Sequence record: PX880103.1
From: a phage
Strand: one strand, 5' to 3'
Length of the DNA stretch: 64,000 nucleotides
Shown here: positions 1 through 64,000 of the stretch, in pieces
Layout of the letters: each line of letters begins with the position of its first letter
Position numbering within the stretch: the first letter of the stretch is position 1
The notes under the pieces: model-generated
What the model saw: only the letters and a program-made list of their open reading frames with translations
What the model was told of the DNA's origin: nothing
The model's database searches: none
Translations under genes and position numbers: made by a program

Positions 1-361
1 CCATGGCATCTTCAACGTATTGAATCAATTCATAGAACTGTTCACGAGTTAATTGATTAACTTTATCCACACAACGACGATCATCTCGTTTTCGCATTGA
101 ACTCATACGAATAGTAGTATCATCGTCAATCATCCAGATTCGTTGACCTGCATACATATCAGTAATTGCTTTACGAGTACCGGCAATTCCGTTTACATCA
201 TCAGGAATAGTTATAATTTTAGCTCTAGACCCATAGGCATCATAATAAGCTTTTTCTTCATGTTCACGCACTACAATATGCGGTTCATAATCAGTCGGAA
301 ACATATCAAGGGCAGAAACTGCCCCTACGCGCTGATAACTTGGAATTACAAATTGAATCAT
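1..361 (-). CDS. Glycosyltransferase, 5' part only (gene runs off window start); GT-A-like DxD motif
   Basis: Hand translation of minus strand from ATG at 361: MIQFVIPSYQRVGAV...QRIWMIDDDTTIRM...; start overlaps gene 42 stop (ATGA); sits at the T4 beta-gt position but does not match T4 beta-gt sequence as remembered. Confidence 0.5.
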   Translation of the reverse strand, partial: MIQFVIPSYQRVGAVSALDMFPTDYEPHIVVREHEEKAYYDAYGSRAKIITIPDDVNGIAGTRKAITDMYAGQRIWMIDDDTTIRMSSMRKRDDRRCVDKVNQLTREQFYELIQYVEDAM

Positions 362-1098
362 TTCCACTCACCGTTATAATCTTTTTTCACAATATGAGTT
401 TCGCCAGTATTCCACCAATGATCAACCAAGTAAAAATGACGAGAATATACATGAAGACTTCCAACATTCCATATAATAGAACCTGCTTTATACTGACGAG
501 TTGAATCGCCTGCATTCAAATCAGATACTAATTTATCTAATACGTATTTTTGCCATGCATAATCATTACGGAATCCGAAGACTACGTCATTTGAACGCAT
601 GCTTACTACTGCATTGACTTTCTTATCACGAATCAGGTACTGTACTGTATTCGTACACATGAAATCTGACATACCATCTTTATTGTAGTCAAACTGCATG
701 GATGGACGAGTATAAATCATGATACCGCGTCGAGAATCAGGATTTTGACCAAGTTCAGCTAAACACATATCATACTGGGCATAGTTATCTTCTGACCAGA
801 TAGCCCAACCATAATTCGAGTTAATTTCACCTTTAGAAGATGCTACTTGTTGCCAAATCTTCGGTGTTTCACCCGGAATATCTTTAACGAACAAGCTCTT
901 AGATTTATACCATTCAAGTTCACGCTGAATGTATTCATCATTAAGAGCGCCAAAAATAAACGGTTCATCTGCTATAAATGATGCGCCAATAATTTCAATA
1001 GTTTTAACACCAGTTTTATCAACTACGAAATCTTTTTCTTTTAATGCAAGCCCCAAATGAAGACGGATTTCTTCAACTGTCATAGAGTCACTAATCAT
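358..1098 (-). CDS. 42: dCMP hydroxymethylase
   Basis: 246 aa ORF, length and sequence match T4 gp42 as remembered; synteny imm-42. Confidence 0.92.
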   Translation of the reverse strand: MISDSMTVEEIRLHLGLALKEKDFVVDKTGVKTIEIIGASFIADEPFIFGALNDEYIQRELEWYKSKSLFVKDIPGETPKIWQQVASSKGEINSNYGWAIWSEDNYAQYDMCLAELGQNPDSRRGIMIYTRPSMQFDYNKDGMSDFMCTNTVQYLIRDKKVNAVVSMRSNDVVFGFRNDYAWQKYVLDKLVSDLNAGDSTRQYKAGSIIWNVGSLHVYSRHFYLVDHWWNTGETHIVKKDYNGEWK

Positions 1099-1105
1099 TT
1101 AAACC

Positions 1106-1255
1106 TCAATTGATACATTCATATTTAACTTGTAACAGTAATAAACTCCAACCTAAAATAATAGTTGGAATCATAAGAGGAACCGTTACACTATAGTATA
1201 TACTTATTATAACCATCAAGATTAAAAGCAACACTGCTATAATTTTGCTTTTCAT
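1106..1255 (-). CDS. Small hydrophobic peptide (49 aa), translationally coupled to imm
   Basis: Hand-found ORF below track threshold; ATG overlaps imm stop (ATGA); strongly hydrophobic. Confidence 0.3.
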   Translation of the reverse strand: MKSKIIAVLLLILMVIISIYYSVTVPLMIPTIILGWSLLLLQVKYECIN

Positions 1256-1503
1256 TCCTTCTCTCTGATGATAATTACTTGATTTGGCTGTGCAGACTTT
1301 TTAGTTTCACCCGCAATTGACCAAATAAATGTAATAAACCAACCAATAATTGACCAGTTAAACAGTAAAGACGTGAAAAAGATTCCTACTGTCGATTTTG
1401 ACCCACGCATCAAGGCGATAAACCACGGAAGCATGTATATAATAATAGCCAACACACCTGAAACTAAAACCATAAAAATTGAACCTGCTATTAAAGTTTC
1501 CAT
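1252..1503 (-). CDS. imm: Superinfection immunity membrane protein Imm
   Basis: 83 aa two-helix membrane protein at the T4 imm position between genes 43 and 42. Confidence 0.65.
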   Translation of the reverse strand: METLIAGSIFMVLVSGVLAIIIYMLPWFIALMRGSKSTVGIFFTSLLFNWSIIGWFITFIWSIAGETKKSAQPNQVIIIREKE

Positions 1504-1510
1504 GTTTTCC

Positions 1511-1891
1511 TCACTTAATCAAATTTTTTACACATGAATTATAAGAATTCACTACATACTCCATCGGAGCATTTTTACCAGTACGCCACTGGTAATTATT
1601 AGCCCAATTTGCCCAAAGTTCTGCGCAGTAGTTTTCAATTTTTTCTTCGCGTGTAATTACATCAGAATTACGATATGCTTGAGCAGATTCATCTGGACGA
1701 ATAGCTTCGTCAAAATTCGCCTGCATTTGTTCTACTGTCTGTTTTGGAGCTTCTTTATAACACTTGACATTAGGATTATAAAATTTGCTTGAACAGTTTA
1801 CAATTTTTCCTACATCAGACTGATTTATTACCGGTCCTTGAGCTACACAACCAGTAAGACCTAATGCAATAACCAAAATAGCGATTTTCAT
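1511..1891 (-). CDS. Putative lipoprotein (signal peptide with LTGC lipobox)
   Basis: Start moved to internal Met preceded by GGAGA SD; the longer track N-terminus runs into the early promoter; N-terminal hydrophobic segment plus Cys. Confidence 0.45.
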   Translation of the reverse strand: MKIAILVIALGLTGCVAQGPVINQSDVGKIVNCSSKFYNPNVKCYKEAPKQTVEQMQANFDEAIRPDESAQAYRNSDVITREEKIENYCAELWANWANNYQWRTGKNAPMEYVVNSYNSCVKNLIK

Positions 1892-1917
1892 TTCATTCTC
1901 CAAATCCGTATCAGTTG

Positions 1918-1958
1918 ATAGTTATATAGTACCATAGAAGAACAGTCTTGTAAACAGT
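1918..1958 (-). promoter_or_regulatory. Early promoter (T4 early consensus: AT-rich upstream, -35 GTTTAC, -10 TAtAAT-like)
   Basis: Minus strand ...TTTTTCACAAAACTGTTTACA-N17-TACTATATAAC; one of 11 copies of the same ~50 nt motif in this window. Confidence 0.6.
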
Positions 1959-2035
1959 TTTGTGAAAAAATTTTTTAGGGAATTCTAAAGGTCCAGAATC
2001 ATCTGTTTTTCATAAGTATAGATTTATATTACTTG

Positions 2036-2060
2036 TATGAAAAAGGGACCCGGAGGTCCC
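2036..2060 (-). terminator. Rho-independent terminator after gene 43
   Basis: Minus strand GGGACCUCCGGGUCCC followed by UUUUUCAUAC. Confidence 0.6.
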
Positions 2061-2073
2061 TAGATTTATTCTA

Positions 2074-4770
2074 TCAGCCAAACAGGAAGTCTAACGAAGC
2101 TTTTTCCTCATAGTCCATACCCGCCGATTCACACATACCCGCAAGCGGTTTAACAAACGATTTTTGGAACAAAGTTGAGTAGTCAATCCAAGACAGTACG
2201 TCAGAACGAATTTCCTTTGGAAGTTCTGTACCCGACGGCCAAGCAATACACTTGTCACCAAATGGATTTCCTTCACGTAATGGAAGAACCATTACTTTAT
2301 TTCCATCCAAAATTGGAGCTACACCTAAACCACTAACAGCTCGACGATAAGTTAGCACACCACGAATATGGAACGGGCATTTAAATCCTGGCCAACCTTT
2401 ATCATCATATTTCGCTATATCGTTCGCAGTTTTTACTTCAGCAATAACTTTATAGTCAAGTTGACGATATTCTTTCTCGAAGTTCTTGTAATATTCTTGG
2501 ACAGACTCTTCACCTTCCTGAAGAATACGACGAATACTTTCTTCGAGAGCTTCTTGCACTGCCTTTGGTGTTGAACTCTGCTGAGTTTCCATACCCATGA
2601 TTTTTAGATGCGGTTCAGCAAATCGCTTATCTTCCATATCATAAACGTTCAGAGCATAACGCTTTTTCGCTTTCCAAAATCCACCAACACCCTTTGAACC
2701 AAGTGGAGGGCAAGAAATAGCTTCACGGTCCATATGCATCAGATGCTCGCGGTTATTCATATAATCACATAACTCACGATATGCAACATCAATCATAGGT
2801 TCCATCTTTTTCTTACCGAACTGATTCATGAATTCAACCAAATCGTTCTGCTCTTTGAATCGGTCAAGACCTACTTTTTCAATAACTTTATCTACGCAAA
2901 CATATACCGAATCAGTATCACCTGCTGCAATGAAATCTTCACCATTAGTTCCGCATACTTTATTCAGATATTCATTAATTTTACGAGCAATCCACTGAAT
3001 ACCAACTTGGCCGAAAATTGTGATAGCAGTAGCATTTCGCAAATCATAGTAACGGAAATGAATATTACCAAGAGCACCATAAAGACTGTTAATAAGAATT
3101 TTACGGTTCAGCTGATTTGTGTTAGCAAGTGTAGCTGCTTTTTCACATTCCTCAATCAGACTATTGAGAACAGATTCAGTATAATTCGATAGCTCATTTA
3201 AGAAATCATCACTGAACTTAACATATCGTTCAACTTCTGGTTTAGTTGAACAGGACCCTGCGCCTTTCATAATAATCTTTTTAATAGCTTCGGCATTCAT
3301 TTCTTCAGCGAACATTTTCTTTTTCCAATCTTTACGCTGGAAAAATACTTTAGCAATTTCCTTTGGAATGATACCTTCTTGATGCTTATCATACATCCAT
3401 CCATTCGGAGAACAAGAATATTCATCACTCGGTTTAGGAGCTGTTCCTGCGATATATTCATGAATTGGATGAACTTTAAACTGCCCACGAATAGTCTCAG
3501 GACTAATGTTAACCTGACGAATAATGCTCGGATACAGAGACGTCAAGTCAAAACTCATAATATATCGACGAGCAATTGGTTTAGGTTCAAATACAAATGC
3601 ACCCGGAAAACTTTGTTTAACGTGCGAACCTTGTTGAGGAATAACCTTATGTTCACCTTTCAATGAGTTAAAAATAATAGCATCCCAAGTTTTAATAGGA
3701 CTCATTACACCAGAAAAAGGCATTTTAGCATAATAAGACATACTTAAAACTAGATCGATAAACCCGCGAATTTTATCAATTGCTTGAACTGATTCTACGT
3801 CAATGATGTTATAACTAATGTATCGTTGATGATTAGTCTCACGAAGTTTATTAATAGGGCCATCATATGGTAATTTACCTTTTTTGGTTTCATGTTGAGC
3901 AACTGATTCCAAAGAGAATGACGGCAAATTAGTAAAAGCGAATTTCTTGTATAAATCTAAATAATCAAGAATAGATACGCCATCAATAGAATAAATTTCT
4001 TTGCTACCGTACATATTTTGAATTAGTTTAGATTTTACTCGACCGATTGGAGAGAAGCGTTTCATACTGCGTTCACCTAGAATCATTTTAACACGATTCA
4101 TGATATATGGAACGTCAAATCCCTCAATATTCCAACCAGTAAAAATAGCAGGTCGTTTCTGTTCCCAGAGATTGATATATTCCATGAGCATATCACGCTC
4201 ATTATCGAATGGCATATAAATTACTCGGTCAAGAATTTCTTGAGGAACTTCATCACCACCTTCACAGTCAAGCTTAGCAGCTAACTTTGCATCCCATTTT
4301 GATACTGAGCCGTACATTGAATTCAAAAGGTCGAAAACATAAAAACGGTCGTCAATTGAATCATAATGAGTGATAGCATCAATTTCATATTCTGCTTTCA
4401 TTGGGTCAGGAAATTTATCACCAGTAACCTCAATGTCACAGTTAGCTACACGAACAAATTTTCGGTCATAAACAATTTCTGAACCATATGTATCACTGAT
4501 ATAAGCGAGTTTAAAATCGTTCATACCGAGAGCTTCGAGACCGATGTCTTCCATTCGCTTCATCCAATCTCGAGCATCTTTCATTGATGGAAATTTTTGA
4601 GGAGCGCAGTTTTTACCATAGATGTCTTTGTATTTTGACTCTTCCTTACAATGCCTAAACATAGTTGGAAGATATTCTACTTCACGAGTACGTTCCTTTC
4701 CATTTTCATCAATATAGCGTTCAACAATATTATTTCCGACTGTTTCGATAGAGATATAAAATTCTTTCAT
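2074..4770 (-). CDS. 43: DNA polymerase (family B) with 3'-5' exonuclease
   Basis: 898 aa, matches T4 gp43 length and sequence as remembered. Confidence 0.95.
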   Translation of the reverse strand: MKEFYISIETVGNNIVERYIDENGKERTREVEYLPTMFRHCKEESKYKDIYGKNCAPQKFPSMKDARDWMKRMEDIGLEALGMNDFKLAYISDTYGSEIVYDRKFVRVANCDIEVTGDKFPDPMKAEYEIDAITHYDSIDDRFYVFDLLNSMYGSVSKWDAKLAAKLDCEGGDEVPQEILDRVIYMPFDNERDMLMEYINLWEQKRPAIFTGWNIEGFDVPYIMNRVKMILGERSMKRFSPIGRVKSKLIQNMYGSKEIYSIDGVSILDYLDLYKKFAFTNLPSFSLESVAQHETKKGKLPYDGPINKLRETNHQRYISYNIIDVESVQAIDKIRGFIDLVLSMSYYAKMPFSGVMSPIKTWDAIIFNSLKGEHKVIPQQGSHVKQSFPGAFVFEPKPIARRYIMSFDLTSLYPSIIRQVNISPETIRGQFKVHPIHEYIAGTAPKPSDEYSCSPNGWMYDKHQEGIIPKEIAKVFFQRKDWKKKMFAEEMNAEAIKKIIMKGAGSCSTKPEVERYVKFSDDFLNELSNYTESVLNSLIEECEKAATLANTNQLNRKILINSLYGALGNIHFRYYDLRNATAITIFGQVGIQWIARKINEYLNKVCGTNGEDFIAAGDTDSVYVCVDKVIEKVGLDRFKEQNDLVEFMNQFGKKKMEPMIDVAYRELCDYMNNREHLMHMDREAISCPPLGSKGVGGFWKAKKRYALNVYDMEDKRFAEPHLKIMGMETQQSSTPKAVQEALEESIRRILQEGEESVQEYYKNFEKEYRQLDYKVIAEVKTANDIAKYDDKGWPGFKCPFHIRGVLTYRRAVSGLGVAPILDGNKVMVLPLREGNPFGDKCIAWPSGTELPKEIRSDVLSWIDYSTLFQKSFVKPLAGMCESAGMDYEEKASLDFLFG

Positions 4771-4806
4771 AGATATTCCTTAGTTTATAGCCCGAGTTAT
4801 TAGGCT
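4771..4806 (-). promoter_or_regulatory. Gene 43 translational operator (RNA hairpin bound by DNA polymerase)
   Basis: Minus strand AGCCUAAUAACUCGGGCU then AUAAACUAAGGAAUAUCUAUG; loop AAUAACUC matches the T4 gp43 operator loop as remembered. Confidence 0.55.
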
Positions 4807-4820
4807 TTGATATATTATAC

Positions 4821-4843
4821 TCCAAATAAGGGGCCGAAGCCCC
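4821..4843 (-). terminator. UUCG-tetraloop hairpin after regA (terminator or RNA stability element)
   Basis: Minus strand GGGGCUUCGGCCCC then UUAUUUGG. Confidence 0.4.
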
Positions 4844-4847
4844 TTGC

Positions 4848-5216
4848 TTAATTACCAATCGTATATTTAGGAACAAGTTTCCATTCATGTTTTTGTTTAA
4901 AAGAAATAACTCGGAAGTTATTAGTTAAATCTTTCATAAAAGTTCTTTGACCAGGAACGATTTCAATCAGTCCCCAATCTTCTAATAGCCATGCAATCGA
5001 ATCACGACGAACTTCATCTTCTTCTGTCATTTCAACTTGGCGACCATCCATACGAAGCATTTCTTTAAAATGAACGATATAGTATAGTCCTTTTTTCTGA
5101 AGAATATGACAGGACTGATACAGAACTTTATCTTTATTATTAGCAATTCCCATACGAGTCAAAGTTTCTTTTACTTTCAGAAAATCTTCAGGTTTTTTAA
5201 GAGTAATTTCAATCAT
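4848..5216 (-). CDS. regA: Translational repressor RegA
   Basis: 122 aa, matches T4 RegA; synteny 43-regA-62. Confidence 0.9.
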   Translation of the reverse strand: MIEITLKKPEDFLKVKETLTRMGIANNKDKVLYQSCHILQKKGLYYIVHFKEMLRMDGRQVEMTEEDEVRRDSIAWLLEDWGLIEIVPGQRTFMKDLTNNFRVISFKQKHEWKLVPKYTIGN

Positions 5217-5217
5217 T

Positions 5218-5781
5218 TTACCATTCCAATGCTAGTTTTTTGAGTTGTTTCTGTTCTTTTACGTTCTTAGTCACTTCTTTCAAAAAATCATCCGTGACTA
5301 AACCTTTTAGTTCTTTTAATACTAAAGGTAGTTTTCCGTTTTTAGTAAGAATTGATTTATAGTTAATTGCATCATTTGTATTAACTTGATACCGCTTAGC
5401 AAGTAACTTAATAATCAATACTTCGGTGGAATCTTCAACCAGTTTTGCCCATTTACCATATCTTTTACCACGAGGAACTGCAGCCATTAGATAATTAAAA
5501 TGAGCTTCATCACTTAAGCCTGATCCAATTAAATTCATAGCATATACAGCTGGCATGCACTCTGGAAATTGTGATAATGCATTTTCAACCATGAATTTTG
5601 AATAATCCTTTTGAGCAATAGAGCATTTAGTTTTATTATTGATAGCTCCAATTATTTCAAAAAATTCATTTTCAGCTTTTTCTTTAAAAGAATCAGCAGC
5701 GGATTGGACAGCTGTCCAATCTTTTGAATACCAAGCAACTTGATGCTCGTTTAATTGAATATCATCTTCAAATAAGCTCAT
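5218..5781 (-). CDS. 62: Clamp loader small subunit
   Basis: 187 aa from MSLFEDD start, which overlaps gene 44 stop; T4 gp62 is 187 aa. Confidence 0.85.
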
Positions 5782-5782
5782 A

Positions 5783-6742
5783 TCACTTCCACTGCATTTC
5801 ACATGCTAATTGAATGAAAAGATAAACTAAATGCAATTCAGTATTAGCTGCAATACCATGATACTGATTATTTTCGCCAACAATTTCGTACATACGAATA
5901 ATACTCTGTGGAGTTACACGTGAATAGATTTCTTCGGCAAGTTTACCCACGAACCACGAATAATCAGCCGCATATTTTGGTGCTAAAGCTCTGAGTTGTT
6001 TAACATCTTTATTTTTGAGAGACTCAAGAACATCATCAATAGCACCACGATCGTTAGTAACCAGTGATAAAATACCAGCATCCAAAACACCTTTAGATGA
6101 ATAACTATCGAGCTCGCCAATAGTTTTACGAAAATCAGGAAAATTCTTTTTAACCAAAGCTGCTACAACTTTCATATCAGCTATAGCAATTCCTTCATGC
6201 TTACAGATTTCAGTCAATCGACGAATCATCTGCTTCATCATTTCAATTTTATCTTCATCGGTCGGTTGACCGAATGTAATAACTCGACAGCGTGACTGAA
6301 GTGGTTTAATAATACCATCAATATTGTTAGCAGTAATAATAATACTACAGTTTGAACTATAAGCTTCCATAAAGGAACGAAGATGTCGCTGAGACTCTGC
6401 TAACCCTGAGCGGTCAAATTCATCAATAACGATTACTTTTTGACGACCATCAAATGAAGCGGCGCTGGCAAAATTAGTCAAAGGACCACGAACGAAATCA
6501 ATTTTACAATCTGATCCATTCACAAACATCATATCAGCATTTACATCATGACACAATGCTTTTGCTACAGTTGTTTTACCTGTTCCTGGAGAAGGAGAAT
6601 GAAGAATAATATGTGGAATCTTACCTTTACTTGTAATAGATTTAAAGGTTTCTTTATCAAAGGCGGGAAGAATACATTCATCGATAGTAGATGGACGATA
6701 TTTCTGTTCAAGAATGTGTTCTTTTTCATTTACGGTAATCAT
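5783..6742 (-). CDS. 44: Clamp loader large subunit (AAA+ ATPase)
   Basis: Walker A GTGKTT; 319 aa from internal Met matches T4 gp44 length. Confidence 0.9.
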
Positions 6743-6774
6743 AATTTCCTCATTCAAGTTTTAGTGTAAATTAT

Positions 6775-6793
6775 AAAGGGCCGAAGCCCTTTA
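6775..6793 (-). other. UUCG-tetraloop hairpin between genes 45 and 44
   Basis: Minus strand AAAGGGCUUCGGCCCUUU. Confidence 0.4.
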
Positions 6794-7480
6794 TTAAAAA
6801 TCGTGGGTAGAATCAGCTTCAAGAGCTACTACATAATTCGCGTGTTCACCTTCAAATTTAGCAGCACCTTGTTTACCTTTTGCCCAGAGCAGAAGTTTAT
6901 AATTTCCTGGTTGCATTTTCATATTTGCCATATTGATAATGAAATTAAATGTATTTTCACCATCATAATCACCAAGAGTCAAAGAATATTTAACACGGGT
7001 CAGAGCAGAATCTTCTACTTTATTAAAACCGTTAATTACGATTTTACCTTCTTTTACCGTGATAGCAATTGTATCAATTTGCAGACCACGAGATACACGC
7101 AACAGTTGTTGAAGGTCTTCAGCTTTAATTTCAGTAACAACAGATGCTACTGGGAATGGAATTGGTTTATTAGGAGCAACTACTGTACTCGGATCGGCTG
7201 CTGGCCAAAAAATTGTTGAGCGGGCATCAGCAATTTTAATATTTCCATCTTCTGACTGGGAAATTTCTGCATCATCATTAACTAGAGACAGAATACCGAG
7301 AAAACCGTTCAAATCGTAAATTGCTACATCAAAATCAATAACGTCAGAAATATTTGCTTCCGCGTAAGTTGTACCATTAACTGCGCGAGTCATAATAAAT
7401 TGACCGGATTTAAGCATAATGCCAGAGTTAATAGTAGCGAAATTTTTAAGCAGAGCAGTAGTATCTTTAGACAGTTTCAT
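6794..7480 (-). CDS. 45: Sliding clamp
   Basis: 228 aa, T4 gp45 length and position. Confidence 0.9.
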   Translation of the reverse strand: MKLSKDTTALLKNFATINSGIMLKSGQFIMTRAVNGTTYAEANISDVIDFDVAIYDLNGFLGILSLVNDDAEISQSEDGNIKIADARSTIFWPAADPSTVVAPNKPIPFPVASVVTEIKAEDLQQLLRVSRGLQIDTIAITVKEGKIVINGFNKVEDSALTRVKYSLTLGDYDGENTFNFIINMANMKMQPGNYKLLLWAKGKQGAAKFEGEHANYVVALEADSTHDF

Positions 7481-7507
7481 GTAATTTCCTTCAATTCAAA
7501 TGAGATT

Positions 7508-7536
7508 TAATTTTATAACTAATTTAATAAAGCAAT
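7508..7536 (-). promoter_or_regulatory. Candidate MotA-dependent middle promoter for gene 45
   Basis: Minus strand AATTGCTTTA (MotA-box-like TGCTT) then ~10 nt then TATAAAAT, upstream of gene 45 start. Confidence 0.4.
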
Positions 7537-7925
7537 TAACGATTAAAATCAGCCGCAATTGTTTCCGCAACAATTTGAGCAGCAACAATTAGACGTTCAT
7601 CTGCATTACCGCAATAATCATCTTCAAGGCGTTCACCACATGAAGTCATAATAAATTTAGCACCGGCGTTTAGGGATTCTGCAGTATGTTTGCGCATTAG
7701 TTCAATCCATTTATTACTTACTTCACGATCGATAGCTTCATAATACGCATGACGAGCAGGTGCAGATTTAATTTTGTTCTGAATAACTTCCATCGCGTTA
7801 TCAGAAAGAGACAAAACCCACGCTCGACGAATTTTATTTTGGTTTTGTGGATTTGATTCAGAACGCACGTGTTTTGGCTGAATATCTTTTACATCAACAG
7901 TATAATTCACAGTAATTTTAGTCAT
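7536..7925 (-). CDS. rpbA: RNA polymerase binding protein RpbA
   Basis: 129 aa, T4 RpbA length and position between 45 and 46. Confidence 0.75.
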
Positions 7926-7934
7926 AATACACCT

Positions 7935-8123
7935 TTAGTCATAATAATCAGTAACAGTCCAAGCTTCATTTCTATTGGACATTATTTTTGTATATTCTGC
8001 TTTAAATGCATTCCTAAGCATAGATTCAGTAACTATATGCTCTTCATTAGAAAAATTATTTCTCAGAATATATCGTTTTATTTCAGGAATAGTTAATAGA
8101 TGCTGTCCAGTTGAATATTCCAT
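7935..8123 (-). CDS. Hypothetical protein (45.2-like)
   Basis: 62 aa ORF at the T4 45.2 position. Confidence 0.45.
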   Translation of the reverse strand: MEYSTGQHLLTIPEIKRYILRNNFSNEEHIVTESMLRNAFKAEYTKIMSNRNEAWTVTDYYD

Positions 8124-8178
8124 GTTTTTCCTCCATAGAGATTATACTCTAATAAATTAAAGCATAATCTCTTATAAA

Positions 8179-9861
8179 TTAAACCATTACAGTAAATCGA
8201 CCAACTTTCTTCATTTGAAGATGCTGACCGTATGCTTGCGGGTCATGGTCTCTATGCGAAATAACAAAAACGTTAGTATTTTTTAAACTATCTAAAATAG
8301 TTGAAATAGCTTTTACACCTTCAACGTCGGTCGCTGAATCAAAAACTTCGTCAAGAATTAGCGTGTTTATTTTAACACCTGAAACTTTTTCAGCAATATC
8401 ACGCCAAGTAAATAAAAGAGCAATATCAATTCGTGCTTTTTCACCTTGACTGAATGAAGCATAACTAAAATCTTCACGACCACGGGATTTAATTGTCTCA
8501 TTAAATTCTTCATCTAATGTAAACACATAATCCGCTTCCATTATTTTAAGATAATGGTTAATCTGCTTATTAAATAATGGAATGTACTTTTTAATAATAG
8601 CACCTTTAATACCAGAATCTTTGAGCATATCAGTCAAAATTCCTCGGTGGTATTTTTCCATTACTAAATTAGTTTTTGTCTTAACAATTTTATCAAGTTC
8701 TTCTTGAAGCAGTGCTATTTCATCAGCATGGTCAATAAACTCAGAAGATGCTTTTTCTATAGCCGCTTTAACTTTTTTAGCTTTATCTACCGTCGTGATT
8801 AGAGATTGCTTTTTATTGCGAATATCATTTGCCAACGACTGTTGGGTTTTAATATTATCTCGGTATTCATCAACAAGAACTTTTAAATTATCACGGTGTG
8901 TTGAAAGCTGTTCAAACGAATACGTACATTCAGAAACTTTATCTTTAATTTTGGAAACAACTTTATCACCGGAACTCAATTGCGACAAACAGGTTGGACA
9001 TAATCCACCTTCGTGATACATATTAATGACTTTATTATACGAGTCAATTTTTGATTTAATTAAAACTGCTTCTTGACCGATTTTATTAAATGCATCAGTC
9101 GGGTCTTCATCTAAAACAATATTAACTAATCTTTCATTAGCTTCTTCTATTTCCGATTTTAGCGTTCTAGCTTCTTTTGCCAAATCATCATACATATTTT
9201 GCAGACGAGTAAGGTTGTCACCAGTTAATTTTTTCTGGCGTTCAACATTATCATTATATATTTTAATTTGTTGGATAATACTATCTTTTTTAACATCAAG
9301 CACTTGGTTCTGTGAATTTAATTCACGTATTAGTGCTTTGTTAAGCTTATCCATTTCAGCTAATGTTCCTACCTCAAGCAGGTCTTCCACAAGCTTTCTT
9401 CGCACAGGGGTCGACAAACCCATGAAAGGGGTATACCCTGCTGTACCAAGGACAACAATCTGCTTGAAACTGGCATATGACATTCCGATAAGCTGTTCAA
9501 ATTCTGCTTGGAAATCTTTACTGCTGGCAGATTCATTAAGACGTGTACCGTTAACGGTGATTTCGAAAACGTTTGGTTTTTGTCCTCTTTTGATATAGTA
9601 CTTTTTCTCATCATATTCCATCCACAGTTCAACTAAAAGTTCTTTCTTATTTGTGCTGTTTATTAATTGACCTTTCTTTACATCACGAAATGGCTTGCCA
9701 AAAAGCCCAAATGTGATGGCTTCTAACATAGTAGACTTACCACCGCCATTTCGTCCAGTAATAAGAGTTTTTTGAACCTTATCTAATTGAATGTCAACTC
9801 CATTTTGACCAACTGACATTATATTTTTATATTTTACTCTATTAAGTTTAAATGATTTCAT
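8179..9861 (-). CDS. 46: Recombination endonuclease subunit (Rad50-like SMC ATPase)
   Basis: 560 aa; Walker A GRNGGGKST, zinc-hook CPTC, long coiled coil; T4 gp46 length. Confidence 0.9.
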   Translation of the reverse strand: MKSFKLNRVKYKNIMSVGQNGVDIQLDKVQKTLITGRNGGGKSTMLEAITFGLFGKPFRDVKKGQLINSTNKKELLVELWMEYDEKKYYIKRGQKPNVFEITVNGTRLNESASSKDFQAEFEQLIGMSYASFKQIVVLGTAGYTPFMGLSTPVRRKLVEDLLEVGTLAEMDKLNKALIRELNSQNQVLDVKKDSIIQQIKIYNDNVERQKKLTGDNLTRLQNMYDDLAKEARTLKSEIEEANERLVNIVLDEDPTDAFNKIGQEAVLIKSKIDSYNKVINMYHEGGLCPTCLSQLSSGDKVVSKIKDKVSECTYSFEQLSTHRDNLKVLVDEYRDNIKTQQSLANDIRNKKQSLITTVDKAKKVKAAIEKASSEFIDHADEIALLQEELDKIVKTKTNLVMEKYHRGILTDMLKDSGIKGAIIKKYIPLFNKQINHYLKIMEADYVFTLDEEFNETIKSRGREDFSYASFSQGEKARIDIALLFTWRDIAEKVSGVKINTLILDEVFDSATDVEGVKAISTILDSLKNTNVFVISHRDHDPQAYGQHLQMKKVGRFTVMV

Positions 9862-9876
9862 TTTGTATCCAATTGT

Positions 9877-10731
9877 TCACAATGAAGAAAATTCTTTAAC
9901 TAAAGCCTGTAATGAAGCCTCTATTGGATATCCATTCTTAACTAACATTTTTCTAAACATCACATGTTTAGGACGATTATATGATATCCACAATTCATAC
10001 AATTTATCTTTATTATCCCAATGATAGCCTTTTCGTCGAGACGCTATATGAGCTTTTCTAATCTCCGGATTTTTCCAACTAGCAGCTACTGAATTTGATA
10101 TAGCTATTTTATATTCAGGTTTTGATAAAGCAGCACGAACAGCCTTTTGGTGTTTAATTTTATTTTCTTCGTTATTAAACCATTCCCTTGAAGCCATTGA
10201 AATTTTTTGTTTTGTTTTAAAATTATTTAATCTTTCTTTGTTATCTTTCCTATTTTTTGCTACTGAAAAATATTTTAATGCCCTTTCTCTAGCAGCATTT
10301 CTATTTTGTGGATTTGAATAATACTGTTGAAGCCTTTTTGATATTGTGTCACTTACATCCTGTCTTATAAAACTATATTCAGCAGCTATTAAATCAACTT
10401 CGGCTAAAGATAAATTTTTATATGTTTTTCCTGACATCATTCTATTTAAAGCATTTAGCATTTTTCCATTTTTACCTTTTGCTAATAAGAAATGTGCTTT
10501 GAAATGATTAAAATGACTTAAATTAACTAAATTCCATGTAGATTTTAAATATTCAGGAAATATTGATTTAGGAAGCACGTGGTGTGCTTCCGTTTTACCT
10601 GGAGTTTTAACAGTTGAATTCATAGAAATAAAATTAATGTAAGACTTGGCGTCTTCTTCACTCAACGCTAATTTTTCAACTAATTCCTTTATTAAAAATT
10701 CATCATTAATATCAAGTTTAAAATTCTTCAC
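9877..10731 (-). CDS. Putative HNH homing endonuclease with NUMOD-like C-terminal DNA-binding repeats
   Basis: GTG start with AAGGAA SD; HH...NLVNL...H motif near N-terminus; repeated KxPEIRK-type modules; free-standing ORF between genes 46 and 47. Confidence 0.6.
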   Translation of the reverse strand: MKNFKLDINDEFLIKELVEKLALSEEDAKSYINFISMNSTVKTPGKTEAHHVLPKSIFPEYLKSTWNLVNLSHFNHFKAHFLLAKGKNGKMLNALNRMMSGKTYKNLSLAEVDLIAAEYSFIRQDVSDTISKRLQQYYSNPQNRNAARERALKYFSVAKNRKDNKERLNNFKTKQKISMASREWFNNEENKIKHQKAVRAALSKPEYKIAISNSVAASWKNPEIRKAHIASRRKGYHWDNKDKLYELWISYNRPKHVMFRKMLVKNGYPIEASLQALVKEFSSL

Positions 10732-10934
10732 AAAAGATTCCTTTTAATGTATCTTTTAGACCATTCTATCATATCATCATAATCTAAAAAGTATTCATCA
10801 AATTCAGCCATGCAAACAACGCCTTGTGCTGTTTTTGATGTAATATAAATTATTCCAACATATCTAGAATCTTCTTCGGTATAATCAATGTTTGCTATGA
10901 ATTCATCATTAATGTCAAATGTCGAAAACTTCAC
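10728..10934 (-). CDS. Hypothetical protein
   Basis: Start set at in-frame GTG whose surrounding ~50 nt resemble the HNH gene start; acidic small protein. Confidence 0.35.
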   Translation of the reverse strand: MKFSTFDINDEFIANIDYTEEDSRYVGIIYITSKTAQGVVCMAEFDEYFLDYDDMIEWSKRYIKRNLL

Positions 10935-11178
10935 AGTATGCATCCTTAATACAAGATACAGCCATATCTCGCAATGATTTAGGTGTGTCATTATCTAAAA
11001 TGTTGAAGTTAAAGGATACAGCCCAGTCAGTGCAGACCGTAACTTTTTTAATACAATTATCTTCAACTTCTAGTGGTTCAAACCAGTATTCAATAATTTC
11101 TTTATGACCAATATCATCTTTTACTTCACATTCAAAATGCTGACTCATCATAACATTTTTAAATTCATCAAAAGTCAT
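10915..11178 (-). CDS. Hypothetical protein
   Basis: 87 aa ORF directly downstream of gene 47. Confidence 0.45.
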   Translation of the reverse strand: MTFDEFKNVMMSQHFECEVKDDIGHKEIIEYWFEPLEVEDNCIKKVTVCTDWAVSFNFNILDNDTPKSLRDMAVSCIKDAYCEVFDI

Positions 11179-12194
11179 TGTGTTGCCTCTACATATAACT
11201 GATTTGCATATTGAATAAGTGCTTCACGGTCAGAATCAGTGATGTCTGGAATTGCATTAATGTATTCTTCCATCAATGTCTGAAGCGATTGAACTTCAAC
11301 TTCTTCACTGTCATCTGACTCGACAGAGTTATCAATCTTTGACACAACTCGTAATGAATGCACAACTTTCTCTAGTTCAGATTCGAACTTCGTCAGATTT
11401 TTGTCTACTTCAGTTACTATAACACGTACTGATAGATTTGTAAAATCTTTATAGTCAATTTTTCCTTTAAATGGATAATGAATTCTACGATGCCAAGTAG
11501 TATTGTTTGGAATAAATTCCATTCGTTCTGTTTCTGTATCAAACATCCAGAACCCGCGGGGGTCATTCTCGTCACCTGCAGTTAGTGTCCATGGTGTCCC
11601 AATATATCTGACGTTAGCAGCCTCAGAGATAGTATGGAAGTGACCAGACCACACTTCTTTGTAAGTCTTAAGGAAATCAGGTTCAAGACCGTGAGATTTC
11701 ATTCCTTTATAAAAATAAAATCCATTCAGTTCCCAGTGACCGACACAATAAGAAGCAGATGAAGTTTTGATATGCTCAAGAATTTCACCAGTATTTTCTT
11801 CGCACATCCAAGGAATCAAATCAATCAAACATCCGTCAAAATCTACTGTAGTAGGCTTATCATATACTTTAACATTAGGATATTTAGCCAAAAGCTCAGT
11901 AGAGGCATTTGGAGTTAAAGTATTTTTAAAGTGCATATCATGGTTTCCTACAACAGTATGTAGGGTAATACCAGCATCATCAAGCATTTGAACTATTTCA
12001 CGGGCGAACTCCATAGTTTTATGCGTGATTGCTTTTCGCACATCAAAAATATCGCCGTATTGAATCCAGGTAGTAATTCCATTTTTCTTAGAATATTCTA
12101 TCGCTTGCTTAATTCCATCCAACTGAATGGATTGAACCCACTCGTCATCGGCTTTAACGCCTAAATGCCAATCACCTAAATTTAAAATTTTCAT
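11175..12194 (-). CDS. 47: Recombination endonuclease subunit (Mre11-like phosphoesterase)
   Basis: 339 aa; LGDWHLG metallophosphatase motif; T4 gp47 length. Confidence 0.9.
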   Translation of the reverse strand: MKILNLGDWHLGVKADDEWVQSIQLDGIKQAIEYSKKNGITTWIQYGDIFDVRKAITHKTMEFAREIVQMLDDAGITLHTVVGNHDMHFKNTLTPNASTELLAKYPNVKVYDKPTTVDFDGCLIDLIPWMCEENTGEILEHIKTSSASYCVGHWELNGFYFYKGMKSHGLEPDFLKTYKEVWSGHFHTISEAANVRYIGTPWTLTAGDENDPRGFWMFDTETERMEFIPNNTTWHRRIHYPFKGKIDYKDFTNLSVRVIVTEVDKNLTKFESELEKVVHSLRVVSKIDNSVESDDSEEVEVQSLQTLMEEYINAIPDITDSDREALIQYANQLYVEATQ

Positions 12195-12331
12195 ATATCA
12201 AGAACCGTCATTGAAATGCAAAATAAAATTATTGAAATAAATCCATCTGGAGTGCTAAAGAACCCAATCCAACATGCTCTAGTGAATAGATAAAATGCAA
12301 GAAAAAGTATCACATATCCAAGAAATATCAT
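12191..12331 (-). CDS. Small hydrophobic peptide (46 aa)
   Basis: Hand-found ORF; stop overlaps gene 47 ATG (ATGA). Confidence 0.3.
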   Translation of the reverse strand: MIFLGYVILFLAFYLFTRACWIGFFSTPDGFISIILFCISMTVLDI

Positions 12332-12354
12332 TATATCAAACTCTGTATAAAGCT

Positions 12355-12372
12355 AAAGGGCCGAAGCCCTTT
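12355..12372 (-). other. UUCG-tetraloop hairpin at the alpha-gt stop
   Basis: Minus strand AAAGGGCUUCGGCCCUUU. Confidence 0.4.
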
Positions 12373-13573
12373 ATTTTGTAATAATGTCAAACTGTTCTTT
12401 AAAGCAGAAGCTTGAATCTTGATGCTGATACAAAAATTCATATGCTTTTTCTCGCTCACGGTCATAAAGAGCTCGGTCAGATGACAGTTCTTTAATACGT
12501 TCAAATGTTGATTCCATATCATTTTCATCAAACCAAATGATACCGCTATCATGCGAGGTCAAAGGAGTATTATCAACACGGAATTTTAAATTTTCGCCAG
12601 TAGATTTCCAAAATACTGGAATTGTTCCACATGCACCAAGCTCGAGGTGAGTATATTCTAAAGAACGTTGTAGATATTTTTTATCCAACTTACTCAACTG
12701 ATAACCAAATCCGGATTTACTCATGCGTTCAAGCATTTCGCTATTTACATAGCGATCGAGAATTTGCGTTGGCAAATTAGGAGCAATTTTAATTTGGTCT
12801 ACTTGATGAAGACGATAATACTCGTATGGAATTCCTTTTTCTTTAATAGGAATGAACGCTGGAGAACGTTCCAGACCTTCCATAATAGTACTTAGTCCTG
12901 CAGGTTTAAGATGTTTTTCGTGAAAATCAAACATCTGATAAAAACCTTTCCATGTAGTCGTACGACCAATCCAACGGTTGACATTCATGTTAATTTCAGA
13001 AACATCTTTCCAGTAGGTTGACCGAACCTTCGCAATATCCATAGGAGGCTGAAAGTTATATACTGTCGGCGCTTCTTCAATATCATCAAACAAAGAAACT
13101 GTTTCAGGATACCATTCTTTCATCAGAACTTTATTAAAATCACCATTATCAGAATGGCTAAAAATAACATCAGCTCGACGAACAGTTTCTTCTAATCCCA
13201 AATTTCGGCGCAAAGAAAGAGAAGAATGGTCATGCTGATAAACTACAACACGAACAGAAGGTTTAATGTTATCAATAATTTTTTTATAGTTATTAATAGT
13301 GTCTTCTTCAACTGAAGTAGCAGGAACTGAATTGATAATTAGAATATCACAATCATTTACCAGCTTAAGTGTTTTATCGTATTCTTTTGCCAATAAAACC
13401 GGAATTGAAAATGATTTATAATCATGCGCACAGTTACGAGTAAATGATTTATCTTTGGCATAAACCAAAGTTACTTCATGACCATTTTTAATAAACCAAT
13501 CACGTTGCTCAAGAGAAAATTTAGTTACACCACAACCTTCAAGACCTCGAGCCATAAAAATACATACTTTCAT
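12371..13573 (-). CDS. a-gt: DNA alpha-glucosyltransferase
   Basis: 400 aa, matches T4 alpha-gt sequence as remembered. Confidence 0.9.
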   Translation of the reverse strand: MKVCIFMARGLEGCGVTKFSLEQRDWFIKNGHEVTLVYAKDKSFTRNCAHDYKSFSIPVLLAKEYDKTLKLVNDCDILIINSVPATSVEEDTINNYKKIIDNIKPSVRVVVYQHDHSSLSLRRNLGLEETVRRADVIFSHSDNGDFNKVLMKEWYPETVSLFDDIEEAPTVYNFQPPMDIAKVRSTYWKDVSEINMNVNRWIGRTTTWKGFYQMFDFHEKHLKPAGLSTIMEGLERSPAFIPIKEKGIPYEYYRLHQVDQIKIAPNLPTQILDRYVNSEMLERMSKSGFGYQLSKLDKKYLQRSLEYTHLELGACGTIPVFWKSTGENLKFRVDNTPLTSHDSGIIWFDENDMESTFERIKELSSDRALYDREREKAYEFLYQHQDSSFCFKEQFDIITK

Positions 13574-13623
13574 TTAATATCCTCATTGTTTTGGTTTATT
13601 TTACCAAAAATTTATAAAGCAAT

Positions 13624-13643
13624 ATAGGAGCCGAAGCTCCTAT
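13624..13643 (-). other. UUCG-tetraloop hairpin upstream of alpha-gt
   Basis: Minus strand AUAGGAGCUUCGGCUCCUAU. Confidence 0.4.
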
Positions 13644-13816
13644 CCGCATAATACGCCATACAAAGGCTCATTAGAGCTTCTAAATTTTATGCGCTTATAT
13701 GTTATAGTTCCTTCTGCTTTAGCTTTATCATGAGACTCTTTAAAGCGTCTCATCATTTCCTCTTTAGAGGAACGAATTTTATTATAATCTATTTCAGAAG
13801 TCTGGGTGTTCATCTT

Positions 13817-14023
13817 TCATAACTGCCACCATTTTTTAACTTGATAAGAATCAACCCACACTTTCATATTAGGGTCTGCTCTTACAATAGGAGGATTAAC
13901 TTCTTTAATTGAACTATCATGGTATTCTTTTTCAGAAATTTTCACACAAAGATGACCATTCAAAGATTCAGTAAATCCTGCATTAATTTTAAGACGCTTG
14001 AATTTTACGTGTGTAAGCATCAA
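13817..14023 (-). CDS. Hypothetical protein
   Basis: 68 aa ORF between 55 and a-gt. Confidence 0.4.
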   Translation of the reverse strand: MMLTHVKFKRLKINAGFTESLNGHLCVKISEKEYHDSSIKEVNPPIVRADPNMKVWVDSYQVKKWWQL

Positions 14024-14306
14024 TCATATCCTCAATCTGCGATCTAGTAGTCTTCCAAAGAATACTGATGAGTTCATCGTTATATGGCTGTTTTAGAATA
14101 TCCCGACTTTTCTTGATAGCATATTCGTATTGAGCAAAATTATTGTTTTCAGCTGCAATCTGAGCGTGCTTATAAAGACGGTTCAGTTCGCGTTTGTTTT
14201 TAGATAATAACTTATTTGCTTTTCTTTCTGCTTCAAGACGGTTCTTTTCTTCAATAGAAGAAATAAGCTTTTCCACTTCATCATTAATTTCGGGTTTATC
14301 AGTCAT
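13989..14306 (-). CDS. Hypothetical protein
   Basis: 105 aa ORF, charged and helical. Confidence 0.45.
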   Translation of the reverse strand: MTDKPEINDEVEKLISSIEEKNRLEAERKANKLLSKNKRELNRLYKHAQIAAENNNFAQYEYAIKKSRDILKQPYNDELISILWKTTRSQIEDMIDAYTRKIQAS

Positions 14307-14307
14307 A

Positions 14308-14526
14308 TTATTTCTCTAATATAAAATAAAAATCATCATCTGTTAAATGATACCGATAGTTTAATTCTACACCATTAGATTTAAAAGCGGTATCATACGG
14401 ATTTTCTGGATCAATATCAATGTCAAGAGCTAAAACTTCCCTGAGATACATTTTAAGTAAATAGGGAATAGCTTCAACTTCAGGTATTTCTTCCAAGAAT
14501 CCGGAGAGGTTAATCGTTAGCCTCAT
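14308..14526 (-). CDS. Hypothetical protein
   Basis: 72 aa ORF immediately downstream of gene 55. Confidence 0.45.
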
Positions 14527-15073
14527 ATAAAAAATCCAAACTAGGAGAATCGTCTACAACACTTTTCTTTTCAGCCCCCGGTGTTCTATAGGTTGATTCT
14601 TCGTAATGCGTCATTTTATCGTAGATGTCTTGAATAAAAGTTTCATCTACTAACGCAACCATATCGTCGTCACGGCTGTCATAGACATTGTGAACGAAGT
14701 AACTATATTTCTTTGCAACTTCCTTACGTTCTTTTTTAATACGTTGGACGAATGCATTAAAACAAGCTTGAGTTATATACGCATGTGGGTTTTTATATTT
14801 CGTTTCATCAAAATTGTGAAGCCCCTTAATAGAAGCTTCTATACCATCTGCAATCATTTCTTGTTTCCAAGACTGGGTGTATCCTGAAAAGTTGAAACGT
14901 TTAGATAAGCCTTCTGCAATAAGCATAATGGCTAATCCGATAGTATCATTCTGACGAACTACTTTATTTGGGTCTTTATTATTTGCTAATTCTGTTTTCC
15001 AATCAATAATAGCTTGTAAAAGCTCTTTATTGTTTACGTAATTATATTTAGGCTTAGTTTCTGACATTTTCAC
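14510..15073 (-). CDS. 55: Late-transcription sigma factor
   Basis: 187 aa, matches T4 gp55 size and sequence as remembered. Confidence 0.9.
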
Positions 15074-15149
15074 CTCTTAGCTCAATTCATAGATCTATTA
15101 TATCATAATATTTGAAGATCTATCTTAAAGCACAGAGGATGAATCAATT

Positions 15150-15365
15150 TCAAGCATTCATCAGCTTAGCTGCTCCAAGAGCTGCATCTAGTGAATCAAA
15201 TTGGTCAACATATTCAATCAATTCGCCGTAATTAGCATATAACCACCATTGGCTAAATTCATACTCAAGGATGAATCCGTTTCCTTCAATTTGAGTTAAA
15301 CCAATGCCATTTGTATTTACTTCATATCCAGCAAGACGTAAATCGTTAATAAGAGCTTCGTTCAT
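15150..15365 (-). CDS. Hypothetical protein (55.1-like position)
   Basis: 71 aa ORF. Confidence 0.45.
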   Translation of the reverse strand: MNEALINDLRLAGYEVNTNGIGLTQIEGNGFILEYEFSQWWLYANYGELIEYVDQFDSLDAALGAAKLMNA

Positions 15366-15367
15366 AA

Positions 15368-15694
15368 TTATACCTTAGTAATTTTCAGGTCTGCAAATTT
15401 TTTCTTGCGTTGATTTTTCATGCGACGAATAGTTTTATCGGAAATTTCATGCTTTTGATAAGCTTTAGATTCTACACCAAAAGCTTTAACATCAAATTCT
15501 GACAAGATATATTGAACCAGCAATTCACGGACAGTATTGCGTCCAATCTTCTGATCATTCTGTTTCATCATCTGATGAAGCTCTTTTTCCCATTTATCCA
15601 AAATTTGAGGAGTTACAATATCGCCTTTTTCTAACAAAGAAACTACTTTATCATATGCGTAAGAATTGATGGCGTTTTTAATTTGAATAGTCAT
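15368..15694 (-). CDS. Hypothetical protein (55.2-like position)
   Basis: 108 aa ORF. Confidence 0.5.
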   Translation of the reverse strand: MTIQIKNAINSYAYDKVVSLLEKGDIVTPQILDKWEKELHQMMKQNDQKIGRNTVRELLVQYILSEFDVKAFGVESKAYQKHEISDKTIRRMKNQRKKKFADLKITKV

Positions 15695-15721
15695 ACATTA
15701 TCCTCAATTACGTTAAAATTT

Positions 15722-15748
15722 TATTATCCAAAAAGGGCCGAAGCCCTT
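15722..15748 (-). terminator. UUCG-tetraloop hairpin with U-run (candidate terminator)
   Basis: Minus strand GGGCUUCGGCCCUUUUUGGAUAAUAAAAUUUU. Confidence 0.5.
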
Positions 15749-15947
15749 AGCTAAACTTTTTGGCACCCTTCCAGCCTTCATACATCATTGCGGCTGATAT
15801 TAATATTGCTCCTGAGCAACTTGAATATTTGTGATTCCAAAACCAGTTCAGAAAAACTTCGTCATCAATACCTTGGGCTATCATATTTTCAAAGAACTGA
15901 CGACGAGCTTCAGCAATTCGCTGCGATAATTTAGATTCAGGATTCAT
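15747..15947 (-). CDS. Hypothetical protein
   Basis: 66 aa ORF. Confidence 0.4.
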   Translation of the reverse strand: MNPESKLSQRIAEARRQFFENMIAQGIDDEVFLNWFWNHKYSSCSGAILISAAMMYEGWKGAKKFS

Positions 15948-16082
15948 TTAAATTTCCCACCAATTGCCATTTTCATCAATAAATTTAATCCAGTCATTTA
16001 CTGACCACTTAGTTGTATCGCCTTTTGGAGTAACATTTAAAGTGTATAACCCTTGTTTAAAAAGCATTCGTTTAATATTCAT
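15948..16082 (-). CDS. Hypothetical small protein
   Basis: Start moved to internal ATG preceded by GAGGAA SD; longer track version overlaps the upstream gene. Confidence 0.3.
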   Translation of the reverse strand: MNIKRMLFKQGLYTLNVTPKGDTTKWSVNDWIKFIDENGNWWEI

Positions 16083-16089
16083 ATTTTCC

Positions 16090-16383
16090 TCAGCTGTAAC
16101 GATAACACTCGTTTGATTTACGTTTAGCAACTCGTTGAGAAGTATTATAATCAAAATCATCGTCAATGTAAACTGATTTTTTCAACTTTCTTACTTCACC
16201 GCGTAATTGACGATTTAGCTCATCTTTAACTTCTGAATCAATGCCTTTCATTCTACGCCATTTATCTGAGCGAAAAATGTTTTCAACCATATCTTTATGA
16301 CTTACCCCATCAGGAGCTTTACGCTTTCCGAAATAGTCATAATCACGCACTTTTAAGTCTTTACGACGATACGTTTTACCCAT
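16090..16383 (-). CDS. Hypothetical basic protein
   Basis: Start moved to internal Met (MGKTYRRK); Lys/Arg rich. Confidence 0.4.
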   Translation of the reverse strand: MGKTYRRKDLKVRDYDYFGKRKAPDGVSHKDMVENIFRSDKWRRMKGIDSEVKDELNRQLRGEVRKLKKSVYIDDDFDYNTSQRVAKRKSNECYRYS

Positions 16384-16580
16384 GGAGTTTAATTTCCTTA
16401 GCAACTGAACTAAATACAGCACGATCACAAATCATACGTTTGTTCCATTTAATCACAGTATAATGAACATCTAGATCATCGACTGCTGTAACAATAACGA
16501 TATGTCCGTTAACACGATAATACTGGTCAATTTTAATCTCTTTATCAACCATATCAATTCCTCAAAGGTAATTCATATGT

Positions 16581-16614
16581 TAATAATACCATAGTTTGAA
16601 CTTGTTGTAAACAA
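16581..16614 (-). promoter_or_regulatory. Early promoter
   Basis: Minus strand CACAAAGTTGTTTACA ... GGTATTATTA. Confidence 0.55.
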
Positions 16615-16680
16615 CTTTGTGAAAAATATTTTAGGGAATGATAAGAAAGGAACGATAGCTTAGAATGGTAATATACAGAA

Positions 16681-16706
16681 TGCGAGAAAGAAAGGCCCAG
16701 AGGGCC
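16681..16706 (-). terminator. Hairpin with U-rich tail after nrdH
   Basis: Minus strand GGCCCUCUGGGCC then UUUCUUUCUC. Confidence 0.4.
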
Positions 16707-16710
16707 CGTC

Positions 16711-17019
16711 TTAATCTTCTATGATATCTCTATCATATCCAAGTGAAATGAGAGTTTCTTTGAAGTGTTTAATGTTCTTTTGTCTAGAATCATTAATGAA
16801 AATGACTGGATAACGAATGTTAAGAGATGTGAATCCAGCGCGTTTAGCAAGAGATACAATCAGCGGACGATCATACTCAATCTTACCATTATTTGTAAGA
16901 ACTTTATAGAAAGTAAAAGGAGCATTGAGCTCCTTTAGAAGTTTTGTAACTGATTGACATCCAGGACAACGACCTACTTCATCTGGAATTCCATAGACTT
17001 CAATCTTATTTTGTTTCAC
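16711..17019 (-). CDS. nrdH: Glutaredoxin-like protein NrdH
   Basis: 102 aa with CPGC redox motif; position upstream of 55. Confidence 0.7.
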   Translation of the reverse strand: MKQNKIEVYGIPDEVGRCPGCQSVTKLLKELNAPFTFYKVLTNNGKIEYDRPLIVSLAKRAGFTSLNIRYPVIFINDSRQKNIKHFKETLISLGYDRDIIED

Positions 17020-17021
17020 AA

Positions 17022-17234
17022 CTATTCCTTACTAAGAGCAGCATTCAACTTGTTAGTAATTTTATCCAGACGCTCATTGAACTCGCTAGAAGATAAACCC
17101 TTTTCTGGAGAAATCAAACTAATCACGAAAAATATAGCAATAAAAGGAATAAGGAAAATAGCTCCAACTGCCATAAACAGAAAGAATGTTACAGTTGTAA
17201 GAAAATCAGCTAAACCTTTACGAAATTTATACAT
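17022..17234 (-). CDS. Small membrane protein
   Basis: 70 aa with one long hydrophobic segment. Confidence 0.4.
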   Translation of the reverse strand: MYKFRKGLADFLTTVTFFLFMAVGAIFLIPFIAIFFVISLISPEKGLSSSEFNERLDKITNKLNAALSKE

Positions 17235-17352
17235 TTACATTTACCCTTAATTGATTAACCAAGCATTGATAAGCACTAAACTATACTGTGAATAAAATTC
17301 TGGACCAAAATGAAAAATCATATCATTTATAGTATCCATAATATAATTCAAT

Positions 17353-17823
17353 TTAATCATGTTTCCACACCCCATCGGTATTTGACCAAAGTCGCTGATT
17401 ATCTGATCCTCGCCACAGCTTTTTAGTCGGAAGATTTTTCTCATACTTCCCATCAATAATAACATCAACATATTTAAGCATTTCTAGTTGTTTAATATCT
17501 TCAAACTTATATCCTGTCCACAACCAAATGCTTTTATTGGGATAAAGATTTTTTACTGTTTGAACAATGCAATGAATAACATCTCGGTTATCAGGATAGA
17601 GAGGGTCTCCTCCAGTTATAGTTAATCCTTCTATATAATCATTATCCAAACATTCAATTAATTGTTCTAGTGTTTCACCGGTGAATGGAATACCATTTCT
17701 AGCATTCCATGTTGATTTATTATAACACCCTTCGCATTTATGCAAACAACCTGTAACGAAAAGAACGACCCTGCAACCAGGGCCATTCACAAAATCGCAA
17801 GGATAAAATCTATCATAATTCAT
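17353..17823 (-). CDS. nrdG: Anaerobic ribonucleotide reductase activating protein (radical SAM)
   Basis: 156 aa; cysteine-cluster CLHKCEGC near N-terminus; overlaps nrdD stop. Confidence 0.85.
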   Translation of the reverse strand: MNYDRFYPCDFVNGPGCRVVLFVTGCLHKCEGCYNKSTWNARNGIPFTGETLEQLIECLDNDYIEGLTITGGDPLYPDNRDVIHCIVQTVKNLYPNKSIWLWTGYKFEDIKQLEMLKYVDVIIDGKYEKNLPTKKLWRGSDNQRLWSNTDGVWKHD

Positions 17824-19637
17824 TGGTGTTTAACCCTATGCATGATTTCTTTATTTTTACCGAGATTAAATCCGCGCTCGTTCGGATTTCCCAAATAACC
17901 ACATGTTCTTCTTATGGTATTCATCTTTTTAGGATCAGTTTCTCCACAAATAGAACAAACAAATCCATTTTCAGTAGGAGTCATTTCATGGGTACTTCCA
18001 CATGTAAAACATTTATCTACTGGCATATTAACACCAAAATAATCTAAATGTTGTGCAGCATAATCCCATACGGCCTCAAGACCTTTTAAGTTATTTTTCA
18101 TATCAGGAAGTTCAACATAAGAAATGTGACCACCTGTCGCAATGAAATGATACGGCGCTTCACGAGAAATCTTTTCAAACGGAGTAATATTTTCTTCTAC
18201 TGAAACATGGAAACTGTTAGTGTACCAGCCTTTATCGGTAACATCTTTTACACTTCCATATTTTTCTGTATCAAGTTTACAGAAGCGATAACAAAGGTTT
18301 TCAGCAGGAGTCGAATATAAACTAAAAGCAAATCCGGTTCTTTCAGTCCACTGTTTAAGATGAGCATTCATTTTAGTTAAAATTTCTCGTCCAATATCAC
18401 GACCGACAAGAATATTCAATTCGTGAATACCAATGTATCCTAAAGACACTGAACTTCTACCGTTTTTAAATAACTCAATTATGTCGTCATCAGGTTTAAG
18501 ACGAACCCCGAATGCACCTTCTTGGTAAAGAATAGGAGCAACAGTTGCTTTAACTCCTTTTAAGGAACTAATTCTACACATCAAAGCTTCAAAACACAAA
18601 TCCATTCGTTCATTGAATAATTCAACAAATTTCTGTTCATTGAACTGTGTTCCAATATAAGAATCTAACGCAATGCGAGGAAGATTCAGTGTTACAACAC
18701 CAAGATTATTACGTCCATCAAGAATTTCATTGCCAGTCGAATCTTTCCATACGCTCAAAAAACTACGGCAACCCATTGGAGAAACAGGAACAGATGAACC
18801 AGTGATAGCTTTATTGTTCTTAGCTGAAATAATATCAGGATACATCCTTTTGCTTGCACACTCTAGAGCAAGCTGCTTAATATCATAGTTCGGATCGTCT
18901 TTATAAAGATTAACACCTTCTTCAACGAACATAACAAGCTTAGGGAAAATAGGAGTTATTCCATCACGACCAAGACCTTTAATACGATTTTTCAGAATTG
19001 CTTTCTGAATCATTCGTTCAGTCCAGTCAGTTCCCGTACCAAATGTAATTGTTACAAAAGGAGTCTGTCCGTTTGAACTAAAGAGAGTATTTACTTCATA
19101 TTCATAAGCTTGGAATGCATCGTATACGTCTTTTTCTGTTTTAGATTGAGCATAATTCAACGCATCAGCGATTTGCCATTTTTCTGCATCCTCAATATGT
19201 TTTGCATAGGTGCGTTTAACATAAGGAGAAAGTACTTTATCTACATTCGCAAAAGTCGTTCCGCCATATTGGTGAGAAGCAACTTGTGCAGTAATTTGTG
19301 CCATAATTGCAGTAGCAACGCCAATTGATTTAGGAGTTTCAATCTGTGCATTACCTAGCTTAAATCCGTTCTCAAGCATTCCTTTTAAATCTACTAAACA
19401 GCAATTAGTAAATGGAAGAGCAGGGGAATAATCAATATCATGGAAATGAATAATTCCGCTTTCATGCGCTTTCATAATAAAAGACGGGACCATATTTTTG
19501 GCAATGTGTTTAGACACAATACCAGCCATAAGGTCCCGTTGAGTTGGAAAAACACGAGAATCTTTATTAGCATTCTCGTTTAAAAGGTCTTTATTAGTTT
19601 TATGAATCAATCCTTCAATTTCTTTTTCAATTGTCAT
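17820..19637 (-). CDS. nrdD: Anaerobic ribonucleoside-triphosphate reductase (class III), uninterrupted
   Basis: 605 aa continuous ORF; C-terminal glycyl-radical motif RTCGYLG and Cys-rich zinc site. Confidence 0.92.
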   Translation of the reverse strand: MTIEKEIEGLIHKTNKDLLNENANKDSRVFPTQRDLMAGIVSKHIAKNMVPSFIMKAHESGIIHFHDIDYSPALPFTNCCLVDLKGMLENGFKLGNAQIETPKSIGVATAIMAQITAQVASHQYGGTTFANVDKVLSPYVKRTYAKHIEDAEKWQIADALNYAQSKTEKDVYDAFQAYEYEVNTLFSSNGQTPFVTITFGTGTDWTERMIQKAILKNRIKGLGRDGITPIFPKLVMFVEEGVNLYKDDPNYDIKQLALECASKRMYPDIISAKNNKAITGSSVPVSPMGCRSFLSVWKDSTGNEILDGRNNLGVVTLNLPRIALDSYIGTQFNEQKFVELFNERMDLCFEALMCRISSLKGVKATVAPILYQEGAFGVRLKPDDDIIELFKNGRSSVSLGYIGIHELNILVGRDIGREILTKMNAHLKQWTERTGFAFSLYSTPAENLCYRFCKLDTEKYGSVKDVTDKGWYTNSFHVSVEENITPFEKISREAPYHFIATGGHISYVELPDMKNNLKGLEAVWDYAAQHLDYFGVNMPVDKCFTCGSTHEMTPTENGFVCSICGETDPKKMNTIRRTCGYLGNPNERGFNLGKNKEIMHRVKHQ

Positions 19638-20107
19638 TTTAAACTCTTTCTAAGCTGCTTCTTAAATGAAGCTATTAACTGTGTTTTGGTGTCAGATTCA
19701 TTATATTCAAATCCTCTTTGAAGCATCTCGGCCATCATTTCCTCTTTTCCTAAACGAGAAAATTCCTTTGATTTATCTCCAACAAAGTTAGGGTGAATAT
19801 TATTTTGGGTGTAATCGGATTTTAAATAAGTAAGTAAATTTTCTAACCATTCAAGATAATCAACACCTTGTCCCTTTAAGCCAGAACGATTAAATTTGTG
19901 CTTCATTTGACCTTCTGCAGCATTGCAGAGATTACAAAGCAATCCACGCACCTTTCCTGCTTTTGGTCCATTTAATTCATGGTCATGGTCGAGGTGATTA
20001 GCTTGAACATCAGGATTTAGTTCTCGTTGGCAAATTAAGCATTTACCGTTTTGTGCATCATAAAATTTCTGTTTTTCTTCTTTATATAATTTGCCAGTCA
20101 ATAACAT
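19634..20107 (-). CDS. 49: Endonuclease VII (Holliday junction resolvase)
   Basis: 157 aa; CxxC zinc motifs and HLDHDHE; T4 gp49 length. Confidence 0.85.
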   Translation of the reverse strand: MLLTGKLYKEEKQKFYDAQNGKCLICQRELNPDVQANHLDHDHELNGPKAGKVRGLLCNLCNAAEGQMKHKFNRSGLKGQGVDYLEWLENLLTYLKSDYTQNNIHPNFVGDKSKEFSRLGKEEMMAEMLQRGFEYNESDTKTQLIASFKKQLRKSLK

Positions 20108-20148
20108 AATAAACCCTTACCTTAAATAGATAAGGGTATTTATTATTT

Positions 20149-20634
20149 TCAAGTATTGTAAAACATTTGATGCAATCGCTTATATTGCCGAATCTTTTGG
20201 TCAGAAAAAGAAATTTGAGTTTCAAGCCATTCAATGTACTCTGCGGCAGCTTGCATCAGGTTACCTTCATAGCCATCGTTATTTTCTTGTGCAGCTAATT
20301 TAGCTAATGCGTATGAAATGCGTTCACCTTGAAAATCGGCTTTAGGCTTCTGAACAACTTGATTAGTTCGCTCTACAACTTCTTCAATTTCGCCATTTTC
20401 GACTGATTCAGTATTCCACAAACACCAGTACGTAATTGGCTTATCGTAGATGTTAATAATCTTTCCGTCGGAAAGTTCAATTTCAATAATTCCAGTGTCA
20501 GGCTCTATATCATCTTCGCATTCTTTTGCAAGTTCACGAACTTTAAAGACAGTACCTGCACTAAGTTCTGGCCAGTAATTACACAGCCCTGTATCAACAC
20601 GATTAATTCTAAACCACTTATCTACTGTAATCAT
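20149..20634 (-). CDS. Hypothetical protein (161 aa; same size and position as T4 Pin protease inhibitor)
   Basis: Start set to internal Met; identity with Pin is by size and position only. Confidence 0.4.
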   Translation of the reverse strand: MITVDKWFRINRVDTGLCNYWPELSAGTVFKVRELAKECEDDIEPDTGIIEIELSDGKIINIYDKPITYWCLWNTESVENGEIEEVVERTNQVVQKPKADFQGERISYALAKLAAQENNDGYEGNLMQAAAEYIEWLETQISFSDQKIRQYKRLHQMFYNT

Positions 20635-20757
20635 GTCCCATCTCCATATCAATTAAGTCATTTATCGTTGGTTCATTATATACTGTTTCTTCATCAGTGT
20701 AAACCGGTTCTTCCGGCTCTGGCTCTACAGTTTCCCATCTAGCCGCCCACCAAGGTT

Positions 20758-21078
20758 TTATAGCGTAATCCATTCTCGTACTGTCTGAGTTACTACACGT
20801 TCTCGAAGCTCAACCAGTTCAACGGTAGGAACTGCATAATACCAGTCAGAATGATAAGAACCTGAGCGAGATTCATTTACAGCCACATGTACATTATGTT
20901 TTGGACTAAAATAAACACACTGACGATATTGGCATTTACCATCTTGCACCCAGTCTTCTATTTCGATAGGTTTAAGATAATCGGAAAAATCGAAATCATA
21001 GTTTTCTGAAAATGCATCGTGGTCTTCGATGATTTCGCTCAGAACTGCATCAACATCTAATTTATTTTCAATAGTCAT
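20758..21078 (-). CDS. Hypothetical protein
   Basis: 106 aa acidic ORF. Confidence 0.45.
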   Translation of the reverse strand: MTIENKLDVDAVLSEIIEDHDAFSENYDFDFSDYLKPIEIEDWVQDGKCQYRQCVYFSPKHNVHVAVNESRSGSYHSDWYYAVPTVELVELRERVVTQTVREWITL

Positions 21079-21089
21079 TTTTTCACCAA

Positions 21090-21299
21090 TTAATTTCGCA
21101 ATTTATTAAGTTCTTCATAATCAATCCAGGATTCTAATCCTGATGGCAAATCAGATTCAATTTCCCAAAGAAGTTCTTCAATTTTATGAAGACGATCTAG
21201 TTCTTCAGCTGGAATAGTAACCATTGATGGAGTTCTTGATACACTAATATCGTAAATCATATTTACCCCAGTTTGACCATACAATCGCCGTATTTCCAC
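21090..21299 (-). CDS. Hypothetical protein
   Basis: 69 aa ORF. Confidence 0.4.
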   Translation of the reverse strand: MEIRRLYGQTGVNMIYDISVSRTPSMVTIPAEELDRLHKIEELLWEIESDLPSGLESWIDYEELNKLRN

Positions 21300-21478
21300 T
21301 TAGAAATAGACTTTTCGCCATTAGAATAATAAACTTCAAGTTTAGCACGGTTATTTTTAATTTGAATAACCTTTGCTGTCATCAAAGTTCCATACCCATA
21401 ATAAACTGCAACTTCATCACCTACATATACCGCGCTTCCGCGGTAGTCATGGATATAATCAGTTCCTTCGAGCATCAT
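21263..21478 (-). CDS. Hypothetical protein
   Basis: 71 aa ORF directly downstream of nrdC. Confidence 0.4.
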   Translation of the reverse strand: MMLEGTDYIHDYRGSAVYVGDEVAVYYGYGTLMTAKVIQIKNNRAKLEVYYSNGEKSISKWKYGDCMVKLG

Positions 21479-21738
21479 TTAAAGTATTCCCGCAATTGGT
21501 CAAATCCACCAATATGACTTCCATCAGGAGCAAATACCTGAGGCATTGTCAAGCCGATTTGAGTATCACGACCTAGTTTAGTCAGAAGCTCAGCGATTTT
21601 TTCATCATCAAAAACACCTTTTTCCGGCATAATGTTGATAAATTCAAACGGCTGTTTCTTCACGGTCAAAAGACGTTTTGCATTATCACAATACACACAT
21701 TTATGGATGTTGCTATCATAACCATATACTTTAAACAT
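21475..21738 (-). CDS. nrdC: Thioredoxin/glutaredoxin
   Basis: 87 aa with CVYC active site; T4 NrdC length. Confidence 0.85.
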   Translation of the reverse strand: MFKVYGYDSNIHKCVYCDNAKRLLTVKKQPFEFINIMPEKGVFDDEKIAELLTKLGRDTQIGLTMPQVFAPDGSHIGGFDQLREYFK

Positions 21739-21739
21739 A

Positions 21740-21985
21740 TTATTCCTTAATTCCTAGTACTTGTTTAAAAGTCTCATCGTAATCAAGACTTTGGCCCGTC
21801 TGTTCTTTATGTTTGTATATAATATCACTTACTTCTGATAGCATATTTTTATATGAACGAGTTAAAGCAGATTTAAGCACGCTGTATCTATCAGGAAATT
21901 TACCATGTTCATTATAATACGCTATTGCTAATTCACGGACTGCCTTTTCAGCAGTCTCCATATATTCTTTACGCTTTGTCATTTT
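21740..21985 (-). CDS. Hypothetical protein
   Basis: Internal Met start chosen to limit overlap with the upstream zinc-ribbon ORF. Confidence 0.3.
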
Positions 21986-22283
21986 CTTCTCGGTCAAATC
22001 GGTGTTTACAATGGCGGCATTTATAACGAAGATTACTAGTCTGCCAATGGACCAATTGCACCTGTTCAGTTCCACATTCAGGGCAATTAGGAACGTTTTT
22101 AGAAGCACGTTCGCGACGTTCAACCATAACCATTACAGAATCCCAATTAACAGGAGGGCTATAATCATCACAACCATGAATCTTTCCACGCATTTCCAGA
22201 TCGTCTTCTTCACCAGCCATAATAATTTTAATTAGACTAGAATTACTTGAAGCTGCAATGTCTTCTAATAAACGCTTTTTCAT
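21969..22283 (-). CDS. Zinc-ribbon protein
   Basis: 104 aa with CPECG...CRHC pattern. Confidence 0.45.
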
Positions 22284-23206
22284 TTCAATACCTCAATAGC
22301 ATTACGTAAACCATTTGCTTTGGCGGTTAAAGCCTTGAGAACTTTAGTATGCTCTTCAATTTGTTTTTCAACTTCAACCAAACGAGCATTGAGATATTCG
22401 CGTTCTTCTTTCATAGTATCATTCCCATGATTGGATTTTGGCGTAGGTTTAAATTCACTAGGGTCCTTTAACTTAATAACAAATTTAGTTTCAAACAGTG
22501 AAAGACCATAATTCGTATTATCATCAAAGGATTTGACTACATCCATATCAGATAATAACACGCGCAAATTATAAGCCAAAGAACTAATAGTTTCATTGTG
22601 TTTATTAGCTTCGCGGGGTTTCATATACGGAAGATTTTTATATATCTCGTGCGGAGCGCAAATTATAATTGACAATTCAAATTGCCCATTCTGGGACGAT
22701 GGAGTGAATTTAGCTGTAACCCAGTCTTTTACATTCACATTAATAGTACGGTTATCACCATGACAAAACAGTCTACGAGAATGCTTAAAAAGCATATTCA
22801 CGTTATTATTGAATTCGTGTGAAAATTCACTAGCAAATTTTTCTTTACTATCTTTAGAAAACCATTCTTCTAAATAAGTTCTTTTCACGTCGTTAATAAT
22901 ATTAAATGTAACAACACTAGCATTTGATACATTAGTCTCAATGTAGCTTGGATACATAAATTTTTTAACATTATTAACAGCTATCACAGAAGATAGTAAT
23001 CGGGAACGTTTGAACCACTCGAGCAAAGAACCAAGAGAATGTGAATACGCATTTTGTGTATCTTTACAAATATGGTTTTCCCATCCAATATAGTCTAAAA
23101 AATCACGAAGAATATTATTGATTACTGCTCTGTGTCCTATCTGATAATTACGATGTTTAGTAATAAGACTGTCAAAATAATCAATATAATGTTTACGAGT
23201 TTTCAT
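22280..23206 (-). CDS. Paralog family member A (N-terminal globular region, C-terminal coiled coil)
   Basis: 308 aa; heptad-like C-terminus [31 protein letters not shown]; same architecture as the next three ORFs. Confidence 0.55.
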   Translation of the reverse strand: MKTRKHYIDYFDSLITKHRNYQIGHRAVINNILRDFLDYIGWENHICKDTQNAYSHSLGSLLEWFKRSRLLSSVIAVNNVKKFMYPSYIETNVSNASVVTFNIINDVKRTYLEEWFSKDSKEKFASEFSHEFNNNVNMLFKHSRRLFCHGDNRTINVNVKDWVTAKFTPSSQNGQFELSIIICAPHEIYKNLPYMKPREANKHNETISSLAYNLRVLLSDMDVVKSFDDNTNYGLSLFETKFVIKLKDPSEFKPTPKSNHGNDTMKEEREYLNARLVEVEKQIEEHTKVLKALTAKANGLRNAIEVLK

Positions 23207-23257
23207 GTTCTTCTCACTTGTTAATGATTTATACTCCGAGCCATCCTTGGCTTTAAA

Positions 23258-24259
23258 TTACTTAATTAACTGTAAAGCTTGTTCAAGACGATCCAAGCGA
23301 TTAACAGATTCTTCCCAAATCCTTTTAGCCTGCTCATATTCTTTCTGCGCTTTATTAGAAATTTCTAGAACTTCTTTATAAGCTTTTTCTAGTGCAATAA
23401 CTTCTGGACGAATTTCTACCGATTCAGGTGAATCGTCAAGACATTCCATTAGTTCCTCAAGGGTAGTTTCTTCTTTAGGAGTATTCACAATTTCATCACA
23501 TTTTTGTTGATAAATTTCTTTATCAGTAGGTGAGTACGCGCACTTTACTTCACGAAGACTAATTACAATTTTATATCCTTCCCAACCGCATATATTCTTA
23601 AAAGGATATGTATGAATATTTTCTACTGTTTCCATACAAAGTAATGCGGTCTCTAATTGACGAGTTATAGTGCTAGCAATTGAGAAAAATTTATTAATAT
23701 TCTTTTGGTTAGTTTCTGGTGTAAAAAATCCATAATTCACAAAAATAGCTACTTTATTTTTATCAAGCTCATATTCTTTTATGATAATCATATCAGAAGC
23801 CAAAGGATGAATTTGACGATAATCGCCATAACATAATTTAGAAGCTGATTTTAGAATTTGCTTCTTAAAAAGTCTGAAATTACTAATCCAACGACGAGTA
23901 AAAATATTCTCAGGGTCTTCTTTGACATTAAGATGATAAGAATTAACATCACCGAACCAATTATATCCTACTACATCTTTGGTTCGTTTAATTTCTTTCC
24001 CAAAATTACCAAGAATATCCCGATTAACCAAATATGAAAGAAGACGAGACTCTTTAAAGGTTTTCTTGATATTATCTTTATCTACACGGCTAGAAATTTT
24101 ACGAATTTCATGAATAAATTTAGCAGAAGAAACAATACCTGCATCAACACTATTGAGCCATTGATTGATAATAGAAAGAACGCTATTTTGGCCAAACATC
24201 GGTATAGCTTTATCATCAATAACGCTATTGAATGATTTGATATATTCGTTACGAGTCAT
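23258..24259 (-). CDS. Paralog family member B
   Basis: Start at internal MTRNEY; segment WISNFRLFKKQILKSASKL aligns with member C; C-terminal coiled coil. Confidence 0.55.
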   Translation of the reverse strand: MTRNEYIKSFNSVIDDKAIPMFGQNSVLSIINQWLNSVDAGIVSSAKFIHEIRKISSRVDKDNIKKTFKESRLLSYLVNRDILGNFGKEIKRTKDVVGYNWFGDVNSYHLNVKEDPENIFTRRWISNFRLFKKQILKSASKLCYGDYRQIHPLASDMIIIKEYELDKNKVAIFVNYGFFTPETNQKNINKFFSIASTITRQLETALLCMETVENIHTYPFKNICGWEGYKIVISLREVKCAYSPTDKEIYQQKCDEIVNTPKEETTLEELMECLDDSPESVEIRPEVIALEKAYKEVLEISNKAQKEYEQAKRIWEESVNRLDRLEQALQLIK

Positions 24260-24316
24260 AATAATCTCCTCAGTAGAAAGTAAGAACATTATACCACATC
24301 CTTGTGGCAAAGTAAA

Positions 24317-25336
24317 CTAGTTCAGTGCATTTAGTGCATTGTTCAGTTTAGAACGTTGCTTTGTCAGATTTTGAACCCTTGACTGAGCTTGTTCTAACAC
24401 CTTTTCAGCTTCTAGCACTTCATTGGTCGCTTTAATGAGTTCAGCATCTACTGCCTTAAGAGACTTCTCAATCGCGTCAGCGTGCCATTTTTCTACAGGT
24501 TTAAAATTTGAATTTTCAGTAGGAAGAAAACTCACTTTATTAAGTTTACATGCATCTATATTGCTTGAGCTATACATCCAAAATTTAGGATCGTTTGATG
24601 AGTAATTGGATAAATTTAAGATATCTTGCACTTCCTGCTTTTTCTCTCGCGGGACTTCGTCCTTTCTCAAAAAATCGTATTTAAATGAAACGATCATATC
24701 AAGTTCATATGTTGTTGTGTCTAATTTAAATCGCTCAAAACGAGGTAAAATCTTAGACTGAACAGCGGCAACAACATCCATATACTTAAATGCTTCTGTC
24801 AACTGCGATTTAAGGCATTCGCAAATTGAAAGAGAATTTTTTGTATTAGGTTTAAAGCTAATTCGTGCAGTTCTGTTATTTTCTTTTAATGGTCTTACTT
24901 CCATCTGAAGAGTATAACCATCAAATTTCAGATTCTTTAAGTTAATATCAGAACCTTTTAATCGACTAGCCGTCGACAAAATTTGCTTTAATTGTTTACG
25001 GAATAGAGCAATAAATCTCCATTCAATACGATAATGATTTGGATTGAAAAATCCAGATGATAAATCGACCTTACTCTGACCAACACCTTGAACAAATAGA
25101 GGATTTTTATAATCAATAGTTTTACAGAAATCAACGAGCTGCTCACGAGCCGTCATTTGTGTAATATACCCTGCTTCGTTAAAATGACGTAACCATTCAC
25201 TGCTATTCATATACTTAAAGTGAATGGAACTATTAACTCTATCAGGGTCTAAATTATTTTCACACAAAAATGTCATAACATCACGAGTATAACTGGCATT
25301 ACGAACCATATCTTCAATTTGAGAACGAGTTTTCAT
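24317..25336 (-). CDS. Paralog family member C
   Basis: 339 aa; EWRFIALFRKQLKQILSTASRL aligns with member B; C-terminal coiled coil. Confidence 0.55.
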   Translation of the reverse strand: MKTRSQIEDMVRNASYTRDVMTFLCENNLDPDRVNSSIHFKYMNSSEWLRHFNEAGYITQMTAREQLVDFCKTIDYKNPLFVQGVGQSKVDLSSGFFNPNHYRIEWRFIALFRKQLKQILSTASRLKGSDINLKNLKFDGYTLQMEVRPLKENNRTARISFKPNTKNSLSICECLKSQLTEAFKYMDVVAAVQSKILPRFERFKLDTTTYELDMIVSFKYDFLRKDEVPREKKQEVQDILNLSNYSSNDPKFWMYSSSNIDACKLNKVSFLPTENSNFKPVEKWHADAIEKSLKAVDAELIKATNEVLEAEKVLEQAQSRVQNLTKQRSKLNNALNALN

Positions 25337-25344
25337 GGTGTTCC

Positions 25345-26259
25345 TTAAGATTTAAGTAAATCAACAATTTTAATTAACTTTTCACGCTCAGATTTAGCTT
25401 TACTACTCAGTCCAGATAGTCTGAAAATTTCATCATCATATTGCTGAATAGAAATATTCAGCTCTTCAATCTGCTTATTAAAATAATCAATTTGTTCAGA
25501 ATGTTTTTCGTTACTACGAAATGGTACAGGTTTTGTAGGCAATTTAGTTAAACTGGATTCATCCGGGCGATAAATTAAAATACAATTTGAACCAATCGGG
25601 CATTTTGCCCCAGATGAATATTCTAATGTTCCAGCTTCTTTTAAAATTTCAAAAGCTAAACAGAGATGATGCCCCATATTAACATAATCTGTAGAGTGAG
25701 CTCTGACGTAATAATCATCTCCACGAGTGCTAAATTTAAAGCATTTAAGGTCTTCTGTATTATTGGTCTTAAAAATCATTTGTTTATCTAGACCTTTAGC
25801 TAATCGAGCGCCTAATGCTAATAATCGTCGTTGATTTTCCCACAAATCCGCAATCATTTGATCGAATGATAATTTCGGCATTAGTCGACCATAAAGGTCA
25901 TATCCTTTATTATAATTGCGAAGGATTTCACTCGCATTAATACGAGACAACGCTCCAATTTTATTAAGGGCTTTCATGATGCGATTAGATAAACTCATTC
26001 CAGACCCATTTGTTCGCTGTAAATGTTTTTCTAATCCAAATCCAATATCAACTTTAAATTTATCTAAAATTTTGGCATGAACATCTCTGTCAATAACATT
26101 CAAATCCAAAGTTGGGTTAAATCTATGAAAAAATTTATCTGGCTCTCCACGACGAAGTACAGTCCATTCATTCATCATTTTTTTATTAACTAAGGATTTA
26201 ATTACTGCATTGACATTATTAATTACTACTGACATATTTTCCTCACTCAATTTTACCAA
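25345..26259 (-). CDS. Paralog family member D
   Basis: 304 aa; DLWENQRRLLALGARLAKGL matches the family segment; C-terminal coiled coil. Confidence 0.55.
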   Translation of the reverse strand: MVKLSEENMSVVINNVNAVIKSLVNKKMMNEWTVLRRGEPDKFFHRFNPTLDLNVIDRDVHAKILDKFKVDIGFGLEKHLQRTNGSGMSLSNRIMKALNKIGALSRINASEILRNYNKGYDLYGRLMPKLSFDQMIADLWENQRRLLALGARLAKGLDKQMIFKTNNTEDLKCFKFSTRGDDYYVRAHSTDYVNMGHHLCLAFEILKEAGTLEYSSGAKCPIGSNCILIYRPDESSLTKLPTKPVPFRSNEKHSEQIDYFNKQIEELNISIQQYDDEIFRLSGLSSKAKSEREKLIKIVDLLKS

Positions 26260-26644
26260 TTACGCGGAATAAGATTGAACAAACTATATAAGTACCACAT
26301 ATAGATTGAACTAATGCCATTCCAAAGAACCAAACAATATTATCAAACCATGTCTGTTTTACGTCGAAAGGACGTAAACTTACAGTAATATTATCGCCTT
26401 TTTCTATTGAAGAATACATCTCCGGTGAAATATATTCGCTAAATCTATAACCGTCTTTGAGTTCATATACAGCAATAAACGATAAACTAGACCCCTTTCC
26501 TTGAGTTCCTGTAAGGGTATTAACTACAGTAACATCATAATCTTTATAATGCATATAATCATTAATAGCATAATAACCATATGCAACTACTATACATAAA
26601 CAACATATCAATAAATTCAATCTTTTAATTATCAACTGTTTCAT
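26243..26644 (-). CDS. Membrane protein (N- and C-terminal hydrophobic helices)
   Basis: 133 aa; hydrophobic termini flanking a polar middle. Confidence 0.45.
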   Translation of the reverse strand: MKQLIIKRLNLLICCLCIVVAYGYYAINDYMHYKDYDVTVVNTLTGTQGKGSSLSFIAVYELKDGYRFSEYISPEMYSSIEKGDNITVSLRPFDVKQTWFDNIVWFFGMALVQSICGTYIVCSILFRVIGKIE

Positions 26645-26699
26645 AATAATCTCAATTAAAAGGGCTTAGAACCATTATACCATCCTTGGTATAAAGCGG

Positions 26700-27227
26700 T
26701 TATGCGAGTACCGTCTTTAACCGTTCTTCAAACTTCCGAAGAGTATTCTGGCGTTCAGCTCTTTGCTTTTTGTAAGTTTCAATACGCTCTGAAATGAGAG
26801 TGTATCGTTCATTTACTGATTCTTTCATAAAATCAGGAATTTCACGAGAAGCTTTAATCTCATCAAATTTATCAATAACAGCTTGCTCTTCAGCAATTAA
26901 GTTATCATACATCAAAATATCTTTCTTGATGAACTCAATATCTTCTTGAGTTACACGAGATAATTTAGATGCTTTATCCTTTTTGTACTGTTCGTTAGTA
27001 TCACGAGACCAGTGTAATGTACGATTTTTATTCGTATTCTTGTAAATTTCTACAATACCAATCTCATCAATAATAACGATCCAATTCCAACGGGATTTGT
27101 AAATTTGTCCTCCATCAACCGTGATTTCACCTCCGATTGAGATGTCATTAAAGAACTTGCTTTGTGCTTCTGATTTAAATTTACCATCGTTGTAATTTAC
27201 CAGGTTGAAAATATCTTTAGCGTTCAT
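26700..27227 (-). CDS. Hypothetical protein with C-terminal coiled coil
   Basis: Start moved to MNAKD with GGAGGAACA SD; track N-terminus reads through the early promoter. Confidence 0.5.
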   Translation of the reverse strand: MNAKDIFNLVNYNDGKFKSEAQSKFFNDISIGGEITVDGGQIYKSRWNWIVIIDEIGIVEIYKNTNKNRTLHWSRDTNEQYKKDKASKLSRVTQEDIEFIKKDILMYDNLIAEEQAVIDKFDEIKASREIPDFMKESVNERYTLISERIETYKKQRAERQNTLRKFEERLKTVLA

Positions 27228-27248
27228 TTTGTGTTCCTCCGTAGTTGA

Positions 27249-27287
27249 TAGTTGTATAGTACCACAGAGGAACGGTCTTGTAAACAA
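27249..27287 (-). promoter_or_regulatory. Early promoter
   Basis: Minus strand GTTGTTTACAAGACCGTTCCTCTGTGGTACTATACAACT. Confidence 0.6.
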
Positions 27288-27590
27288 CTAAAAGAAACTT
27301 CTTTCACAATTTTTTCCACTGAACCACGCGCTCACTGCTTTCTTAGTCTCAGGAGCAGTGTTATCCATAAACCATTCAAAAGCAGCCTTTTTATGATTCT
27401 GGAGGGCTTCTCGGGCTTTAATCTGCTCACGGTCTATTAACACTAACATATGAGCCTTTCTTGTCACCAGGGGCTTCTTATGATTTTTTGAATACTCCCA
27501 ATCATTTGTCCATCGCATCGTTGTTGCGAATTGAAGTACAGCTTCTTTAATCTTAGTTTCGTAAATTTCACGAGCCTTTGAGTATAACAT
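27288..27590 (-). CDS. Hypothetical protein
   Basis: Start at Met following GGAGG SD. Confidence 0.4.
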   Translation of the reverse strand: MLYSKAREIYETKIKEAVLQFATTMRWTNDWEYSKNHKKPLVTRKAHMLVLIDREQIKAREALQNHKKAAFEWFMDNTAPETKKAVSAWFSGKNCERSFF

Positions 27591-27691
27591 CATTACCTCC
27601 ATTTACCAGTTTAATTTTAGTCATCTTTTTGATGGCAGTCCATATAATCTATTTCTGAACTGCCTTTTTGTCATAGAAGTCCTCTTATGAA

Positions 27692-28660
27692 TTATTTCAG
27701 AAGAGTAACCTCAGCAATTTCTTCCCAACCGTTTTTGTCGGTCATAATAAAGTCAGCAAGATAAAGAGCGGTACGCAGTGAAACATTGCGTAAACGGTTA
27801 ACATTGACTTTCATCCATGATAATGCTTTATAAGTTTCTTCATCAGAAAGACCGCGCTTTTGCATCATGTCGGTTGAAAGAATAACATCTTCAACCCTGA
27901 CCATAATTTCTTCATTAGTGTGAACACCCAAATCTAAATAAACTGAGCGGGACACTAATGCTTGTAAATGTGGAGCAAGTTTAGTACCACGGTCTAATTC
28001 GCGGTCAATATCAACGTTTGTGATAAAAACAATTGTTCCTTTAAATTCAAACTCACGATCAATGCCTTTTTCTTCTAAGTAAGAAGATGCAGTGCTCCAG
28101 CAGACTTTACGGGTCTCTCCAGTGTCCAGAGCAGCTTTCAGAAGATTAAGAATGTCCATATCAGAAAAAACATCCACATCATCAATCAAAAGGACAGAAT
28201 TCTCTTCACGATTATTCCAAAGCTGCTCATAAAGACCGATACCAGAGATTTTACCATTAATGCTTTTATACTCAATGTATCCAATATCATTTGCTTTATT
28301 CAAAGCTTTATCTAAAGAATACGTTTTACCAATACCCGCCGCACCAGAGATAATTAATGAACGAATATTTCCGTTAATAATACCATTCGTCATCATTCCC
28401 ATAACATTAAATCTTTTATTAATGCGGGTTTTCATATCTTCATATGATTCTTTAACTTCTTCAACTTTTACACCATCATATGAAATGTCTGATTTATAAA
28501 CCCAAACACCGCGACGTTTACCATCAATTTCAACAAAAACTTTACCGTCTCCTTGTGCATCTACCGGAGCATTATCTGGGAACCATTCGCCTAAGAGTTC
28601 AAAGGTTCCAGAGATTTCTTTACCGAAGTAGATACCCTTATTGATAGTTACAGTTTTCAT
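27692..28660 (-). CDS. P-loop NTPase (AAA-like ATPase) with N-terminal extra domain
   Basis: Walker A GAAGIGKTY, Walker B VLLIDDVD; start moved to MKTVTINK with GGAGAA SD. Confidence 0.6.
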   Translation of the reverse strand: MKTVTINKGIYFGKEISGTFELLGEWFPDNAPVDAQGDGKVFVEIDGKRRGVWVYKSDISYDGVKVEEVKESYEDMKTRINKRFNVMGMMTNGIINGNIRSLIISGAAGIGKTYSLDKALNKANDIGYIEYKSINGKISGIGLYEQLWNNREENSVLLIDDVDVFSDMDILNLLKAALDTGETRKVCWSTASSYLEEKGIDREFEFKGTIVFITNVDIDRELDRGTKLAPHLQALVSRSVYLDLGVHTNEEIMVRVEDVILSTDMMQKRGLSDEETYKALSWMKVNVNRLRNVSLRTALYLADFIMTDKNGWEEIAEVTLLK

Positions 28661-28684
28661 TTTATTCTCCAAATCCGTATCAGT

Positions 28685-28725
28685 TGATAGTTGTATAGTA
28701 CCATAAAGCTTTATGCTTGTAAACA
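28685..28725 (-). promoter_or_regulatory. Early promoter
   Basis: Same motif, upstream of the P-loop ATPase gene. Confidence 0.6.
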
Positions 28726-28740
28726 ACTTTGTGAAAAATT

Positions 28741-28772
28741 TTTGAAATAAAAAAGGGAGCCCGAAGGCTCCC
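28741..28772 (-). terminator. Rho-independent terminator after the nucleotidyltransferase gene
   Basis: Minus strand GGGAGCCUUCGGGCUCCC then UUUUUUAUUUC. Confidence 0.55.
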
Positions 28773-28774
28773 TA

Positions 28775-29788
28775 TCATTTATAATAACTTCGATGGTTTT
28801 CAAGATAGACCTTCTCAAGGAAGTCATCCCAGAAACTCATGTCTACTTTTTGCTGCATACCGTTCTTAGAAGCTTCAGTAGATGCTGCTTCTACTTGATC
28901 GACCACATCTTCCAAAAACTCTTGAACCGTTTTAAATGGATGTTTACCCAACTTCACGTCGAGAATAAATGGAGCATCTTGGAGTGGATAAATCAAGTCG
29001 CCAGTTTTGTAAATTTCCAATAGTTGGAGTCCACCACGACAAGCATGGCTCAGAGCTTTCCAGTCAATACCTTCGTTGGCTTCGGCCTTACGAGCACGTT
29101 CACCATATTCAGCATCTAATTTGTTCAGTGACTGCTTAAGCTCAATAAGAGAAAGCGTTGTCTGATATTTACGACCCAACACAGTGTAGAACGTTTGTGG
29201 GCCTGTTTTCTCATGATTATGGAACACCCATTCACAGAATTCGTTTTCTGGAAGACGATGCTTAATATCTTCAACTTTAGTGCGACGCTGCTTAATAGAA
29301 CCATCTTCTTGGTAATCAACCCATTGCTCAGGGATTTGATTAACTACTTTCAATACATCACGTAATGCAGCCAAACGAGAACCCTTGACACCGTATTTAG
29401 AAGCTTGCTTGCGGACATATCCTAAATATGATTTCATGTTAGTCGTATAAAAACGAGAACGGTTGTCTTGAATAAACTTCCACACATCAGGCAAATCAGA
29501 TTTAACCACTAGTTCAGGTGGAGTGTGAAGCATATCTAATGCTACGGTTTCACCATCTGCTGCTAATTTAAAGAAATATTTAAGACTGTATAGTTCATGG
29601 TCAATATCATCTTTAGTGTTTTTAGATGATGTGTTGTTAGTGTTTTTACTCATGTGCTCTTTGACATTTCCGATAAGAATATCACGAGCAGGAGGAACAA
29701 AAATTTCTTTAAAATCTACATCAGATTCTGGGGTAGAAGTTCCATAAAGATGACTACCAAAATAGCTTTTCATTACTGTTTTCATCAT
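28775..29788 (-). CDS. Putative Pol-beta-fold nucleotidyltransferase
   Basis: N-terminal GS-x10-DVD signature (FGSHLYGTSTPESDVDF), then an alpha-helical region; 337 aa. Confidence 0.5.
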   Translation of the reverse strand: MMKTVMKSYFGSHLYGTSTPESDVDFKEIFVPPARDILIGNVKEHMSKNTNNTSSKNTKDDIDHELYSLKYFFKLAADGETVALDMLHTPPELVVKSDLPDVWKFIQDNRSRFYTTNMKSYLGYVRKQASKYGVKGSRLAALRDVLKVVNQIPEQWVDYQEDGSIKQRRTKVEDIKHRLPENEFCEWVFHNHEKTGPQTFYTVLGRKYQTTLSLIELKQSLNKLDAEYGERARKAEANEGIDWKALSHACRGGLQLLEIYKTGDLIYPLQDAPFILDVKLGKHPFKTVQEFLEDVVDQVEAASTEASKNGMQQKVDMSFWDDFLEKVYLENHRSYYK

Positions 29789-30246
29789 TCAGCCTTATAT
29801 TCAATAACAGGACATACTTTAGCTTTACGAGCTTTTAAAAATTCGACGATAATCGATTTCTTGGGTTGAATAGGAGGTAAACCTTTATACGCTCTATCAA
29901 TATTTTCTACGTGTAAAGCATAATCCTTTTTCCATTTATAATCTTTATATTTTTCATGCAAATGTGCAGGAATAACAAATGAACCGATAATAAGTAAAAC
30001 AACCAAAAGCGCAAGTATAAATGCCGATGGAAGAAGAGTCCATAAACTACCGAAAATAAGCCAACGTTGTAGGCTTTCTGCACAAATAATTGTTAGCCCT
30101 ACGAGTATAGCACATCCAAAAATAGAAACGAAAAATGTAGGAATGGCAATAGACCAAAAATATGCGCATAGTGTCTTAGGTCGTTGCCATTCATCGTTAA
30201 ACAATTTGAATAATTTATAATGCCAAGAGTTTTCATTAATAATCAT
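29785..30246 (-). CDS. Membrane protein (2 to 3 TM helices)
   Basis: 153 aa; two long hydrophobic stretches; stop overlaps nucleotidyltransferase start. Confidence 0.5.
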   Translation of the reverse strand: MIINENSWHYKLFKLFNDEWQRPKTLCAYFWSIAIPTFFVSIFGCAILVGLTIICAESLQRWLIFGSLWTLLPSAFILALLVVLLIIGSFVIPAHLHEKYKDYKWKKDYALHVENIDRAYKGLPPIQPKKSIIVEFLKARKAKVCPVIEYKAE

Positions 30247-30248
30247 AA

Positions 30249-30770
30249 TTATCCTTTCATTGAAGGCGTAACGGTTGTTAAATACTTAATCATAGCTTCA
30301 GCTTCTGATTTTGATAATGAAATTTCTCCATTGTTTTGACGAATAGAAATAAAATCCGGATGACGGTCACCACCAGCTTTTAAAACACACATATAAGTAT
30401 CAGTTTCACCTTCAATATTTGAAATGATTGAAGCAGTTCCACATGAATGCGGTTTTTGATAAATCAATGCAGCTTTTCTTCCGCCATTTGACTGCTCATA
30501 GGCTTTTAATACATCAAGCAAATCAGTTCTTTTATCAATAGCTAAAATGTTATTTTCATCTTCAATGTTAAATCCTTCGGATACTTCATAAAGTGTTACC
30601 CATAAATCACTAATGTCAATAACAGCATTTACTTTTCCACGGCTTTCAAGAGTATGACAAATTTTCTTGATTTCGTCATAACTCATTTTAATAATATCAT
30701 CTCCTTGACTAAGGAAGATGTCATTTTTAAATTCAACACGAATTAAACCGCTTCCACTTGAAATAAACAT
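30249..30770 (-). CDS. Hypothetical protein, paralog of 30777..31322
   Basis: Shares EGFNIEDE and C-terminal KSEAEAMIKYLTTVTPSM with the neighbour's PGFNIESE and KDEAIALKTYLDSVIPTM. Confidence 0.5.
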   Translation of the reverse strand: MFISSGSGLIRVEFKNDIFLSQGDDIIKMSYDEIKKICHTLESRGKVNAVIDISDLWVTLYEVSEGFNIEDENNILAIDKRTDLLDVLKAYEQSNGGRKAALIYQKPHSCGTASIISNIEGETDTYMCVLKAGGDRHPDFISIRQNNGEISLSKSEAEAMIKYLTTVTPSMKG

Positions 30771-30776
30771 ATTTCC

Positions 30777-31322
30777 TCACTTTGAAATCATAGTTGGAAT
30801 AACAGAATCAAGATAAGTTTTTAGTGCAATAGCTTCGTCTTTGGTAAATGTGACAATATGTGCTCGAAAATCGTCAATTTGACGAATAGTTAAGACATCT
30901 CCATCTTCATAACATTTTGATACGTTTAAAACAGTTTCATCATTCTGATTGCAAGCGTTAGTAATAATAGCATTGCAATTTTTAAACCATTTTAAACTAT
31001 GTTTTCTTTCATTAGAATAATAAAAATATTTAATCTTATCTATAAAACTATCCCAATGGATAACTGATAAGCATATTGACTCGCTTTCAATATTAAATCC
31101 TGGGCATGAAGAATAAAAATGAATTTTATGCTCATCATTAATGCTTACAATTTTATCAGTATAAGGATTTTCAATTTTGGTTAAATGAATGATTTCACTA
31201 GGCGTAAAATACAGCATATCGTCTTCTTGTGTCAAACGATACATATTATTTACTTTTTCTATAGCCAATTCACCAAAAAGTGAACTAACTTCTAATACTA
31301 ATCGTTTCGCCGCTACCGTCAT
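30777..31322 (-). CDS. Hypothetical protein, paralog of 30249..30770
   Basis: See neighbour; 181 aa. Confidence 0.5.
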   Translation of the reverse strand: MTVAAKRLVLEVSSLFGELAIEKVNNMYRLTQEDDMLYFTPSEIIHLTKIENPYTDKIVSINDEHKIHFYSSCPGFNIESESICLSVIHWDSFIDKIKYFYYSNERKHSLKWFKNCNAIITNACNQNDETVLNVSKCYEDGDVLTIRQIDDFRAHIVTFTKDEAIALKTYLDSVIPTMISK

Positions 31323-31649
31323 TACATACTCCTCTGAATCATATCAATAATGTTGTTCACCAAATTATAAGTAAACATTGGGTAATTATATTGAATCATC
31401 ACATACACAACAAACAAAACTTTCATTCTCTTCTCCTTGGCAGTTGACAAGATTACTATATCATAACCTTGCCAACTTGTAAACCATTAAATGACGTTTT
31501 CAATAAAATTCTGAAGCTTTGTGTGAGCATCAACCATGATTTTCATTTCTTCTTTGGCGAAAGCTGTACCTCTTTCCCGAGAAGAACATTCATAGTCAGA
31601 AACTGCGTTAGCATATTCTTCAATTAGTTTCATTAAAAACATCTGCTTT

Positions 31650-31844
31650 TCAGTTTTCATTATTCCACCTAATCATTTCAAGATATTGAACTAACTTAGC
31701 TTTAGATTTATCCAAATCCTTTTTAGCTGCTTCTATACCGTCGTATGAATATCCTTCACAATGCTCAACTGCTAATTGATATGAATCTATTTCAATATCA
31801 CGTGCTAATTTAATGATTTTTTCAAACTGTTCGCGTGTTAGCAT
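31650..31844 (-). CDS. Hypothetical protein
   Basis: 64 aa ORF. Confidence 0.35.
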   Translation of the reverse strand: MLTREQFEKIIKLARDIEIDSYQLAVEHCEGYSYDGIEAAKKDLDKSKAKLVQYLEMIRWNNEN

Positions 31845-31846
31845 AC

Positions 31847-32065
31847 TTAAACTCTCGTATTATGATCGATAATTTCATCAAGAAACATATCTAACGCTTC
31901 TAAAGCATTATCAACTTTAGCTTCAAATTCTTCAATACCTGATAAGGCAAAGTTAATGCGCTCCTCATCTGCTTTACGAATTAAAGCTACCAATTCCTTA
32001 ATTTTATCAGCTTGTTCGATACTAATCATTATTCCACCACATATGAAAGAGAGAATATTGCACAC
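31847..32065 (-). CDS. Hypothetical protein
   Basis: 72 aa acidic helical ORF. Confidence 0.35.
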
Positions 32066-32217
32066 GCCATGTGAGTTGCAACTTCATCACACATATTATA
32101 ACGTTTCTTAAGAAGTTCTACAAGTTCTTCACTAGTAACTTCATCCATGTCGACGAAAAAATCACCATTAATGATGACGTAGATATTTCCTTCTTGATTG
32201 AGTGCTTCAATTTTCAT
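32029..32217 (-). CDS. Hypothetical protein
   Basis: Start moved to MKIEAL with AGGAGA SD; track N-terminus reads through the early promoter. Confidence 0.35.
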
Positions 32218-32240
32218 GATGTTCTCCTCTTTATCCGATG

Positions 32241-32277
32241 GTTGTATAGTACCACAGCTCAAACGGAAAGTAAACCG
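32241..32277 (-). promoter_or_regulatory. Early promoter
   Basis: Minus strand GGTTTACTTTCCGTTTGAGCTGTGGTACTATACAACC. Confidence 0.55.
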
Positions 32278-32280
32278 GTA

Positions 32281-32308
32281 AAATGAAAAAAGTCTCCCGA
32301 AGGAGACT
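32281..32308 (-). terminator. Rho-independent terminator after rI.-1
   Basis: Minus strand AGUCUCCUUCGGGAGACU then UUUUUUCAUUUU. Confidence 0.6.
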
Positions 32309-32312
32309 AATG

Positions 32313-32699
32313 TTATTCGAGGGAAAGAAGATACTTACTCTGGTAAAACATTCCAGTAATATCATCTATCGTGCTTTGGATGGCTGGAGGCATTTCTTTA
32401 TAAATGCTGTTAGATTGGTCTAGTATGCGATCAATCATTTTAATTGTGTCGGTAGGAAGTTTACTGGCATCTGGAATTGAAGGTGTGTATTTTCGACCAG
32501 AATACCCCAAATATTGCTCACCAAATTTATCAATCAAATCTGGCAACTCGGAGAAAATAAAATCGTATGCTTTGTGTCTAGCATAACTTTTAGTTTCAAA
32601 ATGTGCAGAATGAAAATAAGCTTGTGCAGCCATTAATAAACCTAAGTATTCATCTGCCTTTGAAGGTTTTCCACTTTGTGAAAAGTCGCTGAATTTCAT
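32313..32699 (-). CDS. Hypothetical protein (rI.-1-like position)
   Basis: 128 aa ORF immediately downstream of rI. Confidence 0.5.
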
Positions 32700-32989
32700 T
32701 CAGTCTCCAATTTAATGTTCATAATTCTAGCGTATGATTGTGCCATCTCCGCGCCTCGTTCTATACATTCAAAATCAGAAGAGCACGGGTCATTTTTATA
32801 GGTCGTTCTCATAAAACTATAGAATTGTTCAGACGATTCTACGCTTTTATTTTCAAAAAGTGTATAAACGTGCCTAATACCAGATTCCATAAATTTATCA
32901 AAATGAGGATCGACATTCGCTTCAATTGATGGAGATAAAACAAATGACAATCCTAGCATGGCAAAAAGTGCCGTTGCTTTTAAGGCCAT
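32696..32989 (-). CDS. rI: Lysis inhibition regulator RI (secreted antiholin)
   Basis: 97 aa; matches T4 RI sequence as remembered (MALKATALFAMLGLSFVLSPSIEA...). Confidence 0.85.
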   Translation of the reverse strand: MALKATALFAMLGLSFVLSPSIEANVDPHFDKFMESGIRHVYTLFENKSVESSEQFYSFMRTTYKNDPCSSDFECIERGAEMAQSYARIMNIKLETE

Positions 32990-33001
32990 AAAGGCCTCCT
33001 A

Positions 33002-33214
33002 TCATTTTTGTCCTGTATTTACTTTATGCCGATGCACGGCCTTAACTTTATCAAGGTATTTTTCAAAATTTCGCAATCTAGTATAGTCTGCCAGAGATTG
33101 GTTGAGTGATACTTCTCGACGCAAAGCTGAAATGATATTTCCAACTTCCCTACGAATTTCATCTAATTGAAGCACAGTAAGATTGCGAAGTTGCTTTTCA
33201 GTTAATTGTAGCAT
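33002..33214 (-). CDS. Hypothetical protein (rI.1-like position)
   Basis: 70 aa ORF between tk and rI. Confidence 0.45.
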
Positions 33215-33242
33215 ATATACCCCTTTAGTTAGATAAACCTAT

Positions 33243-33839
33243 TTATAACTTTTGCACTAACCGAGTTTTTTTAGTTAATTCATTCCAATGTTTTCTACAC
33301 AAAGAAACATAAATTTCATCACCAATACAGATTTGATTACCTTCTTTAACAGGTGTTCCATCTTCCATTAATCGAGCTGTCATAATCGCTTTTTTACCGC
33401 AATGACAAACCGCCTTTAGTTCAATAAGTTTATCTGCAATCGCTAAAAGTTCTTTAGAACCTTCAAACAATTTTCCAGCGAAATCAGTCCTTAATCCATA
33501 AGCCATAACAGGAACATTATATGTATCAACAATTCGGCTCAATTGATGCACTTGTTCAGTTTTTAAAAACTGAGCTTCATCTACAAATACGCAATGAATA
33601 TCTTTTTGTGCTTCAGCCCATTTATAGAACTCGAAAATATCCATATCATCTGTAATAATATTCGCTTCCTGCTTAATTCCAATGCGAGAAACGACTTCAC
33701 AGACAGAATCGCGAGTATCAATAGCAGGCTTAAGAACTAATACACTCATTCCACGTTCTTTATAATTATGTGCAGCAGTCAAAAGAGAAGCAGATTTTCC
33801 AGCATTCATTGCTGCATAAGTAAAAATTAAACTCGCCAT
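33243..33839 (-). CDS. tk: Thymidine kinase
   Basis: 198 aa; P-loop AMNAGKS; zinc-ribbon cysteines; T4 tk synteny. Confidence 0.9.
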   Translation of the reverse strand: MASLIFTYAAMNAGKSASLLTAAHNYKERGMSVLVLKPAIDTRDSVCEVVSRIGIKQEANIITDDMDIFEFYKWAEAQKDIHCVFVDEAQFLKTEQVHQLSRIVDTYNVPVMAYGLRTDFAGKLFEGSKELLAIADKLIELKAVCHCGKKAIMTARLMEDGTPVKEGNQICIGDEIYVSLCRKHWNELTKKTRLVQKL

Positions 33840-33840
33840 C

Positions 33841-34029
33841 TTAGTCCTTAGTTAAATTTTCTAAATATGTTTCTAAATCATTTTCAGCTTTATCGATAGA
33901 TTTTACTAATTCGTAATATGTTTCGGCATCTCCATAATCAGAAGATAATTCAAAAGACAAATCCTTTTCTAAACTAACAATTTCACCAACTAAAAATAAT
34001 ATTTCGTTCTTTTGTTCGCGAGTAATCAT
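33841..34029 (-). CDS. Hypothetical protein (tk.1 position)
   Basis: 62 aa ORF. Confidence 0.4.
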   Translation of the reverse strand: MITREQKNEILFLVGEIVSLEKDLSFELSSDYGDAETYYELVKSIDKAENDLETYLENLTKD

Positions 34030-34217
34030 AAGGAATTTATATAATTAATAAGTTCTTGTTCTTTATTATCGAATTCTTTAGAAAGTTCTTCGTATTCATT
34101 TACGTTAAAAGGACCGCATTCATTACAAACTCTTTCTAATTCACTATTTTTATCCATAACTTCGTGGATAAGAGAAAAGAGTTTGTCTTTTTGTTCTTTA
34201 CTTAAACTCATAACCAT
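34026..34217 (-). CDS. Hypothetical protein (tk.2 position)
   Basis: 63 aa ORF. Confidence 0.4.
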   Translation of the reverse strand: MVMSLSKEQKDKLFSLIHEVMDKNSELERVCNECGPFNVNEYEELSKEFDNKEQELINYINSL

Positions 34218-34435
34218 GTCACCTTTAAGCAGTATTCTTCTACATGCTGTTTACGACCTTTCTTATCAATAAAGGTATATTCAACGAATGTTCCAATGTA
34301 GTCTTTATCTACATCATGTGGACTATTAATTGGACATTTAGTACGGCAAATGCGTTCCCATTGACGAATAATTACTGCCTTATTCTTTGGGTCATATGGA
34401 TGTGGATAATGTATATTCATAATAACGGTTCCCAA
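34208..34435 (-). CDS. Hypothetical protein (tk.3 position)
   Basis: 75 aa ORF. Confidence 0.4.
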   Translation of the reverse strand: MGTVIMNIHYPHPYDPKNKAVIIRQWERICRTKCPINSPHDVDKDYIGTFVEYTFIDKKGRKQHVEEYCLKVTWL

Positions 34436-34884
34436 TCAACAATCACAATTTCTAATTTAGAGGAATACGTATCTAAAATATCTTCAATAATATCCCAGTT
34501 CCCTTTACCTATGCCTGCACCAATCCTAGGCATATAGATTGTAGGTTTAATCAGTTTATTTTCACCAAACTCATTTAATTCTAACATACAATTCATTAAA
34601 GCGGAATACTCAAAATTTGGCCCTGGTTGAAATTGAGTATAAAGGTTGAAGCAATACGCTTTATGAGTCCTAAAGTATTTTTCATAGACTGAGTAAGAAC
34701 CGAGTTTAGTTACATCACCCCATTCAGTCTGTAATTTATCAGCTTCCAAAATTTTAGGGAAAGCTTTGGTTAATTGACCCGCTACGCCTGAACCCATAGT
34801 ATGAAAACAATTGCATCCATGCGCAATATTTTTACCTTCAGCGAAAAGGGCGACAATATCGCCCTTGATATATTTTACAATCAT
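34417..34884 (-). CDS. Macro-domain protein (ADP-ribose binding or processing)
   Basis: HGCNCFHTMGSGVAGQL and MPRIGAGIGKG resemble the two glycine-rich macro-domain motifs; 155 aa. Confidence 0.55.
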   Translation of the reverse strand: MIVKYIKGDIVALFAEGKNIAHGCNCFHTMGSGVAGQLTKAFPKILEADKLQTEWGDVTKLGSYSVYEKYFRTHKAYCFNLYTQFQPGPNFEYSALMNCMLELNEFGENKLIKPTIYMPRIGAGIGKGNWDIIEDILDTYSSKLEIVIVDWEPLL

Positions 34885-35228
34885 CTAGTACTCAATCCTC
34901 GATTATAAGAATCTACCAAACGGTCAACCATTGAATGACAAGCGGCTTTATCTTTCTCCTCCGCAACTGAACATTCTAAAGTATTCCACTTTTTAGCATA
35001 TCGTTTTAACAATGTATAGTTTTTGTATCTGCTTGATTTATCCCTTTCTCCGTCTTTATATGCATATATTAATTTCTGTGCAAATTCAGCTTGGCATGCT
35101 TTATTTTTCCCACAATAATCTGCCGCAGTGCGGTTTACATATTCTCTAATTTCAGTATATGATGTATCTGCTGACGCAGAAGCAGAAAATGAAATTAATC
35201 CTATACATAAAACCAAAATTTTAGTCAT
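34881..35228 (-). CDS. Secreted small protein (vs locus position)
   Basis: 115 aa with N-terminal signal peptide; same size and position as T4 vs. Confidence 0.45.
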   Translation of the reverse strand: MTKILVLCIGLISFSASASADTSYTEIREYVNRTAADYCGKNKACQAEFAQKLIYAYKDGERDKSSRYKNYTLLKRYAKKWNTLECSVAEEKDKAACHSMVDRLVDSYNRGLSTR

Positions 35229-35766
35229 TTACTATTTCCAAAAGTTTATTATTTTTAAGGTAATTAGCCTTTTCTAGGACTTCAGAAGCATATTTAGAAC
35301 CTGCTTTAACATTCCATCCCGAATTATAAGAGGATATTGCTTTTCTTATATCGCCCTTATGTATATTTAACCAATAAGAAAGTTCAATGTACGCCCAGGA
35401 AGCTGAATTGGATCGTTTATTCAACATTCTTTTTATTTCAGCATCGGTCATATTATAACCAAGTTCCTTAACTCTTGCTCGCATAGTAGGCAAATAATTT
35501 TGGAACATTCCGTAGGCGTGATGCTTTGGTTTAGATTTTAAATTAACTCCGCCAGAGCTTTCTTGCCATAAAATGGCTGCCATTATATGACCTAATCCGC
35601 TCTTGTGGATATTTTTATGTGTTTTATATTTTCCATCCTTAGAAAATTGTTCCCCGAATTGATACGCGTAACGCATGTTATCGAGTTGGACATTACTGAA
35701 AGTATGCTCGGAGCTATGTGCCATCATTGAAATGGCCAATAGACCAGCGAGTAGTGCTTTTCTCAT
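35221..35766 (-). CDS. Secreted lytic transglycosylase-like protein (lysozyme-like fold)
   Basis: Signal peptide; LWQESSGG resembles the SLT catalytic ES-G motif; 181 aa. Confidence 0.55.
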   Translation of the reverse strand: MRKALLAGLLAISMMAHSSEHTFSNVQLDNMRYAYQFGEQFSKDGKYKTHKNIHKSGLGHIMAAILWQESSGGVNLKSKPKHHAYGMFQNYLPTMRARVKELGYNMTDAEIKRMLNKRSNSASWAYIELSYWLNIHKGDIRKAISSYNSGWNVKAGSKYASEVLEKANYLKNNKLLEIVND

Positions 35767-35773
35767 GCTTACC

Positions 35774-36235
35774 TCATTGAGTTTTAATTACTGCTTTAGA
35801 AGCCTTTCCTGGTAAACGACGACTGTTAATAATTGCCATCCTACATTGAAGTGACGGGTCTTTGAACTTCTCGTTAGGTTTACAAACTGTAAATCCGAGC
35901 CAAAGATTTCCATCTGTGATTTCTAAACGTCCAGGACGATATTCAACCCCATCAATAAAATCCTCGTCAATGTCAGGACGCGGAGGCATACTCAGGAATT
36001 CATTAACTTCTAAAACATGGTCTTTTATTTTATGGAATAATTCAAAAACGTATGTCTCATCAATCTCCCGTTGAATTGCACGATCAAGAAGATGTTGAGA
36101 ATATTTTAGATGAAACGATGAGACCCCTGCTGCTTTTGATGCCTCACGAATCTCATTGTTAATTTGACGAAACTCCGACTCAAAGTGACGACGAAGCTTA
36201 TTTCGACGGATAAAAACTTCAGTGTTGATAGTCAT
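35774..36235 (-). CDS. regB: Endoribonuclease RegB
   Basis: 153 aa matching T4 RegB as remembered. Confidence 0.85.
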   Translation of the reverse strand: MTINTEVFIRRNKLRRHFESEFRQINNEIREASKAAGVSSFHLKYSQHLLDRAIQREIDETYVFELFHKIKDHVLEVNEFLSMPPRPDIDEDFIDGVEYRPGRLEITDGNLWLGFTVCKPNEKFKDPSLQCRMAIINSRRLPGKASKAVIKTQ

Positions 36236-36260
36236 GTTATTCTCCTCTTAACTGATAGAA

Positions 36261-36294
36261 AAATTATACCACAGTCAAGAGGAAAAGTAAACAG
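36261..36294 (-). promoter_or_regulatory. Early promoter
   Basis: Minus strand CTGTTTACTTTTCCTCTTGACTGTGGTATAATTT, upstream of regB. Confidence 0.55.
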
Positions 36295-36573
36295 TTATTC
36301 TTTAAATCTAATCAATTTATTCATAGACTTTGAAACTTCTGCACGGACCTCATGTAGGTTTTTAAGTTGTTCAAGACGTTGCTCATAGTAAGCAATTTCA
36401 TCTTCTTCGAGACAGTCCTGCGAATCTTCTTTAAGATACCGTGCATAGTCCTGGAAAGCGTTACGGACTACTTCCTGGAAGTCATCAAGACTTTGAATTT
36501 TCTTAGGAGCAACAGATACACGACGAGGGGCAGTATAATACTCGTAACCAAACCCTGCGCTTAATTGAGCCAT
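36295..36573 (-). CDS. Hypothetical protein (vs.3 position)
   Basis: Start set at internal Met MAQLSAG. Confidence 0.4.
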
Positions 36574-36839
36574 TAGTATTTTTCCTCTGGTTGGAACACT
36601 GCACGACAAGCCCACATACTGGCTTCTTTGAGTTTCGTTTTAGCAATAGTTAACTGATCGAGGCTTTCAGCATAATTCTTCGCGAATTCACAGTCTTCAC
36701 AATTATCTAGTGCTTCCCAGAATTCATCATATAAAGCATCAAAGATAAGTCCTAAACGAACTTCAGCGTCTTTGATAGCATTTACTTTACCGATTTTCTC
36801 TTCAGTATGTGGCTTATAACCCTTAATATCTTCAATCAT
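36573..36839 (-). CDS. Hypothetical small protein at the vs.4 position (candidate Acb2-like cyclic-nucleotide sponge)
   Basis: Start at ATG preceded by GAGGAAG SD; assignment by position and size only. Confidence 0.35.
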
Positions 36840-37053
36840 ATTTGACTTCCTCACCAGTACATAAATCATATTCAACTAAACGAATGGGTTCATGAATGCC
36901 ATATCCCTGAACAGAAATTTCTGTTGTAGGATAAATTCCATCAATATCACCCATATTCCACGCTTCATTAAATTGCTGTTCGCCTGAATTACTAAACCAC
37001 TCGGCGAAAGCATTTAGCACATCTTCAGAACCTTCAATAATTATCTTTGCCAT
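36832..37053 (-). CDS. Hypothetical protein
   Basis: 73 aa acidic ORF. Confidence 0.4.
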   Translation of the reverse strand: MAKIIIEGSEDVLNAFAEWFSNSGEQQFNEAWNMGDIDGIYPTTEISVQGYGIHEPIRLVEYDLCTGEEVKYD

Positions 37054-37415
37054 TACAAACTCTCGGTAAAGGTACGAGCGATAACGTCGCGCTGCTGTTC
37101 CGGAGTCAGAGAGTTAAAGCGAACTGCATAACCGGATACACGGATGGTCAGCTGCGGATATTTTTCCGGATGCTTAACTGCATCTTCCAGAGTTTCACGA
37201 CGCAGAACGTTAACGTTCAGGTGTTGACCACCTTCAATTTTAACTGTAGGTTGTGTTTCAATTTCAATTTCACGGGCATGCAAACCATAGAAAATTTCTG
37301 GGTCTACAAAAGAGTCCTCTTTAAAGGTTTTAGAAACAATAATTCGCGCTTGAATACCATCTTCAAAATAAATAGTACCTTTATGCGTGCCTTCAAGAAT
37401 TTGATATGCTTTCAT
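37053..37415 (-). CDS. Autonomous glycyl radical cofactor (GrcA/YfiD-like)
   Basis: 120 aa with C-terminal glycyl-radical motif RVSGYAVRF typical of PFL C-terminus and GrcA. Confidence 0.7.
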
Positions 37416-37421
37416 ATAACC

Positions 37422-37751
37422 TCAATTAGAAAATAAATTTATCCAAGATTGTTCTTTAATTAAAAATGGCTCAGAATCATATGCCATTAAACTTTGGGTG
37501 ATTAGTCCTTTAAAAGGCCCATCAATAAATTCCATGGTAAAATATGGAATTTTATTCATTAACTTTGCATTAGGAGCAGTACACAAAACTCTACATCCTT
37601 TGAATACACCTTTTTGTAATTTGTATTGCTTAGGATAAAATTCGCTCAAGACGTTGTTATTTGCCAAAATTTCAAAATGATTCACCAATTTATTTTTAAT
37701 AGTTTTTGGCGAAAAATAAAGATATTCGAAAAGTTGTGTGTCTGTCATCAT
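37422..37751 (-). CDS. Hypothetical protein
   Basis: 109 aa ORF. Confidence 0.45.
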   Translation of the reverse strand: MMTDTQLFEYLYFSPKTIKNKLVNHFEILANNNVLSEFYPKQYKLQKGVFKGCRVLCTAPNAKLMNKIPYFTMEFIDGPFKGLITQSLMAYDSEPFLIKEQSWINLFSN

Positions 37752-38335
37752 TGCATTCCAATTACGAAAAACTGTGGACGAGTAATACCATCAATGCAAC
37801 ATTTACTGTTGCAGCAGTGTTGTACAGTTTCAATATGAATATCGTAAATTTTATCCATATCAGGAGATTTAACAGGCTCATCGATTATATACAAAATCCG
37901 CGAAAGCGATAAACCTCTGAACTTGCTACCTCTATTACCAACAAAACTACGGACAGAATCAGTAAATAAACGGAATCGAATATCATCGCTAGAATAACGA
38001 GAAAATTCTTTTTTAATGTTGCCAGCAGAAATTTTAGCATAAGCTGAAGTATTAGAAAGAACAATAACTGTTCCGCCGTCATACAGCCAATTAGCAGCGA
38101 AGTTAGTCACAGCAGTTGATTTACCAGATTGACGTCCACCATCTAGTCGAAGTGTGCAATACTGCTTAAGTAAGTCTTCAAATGGCGGGATATAATCATT
38201 TTTACAAATTTCTTCTACTCTAGCATCAGAATGGTGTGTAAAAGCATTCATCAGGGATAGATAAGGACCAGTTAAAAATGTTCTCATTTTGTTCTCTCTA
38301 AATTTGGGCCATTCCGTGGCGCATGAATTGTCCAT
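37748..38335 (-). CDS. Small P-loop NTPase
   Basis: Walker A GGRQSGKST and Walker B ILYIIDEP; true start may be the internal Met at 38287. Confidence 0.5.
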   Translation of the reverse strand: MDNSCATEWPKFRENKMRTFLTGPYLSLMNAFTHHSDARVEEICKNDYIPPFEDLLKQYCTLRLDGGRQSGKSTAVTNFAANWLYDGGTVIVLSNTSAYAKISAGNIKKEFSRYSSDDIRFRLFTDSVRSFVGNRGSKFRGLSLSRILYIIDEPVKSPDMDKIYDIHIETVQHCCNSKCCIDGITRPQFFVIGMQ

Positions 38336-38506
38336 TTCTGTATTTACCCATTACCGCACTTGGGCTCGACCTTATTACAGGTTGGCGGGAATCCCTCACA
38401 GAATCATGAGGTCCAGCTTGTTCCCATGTTATTTGAATGTAAATATTTTTGCCTTAATACTTATACCAGTGTGGCTTCATTAAAATTTTTTCATCGAGTC
38501 ATTTTA
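38336..38506 (-). pseudogene. Possible remnant of the denV (endonuclease V) locus: promoter, SD and a 3-codon ORF (MTR-stop) followed by non-coding, relatively GC-rich sequence
   Basis: Minus strand reads GGAGAGG-N5-ATGACTCGATGA just downstream of an early promoter; T4 endonuclease V begins MTR; no ORF of 60 aa or more in 38336..38559. Confidence 0.3.
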
Positions 38507-38523
38507 CCTCTCCAAGTAATTAT

Positions 38524-38559
38524 GAATATACTATCACAATTTTAGGAGAAAGTAAACTG
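38524..38559 (-). promoter_or_regulatory. Early promoter
   Basis: Minus strand AACAGTTTACTTTCTCCTAAAATTGTGATAGTATATTC, directly after ipII stop. Confidence 0.55.
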
Positions 38560-38862
38560 TTATTTACCTTTAATTACTTTAGCTGCTTCGATAGCCGCTT
38601 GCTGAAGGTCATCCATAGACATACCGAATTTAGAAGCAAAGTTATCAATTTTCTTTTCGACAGCATTCAAAGGCTTGGCCTGTTTACCTTCATTAGCGCC
38701 AGGAAGAGCGAGAATACGCTCTTTGTCAATATAAAGGCTTACAAGTTTCTTACGGTCTTTATCGGACAAATCATGAAATGAATGGGCCTTTTTATTTATA
38801 GCGGCTTCTAATTTACCTGCACTCACTCGCGCTTCAGTAATAAATTCTTGATATGTTTTCAT
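38560..38862 (-). CDS. ipII: Internal protein (IPII-like) with capsid-targeting leader
   Basis: Starts MKTYQEFITEA (cleavable capsid targeting sequence); 100 aa; position downstream of ipIII. Confidence 0.6.
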   Translation of the reverse strand: MKTYQEFITEARVSAGKLEAAINKKAHSFHDLSDKDRKKLVSLYIDKERILALPGANEGKQAKPLNAVEKKIDNFASKFGMSMDDLQQAAIEAAKVIKGK

Positions 38863-38903
38863 ATGTTTCCTTTAAATGTAAATAGGCCTAAGTATCGGCC
38901 TTA

Positions 38904-39482
38904 TTAATTACCACGGGCTGCATTAGCAACGGCATAAGCGTACTGAACATTAGCGTCCTTAAACGTACCTTTAGAGGTATCTATTTCTGCCTTAAAGCCG
39001 CCTTTAGCCATAACATCGGCAAATTCTTTACGGAAAGCCATTGCATCAAGACCTTTCCATGATGATTTGTGCTTGGCGAATTCAAGACCAGCGTAGTTGA
39101 CAGCCTTAGCTAATTTATTATCAATGACCCATTTACCGGCTTTAGGCACAAACTTCGGACCTTTTTGTTTAGAGAACAGTTTTAAATTCCAGCGACGAAG
39201 ATCACTGTCGGCTTTAACAAAAGCTGCGTCTAAGTTACTAGCAACAACATCTTCAATATGAGCAAATTTAAGTCCGTCAACTTCAATATTTAAATCGGTA
39301 CGCCAGCGAAGTCCTTCCCAAGCGAAAGCTTTAAAATCGGAAGCTTTTGTAGCTAAGTATCGTTCAATAGGGGCTGTTTTAGGGTCAAAGCCGTTTCCAC
39401 CACGATAGTTCCACTCATCTTTATTAATGCCTTTGGCCTTTACTACAGAAGCTTCAGCGATAAATTCTTTATACGTTTTCAT
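38904..39482 (-). CDS. ipIII: Internal protein (IPIII-like) with capsid-targeting leader
   Basis: Starts MKTYKEFIAEA; 192 aa. Confidence 0.6.
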   Translation of the reverse strand: MKTYKEFIAEASVVKAKGINKDEWNYRGGNGFDPKTAPIERYLATKASDFKAFAWEGLRWRTDLNIEVDGLKFAHIEDVVASNLDAAFVKADSDLRRWNLKLFSKQKGPKFVPKAGKWVIDNKLAKAVNYAGLEFAKHKSSWKGLDAMAFRKEFADVMAKGGFKAEIDTSKGTFKDANVQYAYAVANAARGN

Positions 39483-39498
39483 GTGTTTCCTTTAATTT

Positions 39499-39816
39499 TT
39501 ATTCTTTAGGGAAGTTTTTAGAATATGCATCATAAAGCTTATTTCCAATACGGCGGAAAACTCTAGCCGCAAAACGATTTTCTGGGTTTTTAATCATGAT
39601 TTGCATCATATAAGTACCCGCGTCAGAAAGAGCTTCTTCATAGTACCCGTTAATTTCTTTAAGAGTCCTACGTTTACCACCAGGACCATCAACAGTGATT
39701 TTCCATTTACCCGTAGAAGTGCGACTTGGCGGCTCAACTTGTTCAATCCAGATATAACCGCCTTCTACACGTTGTCCTGCAGCAGATTCTGCAATAAATT
39801 CTTGATATGTTTTCAT
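39499..39816 (-). CDS. Additional internal protein with capsid-targeting leader
   Basis: Starts MKTYQEFIAES; 105 aa; lies between e and ipIII. Confidence 0.55.
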   Translation of the reverse strand: MKTYQEFIAESAAGQRVEGGYIWIEQVEPPSRTSTGKWKITVDGPGGKRRTLKEINGYYEEALSDAGTYMMQIMIKNPENRFAARVFRRIGNKLYDAYSKNFPKE

Positions 39817-39866
39817 GTGTTTCCTTTAAATATTTTAATTAGTAATTTATCTATTCAAGTAACTGT

Positions 39867-39902
39867 GAATATACTATCACAATTCCAAGAGAAAGTAAAC
39901 AG
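39867..39902 (-). promoter_or_regulatory. Early promoter
   Basis: Near-identical to the 38524..38559 copy; upstream of the extra ip gene. Confidence 0.55.
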
Positions 39903-39904
39903 CT

Positions 39905-40873
<969 letters not shown>

Positions 40874-40892
<19 letters not shown>

Positions 40893-41236
40893 TCACTCAC
40901 AAACTCTTTCATTGACTCATTTTCAATATAAGACATGTAGCTATTATATTCCTTTAATTGTATTTTGTAATCCTTTTTTCTTTGCCAATTTATTTTAAAA
41001 TTATCATAATGAAAATATAAAATGATACCAAAGAATGAAAACAATGAAATAATTTTAGTATAACAAAGCTCACTCCAAACTTCTGTTATATTTACTGTGC
41101 CGTCGATGTTTAAAATAAGACAGTCAATTAACAATCCAAAAAGACTACCCGCAAGAGCTGCAGCCAACGCCACAGCAAAAATTAAAAATGACTCAGGAAA
41201 CGAATATTTGACTTTATTTAGTTTTGGCTTTTGCAT
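40874..41236 (-). CDS. Membrane protein
   Basis: 120 aa with two hydrophobic helices. Confidence 0.4.
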
Positions 41237-41631
41237 CGTGATTCCTTAACAAATTTCATAATTTCATCAAATTCATACGCAGCAAGTTTAAGCTGATGTT
41301 CCTTTTTAATCTTTTTACACTGTGCTTTCCAATCACATACGCGTTTACGATAATGTCTTCCTTGATACCAGTATCCTACCCAATTTACGGGTACTAATAA
41401 AAGTGGAACTATTAATGGAAGAATTAGCATTAACACAAGTATTTCGCCAGAATCAATATCAGTCATAACATCTAAAACACCTCCAATAATCAATAGAATT
41501 ACAAATGATATAAGTATAACAGGACCTATTAATACATCAGTAGAAATTATCTGACGCTTTAATTCATACTTCAACGGTTTACTTGGAAGGTATAGTGATG
41601 GTTTTGACATATTCTCTACATTCCTTAACAA
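41218..41631 (-). CDS. Membrane protein
   Basis: 137 aa with two hydrophobic helices. Confidence 0.4.
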   Translation of the reverse strand: MLRNVENMSKPSLYLPSKPLKYELKRQIISTDVLIGPVILISFVILLIIGGVLDVMTDIDSGEILVLMLILPLIVPLLLVPVNWVGYWYQGRHYRKRVCDWKAQCKKIKKEHQLKLAAYEFDEIMKFVKESRCKSQN

Positions 41632-42187
41632 ATTTTTCTAGTAATAAATCACTTTCAAAATTAGGATTTTCCACTAATTTATCAAAAAGATCATCAACAA
41701 TATTCAAGATATTTCTTTTACTAAGAATACGTTTATTTTCATGCTTCGTTTCAGAATCAACTATAAGAGTAAAGAAATATTTCTTTCCCTGAAATTTTAC
41801 TGTAGTATCAATATAGAATAAATTTGACTTTTGTAAATTACGTTTAAACCATGCGTCACTTAAACTATAAACACCGAGATAATCAAAATCGTCGTTTAAA
41901 TAACATACTGTCCATTCAGGAGAAATGAAATCAGTAAATTCAACATCAAAATCACATGTCAATGAATAAATTGATTCAATACTGTTAATAAGTATTCCAG
42001 GACGTATTAAAGACTTTTTACCTCTGGAAAATCTTCCAGAAAGACTTTCATCAGTTTCATATGAAGAACCCCAATAATAATTACGTCCTTCTGCCATACG
42101 TTTAAGAGCATTTAATAATTGGTCTGGAACATCAACCTGTCTTTGGAACTCTTCAAACATTGAATTGAAATCACTTTGCATTTTCAT
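41579..42187 (-). CDS. Hypothetical protein
   Basis: 202 aa ORF. Confidence 0.45.
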   Translation of the reverse strand: MKMQSDFNSMFEEFQRQVDVPDQLLNALKRMAEGRNYYWGSSYETDESLSGRFSRGKKSLIRPGILINSIESIYSLTCDFDVEFTDFISPEWTVCYLNDDFDYLGVYSLSDAWFKRNLQKSNLFYIDTTVKFQGKKYFFTLIVDSETKHENKRILSKRNILNIVDDLFDKLVENPNFESDLLLEKFVKECREYVKTITIPSK

Positions 42188-42207
42188 TCCTATTTACTCC
42201 AAGTAAT

Positions 42208-42223
42208 AGGGGCCGAAGCCCCT
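42208..42223 (-). other. UUCG-tetraloop hairpin after the coiled-coil gene
   Basis: Minus strand AGGGGCUUCGGCCCCU. Confidence 0.4.
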
Positions 42224-42228
42224 TATCA

Positions 42229-42822
42229 TTATTTCAGAGAATTAATGTATTCCTGAACATCGGCAGAGGTAGTTTCAACCCCAGAAATATTACCATTAAA
42301 GGTTTCAACTCGAGCAAGAGTATCTTCAATATCAACCTTAGTCAGCGCTGCAATTTCAACTACATCATCGGCAGTACTAATTCCAAGGGCATTTGCTGCA
42401 CGAGTTTCACGGATATATTCCAATTTAACTGCAAGTTCTTGGCGAGCATCATCTAACTCAACTACTTTCTTAGCGATTTCAATTCGCATTTCAGCATACC
42501 CATCAGCTTTAGTAGTCAGCTGTTCAGCTGTTCGACGATATAGCAAACCGAGTTTAGCATGCATTGTTACATCTTGACCTTCGGAAAGAAGCTTGCGAAT
42601 TTCACGCTCTTTTGATTCGGCCTGTTTATTCTTTTCAATAACAAGTTCACGAATACGTTTTTCTTCATTAATAGATTTAATAGAAGCAGTTTTTAGATCT
42701 TTAATTTTATCAAGTAGTTTTGCTGCCGCAGCAGTATACTGTTCTTCAACAGATAGATTTTTAGCCATAGCAGAACCGAGTTTAGTGCGAATAAACTCAA
42801 CAATTTTCTTCAGTGTGTTCAT
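42229..42822 (-). CDS. Coiled-coil protein
   Basis: 197 aa, largely helical heptad-like sequence. Confidence 0.45.
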
Positions 42823-43110
42823 AGTATTTCCTTAGGTTAATTAAGATTTAAAATCCATGAGAGTATTATACTCCGGATAGTTTGTAAACTATTTCAACAT
42901 CGCCTTTTGCTGCTTTATAACCTTCAGCCCAAGATACAACCGAGTTTTTATCTGAAGATTCAAATTCTGGCATTGGGCTTTCTCCAATGTTCACGCAGTA
43001 TGTTTCTTCATTTTCGTCGAACCAAATAATTAAAGTAGTCATTTATTTCTCCGTTTCTGTATTTGTTTTGATAAGTCTATAATAACACCGTCCTTGGTGT
43101 TTGTACACAA

Positions 43111-43386
43111 TTATTTCATATTATTGAAATATTCTTCTGCGATTTCGTCATTATCATGGTAAACTTTAGAAGACAGTTTAACATAACCTTCTGCCGTGAA
43201 CATATTAATCACAACCTTTACAGTATACCACTGACCATCTTCATTACCCATTACTGCGTAAGTTTCAAACATCGGATGGTCAGGACCGATAACTTTAATA
43301 TCATTCACTGTACGACCAAAATCTTCTGAAACGCATTTCATAAAGAAGTTGAACAGTTCGCCGTAATTATCCATTTTATTCTCCAA
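43111..43386 (-). CDS. Hypothetical protein
   Basis: 91 aa ORF downstream of an early promoter. Confidence 0.45.
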   Translation of the reverse strand: MENKMDNYGELFNFFMKCVSEDFGRTVNDIKVIGPDHPMFETYAVMGNEDGQWYTVKVVINMFTAEGYVKLSSKVYHDNDEIAEEYFNNMK

Positions 43387-43408
43387 GTTGTTTTCTGTAT
43401 CAGTAGTT

Positions 43409-43449
43409 GATAGTTTTATAGTACCATGGAAGAACAGGGATGTAAACAG
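43409..43449 (-). promoter_or_regulatory. Early promoter
   Basis: Minus strand CTGTTTACATCCCTGTTCTTCCATGGTACTATAAAACT. Confidence 0.6.
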
Positions 43450-43567
43450 TTTTGTGAAAAATTTTTAGGGAATTCTAGGGGCAGGGAGGGGCAATTAAAA
43501 GATAGGATAATATATTATAAAGGGTATAAACTAAATGATGCCTAGAGAGGTCTGGAAAGGCCTAGAT

Positions 43568-43598
43568 ACCAAAAATCCCTATCATTTAGATAGGGATT
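43568..43598 (-). terminator. Rho-independent terminator after the leader-bearing gene 43604..44167
   Basis: Minus strand AAUCCCUAUCUAAAUGAUAGGGAUU then UUUUGG. Confidence 0.55.
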
Positions 43599-43603
43599 TA
43601 AAA

Positions 43604-44167
43604 TTATTTACCTAGTTTAGTTATTATAGCTTCGGCAGCAGCTTTTAGCTTAGATGCAGTGTTAATACGATTTTTAATTTCAGTATAAGCATCGCCAAGA
43701 ACATCAAGGCTATCAGAATAAACACTTACACTATTGCGTTCGCTATTTGAAATAGAACCTTTAGTTTTACGATCAAAATCAGTGTACACATCTTGAAGAT
43801 CGCGGGCTGCCTTCTTTGCATCATCTAACGCATCAAGAGCTTTATTCAAAGCATTGACATATTTTTTAGTATCAAACATATTCTTAGAAATTTTGACAGG
43901 TGCGCGTTCAGGAGTAGCTAAGGCAGATTTAGGAACCTGAGCGCCTGATGCTAATTTCTTAGAAATTTTGAAAAATGCTTTATTGAATTTATTTTCTTGA
44001 CTCATCGTAAAAGAACTATTATCAATGTTATACATTTCAATAGCTTTAGCTTTCCACTTAAGAAAATCGCCACGGTCTTTTGGGTCCAATTGGAAGAATA
44101 CTTTAGTAAGATCTGCTTCAGATGGTAATTTTGCTGCTTCGGTTAAAAATTCGGCATAGGTTTTCAT
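43604..44167 (-). CDS. Candidate internal protein with capsid-targeting-like leader
   Basis: Starts MKTYAEFLTEA, same leader pattern as the ip genes; 187 aa; followed by a terminator. Confidence 0.5.
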   Translation of the reverse strand: MKTYAEFLTEAAKLPSEADLTKVFFQLDPKDRGDFLKWKAKAIEMYNIDNSSFTMSQENKFNKAFFKISKKLASGAQVPKSALATPERAPVKISKNMFDTKKYVNALNKALDALDDAKKAARDLQDVYTDFDRKTKGSISNSERNSVSVYSDSLDVLGDAYTEIKNRINTASKLKAAAEAIITKLGK

Positions 44168-44249
44168 TTAAAATCCTTGAAATAATTTATCGGTTGGTTA
44201 TTAATTATTTATTACTTTGTTATTATCCGTAACAGCATTCTCTATGTGA

Positions 44250-44287
44250 TTCAAACTAAAAAGCCCCAACCTTTCGGTCGGGGCTAA
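44250..44287 (-). terminator. Rho-independent terminator closing the tRNA/stable-RNA cluster
   Basis: Minus strand AGCCCCGACCGAAAGGUUGGGGCU followed by UUUUU. Confidence 0.6.
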
Positions 44288-44290
44288 GCC

Positions 44291-44601
44291 TTGCGGCAAC
44301 CTTGTCGGGGTTCCACCTGCTAAGGCAAGTGTTTGTACGAAACGCCGGGATTCGAACCCGGTTATTAAGCAGTTGACGCTACTCAATATTTTTAAAAGGC
44401 CATATCTCGACCATATCCGAACGTTCCGTCAAAAACGCTACTCGGCTTACGGCAAAGATATTTCCTCGAATCGATAATTCTGTGCGCCGTTTCTGCTGTG
44501 ATGTAAGGGGACATTAACAGATCGTAAAGATTTGATAATGTCAGTCCTTACTCAGGGAACATCAGTCCGACGACTTACCGGTAGCGACCCGGTTTCTTGT
44601 T
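44291..44601 (-). ncRNA. Structured non-coding RNA region downstream of tRNA-Arg, with a tRNA-like 3' domain (possible small stable RNAs)
   Basis: No credible ORF; canonical T-arm CCGGGUUCGAAUCCCGG at 44345..44361 with a 7 bp acceptor-like pairing (44338..44344 with 44422..44428); D and anticodon arms could not be folded. Confidence 0.35.
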
Positions 44602-44677
44602 TGGTCGAGGCAGTAGGGATCGAACCTACGACCTAGGACTTAGAAGGTCCTTGCTCTTCCTTCTGAGCTATGCCTCG
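44602..44677 (-). tRNA. tRNA-Arg (anticodon UCU)
   Basis: Hand fold: 7 bp acceptor CGAGGCA/UGCCUCG, anticodon loop CUUCUAA, T-loop UUCGAUC, encoded CCA; 76 nt. Confidence 0.85.
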
Positions 44678-44681
44678 GATT

Positions 44682-44756
44682 TGGCGGACGTGATAGGATT
44701 CGAACCTATAACCAATCGCTTAACAGGCGATCGCTCTGCCATTGAGCTACACATCC
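44682..44756 (-). tRNA. tRNA-Asn (anticodon GUU)
   Basis: Hand fold: acceptor GGAUGUG/CACGUCC, anticodon stem AUCGC/GCGAU with loop CUGUUAA, T-loop UUCGAAU, encoded CCA; 75 nt. Confidence 0.75.
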
Positions 44757-44760
44757 AAAT

Positions 44761-44847
44761 TGGTGGGGAGTGATGGAGTCGAACCACCCGAGTCGCAATG
44801 ACAATGGATTTACAGTCCACACCGCTACCTCTACGGGATAACTCCCC
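44761..44847 (-). tRNA. tRNA-Tyr (anticodon GUA), class II with long variable arm
   Basis: Acceptor GGGGAGU/ACUCCCC, anticodon loop CUGUAAA, variable arm resembles bacterial tRNA-Tyr, encoded CCA; 87 nt. Confidence 0.75.
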
Positions 44848-44856
44848 AAATTAATT

Positions 44857-44931
44857 TGGTGGCCCTGGGTGGAATTGAACCACCATCTGGCGATTATGAG
44901 TCGCTTGCTTGAACCTTCCAGCTACAGGGCC
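44857..44931 (-). tRNA. tRNA with anticodon CAU (Met, or Ile if lysidine-modified)
   Basis: Acceptor GGCCCUG/CAGGGCC, anticodon loop CUCAUAA, T-loop UUCAAUU, encoded CCA; 75 nt. Confidence 0.8.
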
Positions 44932-44939
44932 AAATTTTC

Positions 44940-45425
44940 TTATTTTATGTAATATTTATTTAAAAACTTTCTAGCTTGAGTATGGCTAACATTTATAGCG
45001 TTTGCATAATTTTTAATAAAACCTCGTTCATCCATATTAAAATTTTCTAATATTTTTAATCGTCTAGTTATCTCATCTTGACTTAAGGTACTTGCATTAT
45101 TTTTAGAAATTTTTTCTAAGGACTGTGCCGAGTGTTTTCGACCATTAAAATTAAAATTTTTAGATTTTGGAGGAAATCTAGCATTTAATCTCGCATCTTT
45201 TGTATTTTGATTATTAGTTGCGCAATATATGTTATTTAATGAATATGGTCCTTTATCGCCGAAACGGCACATGCAGTATTCATGACCCTTTCTTCCACGC
45301 TTATCATAATTTCCCGTTGATTTCCACCAATGCAACCATTCATCAAAAGTTAAATTCCATTCAATGTTTCTACGTATAGCAGAATTCCGCTGAGAAATAT
45401 ATTTTGCATAATCTTCTTTCATCAC
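44940..45425 (-). CDS. Putative HNH-family homing endonuclease-like protein embedded in the tRNA cluster
   Basis: 161 aa; GHEYCMCRFGDKGPYSLNNIYCATNNQN cysteine/Asn-rich nuclease-like core plus C-terminal helix-turn-helix-like tail; free-standing between tRNA sub-clusters. Confidence 0.45.
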   Translation of the reverse strand: MMKEDYAKYISQRNSAIRRNIEWNLTFDEWLHWWKSTGNYDKRGRKGHEYCMCRFGDKGPYSLNNIYCATNNQNTKDARLNARFPPKSKNFNFNGRKHSAQSLEKISKNNASTLSQDEITRRLKILENFNMDERGFIKNYANAINVSHTQARKFLNKYYIK

Positions 45426-45469
45426 AAATTTCTCTACTTATTCAATACACTGAGCTAAATCAGCAAAAC

Positions 45470-45559
45470 TGGCGGAGGCGATAGGATTTGAACCTATGAG
45501 TCGCCGGAGCGACTGCCGGTTTTCAAGACCGGTGCATTAAACCACTCTGCCACGCCTCC
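45470..45559 (-). tRNA. tRNA-Ser (anticodon UGA), class II
   Basis: Acceptor GGAGGCG/CGCCUCC, anticodon stem CCGGU/ACCGG with loop CUUGAAA, long variable arm, encoded CCA; 90 nt. Confidence 0.85.
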
Positions 45560-45561
45560 AG

Positions 45562-45635
45562 TCTCCGTGGCAGGATTTGAACCTACGACATTCTGCTCCC
45601 AAAGCAGACGCTCTACCAAACTGAGCTACACGGAG
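45562..45635 (-). tRNA. tRNA-Pro (anticodon UGG), CCA not encoded
   Basis: Acceptor CUCCGUG/CACGGAG, anticodon stem UCUGC/GCAGA with loop UUUGGGA, T-loop UUCAAAU; 74 nt. Confidence 0.8.
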
Positions 45636-45645
45636 TAAATTAAAT

Positions 45646-45719
<74 letters not shown>

Positions 45720-45724
45720 AAATT

Positions 45725-45811
45725 TGGTGCGAGAAGTGGGACTCGAACCCACAAGGAAATCATTCCGCAGCATTTTAAGTGCTGTGCCTTTACCAATTTG
45801 ACCATTCTCGC
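45725..45811 (-). tRNA. tRNA-Leu (anticodon UAA), class II
   Basis: Sequence GCGAGAAUGGUCAAAUUGGUAAAGGCACAGCACUUAAAAUGCUG...CACUUCUCGCACCA; matches T4 tRNA-Leu as remembered; 87 nt. Confidence 0.85.
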
Positions 45812-45817
45812 GCTATA

Positions 45818-46450
45818 TTATTTATTACGTGAAAAAGACTGTTCTATCAATTCTGGACACTTTCGTTCTATCCATTTTCTAGCTTTTTGTGGGCTTATAC
45901 CTATTATTTTAGCAGCTTTACTAACCCATCCAAATTTAGAATAATCGATTTTAACTAATTCTTCGTAAATTTCATCAGTTAAAATCTTTTCATTAATATT
46001 TACCAGTAAATGATATAATTTATTATCATTAGCAATTTTAATGAATCTTTTATAGTTTCCGCCTTTACTTAAACCTAATGAAGTAATTGCAGATGATATA
46101 GTAGCCGAATTTAATAGCGCGTTTAAAATTTCTTCATCACTAACATTATAACGCTTTTTATTATTTTTAATATTTTTACCAGCAAAAGTATCAGTTTGCG
46201 AATGGCAGTTTGGACATAATAATCTTAAATTAGATTTAAGATGATTTTTGTTATTTCCATCAATATGGTCTAATTGCAGAACAATATGCTTATTTTGCCA
46301 TTTTGAAATTTTACAAATTGCACACTCATATGGAAAAATATTTTCTTTTATTATTTTGTCTTTCAGCTTTCCTGTACTAAAATTTGGATGTTTTCCTTCA
46401 AAAATTTCAGCTAATTTAGTATCCATAATATAATTCCCAATTATTAACAA
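45818..46450 (-). CDS. HNH homing endonuclease
   Basis: CAICK...LQLDHIDGNNKNHLKSNLRLLCPNCH: classic zinc-bound HNH motif; lies immediately upstream of tRNA-Leu. Confidence 0.6.
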   Translation of the reverse strand: MLIIGNYIMDTKLAEIFEGKHPNFSTGKLKDKIIKENIFPYECAICKISKWQNKHIVLQLDHIDGNNKNHLKSNLRLLCPNCHSQTDTFAGKNIKNNKKRYNVSDEEILNALLNSATISSAITSLGLSKGGNYKRFIKIANDNKLYHLLVNINEKILTDEIYEELVKIDYSKFGWVSKAAKIIGISPQKARKWIERKCPELIEQSFSRNK

Positions 46451-46536
46451 AGGCTCTCAAACAAGAACCCTTGATGATAGAGGGTATTAATCAGTGCGGT
46501 ATGAGTTAATAATAACAAATAATTCTTAAAGCATAT

Positions 46537-46824
46537 TTACCATTTATGATGATACGTATTTACGATACATTCAAAACCCAAAGGATTCTTGAAAATATCA
46601 TATTCAAGAGGACCTTTTTCTGTTTCAATAAAGAAATCAAAATTTACTGTATTAAATTTACGGTCTTCCTTCACTAATTTAACCTGAGAAGATGAACGGT
46701 CAATGTAAACCTTTTCAACTTCAAAACATGTTAAAATGCCATAATCATCAATCAAGGCTTTAGCTGCTTCTTGATCATATTTATATCCATTTTCAATGGA
46801 TGATACTTTAGCATAAAGAATCAT
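46537..46824 (-). CDS. Hypothetical protein
   Basis: 95 aa ORF. Confidence 0.4.
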   Translation of the reverse strand: MILYAKVSSIENGYKYDQEAAKALIDDYGILTCFEVEKVYIDRSSSQVKLVKEDRKFNTVNFDFFIETEKGPLEYDIFKNPLGFECIVNTYHHKW

Positions 46825-46826
46825 TA

Positions 46827-47237
46827 TCAGCCTCTATCAACAATAGCATGAGTATGGGCATTTACGATTTGCCACCAGTCGAAACGATTGGAACCATAAT
46901 CTGGTTTATTTTCATTTTCTTTAATGATATCACGCAGTTTATCTTCTGTTTCAGCATACGCAATTAAATCATCATATCCACCACAAGGATAATAATTATC
47001 ACCTGCGAATAAAAGAAAATTTACCTTAGATGGATTTACGTAATAATGGTCTTTAGGATATTTAGTTCCTCTCCAATCAGTTACTTCAACATAACGATAA
47101 GAAAATCCATTTTTACTTTCAATCCAACTCCACGCTTCAAAAGGAGTATTAAAAACTTTATCAGGTATTAAATTACCTTCAAAATGAGAAGGATTTGCAT
47201 AATCCCCGGCATAAACATAATATTCGTTAATACTCAT
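46827..47237 (-). CDS. Hypothetical protein
   Basis: 136 aa ORF, aromatic-rich. Confidence 0.45.
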   Translation of the reverse strand: MSINEYYVYAGDYANPSHFEGNLIPDKVFNTPFEAWSWIESKNGFSYRYVEVTDWRGTKYPKDHYYVNPSKVNFLLFAGDNYYPCGGYDDLIAYAETEDKLRDIIKENENKPDYGSNRFDWWQIVNAHTHAIVDRG

Positions 47238-47423
47238 TTATTCACCTTTAGAAATTTTATCCATAACGATAGCGATTAAACCAATTAAAAATGCTACTAC
47301 AAGTGAAAACACATTTTCTGCTGTAGTTAATAATCCGCATATAAATCCAACAAACATTGAAAAACTAAAAGCGGAAGCAGAAATTGCAATAGCAACATTT
47401 CGAATTAATTCACAGCGTTTCAT
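47238..47423 (-). CDS. Small membrane protein
   Basis: 61 aa, two hydrophobic helices; downstream of an early promoter. Confidence 0.35.
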   Translation of the reverse strand: MKRCELIRNVAIAISASAFSFSMFVGFICGLLTTAENVFSLVVAFLIGLIAIVMDKISKGE

Positions 47424-47448
47424 TTTATTCTCCTCAGTAGTTGATAGG

Positions 47449-47483
47449 GTAATAGTATCACAACTAAAACCCTATGTAAACAA
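47449..47483 (-). promoter_or_regulatory. Early promoter with inverted repeat flanking the -10
   Basis: -35 GTTTACA; -10 region GATACTATTA bracketed by ATAGGG...CCCTAT. Confidence 0.5.
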
Positions 47484-47493
47484 CTTTGTGAAA

Positions 47494-47751
47494 TTATTTT
47501 AAATCTTCTAATCGTTTCTTCATCTTAGAACCGTTCTTAGCGATTTCGCCTGCATCAGAGCATAATGCTAAAAGTGCTTTAACTTTAGTTTGGTCTCCTT
47601 TAAAAGATGAAGGATCAACAGCAGCAGCAAGTTCTTTAATACGAGAGAAAAGACGCTCAGCTTCAGCTAAAGCCATTCCAAGCTTTACTTCCATACCGTG
47701 GGAAGATTCAGTGATAGTAGTTTTTGTAGCAAACTCTTTGAAAGTTTTCAT
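47494..47751 (-). CDS. Small protein with capsid-targeting-like leader at the ipI locus
   Basis: Starts MKTFKEFATK; 85 aa; immediately upstream of 57B. Confidence 0.5.
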   Translation of the reverse strand: MKTFKEFATKTTITESSHGMEVKLGMALAEAERLFSRIKELAAAVDPSSFKGDQTKVKALLALCSDAGEIAKNGSKMKKRLEDLK

Positions 47752-47778
47752 TTTTATTTTCCTAATTAATTCTGATGA

Positions 47779-47814
47779 GATAATAGTATCACTACCTCAT
47801 CAGTATGTAAACAA
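47779..47814 (-). promoter_or_regulatory. Early promoter with inverted repeat flanking the -10
   Basis: -35 GTTTACA; -10 region bracketed by CTGATGAG...CTCATCAG. Confidence 0.5.
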
Positions 47815-47824
47815 CTTTGTGAAA

Positions 47825-48521
<697 letters not shown>

Positions 48522-48522
<1 letters not shown>

Positions 48523-49247
48523 TATAGTACCTTTAGTGTATTTTTAATTTTAGAAAAAAGTTCTTCAAGAGAACCATCGTTTGTAATTACTAAATCGCCA
48601 TCACGAATTGGCAATCCAGCTTCTGTAATATGTGTATCATTGGATTTTTGACCAGGACGAACTACATGAATTACCGTAGCACCCATCGCCCTAGCCGCAT
48701 CCATTTCATGATCTTGACGGGTATCAGGAACGATATAATAATCATAACCTGAGTTAAATTTATCAAGATAATCTAAAGCAAATAATTTTACCCAGTACAT
48801 GCGGTCGAAGTTATTAACAATCAAATCCGTACCTAGGGCTTGCATCAGACGACGGACTGACCATTGATCTTCAATATTATTTATAACGTCAGTAATCTTA
48901 TTAAATGCTACGAAATTAACTGATTCTTTTCCTTCGTCATCAAAAACAAACACACCTTTAATTGGGCTTTTACCATTAAGATAGCAAAATGCTTGTTCCA
49001 TAATCGTGATTACTTCTAATTTAGTCAGATTTAAATTAGTCTCACGATCATAGTCAATTCCTTCAAACTCTTTACGAGTTAAGCAAGGATAATCGGTGTT
49101 TGCTGCAAATACTCCCCATGCATAAGCCAATGCATCCTTAATAGGACCAGCAAGTTGGTATTTAATTGCAGAATAATTGCTCATGATAAAATCAGCAGTA
49201 GTATCTTTTCCACTACGCTTTACACCGCTTAAAAAGATTAGTTTCAT
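48522..49247 (-). CDS. 1: Deoxynucleoside monophosphate kinase
   Basis: 241 aa from MKLIFLSGVKRSGKDTT (P-loop) with GAGGAGA SD; T4 gp1. Confidence 0.9.
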
Positions 49248-49296
49248 GTGTTTCTCCTCAAATTTAATTAAGATTATAACACACAAAACTGAAGCA

Positions 49297-49827
49297 TTAA
49301 ACTTCTGCTATAATTTTTCCATCTTTTTCTACTTGAAAATAGGTGTAAGGAATCGTTGCTGTACATACTAAAGCCGGGTCTGAATCTTCCGTGTAGCTAA
49401 ATTCTACTTCAGACAGGTCAGAAACCCAAGGCTTATAAAAATTTATTGACATCACGATTTCAGTTTTGCTATTATCTAAGATGTAAAGCGTAATGTACTC
49501 AGGACCTGTTTTTTGGGCAGTATTTTCACCTGTAAGATAGTTGCTAGTTCCTAGCATCCATTCATACATTCCTATCCACGACTTAAGTTCTTCATCAACT
49601 ATAAATCTCACGATGAGTGGATCGTACTCAAATGTAGCACCTGGACGTTGTGCTCGGCCCAGTCCAAACGGCCCAGTCACGGTATCAGTAACAGGTATTC
49701 TAATTCCTGGAATAGGAACTGACTGAGCATTTAAAGTAAAAGCAGATGTAGTATTACTATGTGGTATTGATACTACAAAGTTAGTTGTATTTGCTTGGTT
49801 AAAAATTTGTTGCAGAGCTTGCGACAT
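49297..49827 (-). CDS. 3: Tail completion and sheath stabiliser protein
   Basis: 176 aa from internal Met with GAGGAA SD; position between genes 1 and 2. Confidence 0.8.
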   Translation of the reverse strand: MSQALQQIFNQANTTNFVVSIPHSNTTSAFTLNAQSVPIPGIRIPVTDTVTGPFGLGRAQRPGATFEYDPLIVRFIVDEELKSWIGMYEWMLGTSNYLTGENTAQKTGPEYITLYILDNSKTEIVMSINFYKPWVSDLSEVEFSYTEDSDPALVCTATIPYTYFQVEKDGKIIAEV

Positions 49828-49933
49828 ATATTCCTCATAATGCTTTATAACTGTTGGTGGTATAATGGGTCTAAGTCCCTTCCATTCAATTCCATTTAGA
49901 ACAAACAACAGAAAAGAATGGAAGATAATAGAA

Positions 49934-50758
49934 TTAGATATTTGACCAGACTTTGTTTGCAGAGAAACGTTTTCCTTTTGAAACGAACTGCTGAAGTGGC
50001 ATTAACACAACGTTCGCCCAGTCTTTCGGGGCGATTTCAACAAGGCTACCCATAATATTACCAGGTATATATGCCTTAATCATTTGGTCTGCACCCCTAA
50101 ATCCTTTCACTTGACTCCAATCAATTTTTAATTTCGTTTTATTAGTAATAGTAGGTGTATTTGAATATTGCTTTAAAAGCTCTTCTAGAAACTGCTGACG
50201 AGCTTTAGGTGGAATATAGTGCAAGTTTAATCCGTACATTAAATTATGCTTACCTAAACCAAGGTAAATTATCAAAGGAAATTTATCCCAGTAAGGAAGA
50301 GTTTCCTTGTGTTTAGCATCATAAGCAAAAGCATATATTCGTCCCGGCTGCGGGCGAACAACTTTATGTCCTTTTACTTGCTTAATAGTTTCAGCAAACC
50401 ACTTTCTGGTTTTATTATTAATTGCTGCACCTTCATTACGAATTTTATCACGCAATGTTTGTCTGAATGAATTTATCATAAGCAGTTGTCTTTCTTGCTT
50501 ATTGAGTTTATTCATTGGTTTTGATTCAAGCTTTTGAATCTTTTCAGCCGTTTTAATTCCTGAAGCATATTTTGACATTGCTGAAGTAAACGTAGAGTAT
50601 TTGATTCCTCTTTCTTCAGCAAATTGCTTTCCTGTCATTCCTTTTGCTTTGGCCTTTTTATATTCAAGACCTATCTGAATCCATTTCTTTTCGTTTAATG
50701 ATTGCTTAACCTTTGGAACTTGGGGAGTGCTTTCATTAATTATTTGAAAAATAGCCAT
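49934..50758 (-). CDS. 2: DNA end protector protein
   Basis: 274 aa; T4 gp2 length and synteny. Confidence 0.85.
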
Positions 50759-51210
50759 TATGCCCCCTTAAAGCCAAGAGCTCGTAATCCATCTTCTGTT
50801 AGAATTCTAAATTTTATTCCACGCTTTTCAGCTAAAGATTGTGCTGCTTTCCATTTATCAGTGTTCACAGACCAGGTATAAATTTCATTCATAAATCTTT
50901 TCTTCGCTGCGGTTGTTAGATGTGCTGGTTTAACTGGTGGTTGTGTTTCTTTTTTAGGTTTTATTTCAATAAAAAATTCTTGTCCAGAAGAATCTTTCAT
51001 CCAAATATCCATGAAGTATCTACGTTTTTTCCCTTCTGCATTACAAAAATAAGGAATTACTGCTGTTTCACTACCCCATGCAATAATTTCTGGATTTTTA
51101 TCTAACCATTCAAAAAAGAATTTTTCCCAATTTGATCTATACGTAATTTTTTTAGGGTCACCTCTATATTTTGATATATTTTTAGGAACCCATTTTCCAG
51201 AATATGCCAT
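50758..51210 (-). CDS. 4: Head completion protein
   Basis: 150 aa; T4 gp4 length and synteny. Confidence 0.85.
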
Positions 51211-51214
51211 TGGA

Positions 51215-51236
51215 TTCTCCTTATAAATAGATAATA
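51215..51236 (+). promoter_or_regulatory. Late promoter for gene 53
   Basis: TATAAATA at 51222..51229, about 28 nt upstream of gene 53 ATG. Confidence 0.6.
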
Positions 51237-51250
51237 TATTTATAAACAGG
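51230..51250 (-). promoter_or_regulatory. Late promoter for gene 4 (divergent from the gene 53 promoter)
   Basis: Plus strand tatttata at 51237..51244 reads TATAAATA on the minus strand. Confidence 0.5.
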
Positions 51251-51257
51251 AGGGCCC

Positions 51258-51848
51258 ATGCTCTTTACATTTTTTGATCCGATTGAATATGCGGCCAAAA
51301 CGGTGAATAAAAACGCGCCGACTATTCCTATGACAGATATTTTTAGAAACTATAAAGACTATTTTAAACGCGCTCTTGCGGGATACCGCTTACGTACTTA
51401 TTATATCAAAGGTTCACCACGTCCGGAAGAATTAGCAAATACTATATATGGAAATCCACAGCTGTATTGGGTTTTATTGATGTGTAATGATAATTATGAT
51501 CCATATTATGGATGGATTACTTCGCAAGAAGCTGCTTATCAAGCATCTATACAAAAATATAAAAATATAGGTGGAGACCAAATAGTATATCATGTGAATG
51601 AGAACGGTGAAAAATTTTATAACTTAATATCATACGATGATAATCCACATATTTGGTACGATAAAGGTGATAAAGCTAGAAAATATCCTCAATATGAAGG
51701 AGCACTTGCTGCGGTCGATACGTATGAAGCGGCTGTTCTTGAAAATGAAAAACTTCGTCAAATAAAAATAATAGCAAAATCAGACATCAATTCATTTATG
51801 AACGACCTTATACGTATAATGGAGAAATCTTATGGAAATGATAAGTAA
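51258..51848 (+). CDS. 53: Baseplate wedge protein
   Basis: 196 aa; synteny; preceded by late promoter. Confidence 0.85.
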   Translation: MLFTFFDPIEYAAKTVNKNAPTIPMTDIFRNYKDYFKRALAGYRLRTYYIKGSPRPEELANTIYGNPQLYWVLLMCNDNYDPYYGWITSQEAAYQASIQKYKNIGGDQIVYHVNENGEKFYNLISYDDNPHIWYDKGDKARKYPQYEGALAAVDTYEAAVLENEKLRQIKIIAKSDINSFMNDLIRIMEKSYGNDK

Positions 51849-53559
51849 TAACCTCAATTGGTTTGTTGGTGTTGTTGAAGATAGAATGGACCCATTAAAA
51901 TTAGGTCGTGTTCGTGTTCGTGTGGTTGGTCTGCATCCACCTCAAAGAGCACAAGGTGATGTAATGGGTATTCCAACTGAAAAATTACCATGGATGTCAG
52001 TTATTCAACCTATAACTTCTGCAGCAATGTCTGGAATTGGAGGCTCCGTTACTGGTCCGGTAGAAGGAACTAGAGTTTATGGTCATTTTTTGGACAAATG
52101 GAAAACTAATGGAATTGTCCTTGGCACGTATGGTGGAATAGTTCGCGAAAAACCGAATAGACTTGAAGGATTTTCTGACCCAACTGGACAGTATCCTAGA
52201 CGTCTAGGAAATGATACTAACGTATTAAACCAAGGCGGAGAAGTAGGATATGATTCCTCTTCTAATATTATCCAAGATAGTAATCTAGACACTGCAATAA
52301 ATCCCGATGATAGACCACTATCAGAAATTCCAACTGATGATAATCCAAATATGTCAATGGCTGAAATGCTTCGCCGTGATGAAGGATTAAGACTAAAAGT
52401 TTATTGGGATACCGAAGGATATCCGACAATTGGTATTGGTCATCTTATCATGAAGCAGCCAGTTCGTGATATGGCTCAAATTAATAAAGTTTTATCAAAA
52501 CAAGTTGGTCGTGAAATTACAGGAAATCCAGGTTCTATTACAATGGAAGAAGCGACAGCTTTATTTGAGCGTGATTTGGCTGATATGCAACGTGACATTA
52601 AATCACATTCTAAAGTAGGACCAGTCTGGCAAGCTGTCAACCGTTCTCGTCAAATGGCGTTAGAAAATATGGCATTTCAGATGGGTGTTGGTGGTGTAGC
52701 TAAATTTAACACAATGTTAACTGCTATGTTAGCCGGAGATTGGGAAAAAGCATATAAAGCCGGTCGTGATTCATTGTGGTATCAACAAACAAAAGGTCGT
52801 GCATCCCGTGTTACCATGATTATTCTTACAGGGAATTTGGAATCATATGGTGTTGAAGTGAAAACCCCAGCTAGGTCTCTATCAGCAATGGCTGCTACTA
52901 TAGCTAAATCTTCTGACCCGGCTGACCCTCCTATTCCGAATGATTCGAGAATTTTATTCAAAGAACCTGTTTCTTCATATAAAGGTGAATATCCGTATGT
53001 TCACACAATGGAAACTGAAAGCGGTCATATTCAAGAATTTGATGATACCCCTGGGCAAGAACGATACAGATTAGTTCATCCGACAGGAACATATGAGGAA
53101 GTATCACCGTCAGGAAGAAGAACAAGAAAAACTGTTGATAATTTGTATGATATAACCAACGCTGATGGTAATTTTTTGGTAGCCGGTGATAAAAAGACTA
53201 ACGTCGGTGGATCAGAAATTTATTACAACATGGATAGTCGTCTTCACCAGATAGATGGAAGCAATACAATATTTGTACGTGGCGATGAAACTAAAACGGT
53301 TGAAGGTAATGGAACTATCCTAGTTAAAGGTAATGTTACTATTGTAGTTGAAGGTAATGCTGACATCACAGTTAAAGGAGATGCTACCACTTTAGTTGAA
53401 GGAAATCAAACTAATACAGTAAATGGAAATCTTTCTTGGAAAGTTGCTGGGACAGTTGATTGGGACGTTGGTGGTGATTGGACAGAAAAAATGGCATCTA
53501 TGAGTTCTATTTCATCTGGTCAATACACAATTGATGGATCGAGGATTGACATTGGCTAA
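51832..53559 (+). CDS. 5: Baseplate hub and tail lysozyme (cell-puncturing device)
   Basis: 575 aa matching T4 gp5 as remembered, including lysozyme domain and C-terminal VxGxxxxxV beta-helix repeats. Confidence 0.95.
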   Translation: MEMISNNLNWFVGVVEDRMDPLKLGRVRVRVVGLHPPQRAQGDVMGIPTEKLPWMSVIQPITSAAMSGIGGSVTGPVEGTRVYGHFLDKWKTNGIVLGTYGGIVREKPNRLEGFSDPTGQYPRRLGNDTNVLNQGGEVGYDSSSNIIQDSNLDTAINPDDRPLSEIPTDDNPNMSMAEMLRRDEGLRLKVYWDTEGYPTIGIGHLIMKQPVRDMAQINKVLSKQVGREITGNPGSITMEEATALFERDLADMQRDIKSHSKVGPVWQAVNRSRQMALENMAFQMGVGGVAKFNTMLTAMLAGDWEKAYKAGRDSLWYQQTKGRASRVTMIILTGNLESYGVEVKTPARSLSAMAATIAKSSDPADPPIPNDSRILFKEPVSSYKGEYPYVHTMETESGHIQEFDDTPGQERYRLVHPTGTYEEVSPSGRRTRKTVDNLYDITNADGNFLVAGDKKTNVGGSEIYYNMDSRLHQIDGSNTIFVRGDETKTVEGNGTILVKGNVTIVVEGNADITVKGDATTLVEGNQTNTVNGNLSWKVAGTVDWDVGGDWTEKMASMSSISSGQYTIDGSRIDIG

Positions 53560-53569
53560 TATACTTCCA

Positions 53570-54088
53570 ATGAGCGCTGATTTAGGAGAATCCATGGAAG
53601 GTTCTTCTATCGACGTCACCTTTACCGCTCAATTAGAAATAGGTGAAACGTTAGTATCTATAAATATAACTAGTTACGAAGAAACTCCTGGGGTTTTAGT
53701 AGAAGAAAATCGCTTATATGGAACATATGAATCTGTGTTTGGTTTCGGAAATGATGCATTGAAATATCGTTTAGGCGATGAATTTAAAACTGCTGCTTCA
53801 TGGGAAGAACTTCCTACTGATTCTAACACTCAGTTGTATTTGTGGAAAGCTCCTCAAAATCTCCAGAAGACATTCACTTACGAAGTAACATTAATATATG
53901 ACTACCAAGAACAAAGTGAATCTGGAGGTTCTGGTAGTAATTCTAGGTCATCTTCTGATACTACTGAACCGACGGATCCTCCTGCTCCAGTAAGAAAAAC
54001 TCTAGTTAAAAATTACACAAAAACTATAGTTGGAAATTGGAGTCGTTGGGCTAATAAATTGAGAAGCTATGTGTATGAGAGGCCATAA
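53570..54088 (+). CDS. Hypothetical baseplate-region protein (5.1-like)
   Basis: Start chosen at first ATG after gene 5 stop; the longer ORF from 53531 overlaps gene 5. Confidence 0.5.
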
Positions 54089-54382
54089 ATGTCAGGATTA
54101 AGTTATGATAAGTGTGTTACTGCTGGCCATGAAGCGTGGCCTCCAACAGTTGTGAATGCCACACAAAGTAAAGTATTCACCGGAGGAATTGCTGTTCTCG
54201 TAGCAGGTGATCCAATTACAGAACACACAGAAATTAAAAAGCCATATGAAACACATGGCGGAGTGACACAACCTAGAACTTCTAAGGTATATGTCACTGG
54301 AAAGAAAGCTGTTCAAATGGCTGATCCAATATCATGCGGTGATACTGTGGCTCAGGCATCATCTAAAGTATTCATTAAATAG
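54089..54382 (+). CDS. 5.4: PAAR-repeat spike tip protein
   Basis: 97 aa; T4 gp5.4 size and position. Confidence 0.7.
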
Positions 54383-54390
54383 GATTTAAA

Positions 54391-56373
54391 ATGGCAAATA
54401 CCCCTGTAAATTATCAATTAACAAGAACAGCAAATGCTATTCCCGAGATATTCGTCGGGGGTACGTTTGCTGAAATAAAGCAAAATCTCATTGAATGGCT
54501 TAATGGCCAAAATGAATTTTTGGATTATGATTTTGAAGGCTCAAGATTAAACGTTCTGTGTGACCTTTTAGCTTATAATACGCTGTACATTCAACAGTTT
54601 GGTAATGCTGCTGTGTATGAGAGCTTTATGCGTACTGCTAACTTACGAAGTTCAGTTGTTCAAGCTGCACAAGATAACGGATATTTACCTACTTCAAAAT
54701 CAGCTGCTCAAACTGAAATTATGCTAACTTGTACAGACGCGTTGAATAGAAATTACATTACAATTCCTCGTGGTACTCGCTTCTTAGCATACGCAAAGGA
54801 TACTTCTGTTAATCCATACAACTTCGTTTCTACCGAAGACGTTATTGCTATTCGTGATAAAAATAACCAATATTTTCCGCGTTTAAAATTGGCTCAGGGA
54901 CGTATAGTAAGAACTGAAATCATTTATGATAAATTAACGCCTATTATCATTTATGATAAAAATATTGATAGAAACCAGGTTAAATTATATGTTGATGGAG
55001 CGGAATGGATTAACTGGACGAGAAAGTCAATGGTTCATGCTGGTTCAACATCAACGATTTACTATATGCGTGAAACTATTGATGGAAACACTGAATTCTA
55101 TTTTGGTGAAGGTGAAATTTCTGTTAATGCTTCTGAAGGAGCTTTGACCGCTAATTATATCGGAGGTCTTAAACCTACTCAGAACTCTACGATTGTTATT
55201 GAGTACATTAGTACTAATGGCGCGGATGCGAACGGAGCAGTTGGATTTTCATACGCAGATACATTAACAAATATAACTATCATCAATATTAATGAAAATC
55301 CAAACGATGACCCAGATTTTGTTGGGGCAGATGGCGGCGGTGATCCAGAAGATATTGAGCGTATTCGCGAATTGGGTACTATTAAACGCGAAACACAACA
55401 ACGATGCGTAACTGCGACTGACTACGATACATTCGTTTCAGAGAGATTTGGTTCTATTATTCAAGCAGTTCAGACTTTCACTGATTCTACTAAACCTGGG
55501 TATGCATTTATTGCTGCTAAACCTAAATCAGGTCTGTATCTAACTACTGTACAACGTGAAGATATTAAAAATTATCTCAAAGACTATAATTTAGCTCCTA
55601 TTACGCCATCAATTATTTCTCCTAATTATCTTTTTATTAAGACTAATTTAAAAGTCACATATGCTTTAAATAAGCTGCAAGAATCCGAACAGTGGCTTGA
55701 AGGTCAAATAATTGATAAAATTGATCGCTATTATACCGAAGATGTAGAAATTTTTAACTCGTCTTTTGCCAAGTCTAAGATGTTGACATATGTAGATGAT
55801 GCAGATCATTCTATAATTGGCTCATCGGCGACAATTCAAATGGTACGTGAAGTACAAAACTTCTATAAAACGCCTGAAGCAGGTATTAAATACAATAATC
55901 AAATAAAAGATCGTTCTATGGAATCTAATACGTTTTCATTTAATTCTGGACGAAAGGTTGTAAATCCTGATACTGGTTTAGAAGAAGATGTATTATATGG
56001 CGTTCGTATAGTATCAACAGACCGAGATTCTAAAGGAATTGGTAAAGTTATTATTGGTCCATTTGCTTCTGGCGATGTTACAGAAAATGAAAACATTCAG
56101 CCATATACAGGCAATGATTTTAATAAATTAGCAAATTCTGATGGACGCGACAAATACTATGTTATCGGTGAAATAAATTATCCGGCTGACATGATTTATT
56201 GGAATATCGCTAAAATTAATTTAACATCTGAAAAATTTGAGGTTCAGACTATTGAATTATATTCTGACCCAACCGATGATGTTATCTTTACTCGCGATGG
56301 TTCACTGATTGTATTTGAAAATGACTTACGTCCACAATACTTAACTATCGATTTGGAGCCTATATCACAATGA
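54391..56373 (+). CDS. 6: Baseplate wedge protein
   Basis: 660 aa; T4 gp6 length and synteny. Confidence 0.9.
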   Translation: MANTPVNYQLTRTANAIPEIFVGGTFAEIKQNLIEWLNGQNEFLDYDFEGSRLNVLCDLLAYNTLYIQQFGNAAVYESFMRTANLRSSVVQAAQDNGYLPTSKSAAQTEIMLTCTDALNRNYITIPRGTRFLAYAKDTSVNPYNFVSTEDVIAIRDKNNQYFPRLKLAQGRIVRTEIIYDKLTPIIIYDKNIDRNQVKLYVDGAEWINWTRKSMVHAGSTSTIYYMRETIDGNTEFYFGEGEISVNASEGALTANYIGGLKPTQNSTIVIEYISTNGADANGAVGFSYADTLTNITIININENPNDDPDFVGADGGGDPEDIERIRELGTIKRETQQRCVTATDYDTFVSERFGSIIQAVQTFTDSTKPGYAFIAAKPKSGLYLTTVQREDIKNYLKDYNLAPITPSIISPNYLFIKTNLKVTYALNKLQESEQWLEGQIIDKIDRYYTEDVEIFNSSFAKSKMLTYVDDADHSIIGSSATIQMVREVQNFYKTPEAGIKYNNQIKDRSMESNTFSFNSGRKVVNPDTGLEEDVLYGVRIVSTDRDSKGIGKVIIGPFASGDVTENENIQPYTGNDFNKLANSDGRDKYYVIGEINYPADMIYWNIAKINLTSEKFEVQTIELYSDPTDDVIFTRDGSLIVFENDLRPQYLTIDLEPISQ

Positions 56374-59300
56374 CAGTAAAAGCACCTTCAGTCACTAGTC
56401 TCAGAATTTCCAAGTTATCCGCAAATCAGGTGCAAGTACGCTGGGATGACGTTGGTGCTAATTTCTACTATTTTGTAGAAATCGCTGAGACAAAAACAGA
56501 CTCGGGGGAAAATCTCTCGAGCGATCAATATCGTTGGATTAATTTAGGGTATACAGCAAATAATAGTTTCTTTTTTGATGATGCTGATCCACTAACATCA
56601 TACATCATTAGAGTAGCTACAGCTGCGCAAGATTTTGAGCAATCTGATTGGGTTTATACAGAAGAGTTTGAAACTTTTGCTACGAATGCTTACACATTTC
56701 AAAACATGATTGAAATGCAATTAGCCAATAAATTCATTCAGGAAAAATTTACTCTTAACAATTCTAATTATGTCAATTTTAATAATGACACTATAATGGC
56801 TGCATTGATGAATGAATCGTTCCAATTCAGCCCATCATATGTTGATGTTTCATCAATAAGTAATTTTATTATTGGTGAAAATGAGTATCATGAAATACAA
56901 GGTTCTATTCAACAAGTATGTAAGGATATTAACCGTGTTTATTTGATGGAATCAGAAGGGATTCTATATCTTTTTGAGCGCTATCAACCCGTAGTTAAAG
57001 TATCTAATGATAAAGGACAAACCTGGAAAGCTGTAAAGCTCTTCAATGACCGTGTAGGATATCCTTTATCTAAGACAGTATATTACCAATCTGCAAACAC
57101 AACATACGTTCTAGGATACGACAAGATTTTCTACGGCCGTAAATCTACTGATGTTAGATGGTCAGCTGATGATGTCAGATTTAGTTCACAGGATATAACA
57201 TTTGCTAAACTTGGTGACCAATTGCATCTAGGATTTGATGTAGAAATTTTTGCCACTTATGCGACTTTACCGGCGAATATATATCGCATTGCAGAAGCTA
57301 TTACTTGCACCGATGATTACATTTACGTTGTCGCCAGAGACAAAGTTAGATACATAAAAACGAATAATGCACCTATAGATTCTGATCCATTATCTCCAAC
57401 ATATTCGGAAAGACTTTTTGAACCTGATACCATGACTATAACTGGAAATCCCAAAGCAGTATGCTATAAAATGGATTCTATCGGTGATAAAGTTTTTGCT
57501 CTTATTATTGGTGAAGTTGAAACATTAAATGCTAATCCGAGGACTTCAAAAATAATTGATTCCGCTGATAAAGGAATATATGTTTTAAATCATGACGAAA
57601 AAACATGGAAAAGAGTTTTCGGTAATACCGAAGAAGAAAGAAGACGTATTCAACCCGGATATGCGAATATGTCAACTGACGGTAAATTAGTTTCTCTATC
57701 TTCGAGTAATTTTAAATTTTTAAGTGATAACATTGTTAATGACCCTGAAACTGCAGCAAAATATCAGTTAATCGGTGCTGTTAAATATGAATTTCCTCGT
57801 GAATGGTTAGCTGATAAGCATTATCATATGATGGCATTTATAGCGGATGAAAAATCCGATTGGGAGACTTTTACTCCTCAACCAATGAAATACTACGCAG
57901 AACCGTTCTTTAACTGGTCTAAAAAATCTAACACGCGTTGTTGGATAAACAACTCTGATAGAGCTGTTGTAGTTTATGCTGATTTAAAATACACCAAAGT
58001 TATAGAAAATATTCCGGAAACATCACCAGATAGATTAGTTCATGAATACTGGGATGATGGTGATTGCACTATAGTAATGCCAAATGTTAAATTCACTGGA
58101 TTTAAAAAATACGCATCTGGGATGCTTTTCTATAAAGCCTCCGGTGAAATAATTTCTTACTATGATTTTAACTATCGTGTTAGAGATACAGTAGAAATTA
58201 TTTGGAAGCCAACTGAAGTATTTTTAAAAGCATTTTTACAAAACCAAGAGCATGAGACTCCTTGGTCACCAGAAGAAGAGCGTGGATTAGCTGACCCTGA
58301 TTTAAGACCATTAATTGGCACAATGATGCCTGATTCTTATTTGTTACAGGATTCGAATTTTGAGGCATTTTGCGAAGCATATATTCAATATCTTTCTGAT
58401 GGATATGGAACTCAGTATAACAATTTACGAAATTTAATTCGTAACCAATATCCACGAGAAGAGCATGCGTGGGAATATTTGTGGTCAGAGATATATAAAA
58501 GAAACATTTATTTAAATGCTGACAAACGCGATGCTGTTGCAAGATTTTTTGAATCACGTAGCTATGATTTTTATTCTACTAAAGGAATTGAAGCATCATA
58601 CAAGTTTCTTTTTAAAGTTCTTTATAATGAAGAAGTTGAAATTGAAATTGAATCTGGGGCTGGTACTGAATATGACATAATCGTTCAATCTGATTCTTTG
58701 ACTGAAGACTTAGTAGGACAAACGATTTATACGGCAACAGGAAGATGTAATGTTACTTATATAGAAAGAAGCTATTCTAACGGTAAATTGCAATGGACCG
58801 TAACTATTCATAATCTTTTGGGAAGATTAATTGCTGGCCAAGAAGTTAAAGCAGAAAGACTTCCTAGTTTTGAAGGCGAAATTATTCGTGGGGTTAAAGG
58901 AAAGGATTTGCTTCAAAACAATATAGACTATATTAATAGAAGTAGATCATACTATGTAATGAAAATTAAATCCAATTTACCTTCTTCTCGTTGGAAATCT
59001 GACGTTATTCGTTTTGTTCATCCAGTAGGATTTGGATTTATAGCAATTACTCTTTTAACGATGTTTATTAATGTTGGTTTAACTCTTAAACATACAGAGA
59101 CTATAATTAATAAATACAAAAACTATAAATGGGATTCTGGATTGCCTACTGAATATGCCGATAGAGTAGCTAAATTGACTCCAACTGGTGAAATTGAGCA
59201 TGATTCAGTAACAGGCGAAGCAATTTATGAGCCTGGCCCAATGGCTGGTGTAAAATATCCTCTTCCTGATGACTATAATGCTGAAAATAATAATTCAATA

Positions 59301-59468
59301 TTTCAAGGTCAATTGCCGTCTGAGCGACGTAAATTAATGAGTCCTTTATTTGATGCATCTGGAACAACATTTGCGCAATTTAGGGATTTAGTTAATAAAC
59401 GTCTAAAAGATAATATAGGAAATCCAAGAGACCCTGAAAATCCAACACAGGTTAAAATAGATGAATGA
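56370..59468 (+). CDS. 7: Baseplate wedge protein
   Basis: 1032 aa; T4 gp7 length and synteny. Confidence 0.9.
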   Translation: MTVKAPSVTSLRISKLSANQVQVRWDDVGANFYYFVEIAETKTDSGENLSSDQYRWINLGYTANNSFFFDDADPLTSYIIRVATAAQDFEQSDWVYTEEFETFATNAYTFQNMIEMQLANKFIQEKFTLNNSNYVNFNNDTIMAALMNESFQFSPSYVDVSSISNFIIGENEYHEIQGSIQQVCKDINRVYLMESEGILYLFERYQPVVKVSNDKGQTWKAVKLFNDRVGYPLSKTVYYQSANTTYVLGYDKIFYGRKSTDVRWSADDVRFSSQDITFAKLGDQLHLGFDVEIFATYATLPANIYRIAEAITCTDDYIYVVARDKVRYIKTNNAPIDSDPLSPTYSERLFEPDTMTITGNPKAVCYKMDSIGDKVFALIIGEVETLNANPRTSKIIDSADKGIYVLNHDEKTWKRVFGNTEEERRRIQPGYANMSTDGKLVSLSSSNFKFLSDNIVNDPETAAKYQLIGAVKYEFPREWLADKHYHMMAFIADEKSDWETFTPQPMKYYAEPFFNWSKKSNTRCWINNSDRAVVVYADLKYTKVIENIPETSPDRLVHEYWDDGDCTIVMPNVKFTGFKKYASGMLFYKASGEIISYYDFNYRVRDTVEIIWKPTEVFLKAFLQNQEHETPWSPEEERGLADPDLRPLIGTMMPDSYLLQDSNFEAFCEAYIQYLSDGYGTQYNNLRNLIRNQYPREEHAWEYLWSEIYKRNIYLNADKRDAVARFFESRSYDFYSTKGIEASYKFLFKVLYNEEVEIEIESGAGTEYDIIVQSDSLTEDLVGQTIYTATGRCNVTYIERSYSNGKLQWTVTIHNLLGRLIAGQEVKAERLPSFEGEIIRGVKGKDLLQNNIDYINRSRSYYVMKIKSNLPSSRWKSDVIRFVHPVGFGFIAITLLTMFINVGLTLKHTETIINKYKNYKWDSGLPTEYADRVAKLTPTGEIEHDSVTGEAIYEPGPMAGVKYPLPDDYNAENNNSIFQGQLPSERRKLMSPLFDASGTTFAQFRDLVNKRLKDNIGNPRDPENPTQVKIDE

Positions 59469-60465
59469 TTCAAGTGTTATCTATCGTGCGATAGTTACTT
59501 CAAAATTTAGAACAGAAAAAATGTTGAATTTTTATAATTCAATTGGAAGTGGTCCGGATAAAAACACTATCTTTATCACATTTGGAAGATCAGAACCGTG
59601 GTCATCAAATGAAAATGAGGTGGGCTTTGCCCCACCTTATCCAACCGATTCTGTATTAGGCGTAACTGACATGTGGACGCATATGATGGGAACAGTAAAA
59701 GTTCTTCCATCAATGCTTGATGCAGTTATTCCTCGTAGAGATTGGGGAGATACTCGACATCCTGACCCATACACATTTAGAATTAATGACATTGTAGTAT
59801 GTAACTCAGCTCCTTACAACGCTACTGAATCCGGCGCAGGCTGGTTAGTATATCGTTGTTTAGACGTTCCTGATACTGGAATGTGCTCAATAGCATCTTT
59901 AACTGATAAGGATGAATGCCTTAAATTAGGCGGAAAATGGACACCTTCTGTTAGATCAATAACTCCTCCTGAAGGTCGAGGAGATGCTGAAGGAACAATT
60001 GAACCCGGAGACGGGTATGTGTGGGAATATCTATTTGAGATTCCGCCTGATGTATCTATAAATAGATGCACGAATGAATATATCGTGGTTCCTTGGCCTG
60101 AGGAATTAAAAGAAGACCCGACTAGATGGGGGTATGAAGATAATCTCACTTGGCAACAAGATGATTTTGGATTAATTTACCGTGTTAAGGCAAATACTAT
60201 CCGTTTTAAAGCATATTTAGATTCAGTTTATTTTCCTGAAGCTGCATTGCCAGGAAATAAAGGATTTAGACAAATATCAATAATCACGAATCCTCTTGAA
60301 GCTAAAGCTCATCCAAATGACCCAAACGTTAAAGCTGAAAAGGATTATTATGACCCGGAAGATTTAATGAGGCATTCGGGTGAAATGATTTATATGGAAA
60401 ATAGGCCACCTATTATTATGGCAATGGATCAAACAGAAGAAATCAATATTCTGTTTACATTTTAA
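59461..60465 (+). CDS. 8: Baseplate wedge protein
   Basis: 334 aa; T4 gp8 length and synteny. Confidence 0.9.
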   Translation: MNDSSVIYRAIVTSKFRTEKMLNFYNSIGSGPDKNTIFITFGRSEPWSSNENEVGFAPPYPTDSVLGVTDMWTHMMGTVKVLPSMLDAVIPRRDWGDTRHPDPYTFRINDIVVCNSAPYNATESGAGWLVYRCLDVPDTGMCSIASLTDKDECLKLGGKWTPSVRSITPPEGRGDAEGTIEPGDGYVWEYLFEIPPDVSINRCTNEYIVVPWPEELKEDPTRWGYEDNLTWQQDDFGLIYRVKANTIRFKAYLDSVYFPEAALPGNKGFRQISIITNPLEAKAHPNDPNVKAEKDYYDPEDLMRHSGEMIYMENRPPIIMAMDQTEEINILFTF

Positions 60466-60470
60466 ATTAA

Positions 60471-60494
60471 GGGAGCCCATGGGCTCCCTTTTTC
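60471..60494 (+). terminator. Rho-independent terminator after gene 8
   Basis: GGGAGCCCAUGGGCUCCC hairpin followed by UUUUU. Confidence 0.6.
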
Positions 60495-60510
60495 TTTATA
60501 AATACTATAA
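60490..60510 (+). promoter_or_regulatory. Late promoter for gene 9
   Basis: TATAAATA at 60497..60504 immediately after the gene 8 terminator. Confidence 0.6.
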
Positions 60511-60528
60511 ACTCATAAGGAAACCGCT

Positions 60529-61395
60529 ATGTTCATTCAAGAACCAAAGAAATTGATTGATACCGGCGAAATTGGTAACGCTTCTACTGGTGATATCTTA
60601 TTCGACGGTGGTAATAAAATTAATAGTGATTTTAACGCAATTTATAATGCGTTTGGCGATCAGCGTAAAATGGCAGTAGCAAATGGCACTGGAGCAGATG
60701 GTCAAATTATCCATGCTACTGGATATTATCAAAAACACTCTATTACAGAGTACGCAACTCCAGTGAAAGTTGGCACTAGACATGATATTGATACCTCTAC
60801 TGTAGGTGTTAAAGTTATCATTGAAAGAGGCGAACTCGGCGATTGTGTTGAATTCATTAACTCTAATGGATCAATATCAGTTACTAATCCTTTGACAATT
60901 CAAGCTATTGATTCAATTAAAGGTGTTTCAGGTAATTTAGTAGTAACTAGCCCATATAGTAAAGTTACTTTACGCTGTATTTCATCTGATAATTCTACGT
61001 CGGTTTGGAATTATTCTATTGAAAGTATGTTTGGACAAAAGGAATCACCAGCTGAAGGTACATGGAATATTTCTACATCCGGATCAGTTGATATTCCACT
61101 ATTTCATCGCACTGAATATAATATGGCTAAATTGCTAGTTACGTGTCAATCGGTAGATGGAAGAAAAATTAAAACAGCAGAAATAAATATTCTTGTGGAT
61201 ACTGTTAATTCAGAGGTAATTTCTTCTGAATATGCTGTCATGCGAGTTGGGAATGAAACCGAAGAAGACGAAATCGCTAATATTGCATTTAGTATTAAAG
61301 AAAATTATGTAACGGCGACTATAAGTTCTTCAACTGTCGGTATGAGAGCAGCAGTTAAAGTTATCGCTACGCAGAAAATCGGGGTGGCTCAATAA
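60529..61395 (+). CDS. 9: Baseplate wedge protein, long tail fiber socket
   Basis: 288 aa; T4 gp9 length and synteny; late promoter upstream. Confidence 0.9.
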   Translation: MFIQEPKKLIDTGEIGNASTGDILFDGGNKINSDFNAIYNAFGDQRKMAVANGTGADGQIIHATGYYQKHSITEYATPVKVGTRHDIDTSTVGVKVIIERGELGDCVEFINSNGSISVTNPLTIQAIDSIKGVSGNLVVTSPYSKVTLRCISSDNSTSVWNYSIESMFGQKESPAEGTWNISTSGSVDIPLFHRTEYNMAKLLVTCQSVDGRKIKTAEINILVDTVNSEVISSEYAVMRVGNETEEDEIANIAFSIKENYVTATISSSTVGMRAAVKVIATQKIGVAQ

Positions 61396-63203
61396 TGAAA
61401 CAAAATATTAATATCGGTAATGTTGTAGATGATGGTACCGGTGACTACCTGCGTAAAGGTGGTATAAAAATAAATGAAAACTTTGATGAGCTTTATTATG
61501 AACTTGGTGATGGTGATGTTCCATATTCAGCCGGTGCCTGGAAAACTTATAATGCTTCATCAGGACAAACATTAACAGCAGAATGGGGAAAATCATACGC
61601 TATTAATACATCTTCTGGAAGAGTGACTATAAATCTTCCAAAGGGTACAGTTAATGATTACAACAAGGTAATTAGAGCCAGAGACGTATTTGCTACATGG
61701 AACGTTAATCCAGTTACACTAGTAGCTGCTTCCGGCGATACGATTAAAGGGTCTGCAGTACCAGTTGAAATTAATGTTCAATTCAGCGATTTAGAACTAG
61801 TGTATTGTGCCCCAGGACGTTGGGAATATGTCAAAAATAAACAAATTGACAAAATTACCAGTTCAGACATTAGTAATGTAGCTCGTAAAGAATTTTTAGT
61901 TGAAGTTCAAGGACAAACGGACTTTTTAGATGTTTTCCGTGGAACTAGTTATAATGTAAACAACATCAGAGTAAAACACCGCGGTAACGAATTGTATTAC
62001 GGTGATGTATTTAGCGAAAACAGCGATTTTGGCTCTCCGGGCGAAAATGAAGGAGAACTAGTTCCTCTTGATGGATTTAATATTCGATTAAGACAGCCTT
62101 GTAATATTGGTGACACTGTTCAAATTGAAACATTTATGGATGGTGTATCACAGTGGAGAAGTTCATATACAAGACGTCAAATTAGATTGTTAGATTCAAA
62201 ATTAACGTCAAAAACTTCTTTAGAAGGAAGCATTTACGTTACTGATTTATCAACAATGAAATCAATTCCATTTTCTGCTTTTGGATTAATTCCAGGAGAA
62301 CCTATTAATCCTAACTCTCTTGAGGTTCGTTTTAACGGGATTTTGCAGGAATTGGCTGGCACAGTTGGAATGCCATTATTTCATTGTGTTGGTGCCGATT
62401 CAGACGATGAAGTAGAATGCTCTGTTTTAGGTGGAACTTGGGAACAATCTCATACCGATTATTCAGTTGAAACTGATGAAAACGGCATACCGGAAATTTT
62501 ACATTTCGATAGAGTATTTGAGCATGGTGACATTATCAATATCACATGGTTTAATAATGATTTGGGTACATTATTAACAAAAGATGAGATTATTGATGAA
62601 ACTGATAATCTTTATGTATCGCAAGGACCGGGAGTAGATATTTCTGGTGATGTAAATTTAACAGACTTCGATAAAATTGGTTGGCCAAATGTAGAAGCAG
62701 TTCAATCTTATCAACGCGAATTTAATGCTGTTTCAAATATCTTTGATACGATTTATCCTATTGGAACTATATATGAAAACGCTGTTAATCCAAACAACCC
62801 TGTTACATATATGGGATTCGGCTCATGGAAATTATTTGGGCAAGGAAAAGTTTTAGTTGGATGGAATGAAGATATTTCGGACCCTAACTTTGCTCTAAAT
62901 AACAACGATTTAGATTCCGGTGGAAATCCTTCGCATACTGCAGGTGGAACAGGTGGTTCTACTTCTGTTACATTGGAAAATGCTAATCTTCCTGCAACTG
63001 AAACAGATGAAGAAGTTCTAATAGTTGATGAAAATGGATCAGTCATTGTTGGTGGATGTCAATACGATCCAGATGAATCCGGTCCAATTTACACTAAATA
63101 CCGTGAAGCTAAAGCATCTACTAACTCTACTCACACTCCGCCAACATCAATAACTAACATTCAACCATATATTACAGTTTATCGTTGGATAAGGATTGCA
63201 TAA
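61395..63203 (+). CDS. 10: Baseplate wedge protein
   Basis: 602 aa; T4 gp10 length and synteny. Confidence 0.9.
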
Positions 63204-63862
63204 TGAGTTTACTTAATAATAAAGCGGGAGTTATTTCCCGCTTAGCCGATTTTCTTGGTTTTAGACCTAAAGCTGGTAATATAGATGTAATGAATCATCA
63301 ATCAGTTGGGTCAGTGACAATTTCTCAATTAGCGAAAGGATTTTATGAACCAAACGTAGAATCAGCTATTAATGACGTTCATAATTTTTCTATAAAAGAC
63401 GTTGGTACAATTATTACTAATAAAACTGGTGTTTCTCCTGAGGGTGTTTCTCAAACTGATTATTGGGCATTTTCTGGAACTGTAACAGACGATTCTCTTC
63501 CTCCGGGTTCTCCTGTTACGGTATTAGTATTTGGTCTTCCAGTTTCAGCAACTACTGGAATGACGGCAATTGAGTTTGTTGCAAAAGTTCGTGTTGCCCT
63601 TCAAGAAGCTATTGCGTCATTTACTGCTATCAACTCATATAAAGACCATCCAACAGATGGTAGTAAATTAGAAGTTACTTATTTAGATAATCAAAAACAT
63701 GTATTAAGCACATATTCTACATATGGAATAACTATTTCGCAGGAAATTATTTCTGAGTCTAAACCTGGCTACGGTACATGGAATTTATTGGGCGCACAAA
63801 CAGTAACTTTAGATAATCAGCAGACTCCTACAGTATTTTATCATTTTGAGAGAATAGCATGA
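63203..63862 (+). CDS. 11: Baseplate wedge protein, short tail fiber attachment
   Basis: 219 aa from [21 protein letters not shown]4 gp11 N-terminus as remembered. Confidence 0.9.
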
Positions 63863-64000
63863 GTAATAATACATATCAACACGTTTCTAATGAATCTCGT
63901 TATGTAAAATTTGATCCTACCGATACGAATTTTCCACCAGAGATTACTGATGTTCAGGCTGCTATAGCAGCCATTTCTCCTGCTGGCGTAAATGGAGTTC
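63859..64000 (+). CDS. 12: Short tail fiber protein, 5' part (runs off window end)
   Basis: [47 protein letters not shown] matches T4 gp12 N-terminus as remembered; ATG overlaps gene 11 stop. Confidence 0.85.

Follow-up and report, generated by a model that had tools for sequence, protein, structure and literature searches.

The position directly downstream of gene 42, where phage T4 carries its beta-glucosyltransferase gene (b-gt), is held in the 64,000-nucleotide stretch of phage DNA analysed here (hereafter the window) by an open reading frame (ORF) that is cut by the left edge of the window. This raises the question of which enzyme is encoded at the beta-gt locus of this phage and which sugars its DNA is likely to carry. 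An initial annotation, made from the sequence without database searches, had noted a GT-A-like DxD motif in the partial ORF, judged the product to be unlike T4 beta-gt and, given the presence of an alpha-glucosyltransferase gene (alpha-gt) in the same window, proposed a T2/T6-like glucosylation pattern that includes an enzyme adding a second sugar. The results described below bear out this reading. Judged from sequence comparison, the ORF most probably (probability of roughly 0.93) is the N-terminal part of the gene for the T2/T6-type beta-glucosyl-HMC-alpha-glucosyltransferase (ba-gt, also denoted g-gt, ggt or TAGT) of a T2-like Tequatrovirus.

The truncated gene and its genomic context

The ba-gt fragment occupies positions 2..361 on the minus strand; it starts with an ATG at 361..359 and continues for 120 stop-free codons up to the window edge, base 1 of the window being the first base of codon 121. 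The orthologues are 280 amino acids long, that is, 120 of about 280 codons lie inside the window and the C-terminal 160 codons are located beyond its edge. The start codon overlaps the stop codon of gene 42 within the tetranucleotide ATGA (358..361), and a Shine-Dalgarno-like sequence, GGTGAG, is found a few bases upstream of the ATG. The overlap suggests that ba-gt may be co-transcribed and translationally coupled with gene 42.

The 120-residue fragment is identical to the N-terminal portion of a 280-amino-acid protein of Escherichia phage KarlGJung that is annotated as ‘beta-alpha-glucosyltransferase’ (100% identity) and, over all 120 residues, shares 99% identity (119/120) with the T2 enzyme and 97% with the T6 enzyme (RefSeq protein). 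Both family models that describe these proteins recognize the fragment: PHROG 842, ‘beta-glucosyl-HMC-alpha-glucosyltransferase’, with E=4.3e-41, and the Pfam family of TET-associated glycosyltransferases (TAGT, PF20691) with a score of 31.1 bits, the curated cut-off being 27.5 (E=2.8e-7). The latter is a generic model that matches the fragment weakly but above the gathering cut-off, and it is also present in the full-length ba-gt orthologues. The TET-linked members of PF20691, found in unrelated phages, act on 5hmC that results from TET oxidation of 5mC. A search of the protein database with the 120-residue fragment retrieved 4 proteins, mostly fragments, and the same search with the full-length KarlGJung orthologue retrieved 11.

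Gene 42 (358..1098, minus strand) encodes a dCMP hydroxymethylase, the enzyme that makes the hydroxymethyl-dCMP precursor, as indicated by the match to Pfam Thymidylat_synt (E=1.2e-15), the assignment to PHROG 160, the identity of the product to T4 gp42 (96%) and to the T2 protein (99.6%), and the dCMP hydroxymethylase annotation of the homologues in related phages. In KarlGJung, T2 and T6 alike, gene 42 is followed by ba-gt and then by uvsX. The alpha-gt gene reported in the initial annotation at 12371..13573 (minus strand) is a complete ORF for a DNA alpha-glucosyltransferase that matches the Pfam AGT family (PF11440) over the entire model (positions 1-355 of 355; 786 bits, E=3.9e-237) and is 99% identical to the T2 protein, 92% to that of T6 and 91% to that of T4. 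Between gene 42 and alpha-gt, the usual T-even replication genes are found, and positions 1-25000 of the window are 97.8% identical to phage T2. A second glycosyltransferase was not found elsewhere in the 64-kb window by tblastn with T4 b-gt, T4 a-gt and ba-gt as queries. The assignment of the fragment to ba-gt is supported by its near-identity to the enzymes of T2 and T6, the family models, the conserved gene order, the DDD motif discussed below, the paired alpha-gt and the T2-like context, along with the lack of a beta-gt in the window.

The DxD motif and the predicted fold

The motif singled out in the initial annotation, IWMIDDD (119..139, minus strand), corresponds to residues 75-81 of the ba-gt fragment and consists of a beta strand followed by a DxD signature (DDD). 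The triplet by itself carries no weight as evidence; nevertheless, a shallow alignment of 10 database homologues (33-98% identity) shows no variation at D79, D80 and D81, even at 33% identity. In the structural model of a full-length orthologue (P0005) that is 98% identical to the fragment, the DDD triplet comes immediately after a stretch predicted to be a beta strand (residues 74-77), and it is at this point that the DxD is located in GT-A enzymes. This is a model of medium confidence (mean pLDDT 77, pTM 0.78), with values of 85-95 for the first 80 residues. By analogy with other enzymes of this fold, DDD is presumed to be the site that binds a divalent metal together with the diphosphate of the UDP-sugar, and ba-gt presumably is metal-dependent.

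The structural neighbors of the P0005 model are GT2 and other GT-A enzymes (9jma, TarP, TarS and cellulose synthase), the sequence identity between ba-gt and the solved GT2 enzymes being 9-18%. When the family profile was compared with solved structures, no match was significant; the best one was to the GT2 glucosyltransferase 9jma (E=0.26), a weak alignment in which the LDDDD of 9jma is placed opposite the WMIDDD of ba-gt. The other profile matches to solved structures were to Toll-like receptor 4 and were rejected as chance hits. The ba-gt family appears to include no member with a solved structure. Taken as a prediction, the model supports a GT-A fold with a DxD motif for ba-gt, unlike the GT-B fold of beta-gt, and the T6 TAGT has been described as a GT-A enzyme that is a sister to GT2 (PMC13216743, 2026).

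The proposed glucosylation pathway

The enzyme roles discussed in this section have been established in T2 and T6, and their assignment to the present phage draws on the near-identity of the proteins. In the proposed pathway, gp42 would produce hydroxymethyl-dCMP that replaces dCMP in the phage DNA. After replication, alpha-gt, a GT-B fold enzyme, would transfer glucose from UDP-glucose onto about 75% of the hydroxymethylcytosine (hmC) in alpha linkage, and the resulting alpha-glucosyl-hmC would be the acceptor for ba-gt. The latter enzyme would then extend part of the alpha-glucosyl-hmC by another glucose, attached in beta-1,6 linkage, yielding gentiobiosyl-hmC, the product that has been assigned to ba-gt of T2 and T6 (PMC6024577; PMC13216743). 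Because a beta linkage would be made from UDP-alpha-glucose, ba-gt should be an inverting enzyme, and such a mechanism would fit a GT2-like GT-A enzyme.

Under this scheme, the phage DNA is expected to contain bare hmC, alpha-glucosyl-hmC and gentiobiosyl-hmC and to lack beta-glucosyl-hmC. HPLC/MS analysis of Tequatroviruses that encode alpha-GT and TAGT and lack beta-GT revealed alpha-glucosyl-methyl-dC along with alpha-gentiobiosyl-methyl-dC, whereas the beta-glucosyl form was not detected (PMC13390438). The share of hmC that carries gentiobiose is 5% in T2 and 72% in T6 (PMC6024577; bioRxiv 10.64898/2026.02.25.707755; PMC13216743). Given this approximately 14-fold gap between phages with nearly identical enzymes, which differ at few residues, the ratio of mono- to di-glucosylated hmC is not predictable from sequence, and neither a T2-like (5%) nor a T6-like (72%) gentiobiosyl level can be assigned to the present phage.

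The expected mixture of sugars would alter the susceptibility of the phage to defenses that read DNA sugars, such as Brig1, BapA and GmrSD-type enzymes. The function of the T6 ba-gt has been demonstrated genetically by deletion (PMC11078745; bioRxiv 10.64898/2026.02.25.707755): the mutant DNA contains only alpha-glucosyl-hmC, and the sensitivity of the phage to the Brig1 glycosylase is increased (PMC11078745). Furthermore, the glucose of gentiobiosyl-hmC cannot be removed by BapA (bioRxiv 10.64898/2026.02.25.707755). The effect of such a glucosylation pattern on sensitivity to modification-dependent restriction, suggested in the initial annotation, is documented for the T6 ba-gt deletion challenged with Brig1 and for BapA.

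Comparison with the T2 and T6 enzymes and alternative interpretations

The ba-gt gene of T2 (AP018813, 22282..23124; 280 amino acids) and the gene described here share the ATGA overlap, the flanking genes and the DDD. A single substitution separates the two proteins within the fragment (R11 in the window copy, H in T2), and the respective nucleotide sequences are 95% identical over 360 bases. The T6 enzyme (NC_054907, YP_010067197.1; MH550421, AXN58083.1) is encoded at the same locus and belongs to the same family; the RefSeq protein differs from the window copy by Y40N, D55G and R106H as well as by a one-residue deletion. This comparison was made with NC_054907 because the gene in MH550421 contains a stop at codon 10.

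Such high similarity bears on the possibility that the fragment belongs to a TAGT-family enzyme of another specificity, one that would use a different sugar donor, form a different linkage or act on bare hmC. The TAGT family is indeed diverse. Many phages combine a TAGT with a beta-GT or encode a TAGT and neither alpha-GT nor beta-GT (PMC13216743), and in phages of Enterobacter and Proteus, homologues that are 60-64% identical to the ba-gt fragment adjoin a homologue of beta-gt. However, with only one of the 120 residues different from the T2 enzyme, complete identity to the KarlGJung ba-gt, and a paired alpha-gt that is 99% identical to that of T2, a change of specificity is very unlikely.

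It is equally unlikely that ba-gt has decayed to a pseudogene or become an inactive allele in this phage, which would leave the DNA with hmC and alpha-glucosyl-hmC only. This possibility arises from the location of the C-terminal codons outside the window and from the apparent lesions in the genes of laboratory relatives, namely the two T6 records. In MH550421 (locus 12138..12980, minus strand), codon 10 is TAG and the CDS is annotated from Met20, so that the first beta strand would be lost; in NC_054907/AP018814 (locus 339..1178, minus strand), an in-frame 3-base deletion removes one Asp of the DDD (IWMIDDTT). Given that T6 is the reference for the 72% content of gentiobiosyl-hmC, either the stocks or records have been altered or the enzyme tolerates these lesions. 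Neither lesion is present in the window copy, in which all 120 visible codons are intact, with a conserved start and the full DDD, and most of the relatives encode the full 280 amino acids (the cluster represented by P0005 consists of 485 member sequences).

There is also a comparably slight chance that the C-terminal part of the protein is mosaic with respect to T2 and T6, which could alter the specificity for the acceptor or the linkage, or shift the degree of di-glucosylation considerably. If that were the case, a natural allele close to that of T2 could help to identify the determinant of the difference between 5% and 72% gentiobiosylation.

Relationship to the T4 beta-glucosyltransferase

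The T4 b-gt (NP_049658.1, PF09198) occupies the position downstream of gene 42 as ba-gt does here, the place held by ba-gt in KarlGJung, T2 and T6 being taken in T4 by beta-gt and then segA. Both enzymes use UDP-glucose as the donor and form a beta linkage on a modified cytosine in DNA. The acceptors are, however, different (bare hmC for b-gt and alpha-glucosyl-hmC for ba-gt), and the two proteins are unrelated: b-gt consists of 351 amino acids and adopts the GT-B fold, whereas the ba-gt orthologues consist of 280 amino acids and adopt the GT-A fold. In agreement with the initial annotation, which found the fragment unlike T4 beta-gt, BLASTP comparison with this protein produced chance-level matches only, both for the fragment (E=0.97) and for the full-length KarlGJung orthologue (E=2.2), so that comparison with a complete orthologue gave no reason to revise that reading. 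The fragment did not match the Pfam beta-gt family (PF09198), and tblastn revealed no homologue of T4 beta-gt in the whole 64-kb window (best E=7.2).

The view that the fragment is a T4-type beta-glucosyltransferase that has diverged and produces beta-glucosyl-hmC is supported by nothing other than the position of the locus and the misleading labels (‘b-gt’, ‘beta-glucosyltransferase’) in some GenBank records and, given the lack of sequence similarity and of a match to the Pfam family as well as a GT-A fold in place of the two Rossmann domains of GT-B (PMC13216743), is ruled out for practical purposes.

Distribution and annotation of ba-gt

The T2/T6-type ba-gt is widespread. When the fragment was compared by tblastn with 50,697 phage records, 687 of these contained a match, 475 of them at 90% identity or more, whereas T4-type beta-gt at 90% identity or more was present in 29 records of the same collection. 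Most phages that encode DNA glucosyltransferases pair alpha-GT or beta-GT with TAGT, and the combination of alpha-GT and beta-GT was detected in only 6 of 753 surveyed genomes, those of T4 and its closest relatives (PMC13216743). With regard to significance, the initial annotation needs one correction: the pairing of alpha-gt with a second-sugar enzyme is not unusual, as most T4-like coliphages have it, and it is the alpha-gt plus beta-gt combination of T4 that is the rarity. The ba-gt gene, its family, fold and position and its pairing with alpha-gt have all been published already, and the finding carries little weight as a discovery.

The value of the assignment lies in annotation, in that the phage can be labeled as one with alpha-glucosyl and gentiobiosyl hmC, and without beta-glucosyl hmC. 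Such a sugar label predicts the behavior of a phage towards Brig1, BapA and enzymes of the GmrSD/BrxU type. The labels that are given to ba-gt in GenBank include ‘b-gt’, ‘beta-glucosyltransferase’, ‘alpha-glucosyl-transferase’, ‘glycosyltransferase like family 2’ and ‘hypothetical protein’, and because many records are mislabeled in this manner, the correct label is worth propagating. Errors of annotation affect the related genes as well: the true T4-type b-gt of phage RB55 is labeled ‘beta-glucosyl-HMC-alpha-glucosyl-transferase’, and in the T2 record AP018813, alpha-gt is labeled ‘N-acetylmuramoyl-L-alanine amidase’.

Other features of the window

Several additional features of the window deserve a brief description. 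Between genes 46 and 46.1, an ORF of 284 amino acids with a GTG start (9877..10731, minus strand) encodes an HNH-type homing endonuclease, identified through PHROG 655 (E=3.5e-45) with no Pfam match. T4 has no such gene at the same position, T6 carries an intact copy (98.9% nucleotide identity), and in the T2 record AP018813 the gene is disrupted by a 1-base frameshift.

A cluster of 8 tRNA genes (44602..45811, minus strand) consists of Arg(tct), Asn(gtt), Tyr(gta) and a tRNA with the CAT anticodon, followed by Ser, Pro, Gly and Leu. The tRNA with the CAT anticodon is called as Met and probably is an Ile tRNA; between this gene and the Ser tRNA, there is an ORF of 161 amino acids (44940..45425, PHROG 16521) with no assigned function. 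The T4 set of tRNAs includes Thr and Gln, whereas Asn and Tyr are not known to be part of it.

Also on the minus strand (region 22280..24310), there is a pair of neighboring paralogous ORFs, 308 and 350 amino acids in length, both of which match PHROG 1435, a family with no known function. In the region 27692..29788 (minus strand), there are two further ORFs, one of 344 amino acids for a P-loop/STAND-like NTPase, with weak matches to AAA and nSTAND Pfam families that all fall below the cut-offs, and one of 337 amino acids for an RlaP-type nucleotidyltransferase (Pfam PF10127, E=1.7e-11). The part of the genome that holds the PHROG 1435 pair, the NTPase and the RlaP-type ORF presumably corresponds to the nrdC.x region of T4.

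Follow-up and report, generated by a model that had tools for sequence, protein, structure and literature searches.

The free-standing open reading frame that follows gene 46.1 in the window (the whole 64,000-nucleotide stretch of DNA analysed, from a T2-like Tequatrovirus) belongs, to judge from its relatives, with the Mob (HNH) type of homing endonuclease gene (HEG) known from T4. We consider it probable that this Mob HEG came to lie in the 46.1/46 start region in two steps, that a naive allele of gene 46 is its target, and that a short patch of substitutions in gene 46 provides immunity. The element belongs to a well-known kind, of which it is an instructive example, and not to a new one. 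No description of an endonuclease at the 46/47 locus was found in the literature searched.

The endonuclease gene interrupts gene 46 after its sixth codon

All genes of the locus lie on the minus strand: gene 47 (12194-11175), gene 46.1 (10728..10934; 68 aa from a GTG at 10934; Pfam DUF5487, E = 4.5e-50), the HEG (10731-9877; GTG start, TGA stop, and 284 aa in the list of open reading frames), and gene 46, which encodes a Rad50/SbcC-like recombination nuclease subunit (8179..9861; 560 aa, with a present start reading MKSFKL). A sequence-only reading had placed the HEG between genes 46 and 47. Its coordinates hold, but the HEG occupies no intergenic gap and lies inside the original coding start of gene 46. 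The same reading had called for comparison with T-even genomes lacking the ORF, and alignment with T4 revealed a clear boundary signature: an 870-bp insert (9844..10713, minus strand), equal to 290 codons and in frame with gene 46, separates codons 6 and 7 of that gene. The insert runs from codons derived from gene 46.1 through the endonuclease body and its stop to a 15-nt spacer and, last, a substitute start for gene 46. It is bordered by a 9-nt exact direct repeat, TTTAAACTT, at 10714-10722 and 9844-9852, itself part of an 18-nt imperfect repeat (13/18). Where T4 reads AAAAGGAATCTTTTGTGAAGAATTTTAAACTT followed by AATAGAG, the window has the identical 32 nt followed by GATATTAATGAT.

Because the insert follows codon 6 of gene 46, the HEG opens with the ribosome-binding site (RBS), GTG, and six codons (MKNFKL) of gene 46. 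This captured native initiation region (10714..10745, minus strand; AAAAGGAATCTTTT GTG AAG AAT TTT AAA CTT) is identical to the 46.1/46 junction of T4, for which record M10160 carries the annotation "g46 (gtg start codon)". Now the initiation site of the endonuclease, it has AAGGA as its Shine-Dalgarno sequence. The GTG overlaps the stop of gene 46.1 (GTGA), and the HEG is therefore probably translationally coupled to 46.1. Gene 46 itself restarts 870 bp downstream at a foreign-type start, ATGAAATCA (MKSFKL), its full length restored by a new ATG and three recoded codons at the end of the cassette. The replacement initiation region (9853..9876, minus strand) consists of the spacer ACAATTGGATACAAA, which has a weak GGA Shine-Dalgarno sequence, and ATG AAA TCA. 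ATGAAATCA is the native gene-46 start of Mosigvirus JS09, and the junction that it forms was present only in endonuclease-carrying Tequatrovirus records.

The previously noted likeness of MKNFKL to MKSFKL is thus correct and is the most informative feature of the locus, but the first 32 nt of the HEG start region are no copy of the gene 46 start. They are gene 46's original, T4-identical initiation region, and it is the foreign, JS09-type start that now serves gene 46. When the initiation regions of the endonuclease and of gene 46 were folded as RNA, no structure exceeded that of shuffled sequences (z = +0.40, +0.54, and -0.29). A group I intron or an intein was rejected: the ORF ends in a stop that is followed by a separate ATG, no Pfam intein domain was found, and an Rfam search of 9600-11300 with E up to 1 returned no intron or other RNA family.

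Similarity places the endonuclease in the T4 Mob family

The protein matched PHROG 655 ("homing endonuclease"; E = 3.5e-45) as well as PHROG 12434. Its similarity to named proteins of the T4 Mob family was significant: tblastn aligned it to T4 mobD (30.5% identity over 83% of the query, E = 6e-12) and to VR5 mobE (27.8%, E = 6e-8), and a 165-nt block shows 74.8% identity with PST "mobC". An N-terminal HNH-like motif had been picked out by eye, and a predicted catalytic His-Asn-His motif indeed occupies residues 50-80 (10492..10584, minus strand; HHVLPKS...NLVNLSHFNHFKAH; HHVLPKSIFPEYLKSTWNLVNLSHFNHFKAH). Both family alignments (52 and 61 members) show no variation at H50, H51, H76, or H80; N67 is likewise fixed in one of them and reaches at least 90% conservation in the second. 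The AlphaFold model has strands at 47-51 and 68-72 and a helix at 73-84, with pLDDT >90. The 284-aa protein had no Pfam HNH match at E up to 1, its only Pfam hit being a sub-threshold putAbiC, and the HNH link runs solely through relatives (PF01844 in 3/52, HNH_4 in 2/52, HNH_5 in 2/52). The family profile returned no relevant match among PDB sequences.

NUMOD-like modules had also been proposed for the C-terminal region. This part of the claim stands through the relatives, of which 16/52 match NUMOD3 (Pfam PF07460); the 284-aa protein itself gave no NUMOD3 match and has three weak helical repeats (10051..10344, minus strand), presumed to bind DNA, with the pattern IS-x6-[YW][YFW]-x-N-[PE]-x-x-[RK], like a degenerate NUMOD3. 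Self-alignment of these repeats was marginal, the observed score being reached by 12 and 25 of 500 shuffles.

Over the E-A-H-H-V-L-P codons, the sense transcript can form a stable hairpin (10571..10591, minus strand; GGAAGCAC-ACCAC-GUGCUUCC) of -15.6 kcal/mol (z = -4.47), a stability equalled by 0/200 shuffles. The hairpin is conserved in the PST mobC paralog, where the sole change falls in the loop, and is absent from the Mosigvirus and Gelderlandvirus orthologs. It is not followed by a clear U-tract; possibly it acts at the transcript level as an attenuator resembling the internal terminator of mobE. A scan for sigma-70-like promoters gave no more matches than in shuffles (10 versus 9.9).

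Codons 7 to 12 of the endonuclease gene match gene 46.1

Immediately after the captured gene-46 codons, HEG codons 7-12 encode DINDEF (10696..10713, minus strand; GATATTAATGATGAATTT), as do codons 7-12 of gene 46.1 (10899-10916, minus strand; GACATTAATGATGAATTC). The 14 shared nucleotides that had drawn attention to the two starts were confirmed. The 14-mer AATTCATCATTAAT occurs at exactly two sites in the 64-kb window, 10697-10710 and 10900-10913; allowing one mismatch or fewer gave 3 matches versus 0.31 expected, a count reached in 0/100 shuffles. In other natural alleles (the endonuclease of T6, RB68, and G2133; gene 46.1 of Ac3) the exact run extends to 19-20 nt. Aligned ungapped and anchored on their start codons, the HEG and 46.1 initiation regions share 40/65 nt. 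This score lies 4.6 sd above a null of 5253 start-anchored ORF pairs from this window (mean 21.0, sd 4.1); only 2/5253 pairs reached 40, and both appear to be genuine sequence repeats.

It could be argued that such a likeness arose by chance, or by convergence from AT-rich composition and shared initiation requirements, with no copying. The genome is indeed AT-rich, and a generic AAGGA-N7-8-GTGAAG context is common to the 46.1, 46, and HEG starts; T4 already shows this resemblance between its 46.1 and 46 starts. Accordingly, the shared Shine-Dalgarno-to-GTG context in the earlier observation has to be narrowed: the 40/65 match is real, but that context partly reflects the pre-existing 46.1/46 likeness, and only the DINDEF codons come from 46.1. 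Against chance or convergence stand the restriction of the 14-mer to these two sites, the 40/65 score, the 19- to 20-nt runs, the identity of the first 32 nt to the T4 gene-46 initiation region, and a second genus in which 22 of 22 nt of a 46.1 start were captured (see below). This explanation is barely credible, and we regard it as already refuted as far as statistics and comparison allow.

By sequence, then, a piece of gene 46.1 makes up HEG codons 7-12. In 46.1 itself, T4 and the remaining endonuclease-free genomes examined agree at these codons, except for one IMG/VR locus (L013) in which a single substitution gives DTNDEF; other genera show (D/H)EF at the matching place of their 46.1 proteins. 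That DINDEF might be a motif shared by the endonuclease family was ruled out (0/150 family representatives outside this lineage). The opposite direction, with the 46.1 N-terminus derived from the endonuclease, was rejected because Mosigvirus and Gelderlandvirus 46.1 keep (H/D)EF, which relatives of the endonuclease lack. Beyond codon 12, no significant wider homology between the endonuclease N-terminus and gp46.1 was found (E = 0.49).

The gene is sporadic, and sister endonucleases occupy the same locus in two other genera

The HEG was found in 72 of ~519 Tequatrovirus records, in 10/~155 Mosigvirus records, and in 5/16 Gelderlandvirus records, always at the 47/46 locus. It is absent from T4 and not universal among T-even phages. 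Beyond ~100 nt, the flanks of carriers and non-carriers are 98-100% identical. The gene is intact in the window and in T6 and is frameshifted in T2, RB68, and G2133, whose inactivating lesions are three independent frameshifts or insertions. Copies examined in detail share 98.4-99.3% nucleotide identity, and the full-length copies have kept their catalytic residues. The sporadic distribution, clean boundaries, independently decayed copies, and a start assembled from neighbouring sequences bear out the suggestion of a mobile endonuclease inserted by recombination. A search of JGI metagenomes with the endonuclease 5' end yielded no gene copy; the exact-protein contig look-up gave a single context; and IMG/VR look-up by gp46.1 gave only 7 loci, all endonuclease-free.

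The Mosigvirus (PNJ-9, F2) and Gelderlandvirus (Melville) HEGs are 42-43% identical in protein sequence to the Tequatrovirus HEG over their full length, and GenBank labels the Melville and F2 orthologs "MobD-like". They share with it the 47/46 locus, the sporadic distribution, and the substitutions in gene 46 codons 12-22 described below, but they replace 46.1, whereas the Tequatrovirus HEG leaves 46.1 intact and takes the start of gene 46. The PNJ-9 and F2 HEGs open with the first 22 nt of Mosigvirus 46.1 (22 of 22 nt) and displace the rest; the Melville HEG keeps none of 46.1. The 3' ends of the sister HEGs overlap the gene-46 start by 14 nt. The HEGs of F2 and PNJ-9 are 99.8% identical, and their gene 47 sequences are 87% identical. 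In STML-198, 46.1 has been precisely lost, with the GTGAAA of its start joined to the gene-46 start.

A patch of substitutions in gene 46 accompanies the endonuclease

The conserved gene most likely targeted, on sequence grounds, is gene 46, directly downstream of the HEG. Codons 12-22 of gene 46 (9796..9828, minus strand; KNIMSVGQNGV) carry a patch of HEG-linked substitutions that we propose as the target site in naive alleles and the immunity site in carriers. Fixed differences fall at codon 12 position 1, codon 17 position 3, and codon 19 (CAA versus GGN). HEG-linked alleles are those of the window, T4, PNJ-9, and Melville; naive alleles are those of L008, JS09, S16, and STML-198. T4 thus has the patch without the HEG. 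From gene 46 nt 10 on, the carrier allele and T4 are identical at 36/36 and 53/55 positions. The same substitutions are tied to the HEG in three genera: the Melville and T4 patches are identical at 33/36 nt, though the HEG proteins of the three genera are only 42-43% identical. A near-identical patch on such divergent HEGs fits selection or separate recent exchange better than simple co-transfer. Codons 12-22 are probably the target and immunity site, as judged from these alignments; alternatively, the enzyme might recognise a site across the insertion point, and the patch would then be a mere co-conversion tract.

In the allele census, 362 records (70%) were naive, ~72 were T4-type, and 72 were carriers. 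The naive majority implies either that the HEG spreads poorly or that the naive allele is not efficiently cut. Together with the frameshifted copies, T2 among them, and a protein in which Pfam detects no nuclease domain, this majority would suit a domesticated or decaying resident that no longer moves, its patchiness due to repeated loss, its role another one or none, and the patch a product of ordinary recombinational mosaicism. Such a resident is difficult to reconcile with copies that are 98.4-99.3% identical and retain their catalytic residues when full length, with F2 and PNJ-9 HEGs that are nearly identical on 87%-identical flanks, or with the same patch tied to the HEG in three genera. 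We consider it quite unlikely.

A two-step origin would account for the composite start

The DINDEF match, together with a Mosigvirus sister that starts with 22 nt of 46.1, suggests a two-step origin. In the first step, the HEG would have entered the 46.1 slot as a fusion with 46.1 codons 1-12 (46.1::HEG), as in the Mosigvirus sister today. In the second, unequal crossover between the 46.1 start of the fusion-bearing genome (GTGAAG..TTT/GAC) and the gene-46 start of an HEG-free genome (GTGAAG..CTT/AAT) would have placed an intact 46.1 upstream again and created the chimeric leader MKNFKL plus DINDEF. The Mosigvirus HEGs and the loss of 46.1 in STML-198 offer precedents for the two steps. A Tequatrovirus 46.1::HEG intermediate lacking an intact 46.1 was not found: with a query spanning 46.1, coverage was at least 80% in each of the 72 HEG-positive records, and a search of IMG/VR for the junction pattern was empty.

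In a rival account, the HEG inserted directly and in one step, like an intron, at a cut between codons 6 and 7 of a T4-type allele. The 18-nt duplication would then be a by-product of repair, the insertion would itself disrupt the site and so confer immunity, T4-type phages would be ancestral and still sensitive, and DINDEF would be incidental or a later short gene conversion from 46.1. A coding sequence interrupted precisely and in frame (870 bp) favours this account, as do carrier flanks that are T4-identical from gene 46 nt 10 on (36/36, 53/55) and a native site of which one half survives on each flank of the insert. However, it leaves unexplained both the in-register 46.1-derived codons and the Mosigvirus-type replacement start. 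Moreover, the HEGs of two sister genera sit in the 46.1 slot with gene 46 unsplit, yet are accompanied by the same codon 12-22 substitutions. Direct insertion is, in our view, unlikely.

We propose that mobility would proceed as follows. During mixed infection, a naive gene-46 allele (YQNIMSVGG(N/S)P type) would be nicked or cut in its first ~65 nt, most likely at codons 12-22, and repair off the HEG-carrying genome would bring in the cassette and, with it, a short resistant patch (Y(K/S)NIMSVGQ type). T4-type phages would descend from ancestors that lost the HEG between the 18-nt repeats or from short conversion tracts, and we expect them to be immune. Nuclease activity, the site of cleavage, and super-Mendelian inheritance are predictions from sequence. 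More tentatively, capture of an RBS and first codons, with a recoded replacement start, might be a general route into coding sequences for free-standing HEGs that use neither intron nor intein. In this broader proposal, the lineage would have moved among at least 3 Tevenvirinae genera with a ~33-nt immunity patch in gene 46; T4 would bear the scar of a former occupant (the patch minus the endonuclease) and hence be immune, and ~70% of sequenced Tequatroviruses would be naive targets.

Comparison with known endonuclease genes, and implications

Other HEGs split genes without an intron or intein, namely mobE in nrdA of Aeromonas phage Aeh1 (an insertion reportedly described by Friedrich and colleagues in 2007, a paper cited in PMC2988022) and mobA with T4 genes 39/60. 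Those host proteins come as two polypeptides or arise through ribosomal bypass. The HEG described here likewise lies inside a formerly single coding sequence, and the host gene functions through new translation signals. The insert has just six codons upstream of it, which are duplicated and recoded; gene 46 therefore still encodes one full-length protein.

T4 mobE lies between nrdA and nrdB, is promoterless, and contains an internal terminator (Wilson & Edgell 2009, PMC2790892); MobE nicks the downstream gene, nrdB, at nt 122-126, where a polymorphic region separates carriers from non-carriers (PMC2790892). Like mobE, the 46-locus HEG has Mob homology, the orientation of its neighbours, no sigma-70-type promoter signal above background, and a hairpin in its 5' coding region. 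Its start likewise overlaps the stop of the upstream gene, suggesting translational coupling, and it lies directly 5' of a conserved gene whose 5' region differs between carriers and non-carriers. In contrast, mobE is intergenic with its own ATG, whereas the 46-locus HEG is fused to the RBS and first six codons of gene 46 and supplies that gene with a new start. Nicking and homing by MobE have been demonstrated experimentally, whereas those of the 46-locus HEG are predicted. The closest named T4 paralog, MobD, resides at another locus (nrdC.11/mobD.1), and the similarity is distant; its target and activity are listed as unknown (Table 1, PMC2988022).

The locus offers a natural case of a selfish nuclease gene lodged in the start of an essential recombination gene that is left undisrupted, and it presents initiation regions as substrates for recombination. 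The proposed history would account for the MKSFKL and MKNFKL starts of gene 46 and for the existence among T-even phages of two alleles of its first 100 nt. The product of gene 46 is the phage Rad50 homolog, itself required to process the breaks on which homing depends. We predict that gene 46 of RB32-type phages will be nicked or cut at codons 12-22, that T4-type phages will be immune, and that crosses will favour inheritance of the 46-47 region from T6. For annotation, the first six codons of the "homing endonuclease" belong to gene 46, and the T2 copy is a pseudogene.

Identity of the endonuclease gene at the 47-46 locus

The T-even block reads, on the minus strand, 47 (12194-11175), 46.2 (11178-10915), 46.1 (10934-10728), ORF X (10731-9877), 46 (9861-8179), 45.2, rpbA, 45, and 44, with 46.1 opening at a GTG and matching Pfam DUF5487 (E = 4.5e-50). 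Over window positions 9600-11400, identity to phage T2 was 99.2%. ORF X matched two PHROG families, 655 ("homing endonuclease"; E = 3.5e-45) and 12434 ("HNH endonuclease"). It also showed homology to T4 mobD (E = 6e-12; 30.5% identity across 83% of the query) and to a gene annotated as mobE. An exhaustive HMMER search returned 990 relatives. Two alignments, built from 52 and 61 of these relatives, showed H50, H51, H76, and H80 to be invariant and N67 to be invariant or at least 90% conserved. The NUMOD-like C-terminal modules claimed in the sequence-only reading received partial backing: the ORF X protein matched no Pfam HNH or NUMOD model, but among the 52 relatives NUMOD3 was matched in 16, an I-HmuI NUMOD-like domain in 4, and HNH in 3. 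An AlphaFold model (pLDDT, 79.5; >90 across residues 10 to 150) placed H50 and H51 on strand 47-51, followed by strand 68-72 and a helix (73-84) bearing H76 and H80; this predicted strand-strand-helix arrangement is as one would expect for a beta-beta-alpha-metal site. The T4 Mob family is classed as HNH (PMC2988022), and by homology we assign ORF X to that family, as a free-standing homing endonuclease, with high confidence. RefSeq records of T2, T6, and others already label the gene "homing endonuclease"; our literature search found no paper describing it. By tblastn, no paralog was found in the 64 kb. A counterpart of T4 mobB, which lies beyond a-gt in T4, was absent throughout the window (position concerned, 12371-15073).

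The insert lies within the coding start of gene 46

The comparison with T-even genomes lacking the ORF, proposed in the sequence-only reading, yielded the insert boundaries. In T4, which lacks ORF X, the 46.1/46 junction reads AAAAGGAATCTTTT GTG AAG AAT TTT AAA CTT, followed by AAT AGA GTA. The 32 nt ending in CTT are unchanged in the window (10745-10714), which thereafter departs into GAT ATT AAT GAT GAA TTT; T4 homology picks up again at TTTAAACTT AAT AGA GTA (from 9852), immediately preceded by ACAATTGGATACAAA ATG AAA TCA. Since the window diverges from T4 after 10714 and homology returns from 9852, the insert measures 870 bp (9844-10713). Thus, the element does sit at the 47-46 locus, as first described, but it separates codons 6 and 7 of gene 46 rather than lying between genes 46 and 47. 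A 9-nt exact repeat, part of an 18-nt imperfect repeat (13/18), brackets it.

Given the 32-nt identity to the T4 junction and insertion after codon 6, the Shine-Dalgarno sequence, GTG, and MKNFKL codons of the endonuclease are gene 46's own initiation region, a capture that we hold with high confidence. Record M10160 annotates this GTG as the T4 gene 46 start, and the captured GTG has kept its overlap with the 46.1 stop (GTGA). The present start of gene 46 reads MKSFKL; its replacement sequence, ATGAAATCA, is identical to the native gene 46 start of Mosigvirus JS09, and the replacement junction was limited to endonuclease-carrying records. The distinctive point is this junction architecture: an insertion inside the host gene's coding start that captured the initiation region plus six codons and supplied a recoded replacement start.

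The DINDEF codons and a two-step origin

All sequence features noted in the sequence-only reading were present. There are exactly two copies of the 14-mer AATTCATCATTAAT in the 64 kb, at the reported places, and they encode DINDEF as codons 7 to 12 of the endonuclease and of 46.1; with up to one mismatch, there were 3 matches versus 0.31 expected. An ungapped alignment of the two initiation regions, anchored on their start codons, gives 40 identities in 65 nt, compared with a mean of 21.0 (sd, 4.1) over 5253 start-anchored ORF pairs of the window, so the claimed resemblance holds; only two pairs reach 40, both apparently genuine sequence repeats. Codon 7 of the endonuclease is GAC in T6, RB68, and G2133, as in 46.1, and the Ac3 46.1 allele ends the block with TTT, like the endonuclease, which extends the exact run to 19-20 nt. 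We ruled out DINDEF as an endonuclease family motif: it was absent from all 150 family representatives outside this lineage (0/150), and typical relatives begin near LIKELVEKL. Every Tequatrovirus 46.1 examined carried it except one locus (a single substitution), and gp46.1 of both Mosigvirus (EIHRHEF) and Gelderlandvirus (KLHEF) has a homologous (D/H)EF. Judged by this distribution, DINDEF is native to 46.1, and the 46.1 fragment in the endonuclease records its earlier position. The proposal of a mobile endonuclease that copied neighboring initiation sequences therefore stands for the 46.1 codons and for mobility, the gene being patchily distributed and decaying, but not for the MKNFKL region, which is gene 46's own.

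At the same locus, Mosigvirus (PNJ-9 and F2) and Gelderlandvirus (Melville) carry the endonuclease's closest relatives (42-43% identity). In the Mosigvirus endonuclease, the opening 22 nt are those of 46.1 (F2 versus JS09, 22/22; MTKTDYE in both), and the rest of 46.1 is replaced. In Gelderlandvirus STML-198 (885-900 of its locus) relative to S16 (885-1095), 46.1 is precisely deleted; the 46.1 start (GTGAAA) is joined to the gene 46 start (ATGAAA), which leaves gene 46 in direct coupling with the stop of gene 47. Start-to-start recombination therefore does occur at this locus. Taken together, the DINDEF origin, the sister loci, and STML-198 support, with moderate confidence, a two-step origin of the Tequatrovirus arrangement. 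Codons 1 to 12 of 46.1 would first have been fused to the endonuclease; an unequal crossover between the fusion's 46.1 start and the gene 46 start of an endonuclease-free genome would then have brought back an intact 46.1 and given rise to the MKNFKL-DINDEF leader. The 46.1::endonuclease intermediate was not found among the 72 Tequatrovirus carrier records or by searches of IMG/VR and JGI metagenomes.

F2 (MN864145.1) is classified as a Tequatrovirus; its 47-46 region is Mosigvirus-like (96-99% to JS09, ~75% to T4), reflecting either a mosaic genome or a questionable classification. Separately, the window-wide start comparison brought out two strikingly similar ORF-start pairs. One shares 47/65 nt, including GTTGTTTACAAG...TGGTACTATACAACTATCAACT, and seems to represent repeated early-promoter regions of the phage; the second shares 45/65 nt (MKTYKEFIAEA and MKTYQEFITEA) and looks like paralogous N-terminal leaders.

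Mobility, decay, and a candidate target

The endonuclease is not universally inherited: carriers made up 72 of ~519 Tequatrovirus, 10 of ~155 Mosigvirus, and 5 of 16 Gelderlandvirus records, and the boundary repeats mark the insertion. Within a genus, carriers and noncarriers were 98-100% identical in gene 46 past ~nt 100 and in upstream 46.1/47. Between F2 and PNJ-9, the endonuclease gene is 99.8% identical and gene 47 is 87% identical. The gene is intact in the window and T6, and three independent lesions inactivate it elsewhere: a 2-nt deletion in T2 (codons 203/204), a 1-nt deletion in RB68 (codon 175), and a 7-nt insertion in G2133 (codon 90). In reference T2 genomes (NC_054931.1; locus positions 2170-3022), the deletion, in an A-run, splits the gene into 204-aa and 85-aa ORFs, so the T2 copy is a pseudogene.

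In all three genera, the first 65-100 nt of gene 46 differed between endonuclease-linked and naive alleles. The common core of differences is codons 12 to 22 (window 9796-9828), with fixed differences at the first base of codon 12, at the third base of codon 17, and in codon 19 (CAA versus GGN). Among Tequatroviruses, 362 records were naive (RB32-type), ~72 were T4-type (this codon 12-22 patch without the endonuclease), and 72 carried both. Endonuclease-free Tequatroviruses (L008-L010 and L012 versus T4, L003) fell into two sharply distinct alleles at gene 46 nt 18-100, NRVRYQNIMSVGGNP versus NRVKYKNIMSVGQNG, the remainder of the gene being ~99% identical; the majority allele resembles those of other genera. 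MobE, which is promoterless and has an internal terminator, nicks nt 122-126 of downstream nrdB, where carriers and noncarriers differ (PMC2790892). In organization, the window endonuclease appears to resemble MobE. By this analogy, and with moderate confidence, the endonuclease would attack the naive gene 46 5' end, the patch would confer immunity, and T4-type phages would descend from endonuclease loss (deletion between the 18-nt repeats) or short conversion tracts. Alternatively, the target may extend across the insertion point, and the patch would then be only a co-conversion tract.

Expression signals

A stable hairpin (-15.6 kcal/mol; z, -4.47) forms in the sense transcript over the EAHHVLP codons (10571-10591, minus strand), with stems GGAAGCAC/GUGCUUCC spanning the catalytic His-His codons. 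It lies in a ~49-nt block almost identical to the paralogous "mobC" of PST (within 380-580 of that locus), the sole stem-loop change being in the loop, although the two genes occupy different loci and overall identity of their proteins is ~35%. The pattern points to either conversion between paralogous genes or selection for the nucleic-acid structure. The hairpin was absent from Mosigvirus and Gelderlandvirus orthologs. Its opposite strand scores as a terminator-like site, and it may attenuate expression like the mobE terminator, though without a clear U-tract. RNA structure of the initiation regions did not exceed that of shuffles, and neither enrichment of sigma-70-like promoters nor an Rfam intron was found at the endonuclease.

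In the Ac3 record (OK040907.1), positions 1183-2130 (window 10731-9780) are rewritten from the endonuclease start codon into gene 46. Nearly all codons are synonymous and E. coli-preferred (CTG, CGT, AGC...), so that the protein is preserved at a nucleotide identity of 71%; the GTG start has become GTT, one part resembles a back-translated frameshifted reading, and the DNA upstream is ordinary phage DNA. The stretch looks like a synthetic sequence or an assembly/annotation artefact rather than natural divergence. Elsewhere in the window, a cluster of eight tRNA genes (44605-45811, minus strand) forms two blocks ~540 bp apart (44931-45473); in T4, small RNAs and segB lie at the place of this gap.

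Follow-up and report, generated by a model that had tools for sequence, protein, structure and literature searches.

Four consecutive genes near nrdC of a T4-like phage encode diverged copies of one scaffold and form a candidate counter-defence array

The window analysed here, namely the whole 64,000-nt stretch of sequence record PX880103.1, belongs to a T4-like (Tequatrovirus) genome. T4 is the best-studied lytic phage, and about half of its genes are without known function. Four consecutive genes on the minus strand of the window correspond to T4 nrdC.3, nrdC.4, nrdC.5 and nrdC.6 (Table 1). The nrdC.5 gene lies between nrdC.6 and nrdC.4, as in T4, and its product has the same length as T4 NrdC.5. 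The initial annotation had correctly described four consecutive minus-strand genes, but the length of 304 aa that it gave for the nrdC.6 product, counted from a TTG at 26259, was not retained: the start of this gene is most likely the ATG at 26235, which is preceded by a GAGG ribosome-binding site and gives a protein of 296 aa. A longer nrdC.4 open reading frame, starting from a TTG and reaching position 24310, is also unlikely, since the ATG start of this gene is preceded by a GAGGAG ribosome-binding site.

Table 1. Genes, promoters and protein segments of the nrdC.3-nrdC.6 array (positions in the window)
Feature	Position	Strand	Description
Gene nrdC.3	22280..23206	-	308 aa; 91.6% identity with T4 NrdC.3; phrog_1435 / PF26897, family also containing nrdC.4
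Gene nrdC.4	23258..24259	-	333 aa; 97.0% identity with T4 NrdC.4
Gene nrdC.5	24317..25336	-	339 aa; Pfam DUF7235; 91.8% identity with T4 NrdC.5, full length
Gene nrdC.6	25345..26235	-	296 aa from the most likely start; Pfam PF26899 / phrog_2257
T4 early-type promoter	24288..24317	-	GTTTAC-N18-TATAAT plus TG; 29 nt before nrdC.4
Promoter-like site upstream of nrdC.8	27256..27284	-	T4 record: -35 and -10 signals at corresponding position
Mid-protein helix motif, NrdC.3	22751..22792	-	Residues 139-152, LFKHSRRLFCHGDN
Mid-protein helix motif, NrdC.4	23822..23857	-	Residues 135-146, ILKSASKLCYGD; inside model helix pair 119-142
Mid-protein helix motif, NrdC.5	24947..24982	-	Residues 119-130, ILSTASRLKGSD
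Mid-protein helix motif, NrdC.6	25786..25824	-	Residues 138-150, LLALGARLAKGLD; most conserved segment of the family
C-terminal amphipathic heptad helix, NrdC.3	22283..22417	-	Residues 264-308; 15/200 shuffles
C-terminal helix, NrdC.4	23261..23407	-	Residues 285-333; AF2 helix 285-332; 12/200 shuffles
C-terminal heptad helix, NrdC.5	24320..24484	-	Residues 285-339; a/d all hydrophobic in best window; 0/200 shuffles
C-terminal helices, NrdC.6	25351..25509	-	Residues 243-272 and 278-295, interrupted at LSGLSS; 0/200 shuffles

The early-type promoter upstream of nrdC.4 lies at a place matching the 'early promoter 50.0' annotated in the T4 record U76612. The promoter-like site upstream of nrdC.8 probably drives the run nrdC.8-nrdC.7-nrdC.6-nrdC.5, in which the gaps nrdC.7/nrdC.6 and nrdC.6/nrdC.5 measure 7-8 nt; these tightly packed genes would be co-transcribed. 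Given these early promoters, synthesis of the NrdC.3-NrdC.6 proteins would fall in the first minutes after infection.

Each of the four proteins clearly belongs to one of the families Pfam DUF7235 (PF23882), PF26897 and PF26899 (PHROGs 2351, 1435 and 2257), which are three unrelated families of unknown function in the databases and are joined here as one superfamily. NrdC.5 matches DUF7235 over its full length (375.3 bits, E 3.5e-112; the threshold for membership being the Pfam gathering cutoff of 30 bits). NrdC.3 reaches 13.9 bits with its C-terminal helix only, under this cutoff, and the profile gave no match with NrdC.4 and NrdC.6, so that NrdC.5 is the sole member among the four. With phrog_1435, NrdC.3 and NrdC.4 give full-length matches (2.9e-101 and 6.6e-168, respectively); their assignment to PF26897 relies on these matches and on the precomputed annotation carried by 63/63 homologs of NrdC.4. 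NrdC.6 matches phrog_2257 at 1.3e-150, and all of its 105 homologs (105/105) carry a precomputed PF26899 annotation. The superfamily also takes in uncharacterised proteins of ~300 aa from T4-like phages of Acinetobacter, Yersinia, Klebsiella, Serratia, Erwinia, Pectobacterium and Aeromonas.

The paralogy of the four genes, proposed in the initial annotation, was confirmed by several lines of evidence. NrdC.3 and NrdC.4 are reciprocal HMM matches (1e-9 to 1e-17) and align with each other by hhalign (98%, E 1.7e-13, z=31 against column-shuffled controls), the detectable homology covering residues 3-232, i.e., the N-terminal two thirds. The pair aligns in turn with NrdC.5 (hhalign 80%, E 1.3e-5, 245 colinear columns, z=16.8, 0/80 shuffles), and the place of NrdC.5 in the shared fold is thereby predicted from profile alignment. 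The direct sequence signal of NrdC.6 to the others is marginal (z about 3), and its link passes through predicted structures and intermediate proteins. Indeed (i) the AF2 models of NrdC.4 (pLDDT 82.8) and NrdC.6 (pLDDT 78.9) have their secondary-structure elements in the same order, (ii) the NrdC.4 model directly matches JS10 NrdC.6 in Foldseek at E 2.2e-5, and fPS-65 NrdC.3 at 3.4e-8, (iii) the Foldseek lists of the two models largely coincide (PM2, IME523, fHyAci03, two proteins of Acj61, fHe-Yen9-01 and CBH8), and (iv) a bridging family, phiR1-RT g087, aligns both with NrdC.3/NrdC.4 (z 8.5) and with NrdC.6 (z 6.2), a second bridge being AM101 orf116, which shares 96.7% identity with the fHyAci03 protein. 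On these models, Foldseek matches and bridging proteins, NrdC.6 is joined with the other three in one predicted superfamily.

That the likeness would be purely compositional, arising from AT-rich genes, lysine-rich proteins and coiled-coil tails, is extremely improbable. Pairwise BLASTP among the four retrieves only NrdC.3-NrdC.4 (E 0.001), tblastn finds one place per genome for each query, and an exhaustive HMM search with the NrdC.3/NrdC.4 profile does not reach NrdC.5 and NrdC.6, as this explanation would have it; however, composition-keeping column shuffles score far below the real alignments, these alignments are colinear over 200-245 columns, and the structural (Foldseek) evidence and the bridging sequences agree independently. 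The shuffle controls and colinear alignments refute it for NrdC.3, NrdC.4 and NrdC.5, and the pairwise similarity beyond composition, by which the initial annotation was to be judged, is thus established for these three and marginal by sequence for NrdC.6.

Four elements make up the scaffold common to these proteins: a helical bundle at the N-terminus, a mid-protein helix motif that is conserved, an α/β domain, and an amphipathic helix of 45–55 residues at the C-terminus. All four proteins lack membrane segments and are soluble, and the globular parts of NrdC.3, NrdC.5 and NrdC.6 are basic (pI 9.1-9.6). A shared mid-protein segment had been noticed from the start, and it holds: hhalign puts residues 122-142 of NrdC.4 in register with residues 106-126 of NrdC.5, the segment forms an equivalent helix pair in the AF2 models of NrdC.4 and NrdC.6, and it is the core of the alignment between g087 and NrdC.6. 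The motif, which was defined post hoc, is present in 4/61 open reading frames of the window, exactly those of nrdC.3-nrdC.6.

The heptad-like C-terminal helix was likewise recovered. Over its entire length, each of the four proteins has its best heptad window at the extreme C-terminus, where the AF2 models of NrdC.4 and NrdC.6 have long helices; the periodicity is significant for NrdC.5 and NrdC.6 and marginal for NrdC.3 and NrdC.4 (shuffles in Table 1). From this periodicity, the C-terminal helix may mediate oligomerisation. The idea that the C-terminus is conserved while the N-termini have diverged is not borne out, since the NrdC.3-NrdC.4 homology lies in the N-terminal part and the last 42 residues have 4-11 identical positions between paralogs, a likeness not significantly above that of heptad-preserving shuffles (pairwise p 0.07-0.7, sum of pairs p 0.02). 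A common ending, L-x-x-A/I-[IL]-x-x-L-K, is found only in the last ~10 residues; the C-terminal helix is thus alike in kind across the paralogs and not in sequence. The model of a fixed oligomerisation module combined with a swappable recognition domain does not agree with the data: the protein in its entirety is a single diverged scaffold, whose best-conserved element is mid-protein.

The superfamily was found only in T4-like (Straboviridae) phages, always near nrdC and in 1–4 copies, and none of 1.84 billion representatives gave a cellular homolog in an HMM search with the NrdC.3/NrdC.4 profile. Copy number varies: Acinetobacter phages carry a single copy, as does ACG-C40 (nrdC.6 only), ESCO47 carries two, and RB69 and JS10 carry three. 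Deletion fusions are frequent and repeated in the array, and natural isolates with array deletions remain viable. Between genera, the four proteins share 22-56% identity, versus 69-92% for conserved neighbours, and the dN/dS of nrdC.3, nrdC.4 and nrdC.5 is 0.14-0.36, versus 0-0.08 for conserved neighbours (3-6 times), the ratio being below 1 overall for all four genes. Together with the variable copy number, these values support the suggestion of the initial annotation that the array follows the pattern of host-tracking accessory genes. Sharply distinct alleles exist for nrdC.3. Within Tequatrovirus, nrdC.6 has a dN/dS of 0.06-0.15 and 95-99% identity in 462 records, and this conservation fits an arms-race gene less well.

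The initial annotation could not tie the family to any described function, which is outdated for nrdC.5, known since 2022 to act against Dsr1. According to Srikant, Guegler and Laub (Srikant et al., eLife 2022, PMC9391042), a T4 deletion clone plates again on E. coli with the Dsr1 defence gene of ECOR17 when T4 nrdC.5 is supplied from a plasmid; the evidence given there is confined to genetic rescue in T4. The nrdC.5 gene of the window is a syntenic ortholog of this T4 gene, with the same length and the same DUF7235 family, the rescue being known for T4's copy only. NrdC.3, NrdC.4 and NrdC.6 are distant paralogs of T4 NrdC.5 on the same scaffold, a relation that this article does not describe (PMC9391042). 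The anti-defence role suggested earlier for the family therefore stands for one member, through T4 nrdC.5, whereas nrdC.3, nrdC.4 and nrdC.6 are, by their paralogy with this counter-defence gene, good candidate inhibitors of other defences.

We favour, with moderate confidence, the reading of the array as an early-expressed counter-defence set built on one scaffold, with one known target (Dsr1, for the T4 ortholog) and with action by binding and oligomerisation. The four proteins would descend from ancient duplications of a single soluble scaffold exclusive to T4-like phages and would be diverging fast. NrdC.5 would neutralise the NAD-depleting sirtuin defence Dsr1, as its T4 ortholog does, and for NrdC.3, NrdC.4 and NrdC.6 the most likely role would be to neutralise further immune proteins of the host. 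Dsr1 binds a phage protein through a TPR sensor (PMC12803255), which makes blocking of the sensor a plausible route. The globular part may bind the immune protein at its sensor region, directly and stoichiometrically, and block activation, as in the pair DSAD1/DSR2, and the C-terminal helix could oligomerise the inhibitor and give it higher avidity for oligomeric immune proteins. DSAD1, from SPbeta-like phages of Bacillus, is described in the available source as silencing by binding the defence-associated sirtuin NADase DSR2; its analogy with NrdC.5 is functional only, and no sequence or fold similarity of the nrdC.3-6 proteins to DSAD1 was found.

It is conceivable, if rather unlikely, that NrdC.5 alone acts in counter-defence and that in NrdC.3, NrdC.4 and NrdC.6 the scaffold serves different tasks early in infection, such as redirecting host proteins of transcription, nucleotide metabolism or proteolysis. 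The literature search, which returned no functional report for nrdC.3, nrdC.4 or nrdC.6, leaves room for such tasks, and pin (Lon inhibitor), a host-takeover factor, is encoded nearby. With their basic globular parts, mentioned above, NrdC.3, NrdC.5 and NrdC.6 would be suited to contacts with nucleic acids or with acidic proteins of the host, and NrdC.6 is far more conserved than the others within Tequatrovirus, as expected with a conserved host target. However, the presence of all four genes varies among related phages and natural deletions are viable, which is typical of host-range accessory genes and not of general takeover, and all four diverge between genera far more than nearby genes acting on conserved host machinery.

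A doubtful variant is that the α/β domain reproduces a fold of phage neck proteins (tail terminator or completion) and serves as an early decoy. Its oligomer would occupy, without activating them, the pockets of the TPR-type sensors (Dsr1, Avs-type receptors) by which bacterial immunity detects phage structural-protein folds, each paralog being tuned to a different sensor. The structural match to tail-terminator and tail-completion proteins (lambda gpU, DUF3168, T5 p142, Mu, P74-26 and GTA), which would fall on the central domain of the nrdC proteins, scores below the usual homology level; compared with these proteins, the nrdC proteins are twice as large, early and non-virion, and have extra helical domains. 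If this variant were true, nrdC.3-nrdC.6 and their Straboviridae relatives would be general structural-protein mimics antagonising immune receptors.

We consider it improbable that the four proteins are subunits of one hetero-oligomer joined by their C-terminal helices and having a single function (anti-Dsr1 or other). The helices are compatible amphipathic helices with a similar ending in all four, the genes are adjacent and probably co-transcribed in part, and the phage of the rescue experiment may, from the available description, still have encoded other paralogs (PMC9391042). Against this, viable phages, namely those listed above, have 1 to 4 copies, the members evolve at very different rates, and plasmid-borne nrdC.5 alone sufficed for the rescue as reported in the same text (PMC9391042). 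Catalytic action, by modification of the immune protein or restoration of NAD instead of stoichiometric binding, is very unlikely; phages counter NAD-depleting defences with enzymes in other cases (e.g., NARP pathways) and each family has invariant polar residues, and no catalytic-family match was found for the nrdC.3-6 proteins in Pfam, NCBIfam, PADLOC or PDB sequences.

By their tie to nrdC.5, three anonymous open reading frames, nrdC.3, nrdC.4 and nrdC.6, become testable candidate immune antagonists, as do the ~300-aa relatives in T4-like phages of Acinetobacter, Klebsiella, Yersinia, Serratia and other hosts, and three Pfam families of unknown function are merged into one superfamily. The mid-protein motif and the C-terminal helix provide domain boundaries for a set of truncations, and the natural chimeras and deletions are ready-made genetic tests. 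In phage therapy, the presence or absence of nrdC.3-6 may help to predict host range on strains with Dsr1-type defences. The counter-defence reading of the array also has a parallel in the dmd-tifA-adfA 'anti-TA island' of T4, presented in PMC9391042 as a likewise clustered, early, non-essential and variable region in which each gene acts against a different host defence; that island encodes unrelated small proteins, whereas nrdC.3-6 encode paralogs of a single scaffold of ~300 aa.

The window belongs to a T4-like myovirus genome of the genus Tequatrovirus, in which 4.7 kb around the array match 569 phage records, mostly at 90-95% DNA identity. The gene neighbourhood comprises nrdD, 49 (endonuclease VII), pin, nrdC and nrdC.1 to nrdC.11, all encoded on the minus strand. 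The gene names of the four members of the array, A to D, were checked against the annotated T4 record. The start codon of B is the ATG at 24259, backed by a ribosome-binding site, and D, initially annotated with 304 aa, is 296 aa long, since a ribosome-binding site favours the ATG at 26235. A and B fall into one database family (phrog_1435 / PF26897), C into DUF7235 / phrog_2351 and D into PF26899 / phrog_2257. In the T4 record U76612, nrdC.6 (L016 3103-3989) carries a frameshift after residue 259 and is annotated as a 275-aa protein, with the remaining 37 residues in another frame; newer T4 records show an uninterrupted frame of 296 aa, and the frameshift in this record of the 1990s is probably a sequencing error. 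In many GenBank phage records, all nrdC.x genes, including A to D, are labelled 'thioredoxin'; no thioredoxin similarity was detected in any of A to D, and the label was evidently carried over from the prefix nrdC in the gene names.

Features of the nrdC.3-nrdC.6 array and of other loci considered in the window
Feature	Position	Strand	Length	Identity to T4 protein
nrdC.3 (A)	22280-23206	-	308 aa	91.6%
nrdC.4 (B)	23258-24259	-	333 aa	97.0%
Early-type promoter	24317-24288	-		
nrdC.5 (C)	24317-25336	-	339 aa	91.8%
nrdC.6 (D)	25345-26235	-	296 aa	97.3%
nrdC.7	26243-26644	-	133 aa	
nrdC.8	26700-27227	-	175 aa	
nrdC.10	27692-28660	-		
Hairpin with T-run	28754-28773	-	8-bp stem	
nrdC.11	28775-29788	-		
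ORF, phrog_1203	42229-42822		197 aa	
ORF, phrog_2280	43604-44167		187 aa	

The four genes were shown to share a common ancestry and architecture, in agreement with the initial annotation, which had described them as tandem paralogs. BLASTP among the four proteins linked only A and B (E 0.001, 23% identity over 176 residues), and tblastn with each protein as query found one place per genome; profile methods were therefore used, pairwise BLASTP being too insensitive. With hhalign, A 3-232 aligned with B 2-220 (98% probability, E 1.7e-13), and the HMMs of the two families match each other's members at 1e-9 to 1e-17. A match between A and a first profile of the C family proved spurious, being caused by P0056, a natural NrdC.5-NrdC.3 chimera. 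After removal of this chimera and addition of the C-type proteins of RB69, JS10, vB_EcoM_005 and ECML-359, the combined A+B profile aligned with C over 245 colinear columns (80% probability, E 1.3e-5). Scores were calibrated against column-shuffled target alignments of unchanged composition: the A-B score was 96.9 for a shuffled maximum of 23.0 (z 31), and the score of A+B with C was 46.3 for a shuffled maximum of 18.7 (z 16.8, reached by 0 of 80 shuffles). The place of C in the common fold is derived from this profile alignment. The alignments of D with A+B and with C are marginal (z about 3). D is connected through bridging proteins and structure models. Indeed, the phiR1-RT g087 family aligns colinearly with A/B over 204 columns (z 8.5) and also with D (z 6.2, core at D 127-151). 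Furthermore, AM101 orf116, which adjoins nrdC, aligns with C (E 2.4e-4) and shares 96.7% identity with a protein of fHyAci03 that is matched by the structure models of both B and D.

These AlphaFold2 models, built from the family alignments (pLDDT 82.8 for B and 78.9 for D), display the same order of elements. Six helices at the N-terminus precede small strands and a helix pair at about 120-150; next come two beta-hairpins separated by a long helix, and a poorly ordered linker leads into a long C-terminal helix. Foldseek searches of the BFVD library of viral structures matched the B model to NrdC.3 of fPS-65 (E 3.4e-8) and, over its full length, to NrdC.6 of JS10 (E 2.2e-5). Most of the significant matches are common to the B and D models; they are uncharacterised proteins of 300-370 aa from Pectobacterium phage PM2, Enterobacter phage IME523, Acinetobacter phages fHyAci03 and Acj61, Yersinia phage fHe-Yen9-01 and Serratia phage CBH8, with two proteins of adjacent accessions from Acj61. 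Probabilities were 1.00 and TM-scores modest (0.38-0.50), as can be expected when models contain several domains and a free helix. When C and the profiles of B and D were compared with PDB sequences, nothing scored below E 0.4, and searches of NCBIfam and PADLOC returned noise only.

The mid-protein segment reported in the initial annotation is real: hhalign sets B 122-142 opposite C 106-126, and in both models this segment forms the helix pair preceding the first hairpin. Within the D family it is the best conserved region, and it forms the core of the alignment of D with g087. A motif pattern written post hoc, and missing from some family members, occurs at A139, B135, C119 and D138 and is absent from the remaining 57 ORFs of 120 aa or more in the window; it is also found in members from RB69, JS10 and phiR1-RT that were not used in writing it. 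A C-terminal heptad helix is likewise present, the best heptad window of each protein beginning 45-55 residues from the end. This window is significant in C and D (0 of 200 shuffles) and marginal in A and B (12-15 of 200), and a best window located at the C-terminus is found in just six of 50 ORFs of at least 150 aa in the window. However, the proposed opposition of a conserved C-terminus to diverged N-termini does not hold, since A and B are homologous over their N-terminal two thirds. When the last 42 residues of the paralogs are compared, 4-11 positions are identical, which does not exceed the level of heptad-preserving shuffles (pairwise p 0.07-0.7; sum of pairs p 0.02) and rejects the helices as a conserved module; the only C-terminal feature common to the paralogs is a short closing motif, L-x-x-A/I-[IL]-x-x-L-K. 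Within any one orthologous family, the C-terminal helix ranks among the better conserved blocks (e.g. P0227). The reading of the array as a constant oligomerisation module joined to variable recognition domains must be corrected accordingly.

C belongs to a known counter-defence family. Disruption of dsr1, the NAD-depleting sirtuin defence of the Escherichia coli host ECOR17, restored infection by a T4 clone, plasmid-borne dsr1 protected strain MG1655 from this clone, and expression of T4 nrdC.5 restored infectivity (PMC9391042). From this rescue by its T4 ortholog, C is very probably an anti-Dsr1 factor. The anti-defence role first guessed for the whole array is thus supported for one member; the literature search found no reported function for nrdC.3, nrdC.4 or nrdC.6, nor any report of their relatedness to nrdC.5. 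A, B and D, which belong to database families of no assigned function, are shown here to join C in one superfamily: they are paralogs of a known anti-defence protein and not a new category of system. No description of this union of A, B, C and D, or of its extension to many Straboviridae genera, was found in the literature. A, B and D are probably also aimed at immune proteins. According to a 2026 preprint (PMC12803255), Dsr1 and Avs7 have in common a TPR sensor domain that is triggered by the phage major capsid protein, and related sensors of TPR-like type wrap around the folds of further structural proteins, the tail terminator among them. By analogy with DSAD1, the Bacillus SPbeta-like phage protein that silences the defence-associated sirtuin DSR2, inhibition would proceed through direct binding of the array proteins to the sensor of the immune protein, and the C-terminal helix would oligomerise the inhibitor. 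A to D are soluble proteins with no predicted membrane segment and no enzyme signatures. Action as acidic DNA mimics of the Ocr type is ruled out by their charge, A, C and D being basic and B neutral.

The family is restricted to phages: when 1.84 billion representative proteins were searched exhaustively with the A+B profile HMM, nine proteins matched, all of A/B type, and no cellular homolog and no C or D protein was reached. A was detectable in 654 records of the phage collection, B in 554, C in 549 and D in 742, a narrower distribution than that of the neighbouring nrdC.11 (1,518 records, covering every T4-like genus). Copy number is four in T4-type phages, three in RB69, GADS24 and JS10, two in ESCO47, one plus a remnant in ACG-C40 and one in Acinetobacter Lazarusvirus. 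In the distant T4-like phages phiR1-RT (L015 11224-12210 and 17388-18266) and AM101 (L014 15394-16401), loci near nrdC encode proteins of 292-335 aa that have this architecture and whose C-terminal helix has the same ending. Identity between genera is 22-56% for A to D versus 69-92% for gp49, NrdC, NrdC.8, NrdC.10 and NrdC.11, and within Tequatrovirus, dN/dS values of 0.14-0.36 (A, B and C) and 0.06-0.15 (D) compare with 0-0.08 in the conserved neighbours. Furthermore, nrdC.3 exists as allele classes of about 60% identity inside otherwise near-identical genomes (among Tequatrovirus records, 138 have at least 90% identity, 322 have 60-80% and 192 have less than 60%). Its flanking genes are 96-100% identical, and its dS relative to RB14 is 0.99 versus 0.05-0.30 for its neighbours, which suggests allele replacement by recombination. 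The AM101 orf116 homologs of Lazarusvirus echo this dimorphism, with two allele classes (>93% and about 36% identity).

The array is also prone to deletions between its members. In Salmonella phage Manna (L011 4215-5252, equivalent to window 23258-26235), nrdC.5 and most of nrdC.4 are deleted, leaving an in-frame 345-aa chimera of NrdC.6 1-~270 (87% identity) and NrdC.4 ~255-333 (95% identity), joined at a common DEI. In the metagenomic protein P0056, NrdC.5 146-~266 is fused to NrdC.3 ~136-308, and in ACG-C40 (L005 6802-7213) a remnant of 68 codons of nrdC.5 (71 aa) is followed by DNA for the last 69 residues of NrdC.3. Conversely, NrdC.6 of Shigella phage Sf25 (P0121, 378 aa) contains an internal tandem duplication of residues 177-259 (82 aa), spanning the second beta-hairpin and the linker.

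A perfect early-type T4 promoter (GTTTAC, 18-nt spacing, TATAAT with TG) lies 29 nt before nrdC.4; its counterpart is named 'early promoter 50.0' in the T4 record, whose promoter signals before nrdC.8 and nrdC.10 and terminator after nrdC.11 all have counterparts in the window. Gaps of 7-8 nt separate nrdC.7, nrdC.6 and nrdC.5, which are presumably co-transcribed. Between nrdC.11 and nrdC.10, a perfect GC-rich hairpin with a T-run behind it corresponds to the annotated terminator of U76612.

NrdC.8 also has a heptad-like helix at its C-terminus (best window at 132-173, 5 of 200 shuffles), and a KPV15 protein of the same length, 175 aa, gave a weak Foldseek match to the NrdC.4 model; this protein has no NrdC.8 homology by phmmer, and profile comparison (E above 0.05) did not support NrdC.8 as an additional, shorter member of the array. 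No similarity was seen for other ORFs of medium size close to nrdC in KPV15, AM101 and phiR1-RT (gp124, gp116, orf119, g089 and g088). NrdC.7 is a predicted small membrane protein with hydrophobic N- and C-termini. It has a dN/dS as high as that of the paralogs (0.26-0.32), lies 7 nt from nrdC.6, shows only 40% identity in Mosigvirus and is missing from JS10 and ECML-359. nrdC.7 seems to be one more rapidly evolving accessory gene. NrdC.10, a P-loop ATPase with weak AAA/STAND-type Pfam matches, forms a conserved pair with NrdC.11, an RlaP-type nucleotidyltransferase of the polymerase-beta family. Elsewhere in the window, two ORFs have no Pfam match: the product of one (phrog_2280) has its best heptad window at the C-terminus, and that of the other (phrog_1203) gave sub-threshold matches to the profiles of A (E 0.011) and B (E 0.043).

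Follow-up and report, generated by a model that had tools for sequence, protein, structure and literature searches.

PC4-like domains, as reviewed in 2020, come in two types: in type I both repeats belong to one chain, whereas in type II two chains contribute a single repeat each. A lone PC4-like repeat is unlikely to fold alone (PMC7549692). Pur-alpha is the only protein reported to have both types: its repeats I and II pair within the chain and its repeat III acts as a dimeriser. Pur-alpha/Pur-beta heterodimers via repeat III are formally possible (PMC7549692).

In phage T4, Pe57954 and Pe57.9 are named early promoters and the genes downstream of them are expressed at 5 min (PMC6024815). Genome-reduced T4 mutants that lack the segment nrdC.11-mobD.3 are viable, so that this segment is deletable (PMC9825161). 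One gene of that region, mobD.1, encodes a protein of the T4 y05I family; a literature search on mobD.1, y05I, nrdC.11 and mobD found no functional study. In hundreds of T4-like phages a pair of such genes is already annotated, and the GenBank record of RB51 already notes RB32ORF097c as 'similar to mobD.1'. Public records also cover the paralogy of the two genes, the Pfam and PHROG families they belong to and the T4 promoters. What we add here, as leads, is a Pur-alpha-like three-repeat reading of the two proteins together with a sequence trace of the repeat, an argument from acidity against the label "transcription factor", a conserved order of a single-repeat gene, a membrane-protein gene and an RlaP gene, and a reconstruction of three states of the locus.

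Identity and relationship of the two genes

The DNA analysed is a phage stretch of 64,000 nucleotides (PX880103.1), referred to as the window. The gene order around the pair is tk, rI.1, rI, rI.-1, mobD.5 to mobD.2, mobD.1, two extra genes, nrdC.11, nrdC.10 and nrdC.9. The region is collinear with that of phage T4 and of phages closely related to it, and a 2-kb query spanning the pair matches several hundred Tequatrovirus genomes at 97-98.5% identity. By both measures the window is classed as a T4-like phage genome of the genus Tequatrovirus.

The two adjacent ORFs of 173 and 181 aa named in the original prediction were found with the coordinates and lengths given there, on the minus strand. 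The 181-aa ORF (30777..31322, minus strand) is the mobD.1 orthologue, as indicated by the reading frame, orthology and Pfam matches. It is 82% identical to T4 MobD.1 (NP_049711, y05I) and 95-100% identical to mobD.1 of RB51 and NR1, and both it and the T4 gene lie between mobD.2 and nrdC.11. The 173-aa ORF (30249..30770, minus strand), assigned as a mobD.1 paralogue from its reading frame, Pfam matches and the GenBank note, is 96.5% identical to RB32ORF097c/RB51ORF104 and occupies the same position. There is no difference of substance between them, and the earlier record states no function. We call this gene 097c.

A remote homology search placed both proteins in PF24449, PF24448 and PHROG 1502. 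T4_y05I_N (PF24449) matched the 173-aa protein with E 4e-33 (114.4 bits) and the 181-aa protein with E 5e-38 (130.1 bits); for T4_y05I_C (PF24448) the values were E 2e-23 (82.9 bits) and E 9e-21 (74.5 bits), respectively, the curated gathering cut-offs of the two models being 24.9 and 27 bits. The PHROG 1502 profile was matched over its full length by both proteins (E 8.5e-67 and 7.2e-81, positions 1-178 of 178). The 173-aa ORF shares both Pfam families and PHROG 1502 with T4 MobD.1. On the minus strand of the window, the N-terminal domain of the mobD.1 orthologue takes up about residues 7-104 (nt 31011-31304) and its C-terminal repeat about residues 109-174 (nt 30801-30998); in 097c the corresponding parts are about residues 2-94 (nt 30489-30767) and about residues 102-171 (nt 30258-30467).

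Clear paralogy had been claimed for the pair on the basis of shared motifs, and this was borne out. The motifs SEGFNIEDE and CPGFNIESE are present in the middle of the proteins, plus KSEAEAMIKYLTTVTPSM and KDEAIALKTYLDSVIPTM. BLASTP aligned the two proteins near end to end, from residues 3-171 of the 173-aa protein to residues 12-178 of the 181-aa protein, with 30% identity, 51% positives and E 1e-11, so that the similarity spans the full length and is not one of isolated motifs. The further description of the pair as a tandem duplication stood as to paralogy and fell as to any recent event. A DNA-level direct repeat linking mobD.1 and 097c was looked for and none was found, protein identity is at the 30% level, and the 097c clade, in a crude tree made by neighbour joining, branches off outside every mobD.1 orthologue, those from Gaprivervirus-like and other genera included. 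A recent tandem duplication was rejected on these grounds; the pair would instead go back to an old paralogy, or to acquisition from a distant relative. As judged from sequence, the pair is MobD.1 and an anciently diverged T4 y05I paralogue, both apparently accessory and non-essential in Tequatrovirus phages.

When 1.84 billion representative proteins were searched exhaustively with a profile, only 28 proteins of the y05I family came up at E 0.001 or better. Some of them are full-length; others are stand-alone proteins of 67-87 aa consisting of the C-terminal domain alone, and these were recovered only by the exhaustive search and were missed by a word-indexed search with the family alignment. 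The family appears to be confined to T4-like phages. A few hits are named as bacterial (Shigella, E. coli, Enterococcus) and have both y05I domains or a partial one; presumably they are phage sequence in bacterial assemblies.

Transcriptional organization

The pair is, as had been stated, co-oriented with and directly upstream of the genes for the membrane protein (29785-30246) and the nucleotidyltransferase nrdC.11 (28775-29788). Immediately before mobD.1 lies mobD.2, a 34-codon ORF (31322..31426, minus strand) that is annotated in T4 and RB51 and conserved in the alignment. The stop codon of mobD.2 overlaps the start of mobD.1 (TAATG), gaps of 6 nt and 2 nt separate mobD.1 from 097c and 097c from the membrane gene, and the stop of the membrane gene overlaps the start of nrdC.11 (ATGA). 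Every junction from mobD.2 to nrdC.11 is an overlap or a gap of at most 6 nt. Shine-Dalgarno sequences precede both genes of the pair (GAGGAG and GAGGAAAT).

The best-scoring promoter-like site of the region (31455..31483, minus strand) is located directly upstream of mobD.2. It is sigma-70-like, with TTTACA and TATAGT at a spacing of 17 nt and an extended -10 TG (in full, TTTACA-17-TGaTATAGT), and the predicted transcription start is near 31448. In the alignment the site is nearly identical in T4 and RB51. T4 coordinate 57954, a number that the published early promoter Pe57954 bears in its name, aligns with window position 31448, 7 nt past the -10 hexamer. The T4 data suggest early expression of the pair.

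Directly after the nrdC.11 stop, a hairpin resembling an intrinsic terminator (28754..28773, minus strand; 8 bp stem with 6 GC pairs, followed by a T-run) marks the probable end of the unit. A second terminator-like hairpin, after rI.-1 and before mobD.5 (32291..32308, minus strand), would close the unit preceding the mobD.5-to-nrdC.11 block. The NR1 annotation has terminators at positions matching both hairpins, and a terminator-like site was sought inside the mobD.2-nrdC.11 block and none was found. The AAA-like gene nrdC.10, listed as an ORF at 27692-28726 and with an annotated start near 28660, is situated beyond the nrdC.11 terminator and is preceded by its own early-promoter-like element, which belongs to a 27-nt repeat present in three copies. 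The proposal of one transcription unit was upheld in part: the promoter-like site, the tight junctions and the terminator support a single putative operon of mobD.2, mobD.1, 097c, the membrane gene and nrdC.11, whereas the position of the ATPase gene nrdC.10 past the terminator and behind its own promoter-like site points to a unit that is probably separate.

Predicted fold and repeat architecture

AlphaFold2 models of the two proteins have a mean pLDDT of 76 for MobD.1 and 70 for 097c. DSSP analysis of the models gave three beta-beta-beta-beta-alpha units in both proteins, with the same topology. In the MobD.1 model, residues 10-100 and with them repeats 1 and 2 exceed a pLDDT of 90, and the C-terminal domain, which is the third repeat, is modelled at 50-70 only. 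The predicted models are significantly similar to solved members of the PC4-like/PUR/Whirly fold. Their best structural neighbours include Pur-alpha, the trypanosome guide-RNA-binding proteins MRP1/2, the plant Whirly proteins, PC4/Sub1 and the T5 PC4 homologue; further neighbours are DUF155, SsgA-like proteins, the KhtT N-domain, the isolated PUR repeat III and Borrelia Pur-alpha. The y05I fold, as modelled, would belong to the PC4-like class (reviewed in PMC7549692).

Is there a trace of the repeats in the sequence itself? Alignment of repeat 1 with repeat 3 by hhalign scored 26.4. In 200 column shuffles the score was 8.7 +/- 1.9, and 26.4 was never reached (0/200). The two repeats are in register over beta3-beta4-helix, where LTQEDD..LYFTPSEI aligns with IRQIDD..VTFTKDEA. 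No signal was obtained by hhalign for repeat 1 versus 2 or for repeat 2 versus 3. The y05I protein thus appears to bear a sequence trace of its own repeat origin that is independent of the models. The helix of repeat 3 (K.EA.AL..YL..VIPTM) is the most conserved stretch of the family.

No match to the PUR (PurA), Whirly or PC4 Pfam families was found at E up to 1, and a search of the family profile against all PDB sequences gave no useful hit; a carboxysome protein at E 0.34 in that search was rejected as chance. As no sequence-level relation to the PUR, Whirly and PC4 models or to PDB chains was seen, we therefore say that the y05I proteins fold like this class and do not call them members of those families. 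The number and order of repeats in the predicted y05I proteins equal those of Pur-alpha (PDB 3k44, 5fgo). The differences are that structure-based identity is 5-12% with no match to the PUR sequence model, that Pur-alpha is basic whereas the phage proteins are acidic, and that the third phage repeat is modelled at low confidence. The human PC4 C-terminal domain, the T5 PC4 homologue (4bg7), Borrelia Pur-alpha (3n8b) and YdbC are single-repeat proteins that form intermolecular dimers. In contrast with the y05I proteins, they are basic and bind ssDNA or RNA; they have no sequence relationship to y05I, and it is the y05I_C genes that adjoin a membrane-protein gene. SsgA/SsgB-like cell-division proteins (3cm1) and the KhtT N-domain (7agv, 7agw) offer a functional analogy only, with no sequence relationship and with organisms and genomic contexts that differ from those of y05I.

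By analogy with the layout of Pur-alpha, repeats 1 and 2 may pack as one intramolecular domain, which would be the well-modelled N-terminal domain. On the same analogy, repeat 3 would need a partner for its fold to be complete, and for that reason we propose that it may pair with another repeat 3, giving homodimers and possibly MobD.1/097c heterodimers. The low-confidence lone repeat, the most-conserved helix and the existence of stand-alone single-repeat genes fit such a pairing, the low pLDDT of the lone repeat being compatible with a need for a partner and no proof of it.

Acidity and the question of nucleic-acid binding

Members of the y05I family have a pI of 4.1-5.8 and a net charge of -3 to -27, with the exception of one basic single-repeat member. 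The two window proteins carry a net charge of -7 each (pI 5.3 and 5.0); the most acidic orthologues lie at -19 to -27. The conserved polar residues of the N-terminal domain are mostly acidic or amide, K98 being conserved as well. The acidity deduced for the family argues against nucleic-acid binding and against the Pfam label "putative transcription factor", a label that was drawn from the fold alone and fits an acidic family poorly. In the structure comparison, SsgA-like proteins, the KhtT N-domain and type VII secretion chaperones score equal to the nucleic-acid binders. These three groups, which belong to the PC4-like fold class, are not known to bind nucleic acid.

The two proteins could still be ssDNA- or ssRNA-binding proteins or transcription factors that bind on their PUR-like beta-sheets, and possibly present RNA ends to nrdC.11 in an RNA repair or modification module. 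Their best structural neighbours (Pur-alpha, MRP1/2, Whirly, PC4/Sub1 and the T5 PC4 homologue) bind nucleic acid, and most characterised proteins of the fold bind it in single-stranded form, so that charge alone is insufficient to dismiss the idea. The Pfam names read 'putative transcription factor', the linkage to a nucleotidyltransferase of the RlaP ('RNA repair pathway') family is conserved, and a Whirly-like RNA-binding protein of jumbo phages has been reported (PMC11077065). With the family as acidic as it is, we regard a nucleic-acid-binding function as unlikely, but as one that deserves to be kept in view.

A conserved gene order with a membrane-protein gene and an RlaP gene

The gene directly downstream of 097c (RB32ORF096c; 29785..30246, minus strand), identified from its reading frame and PHROG 944, encodes a membrane protein of 153 aa. 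The protein has two hydrophobic segments and a basic C-terminal tail ending ...FLKARKAKVCPVIEY, and its pI is 9.3, so that a basic membrane protein stands in contrast to acidic y05I members. Invariant motifs mark its termini (M.I...SWH, LC.YFW, and KA.K.K.CP near the C-terminus). It matched no Pfam family; scattered sub-threshold Pfam hits to SUR7, DUF2207_C and Salyut did not recur among seven homologues and were rejected. The membrane gene is present in 427 records at an identity of at least 80%, as compared with 434 phage records for 097c. The last gene of the unit, nrdC.11 (28775..29788, minus strand), encodes a nucleotidyltransferase of the RlaP family (Pol-beta superfamily), as assigned by PF10127 (E 1.7e-11), PHROG 388 and synteny. 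NCBIfam gave no match for the pair or its neighbours, and none of the five proteins matched a family of the PADLOC defence models at E up to 0.01.

We examined loci from Tequatrovirus, Gaprivervirus SP18, Tegunavirus fHe-Yen9-01, Jiaodavirus and Karamvirus and from twelve further IMG/VR contigs. In every one of these Tevenvirinae loci, a y05I_C-containing gene is found directly upstream of a homologue of the membrane gene, with a gap of 1-21 nt at the junctions read, and nrdC.11 follows downstream of the membrane gene, sometimes past up to three inserted genes. Outside Tequatrovirus the membrane-protein homologues are 25-35% identical. In Tegunavirus, Jiaodavirus and Karamvirus the y05I gene consists of a single repeat only. 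The membrane-protein family also occurs in the more distant Serratia phage BF and Aeromonas phage P19, there with no detectable y05I neighbour.

Selection and allelic divergence

Summed dN/dS values, from six or seven Tequatrovirus sequences per gene, were 0.24 for mobD.1, 0.14 for 097c, 0.16 for the membrane gene and 0.07 for nrdC.11. The values of 0.24 and 0.14 indicate that both paralogues, which are intact in the window, are kept by purifying selection. At the same time each paralogue has deeply diverged alleles inside Tequatrovirus. In phage 4E10, 097c is 99.4% identical to that of the window and mobD.1 only 48.6%; T2 has a 097c variant at 58% identity. The divergence is uneven along the proteins, with identities of 37% in the N-terminal domain versus 65% in the C-terminal part for the 4E10 mobD.1 allele and of 41% versus 77% for the T2 097c allele. 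A frameshift splits 097c in NR1, and mobD.1 is recorded as fragments in T2 and fPS-90. Both paralogues are dispensable in some lineages.

Such divergence and disruption are what one might expect if the two proteins were early decoys or inhibitors of host factors, acting in counter-defence or takeover. Their acidic N-terminal domains would then bind a host nuclease or sensor or mimic its substrate, the diverged paralogues would widen the target range, and the membrane protein would be unrelated. The genes are small, acidic, non-essential and behind an early-promoter-like site; both paralogues show deep allelic divergence within one genus (4E10, T2) and are frequently disrupted in isolates, and only T4-like phages carry the family, of which 1.84 billion proteins yielded 28 representatives. 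However, no PADLOC defence model was matched and no named anti-defence family is among the Pfam and PHROG matches, dN/dS among close relatives is well below 1 with no sign of positive selection at that scale, and the reading leaves unexplained why the C-terminal repeat is so deeply conserved as a neighbour of the membrane gene. We consider a decoy or inhibitor function improbable on this balance.

Three states of the locus

In place of window positions 29790-30751, T4 has an 808-nt cassette that encodes the HNH homing endonuclease mobD. The replaced span comprises the membrane gene and 097c minus its first 19 nt, which leaves T4 with a single y05I copy; 097c and the membrane gene were lost together. 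Upstream of mobD, T4 keeps the ribosome-binding site of 097c and its first six codons (MFISSG), and it is from this remnant that T4 can be said to descend from the two-paralogue state. The cassette occurs in 47 phage records, all at an identity of at least 99%, T4 and 46 other records being without 097c. T4 is atypical at this locus, because about 430 records have the two-gene arrangement.

A third arrangement was seen in six metagenomic contigs, where a single chimeric gene has its N-terminal two thirds from mobD.1 and its C-terminal third from 097c. The join lies at homologous positions, in an 8-nt microhomology (TGAAACTG). After the chimeric gene come the membrane gene and nrdC.11, and the 097c-type C-terminal repeat is thus kept beside the membrane gene. 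Sequence comparison would accordingly resolve the locus into three states: pair, chimera and mobD replacement.

Loss and fusion of this kind could mean that one copy is a redundant duplicate in decay, with no function of its own. The records that lack 097c, its frameshift in NR1 and the natural chimeras that merge the pair into one gene are all in keeping with that. Both ORFs are nevertheless intact in the window and in more than 400 genomes at an identity of at least 80%, ribosome-binding sites and translational coupling are kept in both genes, and dN/dS is 0.14 for 097c and 0.24 for mobD.1. The split is ancient, and a useless copy would therefore long since have decayed. A chance ORF artefact or a decaying duplicate was rejected on the dN/dS values, and we give the decay of one copy hardly any weight.

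Discussion

What, then, might these two proteins do? Gene-order conservation, the joint loss of 097c and the membrane gene in T4, the chimera and the acidity of the family lead us, with moderate confidence, to favour a role in protein binding, where the C-terminal repeat would act with the membrane protein and the N-terminal domain would have a variable partner. From charge, synteny and divergence, we propose that the conserved C-terminal repeat may be the core module and may work with the membrane protein encoded directly downstream. The stand-alone C-terminal repeats support the core-module view, as does the identity between alleles of 65-77% in the C-terminal part versus 37-41% in the N-terminal domain. 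The fast-diverging acidic N-terminal domain would bind a variable partner, more likely a protein than a nucleic acid. The process served could possibly be host takeover, exclusion or counter-defence.

Two observations run counter to the link with the membrane protein: mobD.1 stands alone in T4, and the membrane protein of BF and P19 has no y05I neighbour. Since T4 keeps mobD.1 without 097c and the membrane gene, MobD.1 cannot depend strictly on either. Taken as a whole, the explanation that combines paralogue identity, a Pur-alpha-like layout, dimers and a membrane-protein link is the best we can offer, and we put its chance of being right at slightly short of even.

A bolder extension of the protein-binding role, speculative and unlikely to be right, is that y05I uses the layout of Pur-alpha as an acidic protein-binding adaptor. 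Homo- or heterodimers formed through repeat 3 would dock on the membrane protein and, together with the RlaP nucleotidyltransferase, would make up an unrecognised early Tevenvirinae module, for example of exclusion or counter-defence, with the N-terminal domains setting specificity. If true, the adaptor reading would extend to a phage family a layout reported for Pur-alpha only (PMC7549692).

The finding of the pair as such matters little, the genes being publicly annotated and the region dispensable in T4. The locus does show a homing endonuclease, mobD, replacing accessory genes in the reference phage T4. The conserved unit, a gene for a single PC4-like repeat with its adjoining membrane-protein gene and the RlaP nucleotidyltransferase gene downstream, provides a concrete, testable handle on three uncharacterised genes of the T4 group.

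Organization and divergence of the mobD.1/097c pair

The two paralogues mobD.1 (181 aa, 30777-31322, minus strand) and 097c (173 aa, 30249-30770, minus strand) share one frame and are separated only by TGA GGA AAT (30771-30779), a spacer in which the Shine-Dalgarno sequence of 097c is located. The same in-frame arrangement is seen in RB51 and in phage 4E10. Judging from the frame, read-through of the TGA would yield a hypothetical fusion of 357 aa.

In six contigs the pair is reduced to a single gene, P0021, a natural chimera to which mobD.1 contributes the N-terminal part and 097c the C-terminal part. The join is an 8-nt microhomology, TGAAACTG, at homologous positions in both parents; for the chimera at 3001-3540 of contig L026, also found in L027 and L028, the junction corresponds to nt 384-391 of the window mobD.1 and nt 363-370 of its 097c.

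Within Tequatrovirus, mobD.1 exists as two deeply diverged alleles of about 48% identity, represented by the window copy and that of 4E10 (L021 2498-3040). The 097c next to the divergent 4E10 allele is 99.4% identical to that of the window, and the two mobD.1 alleles themselves are nearly identical over the final ~45 residues. The gene thus has a sharp internal mosaic boundary.

Directly upstream of mobD.1, Gaprivervirus SP18 (L004 3296-3511) and related IMG/VR genomes (L009-L016, about 4700-5008) carry a gene of 65-71 aa. It has the repeat signature GIsIeQdDDvIyLdAsQVEaLYsIL, as in the mobD.1/097c family, and matches the N-domain profile only weakly (E 0.002-0.01). The gene may be an additional single-repeat paralogue at this locus.

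Naming errors for several genes here have been propagated across databases. Homologues of MobD.1 and MobD.4 are mislabelled 'molybdopterin-guanine dinucleotide biosynthesis protein MobD' in public records, nrdC.10 and nrdC.11 'thioredoxin', and a T2 fragment 'prohead core scaffold protein'.

Early-promoter-like elements and neighbouring genes

A 27-nt element occurs in three copies, 78-100% identical, on the minus strand at 27243-27269, 28682-28708 and 32233-32259, upstream of nrdC.8, nrdC.10 and mobD.5, respectively. It includes the GGTACTATACAAC portion of T4-type early promoters. The listed nrdC.8 ORF has a spurious N-terminal extension that holds the element, and the recurring peptide GTIQLST is the element translated within such over-long ORFs. 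Elsewhere on the minus strand, an Rfam scan of the whole window located eight clustered tRNA genes at 44605-45811, the T4-type tRNA region.

A seg-like homing-endonuclease gene lies between nrdC.9 and nrdC.10 in RB51 (L001 1278-1997) and is absent from the window (site at about 27686-27710). This adds a further polymorphism in the presence or absence of an endonuclease near the mobD.1/097c pair.

The membrane-protein gene and the mobD replacement in T4

The membrane-protein family (29785-30246 in the window) was found in 913 phage records, one jumbo Serratia phage among them, and it corresponds to no Pfam family. Alignment A8 of the family revealed invariant motifs near the N-terminus (M.I...SWH and LC.YFW) and near the C-terminus (KA.K.K.CP), with two cysteines invariant.

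Upstream of T4 mobD, the ribosome-binding site and first six codons (MFISSG) of 097c are kept at 7259-7283 of L003 (T4 NC_000866), equivalent to 30752-30776 of the window. This relic shows that mobD took the place of 097c and the membrane-protein gene. The allele in the window is therefore the one that lacks mobD, and the MobD target may lie within it.
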